Of a stretch of DNA of 13,625 nt, positions 1-13,625 are shown piece by piece. Position 1 is the stretch's first letter. The number at the start of each line of letters is the position of its first letter. A model generated the notes under the pieces. That model was not told the DNA's origin. It made no database searches and was given only the letters and a program-made list of their open reading frames with translations. Source of the DNA: a virus (Duplodnaviria > Heunggongvirae > Uroviricota > Caudoviricetes); the IMG/VR virus record IMGVR_UViG_2681813234_000008, positions 1-13,625 of that record; one strand, written 5' to 3'. The position numbers and the translations under genes are program-made.

Positions 1-74
1 TCCGTAACGCCTCTGCCACGCGCGTAACGTGACAGGGATTAAAGGTAAACCAATTGATTTTGCAAGTTTTTATT

Positions 75-1361
75 TTACCCCGCTTTCTTATGGGGCATGC
101 ATGGGACACTTTCAGATAGTCTTCTGTTAAGAAGTTCTATCTGTTCGTGATTGTTGTCTTTCATCCATGCTCCGTAAACATTGAATACCATTTGTGCGTT
201 TGTGTGGCCCATCTGGCTTGCGATAAAACTAGGATTAGCTCCTGCGGCAAGTGACCAGCATGCATAGGTATGCCTGGATTGATACGATTTTCTGTGTCTC
301 AGACCTGCGCGTTTTAAGATACTTGTCCATGACTCCCTGATGGAGTCAACCTTATAGTGCGGTCCGGAAAACTGCCGCTGTTTTATTACCTGAGGACTAA
401 AAACAAAAGTGCATTTATGCACAGTACTTCTCCCATATTCCCTCTGCTTTACCTCTACAGAATGCTGTTTTCCAAGCATGGTCATTTCCGCTTGGCTTTT
501 AAGAGCATCAATAGCTGGTTGAACTAGATGAATCGTTCTTCCGGTACCAGCATCAGTTTTTGGTGGAGTGAATTCGCCTAGTTTTGTATAATTCCGGCGG
601 ATGGTTATAGTCCTCGCTTTAAGGTCTATATCTTCCCAGGCCAGTGATACCAGCTCCCCGTGACGAATACCTGTGTATACAGCGATAATCCACAGGTTTT
701 TTGTTTGTTGATGACGGCAAGCCTCAATAAAACGAATAAATTCGTCACGGGTGAGGGGATCTGGTTCTATCCTGGACTTTTTTAATGGTGTCAGACCGTT
801 AAATGGATTTCCTGATGTATAACCATTATCTGTTGCAAATTGAAACATTCCAGCTATGGTTGTCATATAGTAGTTTACTGTGACCACTGAGCGTCCTTTT
901 ATGGAAGAAATTTTTCCGTTAGAAAGCTTTTGATAACCGGTCAACAGATCTCTCCTTACGAAAAGCAAATCCTCTTTTGTTACAGATGAAACCAGTCTTT
1001 TTTCACCTAACATTGGCAACATGTTTTTAATTACTGACTGGTAACGGTTAAGTGCATTTGCACAAATCTCTATTTTCTTCAGTTCAAGCCATCTTTCCGA
1101 AAGTGCTTTAATGGTTATCTCTCTTTTCCCCAGACCAAAGTGTTTCAGGTTAGGGGACTCAGGGAACTGTGCTGCATAGTCGAAACTCCCCATTCTTATT
1201 GCAAAACAAACGGAAGTGCGGAGGTCACCTGCGATTTTCCGGTTTTTGGCGGTGTCAGGAACACCGAGGTTTTCTCTGACACGTTTGCCGTTATAGTGAA
1301 ACCATATGCGGAGTGATCCGCCATGATTTTCAACGCCTGTTGGGTATGATGTATTACTCAT
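75..1361 (-). CDS. int: Tyrosine recombinase (phage integrase)
   Basis: 428-aa ORF with C-terminal catalytic signature (RHTYA, GHTNAQMVFNVYGAW with putative catalytic Tyr) and an N-terminal arm-type region (GSLRIWFHYNGKRVRE). Strong SD (GGAGG) 5 nt upstream of the ATG at 1361. Confidence 0.85.
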   Translation of the reverse strand: MSNTSYPTGVENHGGSLRIWFHYNGKRVRENLGVPDTAKNRKIAGDLRTSVCFAIRMGSFDYAAQFPESPNLKHFGLGKREITIKALSERWLELKKIEICANALNRYQSVIKNMLPMLGEKRLVSSVTKEDLLFVRRDLLTGYQKLSNGKISSIKGRSVVTVNYYMTTIAGMFQFATDNGYTSGNPFNGLTPLKKSRIEPDPLTRDEFIRFIEACRHQQTKNLWIIAVYTGIRHGELVSLAWEDIDLKARTITIRRNYTKLGEFTPPKTDAGTGRTIHLVQPAIDALKSQAEMTMLGKQHSVEVKQREYGRSTVHKCTFVFSPQVIKQRQFSGPHYKVDSIRESWTSILKRAGLRHRKSYQSRHTYACWSLAAGANPSFIASQMGHTNAQMVFNVYGAWMKDNNHEQIELLNRRLSESVPCMPHKKAG

Positions 1362-1394
1362 TAAACCTCCCAGACGTCCAGGAGCATTAACAGG

Positions 1395-1649
1395 TTAACC
1401 GGAACTTGCATTTTTAACACCTGGTTGTTTCTGATTTTCGATCCAGCGCATAATTTCCTCTATGTTGTATACGCATTCACTGTTGCTCTTCGGAATTCCA
1501 TCGACAGCGTAATGTCGATATTCTTTCCCCTGTAGCCATGATTTTTTCCTGGCTCGCTCAATGGTGCCTGGTTTTAGCCCTGTCGAAGCAATGAGGGTGC
1601 TTTCTGTACACCATTTACTTGGTGTTATTTGATAGATGATTGTCTGCAT
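1395..1649 (-). CDS. xis: Excisionase-like small DNA-binding protein
   Basis: 84-aa basic ORF 33 nt upstream of int on the same strand, with SD GAGGT. Position and size fit Xis/AlpA-type directionality factors; family assignment by eye only. Confidence 0.55.
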   Translation of the reverse strand: MQTIIYQITPSKWCTESTLIASTGLKPGTIERARKKSWLQGKEYRHYAVDGIPKSNSECVYNIEEIMRWIENQKQPGVKNASSG

Positions 1650-1656
1650 GTCAACC

Positions 1657-1803
1657 TCATAAAACTTTCAGCCCACGGCAGTGGCACCACACCTCAAACA
1701 TTCGTTTCACAACTTCACGGCAGTAGAAACCGTCAACATCTCGCGTCAGGTCATAACGATTGCCGTAACGCTGGCGTACCCATAGCTCAAACGCTTTATT
1801 CAT
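1657..1803 (-). CDS. Small hypothetical protein (48 aa), not in the ORF track
   Basis: Manual translation gives MNKAFELWVRQRYGNRYDLTRDVDGFYCREVVKRMFEVWCHCRGLKVL. ATG sits 3 nt after the stop of the upstream gene with an AAGGAAG SD about 6 nt upstream; it fills the gap between the 80-aa gene and xis. Confidence 0.3.
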   Translation of the reverse strand: MNKAFELWVRQRYGNRYDLTRDVDGFYCREVVKRMFEVWCHCRGLKVL

Positions 1804-1806
1804 TCG

Positions 1807-2049
1807 CTACTTCCTTTTCATGGCTCGTAATTTTTTCAGATGAGCTTCCTGCTCTGTTTCTGCCAGAATTTGTCGGTATTCCTGGTGATCGATCCGTTCA
1901 AACGATTCATTAAAATCGTTCATTTTTACCGATTGTGTTCGCCCATCCATTCTTCTGTACAACACGGTGTTATTTATGCAGCGAATAATTTTTACTGGGT
2001 AACCGGCACTGTCGGTATACAGTTGTCCCTGATTAATCAAAGCAAACAT
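1807..2049 (-). CDS. Hypothetical protein (80 aa)
   Basis: Track ORF 1807..2172, trimmed to the internal ATG at 2049, which has an AGGAG SD about 6 nt upstream. No recognisable domain. Confidence 0.5.
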   Translation of the reverse strand: MFALINQGQLYTDSAGYPVKIIRCINNTVLYRRMDGRTQSVKMNDFNESFERIDHQEYRQILAETEQEAHLKKLRAMKRK

Positions 2050-2080
2050 TTTTTCTCCTGCTCTCTGAATAGTGAGAACT

Positions 2081-2452
2081 TCAGAGCCGTATGTTTGTAG
2101 CGGGTTCAATACTGATAATTTCTGCTGAGATAAGCATCCCGGCAAGCCAGAGTTCTCTGGACAGGTCTTCATCCTGACATATCAGTTCGCCAATATTAAT
2201 GGTGGCCATGATATCTGTTTCCCCTGTGCGCTCATCCTCGACTTCTTCATAAGGCAGCGTTGCGTACAGGCTTTCAATAGCGCAACTGATAACATCCAGT
2301 CCGGTCAGATTGCCGCCGACAGTAACTTCGAATGTTTCGCGGTATTCCCATAGTCCGAAAGTTAATCGAACGGTTTGTTTTGCCATGCGTCCGCATGACG
2401 TCAGATTCGGGTCATAGTTCATTATTTGCGGTTGGGTATTATGGGTGTTCAT
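2081..2452 (-). CDS. Hypothetical acidic protein (123 aa)
   Basis: Track ORF with an AAGGGA SD-like sequence upstream, same strand as the neighbouring operon. No recognisable domain. Confidence 0.5.
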   Translation of the reverse strand: MNTHNTQPQIMNYDPNLTSCGRMAKQTVRLTFGLWEYRETFEVTVGGNLTGLDVISCAIESLYATLPYEEVEDERTGETDIMATINIGELICQDEDLSRELWLAGMLISAEIISIEPATNIRL

Positions 2453-2492
2453 CTGCTTTTCCCTTAGCCCGGCGGCCTGCCGGGCATATAAG

Positions 2493-3320
2493 TTATTTAA
2501 CCTGGATAAATGGCGTATTGGCGCCGCTGGTCATGTATTGCGGCAGTGTGCCGTTCCATTTATTGATGGCTTCCAGTTCCATAACTCCAGGGTTCTGGCG
2601 CAGAGCTTCACCGCGTAAACGAATAGCATCGGCTTCGGCCTGGGCTTTTGTGCGAATCGCATCAGCCTGTCCGGCAGCTTCCGCGCGCAGCATGTTGGCT
2701 TCCGCTTCGCGCTGTTTTACTTCCTGCTCGCGTTGCAGGGTTTTCTGGTTTGCCGTGACTTTGGCATTAATGCTGTCGATAACGGTTGGTGGGTACTCCG
2801 GTTTACCTACATATGAGAGGCTCACTACCTGAATACCGATGGGTGTCATTTCTGCCTGAATGTCTTTAAGAGCAGCATCCAGCAGTTCAGACTTGCCGCC
2901 GTCGATAAATTTGTCGGTGGTCATTTTGCTGGCCAGTCGGTTGAGTGCGTCGGCGATCTTCTGGCGCAGGTCGGTGTCGGTAATGTCATCCACGCCTTTG
3001 CGGTAAGTCTGAAACACCGTGGTAACTTTGGATGGATCAACTTTGTAGGCCACGCCAATGTGATAGCCGATGGTTGTACCGTCACTCATCTGGAAACTGA
3101 ACGGTTCATCGTAGGTCTTCATTTGTTTGAAGGTGGGGAAGATATAAACTTCAGTATTCCAGCCAGTCCAGTAGCGACCAACACCGACCACCTCACCGAC
3201 GCCTTTGTCGTCGCCCAGTTTATTTACCTTGATGCCAACATTACCTGGTTCAACGCGATCGCAACCGACAAGGCCAATAGTCGGCAGAACAATGGCTAAA
3301 GCAAAAATAATTTTTTTCAT
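2493..3320 (-). CDS. SPFH/Band-7 (HflK/HflC-like) lipoprotein, predicted inner-membrane anchored
   Basis: N-terminal signal peptide with lipobox LVGC followed by Asp at +2 (inner-membrane retention rule). Core resembles the HflK/HflC pattern (VEPGNVGIKVNKLG ... IGIQVVSLSYVGKPEYPPTV), followed by an Ala/Gln/Glu-rich coiled-coil tail. SD AAGGA; ATGA overlap with the upstream small gene. Confidence 0.7.
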   Translation of the reverse strand: MKKIIFALAIVLPTIGLVGCDRVEPGNVGIKVNKLGDDKGVGEVVGVGRYWTGWNTEVYIFPTFKQMKTYDEPFSFQMSDGTTIGYHIGVAYKVDPSKVTTVFQTYRKGVDDITDTDLRQKIADALNRLASKMTTDKFIDGGKSELLDAALKDIQAEMTPIGIQVVSLSYVGKPEYPPTVIDSINAKVTANQKTLQREQEVKQREAEANMLRAEAAGQADAIRTKAQAEADAIRLRGEALRQNPGVMELEAINKWNGTLPQYMTSGANTPFIQVK

Positions 3321-3505
3321 CTTTTATCCTTAGTGAAAGAAAGACCCTTGTAAATGGCATAAATGCAGGGCGGGGTCAGAAACGCCAGTGCAAAGCCAGA
3401 AATAACTGCTATCGTATCCTTCATGGATATAAGGAACGGAACGAGTAATCCGTAAATGCATGCGATAATTGCCAGTAAAATTACTATTGTGAAATACAGT
3501 CTCAT
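3317..3505 (-). CDS. Small two-helix membrane protein (62 aa), coupled to the SPFH gene
   Basis: Two hydrophobic stretches (YFTIVILLAIIACIYGLLVPFLI and IAVISGFALAFLTPPCIYAIY). Its stop overlaps the SPFH start as ATGA. Weak SD. Confidence 0.55.
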   Translation of the reverse strand: MRLYFTIVILLAIIACIYGLLVPFLISMKDTIAVISGFALAFLTPPCIYAIYKGLSFTKDKR

Positions 3506-3528
3506 TGGTCTGTGGTATCCCGATATTT

Positions 3529-3636
3529 TTAACCGACTGACAGCGCAATAAAGAGAATAATGATTTCAGTTAGTGTCAGTACTGTGGCAAGGATTAAAAT
3601 CAGTTTTACTCTGTTTAATTCACGGTTGCTTTTCAT
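3529..3636 (-). CDS. Putative 35-aa single-helix membrane peptide, not in the ORF track
   Basis: Manual translation gives MKSNRELNRVKLILILATVLTLTEIIILFIALSVG: charged N-terminus then one hydrophobic helix. It lies 46 nt after the 193-aa gene stop and 24 nt before the 62-aa membrane gene. No clear SD. Confidence 0.25.
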   Translation of the reverse strand: MKSNRELNRVKLILILATVLTLTEIIILFIALSVG

Positions 3637-3681
3637 ATAAACGGTTAGTAAAAGATGGAAGAATTATATTCTTCTTAATAT

Positions 3682-4263
3682 TTAATGTGTCACTGGCGCT
3701 TCTGACATACCATGAGTATTCAGGTCGTTAATCATTTCATCCAGAAGGAGTTCAAGCCCTTCGCGCCCCATAGCAGAGAGAATGAAACCATTATCAGGAT
3801 CTGCGATGAGCATTTTTTGATAGAGAAACAGAACTCGCCCGATGCCTTCAGTTTCGCCATATTTTTCAATAAATCCCCATTCGACATGGTTTTGCAGGGC
3901 AATGCGAAGTGGTCCTGGGTATATACTTATGCAACCATGTTTCCCCTTGTAAATAACTGCGCGATCTGTCGTCCCGTTATCGTTAGGGATATCAATAGTG
4001 CCGTTCTTGTCTTCCTCTTCACTGATAAACTTCATCACATACAGCCAGCGCCACTGAGCAACCTTCAGATCGACTGAAAATCTTCCCAGCAATCCGGCAT
4101 CATCAGCTTCGGCAAGACATTGCATGATTCTTAAACCGTGCCAGTATGGATTATCGAATTCGCCATCATTAAGCCGCTGTACGGCCTCAATATAATCAAT
4201 GGTTTTATTACCAATTTTTATGCCATGTGGCGTTACTTCTGGTCGGAACTCTGAATGATTCAT
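3682..4263 (-). CDS. Hypothetical protein (193 aa), distal gene of a coupled pair
   Basis: Track ORF 3682..4338, trimmed to the ATG at 4263 (MNHSEFRPEV...), which overlaps the upstream gene stop as ATGA. Very AT-rich; no recognisable domain. Confidence 0.6.
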   Translation of the reverse strand: MNHSEFRPEVTPHGIKIGNKTIDYIEAVQRLNDGEFDNPYWHGLRIMQCLAEADDAGLLGRFSVDLKVAQWRWLYVMKFISEEEDKNGTIDIPNDNGTTDRAVIYKGKHGCISIYPGPLRIALQNHVEWGFIEKYGETEGIGRVLFLYQKMLIADPDNGFILSAMGREGLELLLDEMINDLNTHGMSEAPVTH

Positions 4264-4448
4264 AATGTTTGCTCCTTTGCTGGTGGAATAATCGTGTAGC
4301 CAGCTCTTTTTGCCATCCACAGAAATGTATCCATGCAACCAACGAATTCATTATCCAACAGATGTTTTGAGTAAATTACTTCACCATTTTCAATAGTTAG
4401 CAACACTCTTACTTTTTTATGTGTTATGTTTTGTTGTTTTTCTTTCAT
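4260..4448 (-). CDS. Hypothetical small protein (62 aa), proximal gene of a coupled pair
   Basis: Track ORF with GGGAGA SD about 8 nt upstream of the ATG; AT-rich codon usage. Stop overlaps the start of the 193-aa gene. Confidence 0.5.
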   Translation of the reverse strand: MKEKQQNITHKKVRVLLTIENGEVIYSKHLLDNEFVGCMDTFLWMAKRAGYTIIPPAKEQTL

Positions 4449-4644
4449 TTATTTATCTCCCATATGCTTTGCGCAAATACAGGTTGGCTATATGAAGATA
4501 AGAATCTCCATGTTGTGCAATGAGGCAGGCAGTTTTATACGATGCCTTATGTTTCAGGAAAGTCATAACATAATCTCCTGCGAATAAAGGTTGCAACAAT
4601 CCCCGGCGATAAAACCGTAATAAACATTCAGGGAATATTTATTG

Positions 4645-5010
4645 TTATTGCGCTAATTCTTTTTCGGCAGCAGATTTTGCATATTCACATGCAAAATTCA
4701 GAATTTCGCTGCCAAGTGTTTTTGTTTCGTGATTACTGGACATATGTAATACCTGTGTTGCATGCAATAAATGATAAACATTTACCGCAAATGAATCAGG
4801 CTCCAGACAAATGCCTTCATAATCATCTTGTTGTGAGGTTGTTTCTGTCATTGCTCCTGAAGTGCATGCGAGCCTGTTTTTGACAATTCTCTTTCCTCTA
4901 ATCACTATATCGGCAACATCTATTGCCTTTACAACCTCCGGGAGAAGGTCCGGGTTTGTATAATCAAAGTCATTAACATGGAGAACAGTTATGTTTTCGA
5001 ACTTTTTCAT
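4645..5010 (-). CDS. Hypothetical protein (121 aa)
   Basis: Track ORF with GAGGAA SD upstream of the ATG at 5010. It lies downstream of an HTH gene on the repressor strand. No recognisable domain. Confidence 0.55.
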   Translation of the reverse strand: MKKFENITVLHVNDFDYTNPDLLPEVVKAIDVADIVIRGKRIVKNRLACTSGAMTETTSQQDDYEGICLEPDSFAVNVYHLLHATQVLHMSSNHETKTLGSEILNFACEYAKSAAEKELAQ

Positions 5011-5138
5011 GGCTTCCTCAGCTGACTTATATGTTCTGCTATATAGCGAGTCTCAGAAGTGTTTTCATATTGAGACTGTTTCCTCAATGATTGATAAAAA
5101 TGTTCGCATGTACCTTGAGGGGCGAAGCGGCGATTATG

Positions 5139-5657
5139 TCACCATTGGTATTGGTTCTTCCGTAGAAGAGCTTCGCGAGATAAGGAGCAAACTTGTTGAG
5201 ATGCGTCATGGTGTTGCTGCTCCTCACTTTTTGGTTGCTCCGGAGGAGTAACCTCACCAGTTAACAGCCACATCGGATCGCAGCCAAGAATATTTGCCAG
5301 TGGGATAAGCATACTGATAGTTGGTTCATACTTTCCGCTCTCCCACTGGATGATAATTTCTTCATCGAGATCGAGCAGCCTGGCGAGTTCGGCGGTTGTT
5401 AAGCCGCAAGCTTCGCGTTGAGTGCGAAGGCGGGAACTAATAGTCACCATAGCAAGGCGACGGCAAGATTTAGTGCGCTCTTGCCTTCTTTGTGAAAAAT
5501 CTTCTTGTGCAAGAGAAGATGCCAGTTCAGCTGAAATTAGAAGTAATGAATATGAAACATCTCGCTCTTTCTCGGTACCTGAAGACAACAAGCAGGCTGC
5601 GTTAAGGGATGCAGAAAGCTTGTTGATGTCATCTATAGCGTCAATAAAATCGATCAT
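5139..5657 (-). CDS. XRE-family helix-turn-helix protein (172 aa) with extra N-terminal region
   Basis: Central HTH_3-like segment (GLTTAELARLLDLDEEIIIQWESGKYEPTISMLIPLANILGCDPMWLLTGE). GGAG lies upstream of the ATG at 5657; the alternative start at M70 (5450) lacks an SD. Confidence 0.6.
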   Translation of the reverse strand: MIDFIDAIDDINKLSASLNAACLLSSGTEKERDVSYSLLLISAELASSLAQEDFSQRRQERTKSCRRLAMVTISSRLRTQREACGLTTAELARLLDLDEEIIIQWESGKYEPTISMLIPLANILGCDPMWLLTGEVTPPEQPKSEEQQHHDASQQVCSLSREALLRKNQYQW

Positions 5658-5697
5658 TTCTCAAAGCTCCAATAATGCGCTGTGAGGCAATGATTCA

Positions 5698-5728
5698 TCA
5701 ATTATAATTGATAGTCAAGTATGATTTA
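5698..5728. promoter_or_regulatory. Operator-like 14-bp perfect palindrome TCAATTATAATTGA (5698-5711) plus adjacent half-site TCAAGTA (5715-5721)
   Basis: Palindrome read directly from the sequence. It sits between the repressor stop and the start of the 172-aa HTH gene and matches the site family in the repressor/cro intergenic region. Confidence 0.45.
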
Positions 5729-6211
5729 GTCTTTTTGATTGAGTTTTTGCGTGATTAGCAAGATGTTTTTTGAGTGTTCTTCCAGAAGATTTTTTGCAAA
5801 ATCCAACACCTTTACCCTCTCTTTTGTGGGTAAATTCGCAAATATTTCAAATAAATAGCTTGTATCCTCAATGATTGTTGGATCTATAGATTCAATAATA
5901 CCTCGTATCAGTTTGTTGCTCATTGAATCAAAAAGAGTTTCTCCATTCTCCCGGGTAAGTGTGTACTTAGGTTTTTCTGTGTTTCCATTTAAAAGCCACT
6001 GTACGTCGCACTGTAAGAGTTCTGATAATTTCAATAGCTTATCGCTAGTTATGCTTGTCTTTCCTTTCTCCCACAAAGATACAGCAGCCATTGATACCCC
6101 CATTGCTTGTGCCAGCTTTAATTGACTTAAACCAAGTTCTTTTCTGCGTGACAGAATCCTGTGCCCCATTGAGAGTGGGGAAGACTGACATGACTTTAGT
6201 TTTGTATCCAT
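5726..6211 (-). CDS. Prophage repressor, XRE-family HTH, no recognisable S24 peptidase domain (CI analog)
   Basis: N-terminal HTH (LGLSQLKLAQAMGVSMAAVSLWEKGKTSITSDKLLKLSELLQCDVQWLLNG). Transcribed divergently from the Cro-like gene. Track ORF trimmed to the ATG at 6211, which has a GAGGG SD. The C-terminal 90 aa show no Ser/Lys autopeptidase motif. Confidence 0.7.
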   Translation of the reverse strand: MDTKLKSCQSSPLSMGHRILSRRKELGLSQLKLAQAMGVSMAAVSLWEKGKTSITSDKLLKLSELLQCDVQWLLNGNTEKPKYTLTRENGETLFDSMSNKLIRGIIESIDPTIIEDTSYLFEIFANLPTKERVKVLDFAKNLLEEHSKNILLITQKLNQKD

Positions 6212-6291
6212 ATTGCCCTCAAGTATACTTGATAGTAAGATTGTGTTGTAATTCCTGTTGCTAAGCTTAATCAATTAATGTTGAGGTCTCA
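6212..6291. promoter_or_regulatory. Divergent immunity promoter/operator region with two 14-bp sites, TCAAGTATACTTGA (6219-6232) and TCAATTAATGTTGA (6271-6284)
   Basis: The first site is a perfect palindrome and the second is a 12/14 match to the 5698 palindrome. Each abuts the SD of the gene on its side. -10-like hexamers (TATACT, TAAGAT) are present, but promoters are not mapped. Confidence 0.5.
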
Positions 6292-6531
6292 ATGATAAAG
6301 ATTAGTGCAATTAAGTTTTATGGTTCGCAAAGGGCGATTGCTCAATCACTGGGGATTAGCGAGCAAGCTGTTTCTCAATGGCCAGAACTCATTCCTAAAG
6401 GTGCAGCTCTGGAGCTTGAGAAACTCACTGATGGCGCTTTGAAGTGCGATCTGAACCTGTACAAGAACCGCTCGCGCAAAAACAAGCGTGAATTGCACCC
6501 AAGCTTAGCGCACACGGGGGAGGAGAAGTGA
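6292..6531 (+). CDS. Cro/YdaS-like small DNA-binding regulator
   Basis: 79-aa ORF with the YdaS/Cro-type motif GSQRAIAQSLGISEQAVSQW ... PKGAALELEKLTDGALKCD. Divergent from the repressor; GAGG SD. Confidence 0.7.
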   Translation: MIKISAIKFYGSQRAIAQSLGISEQAVSQWPELIPKGAALELEKLTDGALKCDLNLYKNRSRKNKRELHPSLAHTGEEK

Positions 6532-6851
6532 TGGGCGTGTACGTTGATCGTAGAGAAATACTTCTTGATTGCGTGCAGATAGACATGCCCTCGGCTTATA
6601 GCTCAGCAGATGCTGAGTGGATTAAGCAGCAGTTACTTAGCCTGACACTCACGGCACGACAAAAAGCCATCCAGCGTTATGGCGTTGTGTATCAGGAGGC
6701 ATTTGAGGCCGAACCCATTTCGTACCGTAAGGAGAACCGGGCAAGGCATGAAGCAAACACAAGGCTTCGCCTGTTTGTGAGAAATCAGGGCAGAGCTTTA
6801 CAGGGGTATGCCGCCGAACCTCCCCTGGCTGGAACGCAATCGCGATCCTGA
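6531..6851 (+). CDS. Hypothetical protein (106 aa) in the CII position, Arg-rich C-terminus
   Basis: ATG overlaps the cro stop (TGATG) with a GGAGGAG SD upstream. No recognisable HTH, so a CII-like role is a positional guess only. Confidence 0.5.
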   Translation: MGVYVDRREILLDCVQIDMPSAYSSADAEWIKQQLLSLTLTARQKAIQRYGVVYQEAFEAEPISYRKENRARHEANTRLRLFVRNQGRALQGYAAEPPLAGTQSRS

Positions 6852-6935
6852 TTGTTTCGGGTTTGAAGGTACCCGAACAGAAGCAGGCTTAAAGGTGCCT
6901 GTTCAGGTTGGCAACCAACTGACCCAATTCCTCAT

Positions 6936-6960
6936 GCGTACTAGGTAAGTAGTACGTTTT
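6936..6960 (+). terminator. Weak intrinsic-terminator-like hairpin
   Basis: Stem CGTACTA / TAGTACG with loop GGTAAG, followed by TTTT. AT-rich stem, so stability is modest. Lies about 85 nt after the 106-aa gene. Confidence 0.3.
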
Positions 6961-6963
6961 TAT

Positions 6964-7017
6964 GGGGAAGAGGGAAAGGGGGGAGGGGGGGGATTGGGTG
7001 CAGGGGTAGGAATAGGG
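6964..7017. repeat. G-rich polypurine tract with runs G4, G3, G6, G8, G3, G4, G3
   Basis: Read directly: GGGGAAGAGGGAAAGGGGGGAGGGGGGGGATTGGGTGCAGGGGTAGGAATAGGG. The first 30 nt are pure purine. It sits inside a 428-bp intergenic region. Confidence 0.9.
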
Positions 7018-7279
7018 ACTTTTCCAACAGGAGAGAGCCATTGGTTAAGTAGATCACTGTCTTAAGGGCGCAATTTAAAAAAACGCCTGTATCAGCAAGA
7101 TAGTACAAGGCGCTCAGGCGCTGAGAAACGAAAAAGGGTTCTTCCTGGAAGAGTGTTTTTCAGGGGAACTGAATCTGAAGGGAGGCTGGCAGCCTTTGGG
7201 GAGGCCACCAGCCATGTGAGGGGGAATCCATGAAAACCACATCACAAAATTATTATCTCATCAGCACTGGAGCAAAACA

Positions 7280-8932
7280 ATGGAGCTGACGATCACGCCG
7301 AATTTTGCACAGGAACGAGCGTTAAACATGTTGCGTCGTGACTGGAAGGCAAATGACACCTTCATGGTGTATTCGCCAACTGGTAGCGGTAAAACCGGTT
7401 TGGCCGCTTTCATCGTTGCAGGGTTTGTCAGCCGTGGTATGCGCGTTCTGTTTTGTGCACCGTACACTATCCTGATTGGTCAGACGGCTAATCGCTTCGT
7501 GGAGTACGGGTTACCGGAGGATGAAATCGGTTATATCTGGGCGGATCACCCGAACTACGATCCGGACCGGAAAATTCAGATTGCCAGCGCCGACACGCTT
7601 ATTCGTCGTGTTTTTCCTGAAAATATTGATCTGCTGATTATCGACGAAGCACACCTGCGTAAAAAACGCATCCTGAAGGATATCGAACGTCTGCGCGGCA
7701 AAGGCGTAAAGGTGATTGGCCTGTCGGGTACTCCGTTTTCCCCGTTCCTGGGCAAATACTATGACCGACTAATTAAACCGACCACCATCGGCGAGTTAAT
7801 CCAGCGTGGCGATCTGAGTAAATACGAATTTTATGCGCCAACAAAGCCGGATCTGAAAGGCGTAAAAACCAAGTCTTCACTTGAGTACGGCAACGATTAT
7901 AACGAAGCTCAACTGGCTGAAATCATGTGCGGCTCTACGCTGGTGGGCGACATCGTACAGAACTGGCTGGAGAATGGCCGGGATCTGCCGACAATCGCGT
8001 TCTGCGTCAACGTAGCCCATGCTAATTTTCTGACAATCCAGTTTAACCAGGCTGGCATTAACGCTGAGGTCATGACCGCCAACACGCCAGTGGATGAGCG
8101 TCAGACCATCATTCACCGCTTTGAAACTGGTGCAACGAAAATCATCGTTAGTGTGGGCGTTCTGGTGGCTGGCTTCGATAGTGACGTTCGTTGCATCATC
8201 TACGCCAGGCCAACAAAAAGTGAAATTCGCTGGCTGCAGGCGATTGGGCGCGGCCTGCGCACAGCGCCGGGTAAAGAATCTTGTCTCATATTCGATCACA
8301 GTGGCACCGTACACCGCCTCGGTTACCCGGATTCTATCGAGTATGACGATCTCCCCGGTAAGTCTGATGGCATGGAGGAAAGTGCGCGCCGTGCAGCTGA
8401 GGAGCGGGCCGAAAAACTCCCCCATGAATGTTCTCAATGCCACTACATGAAACCCGCTGGTGTCTACGTCTGCCCGAAATGCGGGCATAAGCCGTTGGGT
8501 GGTGAGGATGTCGATACCGATACCGGGCGCAAACTTAAAAAGCTGGGTAAAAATCAGCATCTATCGACAAAGGCAGAGAAACAGGCTTGGTGGAGCCAGA
8601 TCAAATTTTATCAGCGCCAGCGCGTATCGCAGGGGAAAAAGCCCGTTAGTGATGGCTGGTGCGCTCACATTTTCCGGGAGAAGTTCGGCGAATGGCCGGA
8701 TAACCTGAGTGATTTCCCGATGGAAATTACCCCGGAGGTAAGCAACTACATCAGATACAAACTCATCAGGTTTGCGAAAGGGCAAAAACGCCCCCCTCAA
8801 CCACAGACAGAATCTCATCATGCAGGCGCATTGCCGCTAGGTTGTGCCGCAATTTACGAGCTCCCTGAGAACTGCCCGACTAAGGCAATTATCAACGCCA
8901 AACAGCAACTTCAGAAAAATGTAGTGGTGTGA
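7280..8932 (+). CDS. Superfamily-2 DEAD/DEAH-type helicase with C-terminal zinc ribbon (replication module)
   Basis: Walker A SPTGSGKTG, motif II LIIDEAH, motif III LSGTP, motif VI QAIGRGLR, and a C-terminal CSQCHYMKPAGVYVCPKCGH. GGAG SD upstream of the ATG. Confidence 0.85.
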   Translation: MELTITPNFAQERALNMLRRDWKANDTFMVYSPTGSGKTGLAAFIVAGFVSRGMRVLFCAPYTILIGQTANRFVEYGLPEDEIGYIWADHPNYDPDRKIQIASADTLIRRVFPENIDLLIIDEAHLRKKRILKDIERLRGKGVKVIGLSGTPFSPFLGKYYDRLIKPTTIGELIQRGDLSKYEFYAPTKPDLKGVKTKSSLEYGNDYNEAQLAEIMCGSTLVGDIVQNWLENGRDLPTIAFCVNVAHANFLTIQFNQAGINAEVMTANTPVDERQTIIHRFETGATKIIVSVGVLVAGFDSDVRCIIYARPTKSEIRWLQAIGRGLRTAPGKESCLIFDHSGTVHRLGYPDSIEYDDLPGKSDGMEESARRAAEERAEKLPHECSQCHYMKPAGVYVCPKCGHKPLGGEDVDTDTGRKLKKLGKNQHLSTKAEKQAWWSQIKFYQRQRVSQGKKPVSDGWCAHIFREKFGEWPDNLSDFPMEITPEVSNYIRYKLIRFAKGQKRPPQPQTESHHAGALPLGCAAIYELPENCPTKAIINAKQQLQKNVVV

Positions 8933-8937
8933 GTTTT

Positions 8938-9906
8938 ATGAAAACAGTAGATGCTGCGAAAGGCCGCTGGCCTGAAATTTTAGAGCATTTTGGTCTGCCA
9001 CCGATAACTGGAAAAAATCACTATAAAGGAGAATGCCCTGTATGCGGTGCGCGCGGAAAGTTGCGAATTGATGACCGTGACGGGCGTGGAACGTGGATTT
9101 GTACTTGCGGCAGCGGTGACGGTATGAAGCTTGTCACCCTGACACAGGGAAAACCATTCAATGAGGTTTGTAGGGAAATAGACCACCTGATCGGTAATGA
9201 TTTTCAGCGTGTAAAAATCCCGGTCAGCAGCAGCGCTACCAGCCTGCGTACAAAGGTTCTGAATAAGTTCGCGAAGCTGCAGCCGTTACGTGGCACTTCT
9301 GGTGCTGCGTATCTCAATGCGCGCGGCATTTTCAGTCTGCCGCTTGAAGCGATCCGTTTCAACGATAAGCAGCGCCATGCCGGGAGGGTGTATCAGTCGC
9401 TTTATTCCCTCGCCACCGATGATAAAGGGGAACTGTGCTATCTGCATCAGACATTACTCGATGGCCCCAAAAAAGCAGATATCGGTGCCAGTGCAAAGCG
9501 CCAAAAATCCCTGCAGGAAGATAACTATCTTGATCACGCCCGTTCAGTAGCGATCCGGATGTTCCCGGTAGCCAGCACACTTGGCATCGCCGAAGGCATC
9601 GAAACGGCTCTGTCAGCGCACCAGATTTACAACGTAAACACCTGGGCAACTATGACGGCTAACTTCATGAAGAAATTTCGTGTTCCGGCTGGCGTTAAGC
9701 ACCTGATTATTTTTGCTGACCGTGACGAAAACAGTGCCACCGGATTGGCAGCGGCCTATGAATGCGCTCATGCCAATCTGCTGGCAAAGAATGACCTGCA
9801 GCGCGTGAGCGTGTACTGGCCCGATCACGATGATTTTAACAACATGCTCATGAACGGCGATCAGGTTCGTGAGCTGGTTTTCTACAAGAAAAAGGCGACT
9901 GCGTAA
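8938..9906 (+). CDS. DNA primase, N-terminal zinc ribbon plus TOPRIM-like domain
   Basis: CPVCGARGKLRIDDRDGRGTWICTCG zinc-binding motif and an acidic TOPRIM-like motif LIIFADRDENSATG. Coupled to the helicase stop; the track start is a GTG at 8929, and the ATG at 8938 is preferred. Confidence 0.65.
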   Translation: MKTVDAAKGRWPEILEHFGLPPITGKNHYKGECPVCGARGKLRIDDRDGRGTWICTCGSGDGMKLVTLTQGKPFNEVCREIDHLIGNDFQRVKIPVSSSATSLRTKVLNKFAKLQPLRGTSGAAYLNARGIFSLPLEAIRFNDKQRHAGRVYQSLYSLATDDKGELCYLHQTLLDGPKKADIGASAKRQKSLQEDNYLDHARSVAIRMFPVASTLGIAEGIETALSAHQIYNVNTWATMTANFMKKFRVPAGVKHLIIFADRDENSATGLAAAYECAHANLLAKNDLQRVSVYWPDHDDFNNMLMNGDQVRELVFYKKKATA

Positions 9907-10766
9907 TGCGTACAGATAACAACGAACATAAAGCACTATTCACCATCCCGACGGCAGCGCATAGCTCCGCCCTGGCAAACATCAAGCCTCTGCCTGAGCA
10001 ACAGAGAATCACCGGGCATAAACAGACCGATGCCTATCTGTGGGTACTGGAGGTCATCCGCCTGAACGAACCGGCACATCTGGACGCTGCAGAAGCAGCG
10101 CTGGAGAAAATTAAAATCTCTCCAAAAGAGGCCGAGGAGCGGTATTCCCGTTATCTGCTGGCGAATGGCTGTGATCCTTTCCAGGCAGCTTTCGGTACTA
10201 TCGGTATGGATAATCCAGCGAGAGCCATTGAAAATGCGCGTAAGAACATCAAGAAAGCTGCTGATGTTCGCGCTACGTTCGGCAGCTATGAGGCTGCGAT
10301 GGAGGACGTAGAGGCCGAGCGAGTGATCAGGTCTTCCCAAAAATTTACTGATGATTACCTGTGGGGCTGGACCGCAGACGAAAAGAGAGACGGAAGCATT
10401 AACGGCAGTCGTATGAATGAAATTGATGATCAGCGTCGCGCATATGTTGATGGCTATCGTGACGTTCTGCCAGAGCCTCATACACTGTCAGATGTTGTTC
10501 GTGAATTTGTTTACTGGGACTGGCTTTACAACGTTCGCCGTACTGCTGGCCAGGAACTCGGCTACGACTTTGGTTATTCCGAACACCATGAGTCTGTATA
10601 CGACCGTGAGCGATACCTGGAAAAATTACTGGCAACCATCAAACCGGTGACACGCGCTGAAGCTGTGGAGGTGTGCCGCTGGTTTCTGGCAAGCGGAAAG
10701 GACGAATACATGGAAGACAACGGGGCGGCAGTCATTCTTAATCTGGTTGGAGAGTGCGAACAATGA
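9906..10766 (+). CDS. Hypothetical protein (286 aa)
   Basis: ATG overlaps the primase stop (TAATG). Codon usage matches the replication module. No recognisable domain. Confidence 0.6.
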   Translation: MRTDNNEHKALFTIPTAAHSSALANIKPLPEQQRITGHKQTDAYLWVLEVIRLNEPAHLDAAEAALEKIKISPKEAEERYSRYLLANGCDPFQAAFGTIGMDNPARAIENARKNIKKAADVRATFGSYEAAMEDVEAERVIRSSQKFTDDYLWGWTADEKRDGSINGSRMNEIDDQRRAYVDGYRDVLPEPHTLSDVVREFVYWDWLYNVRRTAGQELGYDFGYSEHHESVYDRERYLEKLLATIKPVTRAEAVEVCRWFLASGKDEYMEDNGAAVILNLVGECEQ

Positions 10767-10906
10767 GACTTGAGGCATCGCTAAAACATTTCAACTTTCA
10801 GGGGAGCGCACAGGACTCTTCCAATGCAGCAGCCACAGCCGCGCAGATACAGCAACAAACGAACTGACAGCAGTAAGATGGAGCGTTTCTTTTGAACAAC
10901 CAGACA

Positions 10907-11149
10907 ATGACTTTTACCCCTGAACAATTACGCAAACAGGCGCAGGAAATGCTGCGACAGGCGGAACAACTGGAAAAATCAGGCGTAACAAAAGATGCCA
11001 TTCGTCGGGATATGGTACCCGCGCTCAGAGAACTGATGCAGGCAAAACACCGCGCACAAAAAGCGGTGGATGAGCTGGTGGATTGTGTGGCAGAGCTGGA
11101 AACAAAAGTTGGAAAATTTGAAAAATTGGTGCAGGGGGTACTGCGTTGA
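10907..11149 (+). CDS. Hypothetical small coiled-coil protein (80 aa)
   Basis: Track ORF starts at a TTG; trimmed to the first ATG. Charged, helix-prone sequence (EQLRKQAQEMLRQAEQLEK). Its stop overlaps the rusA start. Confidence 0.45.
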   Translation: MTFTPEQLRKQAQEMLRQAEQLEKSGVTKDAIRRDMVPALRELMQAKHRAQKAVDELVDCVAELETKVGKFEKLVQGVLR

Positions 11150-11520
11150 TGCGCTTAGAGTGTGTTTTACCTTACCCACCGACGGTGAACACCTACTGGC
11201 GTCGTCGTGGCAGCACATATTTTGTATCAAAAGCAGGGGAGCGTTATCGCCGGGATGTGGCGCTTATTGTTCGCCAGCAGCGACTGAAATTAAACCTGTC
11301 CGGAAGGCTGGCAATAAAAATTATTGCAGAGCCGCCGGATAAGCGCCGTCGTGACCTGGACAATATTCTGAAAGCACCACTGGATGCGCTGACGCATGCC
11401 GGACTACTTATAGACGACGAGCAGTTTGATGAAATCAATATTGTGCGCGGACTGCCTGTTCCTGGTGGGCGGTTGGGCGTGAAGATTTACGAAATTACAG
11501 GTGATAACGATGGTGCGTGA
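11149..11520 (+). CDS. rusA: Holliday-junction resolvase RusA family
   Basis: Matches the RusA pattern ([40 protein letters not shown]), including the acidic catalytic residues. Typical Nin-region position. Confidence 0.8.
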
Positions 11521-11896
11521 TATTCAGCAGGTTATGGAGCGGTGGGGATCATGGGCTGCGAACAATCACGAAGATGTGTCATGGGCGTCAATCGCTGCTG
11601 GTTTTAAAGGATTAATCCCGCCGAAAGTGAAATCACGCCCTCAGTGTTCTGATGATGATGCAATGATAATTTGTGGCTGTATGGCCCGGTTGAACAAGAA
11701 AAATCAGGATTTGCACGATTTGTTGGTGGATTATTACGTAGGTGGAATGACTTTTATGGGGTTGGCACGAAAGCATGGGTGTTCGGATACCTGTATTGGC
11801 AAGCGCCTGCAGAAAGCGGAAGGGGTTATTGATGGCATGTTGATGATGCTTGATATCCGACTAGAGATGGACAGATACGTAGAACGAATCATGTAG
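11510..11896 (+). CDS. Late-gene antiterminator Q (phage 82/DLP12 QuuD-like family)
   Basis: Motifs [21 protein letters not shown] and Cys cluster [16 protein letters not shown]. Immediately followed by a promoter-plus-terminator unit. Start placed at the ATG at 11510, which has an AGGTGA SD. Confidence 0.7.
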
Positions 11897-11900
11897 GAGC

Positions 11901-11930
11901 TTGACCAGACACATTGTCCGGGGCTATATT
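11901..11930 (+). promoter_or_regulatory. Candidate late promoter pR' (-35 TTGACC, 18-bp spacer, -10 TATATT)
   Basis: Near-consensus sigma-70 hexamers 5 nt after the Q stop, followed by short hairpins and an intrinsic terminator about 75 nt downstream. Confidence 0.45.
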
Positions 11931-11990
11931 CCTCACGCGCCAGCAAAATCTGGCGTCGGGATTGGCGTCCCGGATGAAAAAGGCGACAAC

Positions 11991-12012
11991 AGACGCGCCA
12001 GCGTCTTTTTTG
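11991..12012 (+). terminator. Intrinsic terminator (tR'-like)
   Basis: Stem AGACGC / GCGTCT with loop GCCA, followed by TTTTTT. Confidence 0.5.
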
Positions 12013-12169
12013 TTGTCGTTTGCACTGTCACATCTCAATGGTGGGCTGTGTGGGGGCGGAGCGATCCGCGCCGGTTCCTTTTTCCCGGTTACGCCAACCC
12101 TGCACAGTTCACCACCATACTGATTGGCGTCAGCAGTGGTGATGATTCACATAGAAAAAGGATCATCCT

Positions 12170-12658
12170 ATGGCTATTCAAATCTCAGTTGAAACTCTTT
12201 CCCCGATCACCCATAACCAAATCCCTGTCATTACTACCGAGCTTTTGGCACAACTTTATGGCACCGAAACTAATAACATCAAAGTGAACTATACACGCAA
12301 TGCCGAGCGTTTTGTTTGTGGGAAACACTACTTCAAATTGGAAGGGGCTGAGTTGCGGGAATTTAAGAACAAGGTTACTCAAAGTAACTTAGTTGCACCG
12401 CGTACAAAGCACCTCATCCTCTGGACAGAACGCGGAGCAGCCCGTCACGCCAAAATGCTGGAAACCGATCAGGCGTGGGAAGTGTTCGAAAAACTGGAAG
12501 ACTGTTATTTCAGCCAAAAACAACCACCAGCAGCACAAAACACCCCAACCCAAAATGATGGATGCGCATTACTGATCCACTTCGATAAACACGGTCAGGT
12601 CGACTTCACGGAAAAACTACCCGCCGATGCGATGGTATGCACTCTGGAACGGTTTTAA
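12170..12658 (+). CDS. ORF6N-domain protein (antirepressor-like N-terminal domain family)
   Basis: Pattern LAQLYGTETNNIKVNYTRNAERFVCGKHYFKLEGAELREFKN ... LILWTERGAARHAKMLETDQAW is typical of ORF6N/KilA-N-like phage proteins. AGGA SD 7 nt upstream. Confidence 0.65.
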   Translation: MAIQISVETLSPITHNQIPVITTELLAQLYGTETNNIKVNYTRNAERFVCGKHYFKLEGAELREFKNKVTQSNLVAPRTKHLILWTERGAARHAKMLETDQAWEVFEKLEDCYFSQKQPPAAQNTPTQNDGCALLIHFDKHGQVDFTEKLPADAMVCTLERF

Positions 12659-12734
12659 AAATTTTCCCCGAACGCTTTACGATCGTAAAAAGTTGAATAT
12701 CCTGTTAAGAGTGGTTACTACGCCAAACAGCTTA

Positions 12735-12760
12735 AACCCGCCACTGAGCGGGTTTTTTTA
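12735..12760 (+). terminator. Intrinsic terminator
   Basis: AACCCGC / GCGGGTT stem with short loop, followed by TTTTTTT; lies 77 nt after the ORF6N gene stop. Confidence 0.6.
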
Positions 12761-12881
12761 TGCCTGAAAAACGGTACAGGACGTTAAACGCGCTGGTGGT
12801 TGCGAATACTGGTCTTTCGGCTTGTATTTTTGTAAATCGATATATACTTATCTTGTGACCAGTAATGTCAGGGCAATTGAT

Positions 12882-13625
12882 ATGAATGAAGCTTGTTCTG
12901 TTGTTTTTGTTCATTCCCCGTTTGTTGTGCTCTTTGAAGGAAAAGAGCTCTCTCTGGAAAGTGGTAGTGCACTTCTTGTCAGGGGGGGAGCTGGATCGTT
13001 ATTGCCCTTTTCGGAATGTTTTCGGCGAATAAGTCTCAGTGAATCGACAATTATCCGTTACCTGTTGTGTGGAGACGAAAAACAGGATGTAGTTTTAGTC
13101 CGGCAAATACCACGATATCTTTGCGTGAGTTTTCCCAAGGCAGAATTGATGGGCATCCTGATTGATTATCTTTGTGAGGAAAAGATTCATACGGACAATT
13201 TAGCGGAAATGCTTTCCTTTTCGTGTCTGGCGTTTTTCTCATCAGAGAAAATGTTTTCGTCGTTTCTGACCGCGTGTATTGGCAATATTAGTGACAGGCT
13301 TAGTGCATTGTTTCGTACGGACATTGCAGCAAACTGGACTCTGAGAGATGTGTCTTCGCGGTTATGTATCAGTGAAAGTTTGTTAAAAAAAAGACTGAAA
13401 GAAGAAGGCACCTGTTTCAGTGAGTTGTTGCTTACAGAGAGAATGAGAATGGCAGCAATGCTGTTGAATCAATCTCGTTGCGCCATCAACAGAATCGCTG
13501 CTCAGTGTGGTTATAATTTTACATCTTATTTTATCAGCGTATTCAGGAGTTATTTTGGTGTTACACCGGCAGGTTACAGGATGGCTGCATTCAATGAGAT
13601 GAGTTTAAGTGTTACTCAAGAATAA
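12882..13625 (+). CDS. AraC/XylS-family transcriptional regulator, AppY/YdeO/GadX-like
   Basis: C-terminal AraC HTH (ESLLKKRLKEEGTCFSELLLTERMRMAAMLL ... CGYNFTSYFISVFRSYFGVTPAGY). N-terminus MNEACSVVFV resembles AppY as recalled from memory. Track start is a TTG at 12822; the ATG at 12882 is preferred. AT-rich gene. Confidence 0.8.
   Translation: MNEACSVVFVHSPFVVLFEGKELSLESGSALLVRGGAGSLLPFSECFRRISLSESTIIRYLLCGDEKQDVVLVRQIPRYLCVSFPKAELMGILIDYLCEEKIHTDNLAEMLSFSCLAFFSSEKMFSSFLTACIGNISDRLSALFRTDIAANWTLRDVSSRLCISESLLKKRLKEEGTCFSELLLTERMRMAAMLLNQSRCAINRIAAQCGYNFTSYFISVFRSYFGVTPAGYRMAAFNEMSLSVTQE

Follow-up and report, generated by a model that had tools for sequence, protein, structure and literature searches.

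Antisense control by C4-type RNAs, the IsrK cascade of the prophage Gifsy-1 and the late promoter of the Q933W family of antiterminators are all established biology. In the immI regions of phages P1 and P7, which comprise c4, icd and ant and were described by Citron and Schuster, heteroimmunity is set by two short covarying sequences. In P1, RNase P cuts C4 from its precursor, and a small upstream open reading frame, icd, couples translation to ant.

In Gifsy-1, IsrK as a separate RNA turns on translation of the antirepressor from a read-through transcript (Hershko-Shalev et al. 2016, PMC4825925). There, Q expression goes up in response to the antirepressor, separately supplied IsrK raises Q mRNA and leads to 8-fold more read-through transcript, and the pairs IsrK G28-C162 and G31-C159 have been tested by mutation (PMC4825925). 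For the late promoters of lambdoid phages, two reference points are pertinent here. In the Sakai prophage Sp5, the PR' transcript measures 258 nt from its dRNA-seq start to its Term-seq end (Sy et al. 2020, PMC7547250), and the Q21 binding element at PR' of phage 21 is a TGAGCA direct repeat between the -35 and -10 elements (structures 6P18 and 6JNX).

Here, we analyse a viral DNA stretch of 13,625 nucleotides (hereafter, the window) in which a lambdoid Q gene is immediately followed by a strong promoter and a terminator. An earlier note, made from the sequence alone, had taken this promoter and terminator for the Q-dependent late unit, pR'/tR'. We conclude that region 11897-12169 is very probably something else, namely, the control region of an antirepressor cassette of the P1 immI type, located between Q and the late promoter that belongs to Q. 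The features of this part of the locus are as follows.

11510-11896, + strand: Q antiterminator gene of the Q21/Q933W family (Pfam PF06530, E 5.6e-52), with a complete core
11901-11930, + strand: PisrK, a sigma-70 promoter with TTGACC (11901-11906), an 18-nt spacer and TATATT (11925-11930); predicted start G11937
11917-11924, + strand: conserved half of the PisrK spacer, TCCGGGGC, adjoining the -10 element
11924-11976, + strand: c4-a1b1 target motif (Rfam RF03163, 52.2 bits, above gathering)
11937-12011, + strand: IsrK small RNA (Rfam RF01394, 79.4 bits against a gathering threshold of 50, model positions 1-77)
11962-11968, + strand: b1 mimic UUGGCGU, in the loop of the second IsrK hairpin
11976-11983, + strand: a1 mimic GAAAAAGG, within IsrK
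11991-12006 with a T run to 12011, + strand: terminator-like hairpin AGACGC-GCCA-GCGTCT, found by the terminator scan
12034-12119, + strand: C4-type antisense RNA, the STnc1160/orf45' equivalent (Rfam RF01695, 74 bits against a gathering threshold of 45)
12075-12084, + strand: C4 loop a', UUCCUUUUUC, complementary to a2
12091-12097, + strand: single-stranded C4 tail b', ACGCCAA, complementary to UUGGCGU of b1 and b2
12124-12130, + strand: b2 target UUGGCGU, in the antirepressor mRNA
12154-12162, + strand: a2 target GAAAAAGGA, which holds the Shine-Dalgarno sequence, 7 nt before the ATG at 12170
12170-12658, + strand: ORF6N antirepressor gene, an AnrP/Ant homologue (Pfam PF10543 (ORF6N), E 1.2e-21)

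PisrK is the top promoter-like site of the window, with 10 of 12 hexamer positions matched in the promoter scan. This match alone is little proof because the window shows no general enrichment of such sites, the scan giving 12 where shuffles predict 20.7. We nevertheless consider PisrK and its terminator to be more than a chance occurrence because the pattern TTGAC-N11-TCCGGGGCTATATT is rare, with a single occurrence in the window and none in 200 shuffles, because the -35 element, spacing and -10 element are kept in 36 distinct related sequences, Q-adjacent and nin-region copies alike, and because G11937, the predicted start, is the exact 5' end of the Rfam isrK match. The 3' end of that match is the U run of the terminator. 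Both elements reported in the earlier note, the TTGACC-18-TATATT promoter and the intrinsic terminator about 75 nt further on, are thus borne out, the T run ending 75 nt from the predicted start. The adjacency to Q holds as well, with the distance corrected from 5 to 4 nt (the Q stop codon is TAG 11894-11896).

By its sequence, 11901-12011 is PisrK-IsrK, the 5' part of a cassette that consists of a C4 antisense RNA and an antirepressor gene. IsrK is predicted to fold into two 5' hairpins followed by the terminator (-28.6 kcal/mol, z -2.1), and the C4 RNA, at -43.5 kcal/mol (z -4.4, equalled by none of 200 shuffles), into the expected long stem enclosing two hairpins. Read directly from the sequence, a' UCCUUUUUC is complementary to a2 GAAAAAGGA, and their pairing covers the Shine-Dalgarno sequence of the antirepressor gene.

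The pairing was assessed in 36 distinct cassettes from relatives, which were aligned and in which the 8 b1-b' and 8 b'-b2 pairs were counted. All of these pairs (100%) are standard Watson-Crick pairs in 35 of the cassettes. Compensatory changes on both sides were found at 4 of the 8 pairs, in 49 cells, a result reached by none of 500 shuffles; when, as a control, the partner was slid by 1-3 columns, pairing fell to 13-50%. At least six b types and at least seven a types recur as matched triplets that have been recombined with each other. Predicted duplex energies point in the same direction, cognate against non-cognate combinations of C4 and target giving -31.5 versus -24.2 and -25.5 versus -19.2 kcal/mol; we prefer the column-wise pair counts as evidence because the energy matrix is noisy, with GC-rich stems contributing to it. 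The Gifsy-1 pairs tested by mutation, G28-C162 and G31-C159, correspond to b1-b' in the window. Given the covarying triplets and this match, the most likely mechanism is that C4 blocks the ribosome-binding site of the antirepressor gene and that IsrK, by mimicking this site, competes for C4.

The C4 RNA overlaps an open reading frame, the orf45 equivalent, which spans 12038-12142 and has 34 codons here. Conserved coding in this frame is unsupported, its frame and length (14-51 codons) varying among the cassettes.

The protein encoded downstream of C4 matches the PHROG anti-repressor family phrog_2379 (E 2.6e-78, profile positions 1-163 of 187). In alignment with full-length alleles, the allele in the window is 24 residues short at the C terminus; the gene is annotated in RefSeq as an incomplete pseudogene, and this shortened allele may be inactive. 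The Q protein shares 80% identity with Q933 of Stx phages (over 125 amino acids) and with QuuD of DLP12, and is distantly related to Q21 as represented by PDB structures 6p18 and 6jnx (E 7e-7). It does not have the 19-residue Q933 tail, whose coding sequence overlaps PR' in Stx phages.

Further downstream, the window contains three more features.

12676-12713, + strand: PR' of the Q933W/QuuD family, with -35 TTTACG (12676-12681), -10 TATCCT (12698-12703) and an inferred start at A12710
12734-12759, + strand: hairpin in the PR' leader followed by U7, a candidate tR' and the best terminator-like site in the window (8 pairs, 5 of them GC)
12882-13625, + strand: gene for an AraC-family (YdeO/GadX-like) regulator (Pfam HTH_18/HTH_AraC)

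This second promoter lies about 770-780 nt beyond PisrK, after the antirepressor gene. Its hexamers are weak, matching 8 of 12 positions and falling under the threshold of the promoter scan. It nonetheless carries, with 0 mismatches, the invariant PR' block of the family, TTTACG-WW-CGTAAAA...TAT..TG.TAAGAGTG, which was found in none of 200 shuffles. In the Stx phage PA28, TTTACG-16-TATCAT is followed by GATAAGAGTGGTTAC, a hairpin and a U run, the whole overlapping the 3' end of Q933, and the unit 12676-12759 is a clear homologue of this PA28 promoter and hairpin. The hairpin itself is conserved across the Q family, with changes in the loop. In Sp5, the distance between the PR' start predicted from the block and the end of the U run of tR' is exactly 258 nt, the length of the mapped transcript; since the mapped 3' end is at that distance and not at the proximal hairpin, 12734-12759 may not be the main tR'. 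After the PR' start, the -10-like element reads TACTAC in the window and is devoid of the final T of TACATT in Stx phages; this candidate pause hexamer is variable (TACATT, TACTAC, TACTTC), with no conservation beyond Escherichia. An Rfam Trp_leader match that overlies the leader hairpin (12688-12761; 25.9 bits against 41, E 0.11) was rejected as chance.

The distribution of the two units across related loci separates them. Species-representative genomes gave 8 Q loci, and a scan of viral contigs was far richer. Among 92 loci of the Q family, a strict pattern for the PR' block, TTTACGWWCGTAAAA...TAAGAGTG, has exactly one copy in 86; in each of these the copy follows Q, at -12 to +3014 nt relative to the stop codon, and never lies on the reverse strand. 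The six loci without a match to the pattern comprise three with at most 1.3 kb of sequence after Q and three with 1.3-1.9 kb. PisrK abuts Q in 41 of the 92, and 39 of these 41 carry the PR' block after the antirepressor gene; one of the two without a detected block (L021) extends only 762 nt downstream of Q. The alignment of the block spans five genera, namely, Escherichia, Photorhabdus, Providencia, Symbiopectobacterium and a Martelella record, and in DLP12 the block is found after the nmpC insertion, just before essD. In the window, its sole copy is at 12676, and there is none in 11901-12011.

The cassette, conversely, is found with other neighbours. In about 20 loci, including the nin regions of Stx phages, PisrK, the RNAs and the antirepressor gene lie 2.8-4.1 kb upstream of Q, and these nin-region copies of PisrK have the same -35 element, 18-nt spacer and -10 element (TTGAC, TCCGGGGC beside the -10, TATATT). 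Because Stx phages carry the cassette about 3 kb upstream of Q, we take it to travel with the antirepressor and not with Q. Furthermore, the PisrK core follows two unrelated Q families, Q933-type in the window and Q82-type in Gifsy-1. A comparison of the PisrK spacer with the family-conserved block ATCGTAAAAA showed no similarity, and the direct repeat of the Q21 type (two copies of TGAGCA), sought in the PisrK spacer, is absent from it and from the 12676 promoter as well. The occurrence of the cassette elsewhere, the homology of the downstream unit and the conservation of the block agree in linking PisrK to the antirepressor and the 12676 promoter to Q. From these sequence comparisons, we infer that the predicted Q-cognate late promoter of this prophage is 12676-12713, not PisrK. 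On this reading, the cassette was inserted after the Q core and before PR', in the place of the 19-residue tail of Q933.

These observations bear directly on the reading of the earlier note, in which PisrK and the IsrK terminator would be the Q-dependent late promoter and tR', and IsrK a short terminated late transcript akin to lambda 6S RNA or StxS. The layout speaks for it: the strongest promoter match in the window lies right after Q, with a terminator at the expected distance, and the -10-like sequence CAAAAT at +8 to +13 of the PisrK transcript, which has the key A and T of a pause element, could cause a sigma-dependent pause. Moreover, IsrK of Gifsy-1 has been described as the product of an antitermination-regulated promoter (PMC7547250), and deletion of PisrK in Gifsy-1 abolished spontaneous phage production (PMC4825925). 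However, Stx phages, in which PR' has been mapped to another site, carry this promoter core and RNA in identical form 3 kb upstream of Q, and the core stands behind Q933-type and Q82-type proteins, unrelated families that would need different binding sites. The CAAAAT sequence is a conserved loop of c4-a1b1 and IsrK RNAs, in copies far from Q too, and CAAAAUC is conserved in the Rfam c4-a1b1 consensus as well. The PisrK spacer is unlike the family block, and a separate, family-typical PR' is present downstream. As for the Gifsy-1 deletion, phage is still obtained when the antirepressor is supplied, and the assay is not clean; we give this result little weight because the strain carries other prophages. 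We therefore regard the assignment of PisrK as the late promoter as improbable.

A related possibility is that both units respond to Q, which would load at PR' (12676) and also modify the polymerase that started at PisrK, creating a positive loop in which Q leads to antirepressor and antirepressor to more Q. The cassette abuts the Q stop codon not only in the 41 loci with Q933/QuuD-type proteins but also in a Symbiopectobacterium locus (L012) and in Gifsy-1 with its Q82-type protein, and the 5' half of the PisrK spacer, AGACACATTG, is conserved among Q-adjacent copies, unlike in copies located in nin regions. In addition, the 8-fold increase of read-through RNA in Gifsy-1 lacks an explanation at the level of transcription, and an action of Q at the IsrK terminator could lie behind it. 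Yet, shared ancestry with the 3' end of the linked Q gene can account for the conserved half of the spacer, and the PisrK spacer bears no resemblance to that of the cognate PR'. On balance, we find a dual action of Q quite unlikely, and favour an antirepressor cassette whose own promoter is separate from that of the late genes.

What follows the cassette is consistent with an intact late operon. Within the window, as the earlier note stated, no lysis or morphogenesis gene comes after Q, and the only products encoded there are the ORF6N and AraC-type proteins; a tRNA search of the window found none. The description of these two genes as cargo fits the AraC-type gene; the first gene is instead the antirepressor that the cassette regulates. 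The AraC-type protein scores 146.9 bits against the NCBIfam YdeO model, under its cut-off of 348, and is a YdeO/GadX-like paralogue below the equivalog cut-offs. Its gene occupies the slot between PR' and the lysis genes that holds stx in Stx phages, and is absent from otherwise identical cassettes. In close relatives that do not have it, the cassette and PR' are followed by a methyltransferase gene, tRNAs and then the lysis genes.

The earlier note had offered two explanations for the missing late genes, namely, deletion of the late region, which would leave a cryptic prophage, or cargo inserted between Q and lysis genes located beyond the window. The former, in which unrelated cargo would come after Q, draws on the lack of any late gene inside the window, on the C-terminally shortened antirepressor gene with its RefSeq pseudogene label, and on the fact that the window is not found in full in any complete E. 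coli genome, no record covering more than 62% of it. However, the window simply ends at the AraC stop codon. The right-hand 2.2-2.8 kb are shared by 12 complete genomes and a set of viral contigs, and the sequence beyond AraC was read in one of these genomes and in 11 contigs. The genome (L001), the one fully annotated relative and identical to the window over 11400-13625, continues from 180 nt past the window end with late genes for two holins, a GH108 endolysin, terminase, portal, capsid and tail. A holin homologue is present downstream of the same AraC gene in all 11 viral contigs that carry it, about 180 nt after AraC in 9 of them, and endolysin or terminase genes are present as well where these contigs are long enough. 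In contig L013, about 680 nt separate the holin gene from an AraC match that is shortened. A deletion of the late region is accordingly highly improbable, and it is the second explanation that agrees with the relatives. In the relatives, the stretch from AraC to the holin gene holds two further hairpins that resemble terminators and nothing that resembles a promoter, which fits antiterminated late transcription from upstream.

Taken together, these data suggest the following scheme. In the lysogen, PisrK would be active, with most transcripts ending at the terminator to give the 75-nt IsrK, and read-through would yield a longer RNA that includes the C4-type sequence and the antirepressor message. 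C4 would pair, by its loop a' and its tail b', with a2 and b2, covering the ribosome-binding site, so that no antirepressor is made. The a1 and b1 copies in IsrK, on the same transcript or as a separate RNA, would compete for C4 and switch antirepressor translation on. The antirepressor would then inactivate the prophage repressor, allowing expression of the early operon including Q. Q is predicted to load at 12676-12713, not at PisrK, and the Q-loaded polymerase would pass the hairpin at 12734-12759, the AraC cargo gene and the two further terminators to reach the lysis and morphogenesis genes.

The location of the cassette, exactly between Q and PR' in two non-homologous Q systems, Q933-type here and Q82-type in Gifsy-1, where IsrJ would be the displaced PR' transcript, raises the question whether this position is functional and not accidental, which we consider doubtful. 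If it is functional, early transcription that proceeds past Q would enter isrK-C4-ant and flood C4 with copies of its target, and antirepressor would be released only after commitment, for instance, inducing co-resident prophages. Alternatively, within the same assumption, Q would act on polymerase that started at PisrK, closing a positive loop. The published origin of IsrK from an antitermination-regulated promoter would, in such a case, need revising.

For annotation, the implication is that a strong promoter and terminator right after a lambdoid Q gene are not necessarily PR' and tR'. A sizeable group of E. coli prophages, like Gifsy-1, has an IsrK/C4 switch in that position, with the late promoter displaced by 0.8-3 kb. 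This bears on the prediction of Q-controlled cargo, such as the AraC/YdeO-like regulator in the stx slot, and on the assignment of the prophage small RNAs IsrK, IsrJ and StxS to promoters.

Among the described systems, the lambda pR'-6S RNA-tR' region shares the general layout of a promoter after Q, a short terminated RNA and late genes. The TGAGCA repeat of phage 21 is found in neither promoter here, and PisrK is without any family-specific element. The PR'-StxS-tR' unit of the Stx phages 933W and Sp5, which is served by a related Q, resembles 12676-12759 in the -35 element, the spacer block, the start region and the proximal hairpin, and is not homologous to 11901-12011. In Stx phages, this unit overlaps the 3' end of Q and its terminator is mapped 258 nt downstream, whereas here it is displaced 780 nt by the cassette; after the proximal hairpin, the sequences of the window and the Stx phages are unrelated.

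The likeness to P1 and P7 immI lies in the placement of C4 between upstream a1/b1 and downstream a2/b2 sequences, the latter over a ribosome-binding site ahead of an antirepressor gene, and in a specificity that two short covarying sequences determine, the principle of P1/P7 heteroimmunity. Unlike in P1 and P7, a terminator here separates a1/b1 from C4 and releases the target copies as a separate small RNA, a2 covers the Shine-Dalgarno sequence of the antirepressor gene itself and not that of an upstream gene of the icd type, and the host phage is lambdoid.

The closest counterpart is the Gifsy-1 locus of Salmonella Typhimurium, antQ-isrK-orf45(STnc1160)-anrP-isrJ, which has the same parts in the same order. 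There, PisrK (TTGACA-18-TATATT) overlaps the Q stop codon and is followed by isrK, C4 and the antirepressor gene, and in both prophages the antirepressor gene is followed by another short unit of promoter and terminator, by cargo and, further on, by lysis genes, which for the window were read in relatives. The two differ in Q, annotated as Q82-like with 225 amino acids in Gifsy-1 and of the Q933W/QuuD type (PF06530) here, in the a and b specificity sequences and in the shortening of the antirepressor in the window. They differ also in the second unit, of the IsrJ type in Gifsy-1 and of the StxS type here. IsrJ is located after anrP and is preceded by TTGCAA-17-TATATT; because homologues of this unit overlap the 3' ends of Q-like genes in cassette-free Enterobacter and Klebsiella phages, IsrJ looks, from sequence comparison, like the displaced PR' transcript of the Gifsy-1 Q family. 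This supports the general picture and differs from the one in which IsrK comes from an antitermination-regulated promoter (PMC7547250). The locus in the window can be regarded as ordinary biology, given that all components belong to described families.

The spacer of PisrK, the promoter of the IsrK sRNA, divides into two dissimilar halves in an alignment of 36 distinct cassettes: the -10-proximal half, TCCGGGGC (window 11917-11924), is nearly invariant in every context, and the other half is variable. This pattern suggests that the invariant half is either a putative regulator binding site or part of the promoter itself; nothing resembling a LexA box was seen, either at window 11917-11924 or in the 36 aligned cassettes. 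Further downstream, the IsrK terminator is enclosed by another pairing:

Window 11982-12019: outer helix GGCGACAAC ... GUUGUCGUU, surrounding both the hairpin and the U run of the IsrK terminator

Only read-through RNA can form this helix, since the 3' arm of the helix lies past the IsrK U run. The helix covaries across cassette types (GCGAUAUGA/UCAUAUCGU, GUGCAUAA/UUAUGCGC); it could mark a site of processing or be a fold particular to read-through RNA.

The a-type and b-type specificity sequences, through which the C4-type RNA pairs with the target copies in IsrK and with antirepressor mRNA sites, are reassorted among the aligned cassettes: for example, b = GGCGU is combined with a = GAAAAAGG or a = GAAACC, and a = UCGAAAC is found with b = GGAAC or b = AGCAC. 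Such reassortment implies that E. coli prophages would possess many switch types that do not cross-react with one another. The antirepressor gene of the window (12170-12658) lacks the final 24 codons that its close relatives possess (the L004 protein has 186 aa), and an identical gene is labeled incomplete in RefSeq; the short allele is common to at least 11 viral contigs.

PR' units, or probable ones, of other prophages and phages are as follows:

L094 (Salmonella Gifsy-1) 33406-33520, minus strand, and L095 2501-2610: IsrJ unit with its own promoter; homologous units occur in phages
L003 (E. coli K-12 DLP12) 4696-4800: family PR' block and hairpin of QuuD
L002 9558-9586 and L093 769-796 (Stx2a phages): PR' leader GC hairpin and U7

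In Gifsy-1, the IsrJ sRNA, with its promoter TTGCAA-17-TATATT, lies directly 3' of the antirepressor gene anrP. Since phages of Enterobacter and Klebsiella have homologous units that overlap Q-like genes at their 3' end, IsrJ looks like the PR'-tR' transcript of the Gifsy-1 Q family, apparently pushed away by the isrK cassette. The DLP12 unit is located 2.9 kb away from quuD, flanked by the IS5-disrupted nmpC on one side and essD on the other. In the Stx phages, the GC hairpin plus U7 is conserved at about +24 to +52 of the leader; the study of the PR' transcript StxS mapped its 3' end at +258 and does not mention this hairpin (PMC7547250). The hairpin may act as a terminator, cause pausing or assist the loading of Q.

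The replication module and the region past PR' hold these genes:

Window 7280-8932: DEAD-box helicase gene
Window 8929-9906: primase gene
Window 12882-13625: AraC-family regulator gene

Whereas the window encodes this helicase and primase, L001, a genome sharing its right-hand end, has a DnaB/DnaC-type replication module (1-10800 compared). The whole window was not found in any complete E. coli genome of the collection searched; it is a mosaic without a representative among those searched. The AraC-family gene occupies the position between PR' and the lysis genes that is the stx slot of Stx phages and, being missing from otherwise identical Q-cassette-PR' segments, is a separate insertion. Its product most closely resembles YdeO and GadX, with scores under the NCBIfam cut-offs, and is reminiscent of the prophage regulators PsrA, PatE, and AppY.

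Follow-up and report, generated by a model that had tools for sequence, protein, structure and literature searches.

The interval downstream of the Q antiterminator gene in a 13,625-nucleotide stretch of tailed-phage DNA (IMG/VR record IMGVR_UViG_2681813234_000008, analysed whole and called the window here) probably holds two independent units, an IsrK/C4 antirepressor cassette and a gene for an AraC-type regulator, with the late promoter PR' lying between them. Each part of the interval is of an already known system type: the cassette is a known, RNA-controlled arrangement, and the regulator is uncharacterised but intact. A sequence-only reading had placed two genes at 12170-13625, for an ORF6N protein and an AraC-type regulator, and took both for cargo of the late operon. 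Both genes are real, with Pfam matches to the ORF6N and AraC families respectively, but the surroundings of the first are not those that had been supposed. The Q gene and the cassette consist of the following elements.

11501-11896, plus strand: Q antiterminator gene, Q21/933W family (PGAP start 11513; PF06530, E 5.6e-52).
11901-11930, plus strand: predicted cassette promoter, equivalent of PisrK (TTGACC, 18-nt spacer, TATATT).
11937-12011, plus strand: IsrK-like sRNA, full length (Rfam RF01394, 79.4 bits, cut-off 50).
11960-11968, 11976-11983 and 11991-12006, plus strand: within IsrK, site b1, site a1 and the stem of an intrinsic terminator (terminator scan and fold).
12034-12119, plus strand: C4-type antisense RNA (RF01695, 74 bits, cut-off 45, model positions 1-87 of 87).
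12076-12084 and 12091-12097, plus strand: C4 sites a', in a hairpin loop, and b', in a single-stranded bulge.
12038-12142, plus strand: 34-aa ORF, placed as orf45 is in Gifsy-1.
12122-12130 and 12154-12162, plus strand: C4 target sites b2 and a2 in the ORF6N leader, from complementarity.
12170-12658, plus strand: ORF6N antirepressor gene, AnrP/Ant homolog, 162 aa (PF10543).

The RNA genes in the gap between Q and ORF6N, like the late promoter in the gap between ORF6N and AraC, had been overlooked in the earlier reading. The Q protein is 80% identical to that of P27 and 83% identical to ECs_1084 of Sakai Sp4, matches the Q21 structures 6P18/6JNX distantly (E 7e-7), and ends without the 19-aa tail that the Sp5/P27 Q has at its C terminus. 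Its stop codon is at 11896, with the cassette immediately downstream; the cassette promoter starts 4 nt past the stop and scores 10/12 matches in a promoter scan. The -35 and -10 elements are kept in nine cassettes from differing genomic contexts, and in Gifsy-1 it is PisrK that drives anrP transcription (PMC4825925). The IsrK region also matches the c4-a1b1 model RF03163, at 52.2 bits (cut-off 46.7).

The C4 RNA folds with a minimum free energy of -43.5 kcal/mol (z = -4.4), leaving a' and b' unpaired. Within the window a' forms 9 Watson-Crick pairs with a2 and b' forms 7 with b2, and the a2 site covers the ORF6N Shine-Dalgarno sequence AAGGA (12158-12162). Across nine cassettes the a1/a'/a2 and b1/b'/b2 segments covary three-way, giving 6 a-types and 4 b-types, and matching sites pair over 6-9 bp, compared with at most 5 bp for mismatched ones. 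This a-site test used a matrix of matched versus mismatched complementarity; column-wise counts were avoided, since MAFFT misaligns the hypervariable segments. The small ORF overlapping the C4 RNA is probably not a conserved coding feature, as its length in the nine cassettes runs anywhere between 3 and 48 aa, without a constant frame.

Our evidence comprises sequence features, homologies, RNA complementarity with covariation, and purifying selection acting on AraC; whether the promoters are active and depend on Q, what the antirepressor targets and which genes AraC regulates are what we infer for the present locus. The explanation that we favour with reasonable confidence, taking both units as a whole, has at 11901-12658 a cassette of the P1-immI/Gifsy-1-isrK type inserted between Q and PR'. 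The cassette promoter would give the short IsrK RNA, and read-through past the IsrK terminator would give a longer RNA carrying both the C4-type antisense and the ORF6N mRNA. The a' and b' loops of C4 would then pair with a2 and b2 and mask the Shine-Dalgarno sequence, leaving the antirepressor untranslated, until IsrK, which carries identical a1/b1 sequences, titrates C4 and allows ORF6N translation. The repressor of the prophage would in turn be inactivated by the antirepressor; the window's candidates for this repressor, at 5139-5657 and 5726-6274, are HTH-only proteins without the S24 autocleavage domain. In the second unit, PR' (start about 12710) is followed by a terminator at 12734-12759 and the AraC gene at 12882-13625. 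Q would allow polymerase from PR' to read through and transcribe AraC, and in the lysogen some AraC transcription may come from leak-through or from a weak AraC promoter. Homology suggests that the protein activates AT-rich promoters silenced by H-NS, of the acid-resistance kind (gadE/hdeA).

The closest parallel in gene order is the Gifsy-1 isrK locus, antQ - isrK - orf45/STnc1160 - anrP - isrJ (Hershko-Shalev et al. 2016, PMC4825925). Both loci have Q, an IsrK with its own promoter and terminator, a C4-like RNA and an ORF6N antirepressor, and both place a short terminated RNA just 5' of late cargo and lysis genes, although this RNA is a 933W-type PR' leader in the window and IsrJ in Gifsy-1. 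They differ also in the Q family (933W/Q21-type here, 82-type in Gifsy-1), in a-site specificity (GAAAAAGG versus AUCACCG) and in the antirepressor, which lacks 24 C-terminal residues here. The orf45 of Gifsy-1 encodes 45 aa and overlaps anrP by 4 nt, whereas the 34-aa ORF of the window stops 27 nt 5' of the ORF6N ATG, and translational coupling of the orf45-anrP kind is absent here. A point against the pairing model is that the Gifsy-1 authors attribute activation to translation of orf45, an ORF not conserved here, and not to direct pairing of C4 with the Shine-Dalgarno sequence (PMC4825925). The immI operon of P1/P7, c4 antisense RNA - icd - ant (Citron and Schuster 1990, summarised in PMC8198154, where the P1 C4/ant mechanism is described), resembles the window in that C4 RNA comes from its target's own transcript, with a1/b1 upstream and a2/b2 at the ribosome-binding region, in having an antirepressor as output and in specificity classes set by the a and b sequences. 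Unlike immI, the window has an ORF6N-type Ant in place of Ant1/2, no conserved icd-like ORF, no identified C1 operator at the cassette promoter, and an intrinsic terminator that makes the a1/b1 segment a separate sRNA, IsrK.

These assignments bear directly on the reading in which 11901-12006 is pR' followed by tR', making ORF6N and AraC both Q-dependent cargo. In its favour, a promoter-like site starts 4 nt beyond the Q stop with an intrinsic terminator behind it, and the Q-isrK order is the same in Gifsy-1. However, the promoter and terminator belong to an IsrK gene with a 79-bit match, and the stem at 11991-12006 that had been called tR' is the IsrK terminator. In other phages, moreover, the IsrK unit precedes Q or has no Q anywhere near it: the cassette with its promoter sits ahead of Q in the nin region of the Stx phages P27, CP-1639 and JLK-2012, and it adjoins an integrase gene in a Hafnia phage, and is therefore a self-contained module. 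Being found beside three unrelated antiterminator contexts, the unit cannot carry a Q-specific loading site. With a homolog of the mapped 933W-type PR' at 12676-12759, alongside an 80%-identical Q, we regard the reading of 11901-12006 as pR' and tR' as quite unlikely. The late promoter thus lies after ORF6N and before the AraC gene, in the position given below.

12676-12759, plus strand: predicted PR' of the 933W/Sp5 type with the first late terminator, by homology.
12676-12681 and 12698-12703, plus strand: PR' -35 element TTTACG and -10 element TATCCT, with a start placed at about 12710.
12734-12755, plus strand: stem of the first late terminator, with a U-run to 12759 (terminator scan; hairpin -14.9 kcal/mol).

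The 84 nt at 12676-12759 are 81% identical to the region directly after Q in P27/Sp5. Sy et al. 2020 (PMC7547250) used dRNA-seq and Term-seq to map the start of PR' and the end of tR' in Sp5; when these mapped ends were located on the sequence, the start site fell inside the homologous stretch. Judged by this similarity, 12676-12759 appears to be a 933W/Sp5-type PR' with its cognate Q (80-83% identical). The simple promoter scan made no call at 12676-12703, where the -10 is TATCCT (4/6) versus TATCAT in Sp5. Compared with the Stx-phage PR'-tR' leader (StxS; PMC7547250), the -35, the -10, the start region and the first hairpin are homologous and lie directly 5' of a cargo slot, but beyond this hairpin, some 50 nt past the start, the homology to Sp5 is lost. 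The Hfq-binding StxS sRNA (the 3' 74 nt of the 258-nt leader; Sp5 locus L015, 1530-1603) has no match and is absent, as is the second terminator of that leader. Because a 258-nt PR' RNA is reported for Sp5 (PMC7547250), the first hairpin there evidently passes some transcripts, and how tightly it terminates is uncertain. Rfam matches to Trp, Phe and Leu leaders at 12688-12761 were below threshold, reflected only the terminator hairpin and were rejected.

Given that ORF6N sits between Q and PR', upstream of the promoter, Q-modified polymerase starting at PR' cannot transcribe it, and the proposal that it is read from pR' under active Q is not supported. Nor is it cargo; it is part of a phage regulatory module, an IsrK/C4-controlled antirepressor with a promoter of its own. 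The idea of a late-operon cargo site is supported for the AraC gene, just 3' of the PR' homolog and first terminator.

The ORF6N protein matches PF10543 (E 1.2e-21, 77 bits, cut-off 27.8) and falls in PHROG anti-repressor families (phrog_2379, E 2.6e-78, matching 1-163 of 187); no solved structure was found among its relatives. It is 59% identical to Gifsy-1 AnrP (STM2616), which raises antQ-operon transcription and induces Gifsy-1, and 97% identical to a 186-aa E. coli allele. By this homology it is most plausibly an AnrP-type antirepressor in a cassette of the P1 immI/Gifsy-1 isrK type. The present gene is 72 bp shorter than the 186-aa allele owing to an in-frame deletion beside the stop, which removes 24 C-terminal codons and keeps the native stop, and PGAP labels it a pseudogene. 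Because these last 24 codons are lost, the ORF6N-dependent induction route in this copy is probably weakened or dead, although the truncated protein might still be active, since the conserved N-terminal 116 residues are intact.

The product could instead be a DNA-binding transcription factor of the KilA-N/ORF6N type, or a host-directed factor, with the short form a functional variant. In favour of this, members of the ORF6N domain family are predicted to bind DNA, and PHROGs and GenBank apply the antirepressor label largely on grounds of similarity; the deletion preserves the reading frame exactly; and the 162-aa allele, seen only in AraC-linked genomes, is fixed in all 13 of these, which come from several countries. 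We consider this unlikely, however, as expression of the 59%-identical AnrP increases early-operon transcription and induces Gifsy-1, and the lost residues belong to the family profile and include a motif (GWIV...) conserved in E. coli and Salmonella. The 13 genomes are, moreover, near-identical across the segment, which fits a single deletion event that hitch-hiked. The antirepressor assignment is the one we keep.

The second unit comprises the following.

12825-12881, plus strand: AT-rich left edge of the AraC cargo, from alignments with L002, Sp4 and four other AraC loci.
12822-12827 and 12843-12848, plus strand: candidate weak AraC promoter, TTGTAT, 15-nt spacer, TATACT, read by eye.
12882-13625, plus strand: gene for an AraC/XylS-family regulator of 247 aa (WP_001345622.1; PF12833 and PF00165), ending in TAA.

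A mechanical ORF call starting at TTG 12822 was dropped, as ATG 12882 is the annotated start in all matching genomes. Homology to loci carrying a methylase (L002) or psrA (Sp4) stops at about 12825, and GC content is about 0.42 at AraC compared with about 0.50 upstream. An AGGG ribosome-binding site lies in 12825-12881, 5' of AraC, where the promoter scan found no canonical AraC promoter.

The protein matches PF12833 (E 1.2e-13, 51.6 bits, cut-off 33.6) and PF00165 (E 3.2e-13, 49.9 bits, cut-off 26.6), has the C-terminal double helix-turn-helix domain, which matches the GadX DNA-binding domain structure 3MKL (E 2e-22), and aligns full length with phrog_1450 (E 1.8e-55). Its sequence matches in the PDB are Rns, CsvR, ToxT and GadX. 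Among characterised relatives PatE is closest, at 39% identity, followed by YdeO (36.5%), GadW (36%), PsrA (35%) and AppY (30%). BLASTP alignments over residues 1-232 gave E values of 3e-50 for PatE, 5e-48 for GadW, 4e-46 for YdeO and 2e-36 for AppY, with 21-31% identity in the N-terminal domain; for PsrA E was 4e-39. It shares with AppY (DLP12), YdeO, GadW and GadX of E. coli K-12 the two-domain AraC/XylS organisation, an N-terminal CSV(I/V)F motif and the C-terminal double HTH. On sequence similarity, then, it belongs to the YdeO/GadW/PatE/PsrA/AppY-like subfamily. The description of the regulator as AppY/YdeO/GadX-like was right as to this subfamily, but AppY is its most distant full-length relative, and GadX, like EnvY, matches in the C-terminal half only. 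Orthology to YdeO, GadX or AppY was rejected: the NCBIfam YdeO model aligns full length at 146.9 bits, below its 348-bit cut-off, the GadX model reaches 98.1 bits against a cut-off of 500, and AppY identity is too low at 30%.

PsrA (ECs_1087, Sakai Sp4), PsrB and PatE are prophage AraC-like regulators of EHEC O157:H7 in the same subfamily, reported to activate gadE/hdeA and to repress the LEE indirectly; activation of acid-resistance (gadE, hdeA) or related H-NS-silenced promoters is known for PatE, PsrA/B, AppY and YdeO. Of the two Psr proteins the comparison covered PsrA, with its sequence taken from the Sakai genome. With only 35-39% identity, the window protein is a lineage separate from PsrA and PatE. 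Its position after Q also sets it apart from PatE, at a prophage end, and from appY, at the far right end of DLP12. The layout of Sp4 is similar to that of the window, with Q (83% identical), an insert, a homologous PR'/terminator, psrA, tRNAs and the lysis region, the insert between Q and PR' being a CAAX protease gene in Sp4 and the cassette here.

AraC lies between an antiterminator and a holin, with a terminator 3' of its stop, in all five loci inspected, which have the sequence from the terminator hairpin through AraC in common. The holin follows directly in three of them; in ETEC1730 a tRNA-Gly intervenes, and in GB089 an IS66 element. In strain MEI7BO1-21, which has a 100%-identical segment, the holin genes begin 180 bp past the AraC stop. 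Lysogens with this module include E. coli 1303 and EC11. Elsewhere the slot between PR' terminator and holin is filled by a hypothetical gene, a DNA methylase and tRNAs (L002, L021 and L022), by psrA (Sakai Sp4) or by tRNAs and stx2 (Sp5); an empty site, with the terminator joined straight to the holin, was sought and none was found, the slot always carrying cargo. The AraC gene therefore occupies the stx/psrA slot, and of the two genes it alone is in the moron position. A tRNA scan of the window found none, so the Stx-phage tRNA block is absent. The window itself is a mosaic: when complete E. coli genomes were searched with 6000-13625, none covered at least 80%. The AraC stop codon closes the window, and the window in full is absent from every complete E. 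coli genome, so the holin 3' of AraC is placed from genomes that share the Q-AraC segment only. Minus-strand ORFs at 12185-12382, 12732-12914, 13051-13242 and 13187-13411 had no PHROG match and were taken as spurious.

The AraC gene is rare, and one might take it for baggage, silent or in decay, that serves neither host nor phage. A DNA search of 5426 complete E. coli genomes found it in 65 (about 1%) and did not detect it in the remainder; no sequenced phage isolate has a protein above 41% identity to it; a search by accession found no literature on WP_001345622; a word-indexed protein search returned 15 clusters, none functionally named; and the gene has no canonical promoter in the scan noted above. 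Nevertheless, it is full length relative to PatE, YdeO and GadW, and its dN/dS of 0.29-0.31, between lineages 90% and 97% identical, indicates purifying selection; with a ratio of about 0.3, the possibility raised beforehand that it is a pseudogene is ruled out. It is also intact behind three different antiterminator types, and host regulons are known for PsrA, PsrB, PatE and AppY, characterised relatives that occupy this slot or come from prophages of this kind. The baggage reading is thus improbable, and we continue to regard AraC as an intact regulator behind PR'.

A further reading joins the two units in a prophage locked in and repurposed, with AraC expressed in the lysogen as a host regulator and boosted by Q on induction. 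It draws on the HTH-only repressor candidates, on loss of the antirepressor C terminus only in the AraC-carrying lineage, and on AraC being separated from a constitutive late promoter by a single hairpin that may be leaky. We hold this to be doubtful, along with the wider idea that the a and b site variants give the antirepressor cassettes of lambdoid phages a set of RNA immunity specificities orthogonal to one another. Many of the listed AraC carriers were isolated from cattle, farms or pigs, and if the prophage were repurposed, AraC could regulate acid resistance or colonisation in livestock-associated E. coli.

Together these results shift the late-operon link away from ORF6N to the AraC gene, in the position equivalent to stx, and make it a candidate for the kind of prophage regulator that PsrA/B, PatE and AppY represent, acting on acid resistance or virulence. 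RNA-gated antirepressors of the Gifsy-1 IsrK/P1 C4 type are widespread among the lambdoid prophages of E. coli and among Stx phages, with several base-pairing specificities. The cassette bears on how Stx and other prophages may be induced without RecA-mediated repressor cleavage.

The sequence-only reading of this DNA had placed an ORF6N gene and an AppY-like AraC regulator as cargo just downstream of Q and tR', where Stx phages carry stx, with the ORF6N gene read through from pR'. Both open reading frames are real, ORF6N (12170-12658) by its Pfam and PHROG matches and AraC (12882-13625) by PF12833 and PF00165. The window Q is 80% identical to that of P27 and 83% to that of Sakai Sp4, and 84 nt at 12676-12759 share 81% identity with the sequence that follows Q in P27 and Sp5. 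Transcript ends of Sp5, the PR' start and the tR' end, have been mapped by dRNA-seq and Term-seq (PMC7547250); once the 142-bp shift in coordinates from one version of the Sakai record to the other was corrected, the mapped start (A1346 of L015, the Sp5 comparison locus) and the U-run end (1603) fell exactly on the expected features. The equivalent elements of the window are as follows.

12676-12681, PR' -35 (TTTACG)
12698-12703, PR' -10 (TATCCT)
near 12710, predicted PR' start, equivalent of the mapped Sp5 start
12734-12759, hairpin with a U7 run, the first terminator

With PR' in this position, the ORF6N gene lies upstream of the promoter and cannot be transcribed from it, contrary to the proposed read-through, and the AraC gene comes first on its downstream side, so that the stx-type slot was correctly assigned for the regulator. 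The -35 of Sp5 overlaps the final Q codons, and in the window a remnant of an Sp5-type Q 3' end (TTTACGATCGTAA) sits downstream of ORF6N, so the cassette (11901-12658, from its own promoter through ORF6N) stands between Q and Q's promoter in place of the Q tail. Sakai Sp4 has a different insert on the same principle, in the order Q, CAAX protease gene, PR'/terminator, ECs_1086, psrA and tRNAs, with psrA likewise downstream of PR'. Sp5 has this strong hairpin and U7 run too, ∼25-50 nt past the PR' start (L015 1370-1395), and the Sp5 PR' RNA is reported as 258 nt despite this early hairpin (PMC7547250). The window hairpin is also the left limit of the sequence common to late operons with unrelated antiterminators; a leaky terminator, a part of Q loading and a recombination joint are candidate roles.

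An Rfam search of the 273-nt gap between Q and ORF6N gave three full-length matches above threshold, with the IsrK RNA framed by a promoter-like site upstream and a terminator downstream.

11901-11930, promoter-like site (TTGACC, 18-nt spacer, TATATT)
11924-11976, c4-a1b1 motif (Rfam, 52 bits)
11937-12011, isrK RNA (Rfam, 79 bits)
11991-12006, IsrK terminator
12034-12119, C4 antisense RNA (Rfam, 74 bits)

P27-like Stx phages have the same cassette, promoter included, at ∼84% DNA identity, in the nin region upstream of Q and preceding an Ant gene; diverged copies are found in CP-1639, JLK-2012, PhiR5_2, one Hafnia phage and one Actinobacillus phage. Its occurrence in these other contexts marks it as a self-contained mobile module outside the late operon. 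A single Stx phage genome can hold several cassettes of different type, at two places per record.

In its logic the window cassette matches the c4-icd-ant operon of P1/P7, in which, as stated in PMC8198154 citing Citron and Schuster (1990), antirepressor expression is blocked by C4. Two sites in C4 are each complementary to a site in IsrK and another in the ORF6N leader.

11960-11968, b1 site in IsrK, complementary to b'
11976-11983, a1 site in the IsrK single-stranded linker, complementary to a'
12076-12084, a' site in the C4 hairpin loop, CCUUUUUC plus a flanking U
12091-12097, b' site in the C4 bulge, complementary to b2 and b1
12122-12130, b2 site in the leader, complementary to b'
12154-12162, a2 site in the leader, complementary to a' and including the ORF6N Shine-Dalgarno AAGGA

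Across an alignment of nine cassettes there are six a sequences and four b sequences, and all three copies co-vary every time. Matching sites form 6-9 Watson-Crick bp and mismatched sites at most 5 bp, the lone exception among the former being a'/a1 of CP-1639 (4 bp, longer with one G-U pair). C4 would mask the ORF6N ribosome-binding site, and the IsrK sites would act as decoys that relieve this block. The variants (at least six for a and at least four for b) look mutually non-complementary, reminiscent of the specificity difference between P1 and P7.

The stretch from Q to ORF6N also has the layout of Gifsy-1 antQ-isrK-orf45-anrP-isrJ, and the ORF6N protein is 59% identical to AnrP (STM2616). 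In Gifsy-1, transcription from the isrK promoter reaches anrP when polymerase passes the IsrK terminator. The resulting long RNA stays untranslated until short IsrK acts in trans, and AnrP then increases transcription of the early operon and triggers prophage induction (PMC4825925). The small ORF at the orf45 position (12038-12142) ranges from 3 to 48 codons across cassettes and in the window does not overlap the ORF6N start, so the Gifsy-1 coupling model is not a conserved feature. The Gifsy-1 sRNA IsrJ (L003 3860-3934; Rfam, 100 bits) begins 33 nt past the anrP stop codon, the slot held in the window by the PR' leader and first terminator; by analogy with Stx-phage StxS, IsrJ may be the short, terminated RNA made from the late promoter of Gifsy-1.

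For the ORF6N protein, the E-values are 1.2e-21 with Pfam ORF6N and 2.6e-78 with PHROG anti-repressor families. The protein is 97% identical over 162 residues to a 186-aa allele, from which exactly 72 bp are missing, removing the last 24 codons and keeping the native stop codon. The deleted residues are part of the family profile and include the GWIV...L..L motif common to Gifsy-1 AnrP, and PGAP flags the gene as a pseudogene. The 13 genomes with the deletion allele are the very ones in which the AraC gene follows this Q; among the matches listed, every other full-coverage genome has the intact allele. The ORF6N unit is an RNA-gated antirepressor cassette of known type, here in a probably disabled allele.

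The window as a whole is the half of a lambdoid prophage that runs from integrase through Q.

75-1361, minus strand, integrase
5139-5657, minus strand, HTH repressor candidate (HTH_3 domain, no S24 peptidase domain)
5726-6274, minus strand, HTH repressor candidate (HTH_3 domain, no S24 peptidase domain)
6292-6531, plus strand, P22-Cro-like gene, opposite the two HTH_3 genes in the immunity region
7280-8932, DEAD-box helicase, replication module
8929-9906, Toprim primase, replication module
9906-10766, phrog_6204 protein, replication module
11146-11520, RusA
11501-11896, Q antiterminator

The two HTH_3 proteins opposite the Cro-like gene suggest a repressor not cleavable by RecA and, with it, antirepressor-dependent induction; because these candidates have no S24 autocleavage domain, the antirepressor may matter for prophage induction. 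An SPFH/Band-7 gene in the early-left region (2493-3320, minus strand), adjoined by genes for DUF5406 and DUF4222 proteins, may be another accessory gene. There are 12 complete E. coli genomes that match segment 11500-13625 at 99.6-100% identity, and the whole window is absent from every complete E. coli genome searched. The replication module is ∼87% identical to O121:H19 STEC prophages and differs from that of the 13 genomes with the Q-AraC segment (a DnaB-type helicase in locus L001). The window is thus mosaic (6700-12825), these two parts being matched in different genomes.

The AraC/XylS regulator starts at ATG 12882, not TTG 12822. Its closest characterized relative is PatE (ECs_0287; 39%), followed by YdeO (36.5%), GadW (36%), PsrA (35%) and AppY (30%), all in full-length alignments, whereas GadX and EnvY align only over the DNA-binding half. 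The regulator's scores against the NCBIfam equivalog models of YdeO and GadX fall far short of the cut-offs, and among solved structures the nearest are the GadX DNA-binding domain, Rns, CsvR and ToxT. In Sp4 (L013 13651-14391), the annotated product of psrA (ECs_1087) has 195 aa; its frame is open 153 nt farther upstream and holds the subfamily's conserved N-terminal MVVVCSVI motif, so the true start probably lies upstream of the annotated one.

Of 5426 complete E. coli genomes, 65 have the AraC gene, in each case on the chromosome, in two main lineages (at least 97% and ∼90% identity); no deposited phage genome has the protein above 41% identity. Among the matches listed, many carriers of the first lineage are from cattle, farm environments, beef or mutton, and the second includes porcine ETEC, where annotation gives the CDS 68 further N-terminal codons, read through the PR' leader region. 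That the regulator might be a pseudogene is countered by its full-length alignment with relatives and by dN/dS values of 0.29 (compared with the 90% lineage) and 0.31 (compared with the 97% lineage), which show that selection maintains it. Its GC content is ∼0.42, compared with ∼0.50 upstream. Each of the five loci inspected has the gene between antiterminator and holin, with three antiterminator types (Q21/933W-like, DUF1133 and YdfT-like); the common sequence runs from the terminator hairpin through AraC to a terminator directly 3' of its stop. The holin genes of MEI7BO1-21 start 180 bp past that stop, GB089 has an IS66 element inserted downstream of the gene, and in related prophages the slot holds a small ORF, a DNA methylase and tRNAs.

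A promoter scan found no canonical promoter of the gene's own; reading the sequence by eye gave one weak candidate (12822-12848). The most plausible route of expression is Q-dependent transcription from PR'. The lysogen may also express the gene to some extent, since Stx phages have a constitutive PR' and the first hairpin of Sp5 passes some transcripts. The AraC gene is a new, uncharacterized member of a known prophage-borne YdeO/PatE/Psr-like class, at the stx/psrA slot. PsrA/B, PatE, AppY and YdeO have published roles at gadE and hdeA, and by analogy acid resistance would be the first candidate function. Neither unit represents a new kind of system, and a focused experiment on the AraC gene would be reasonable.
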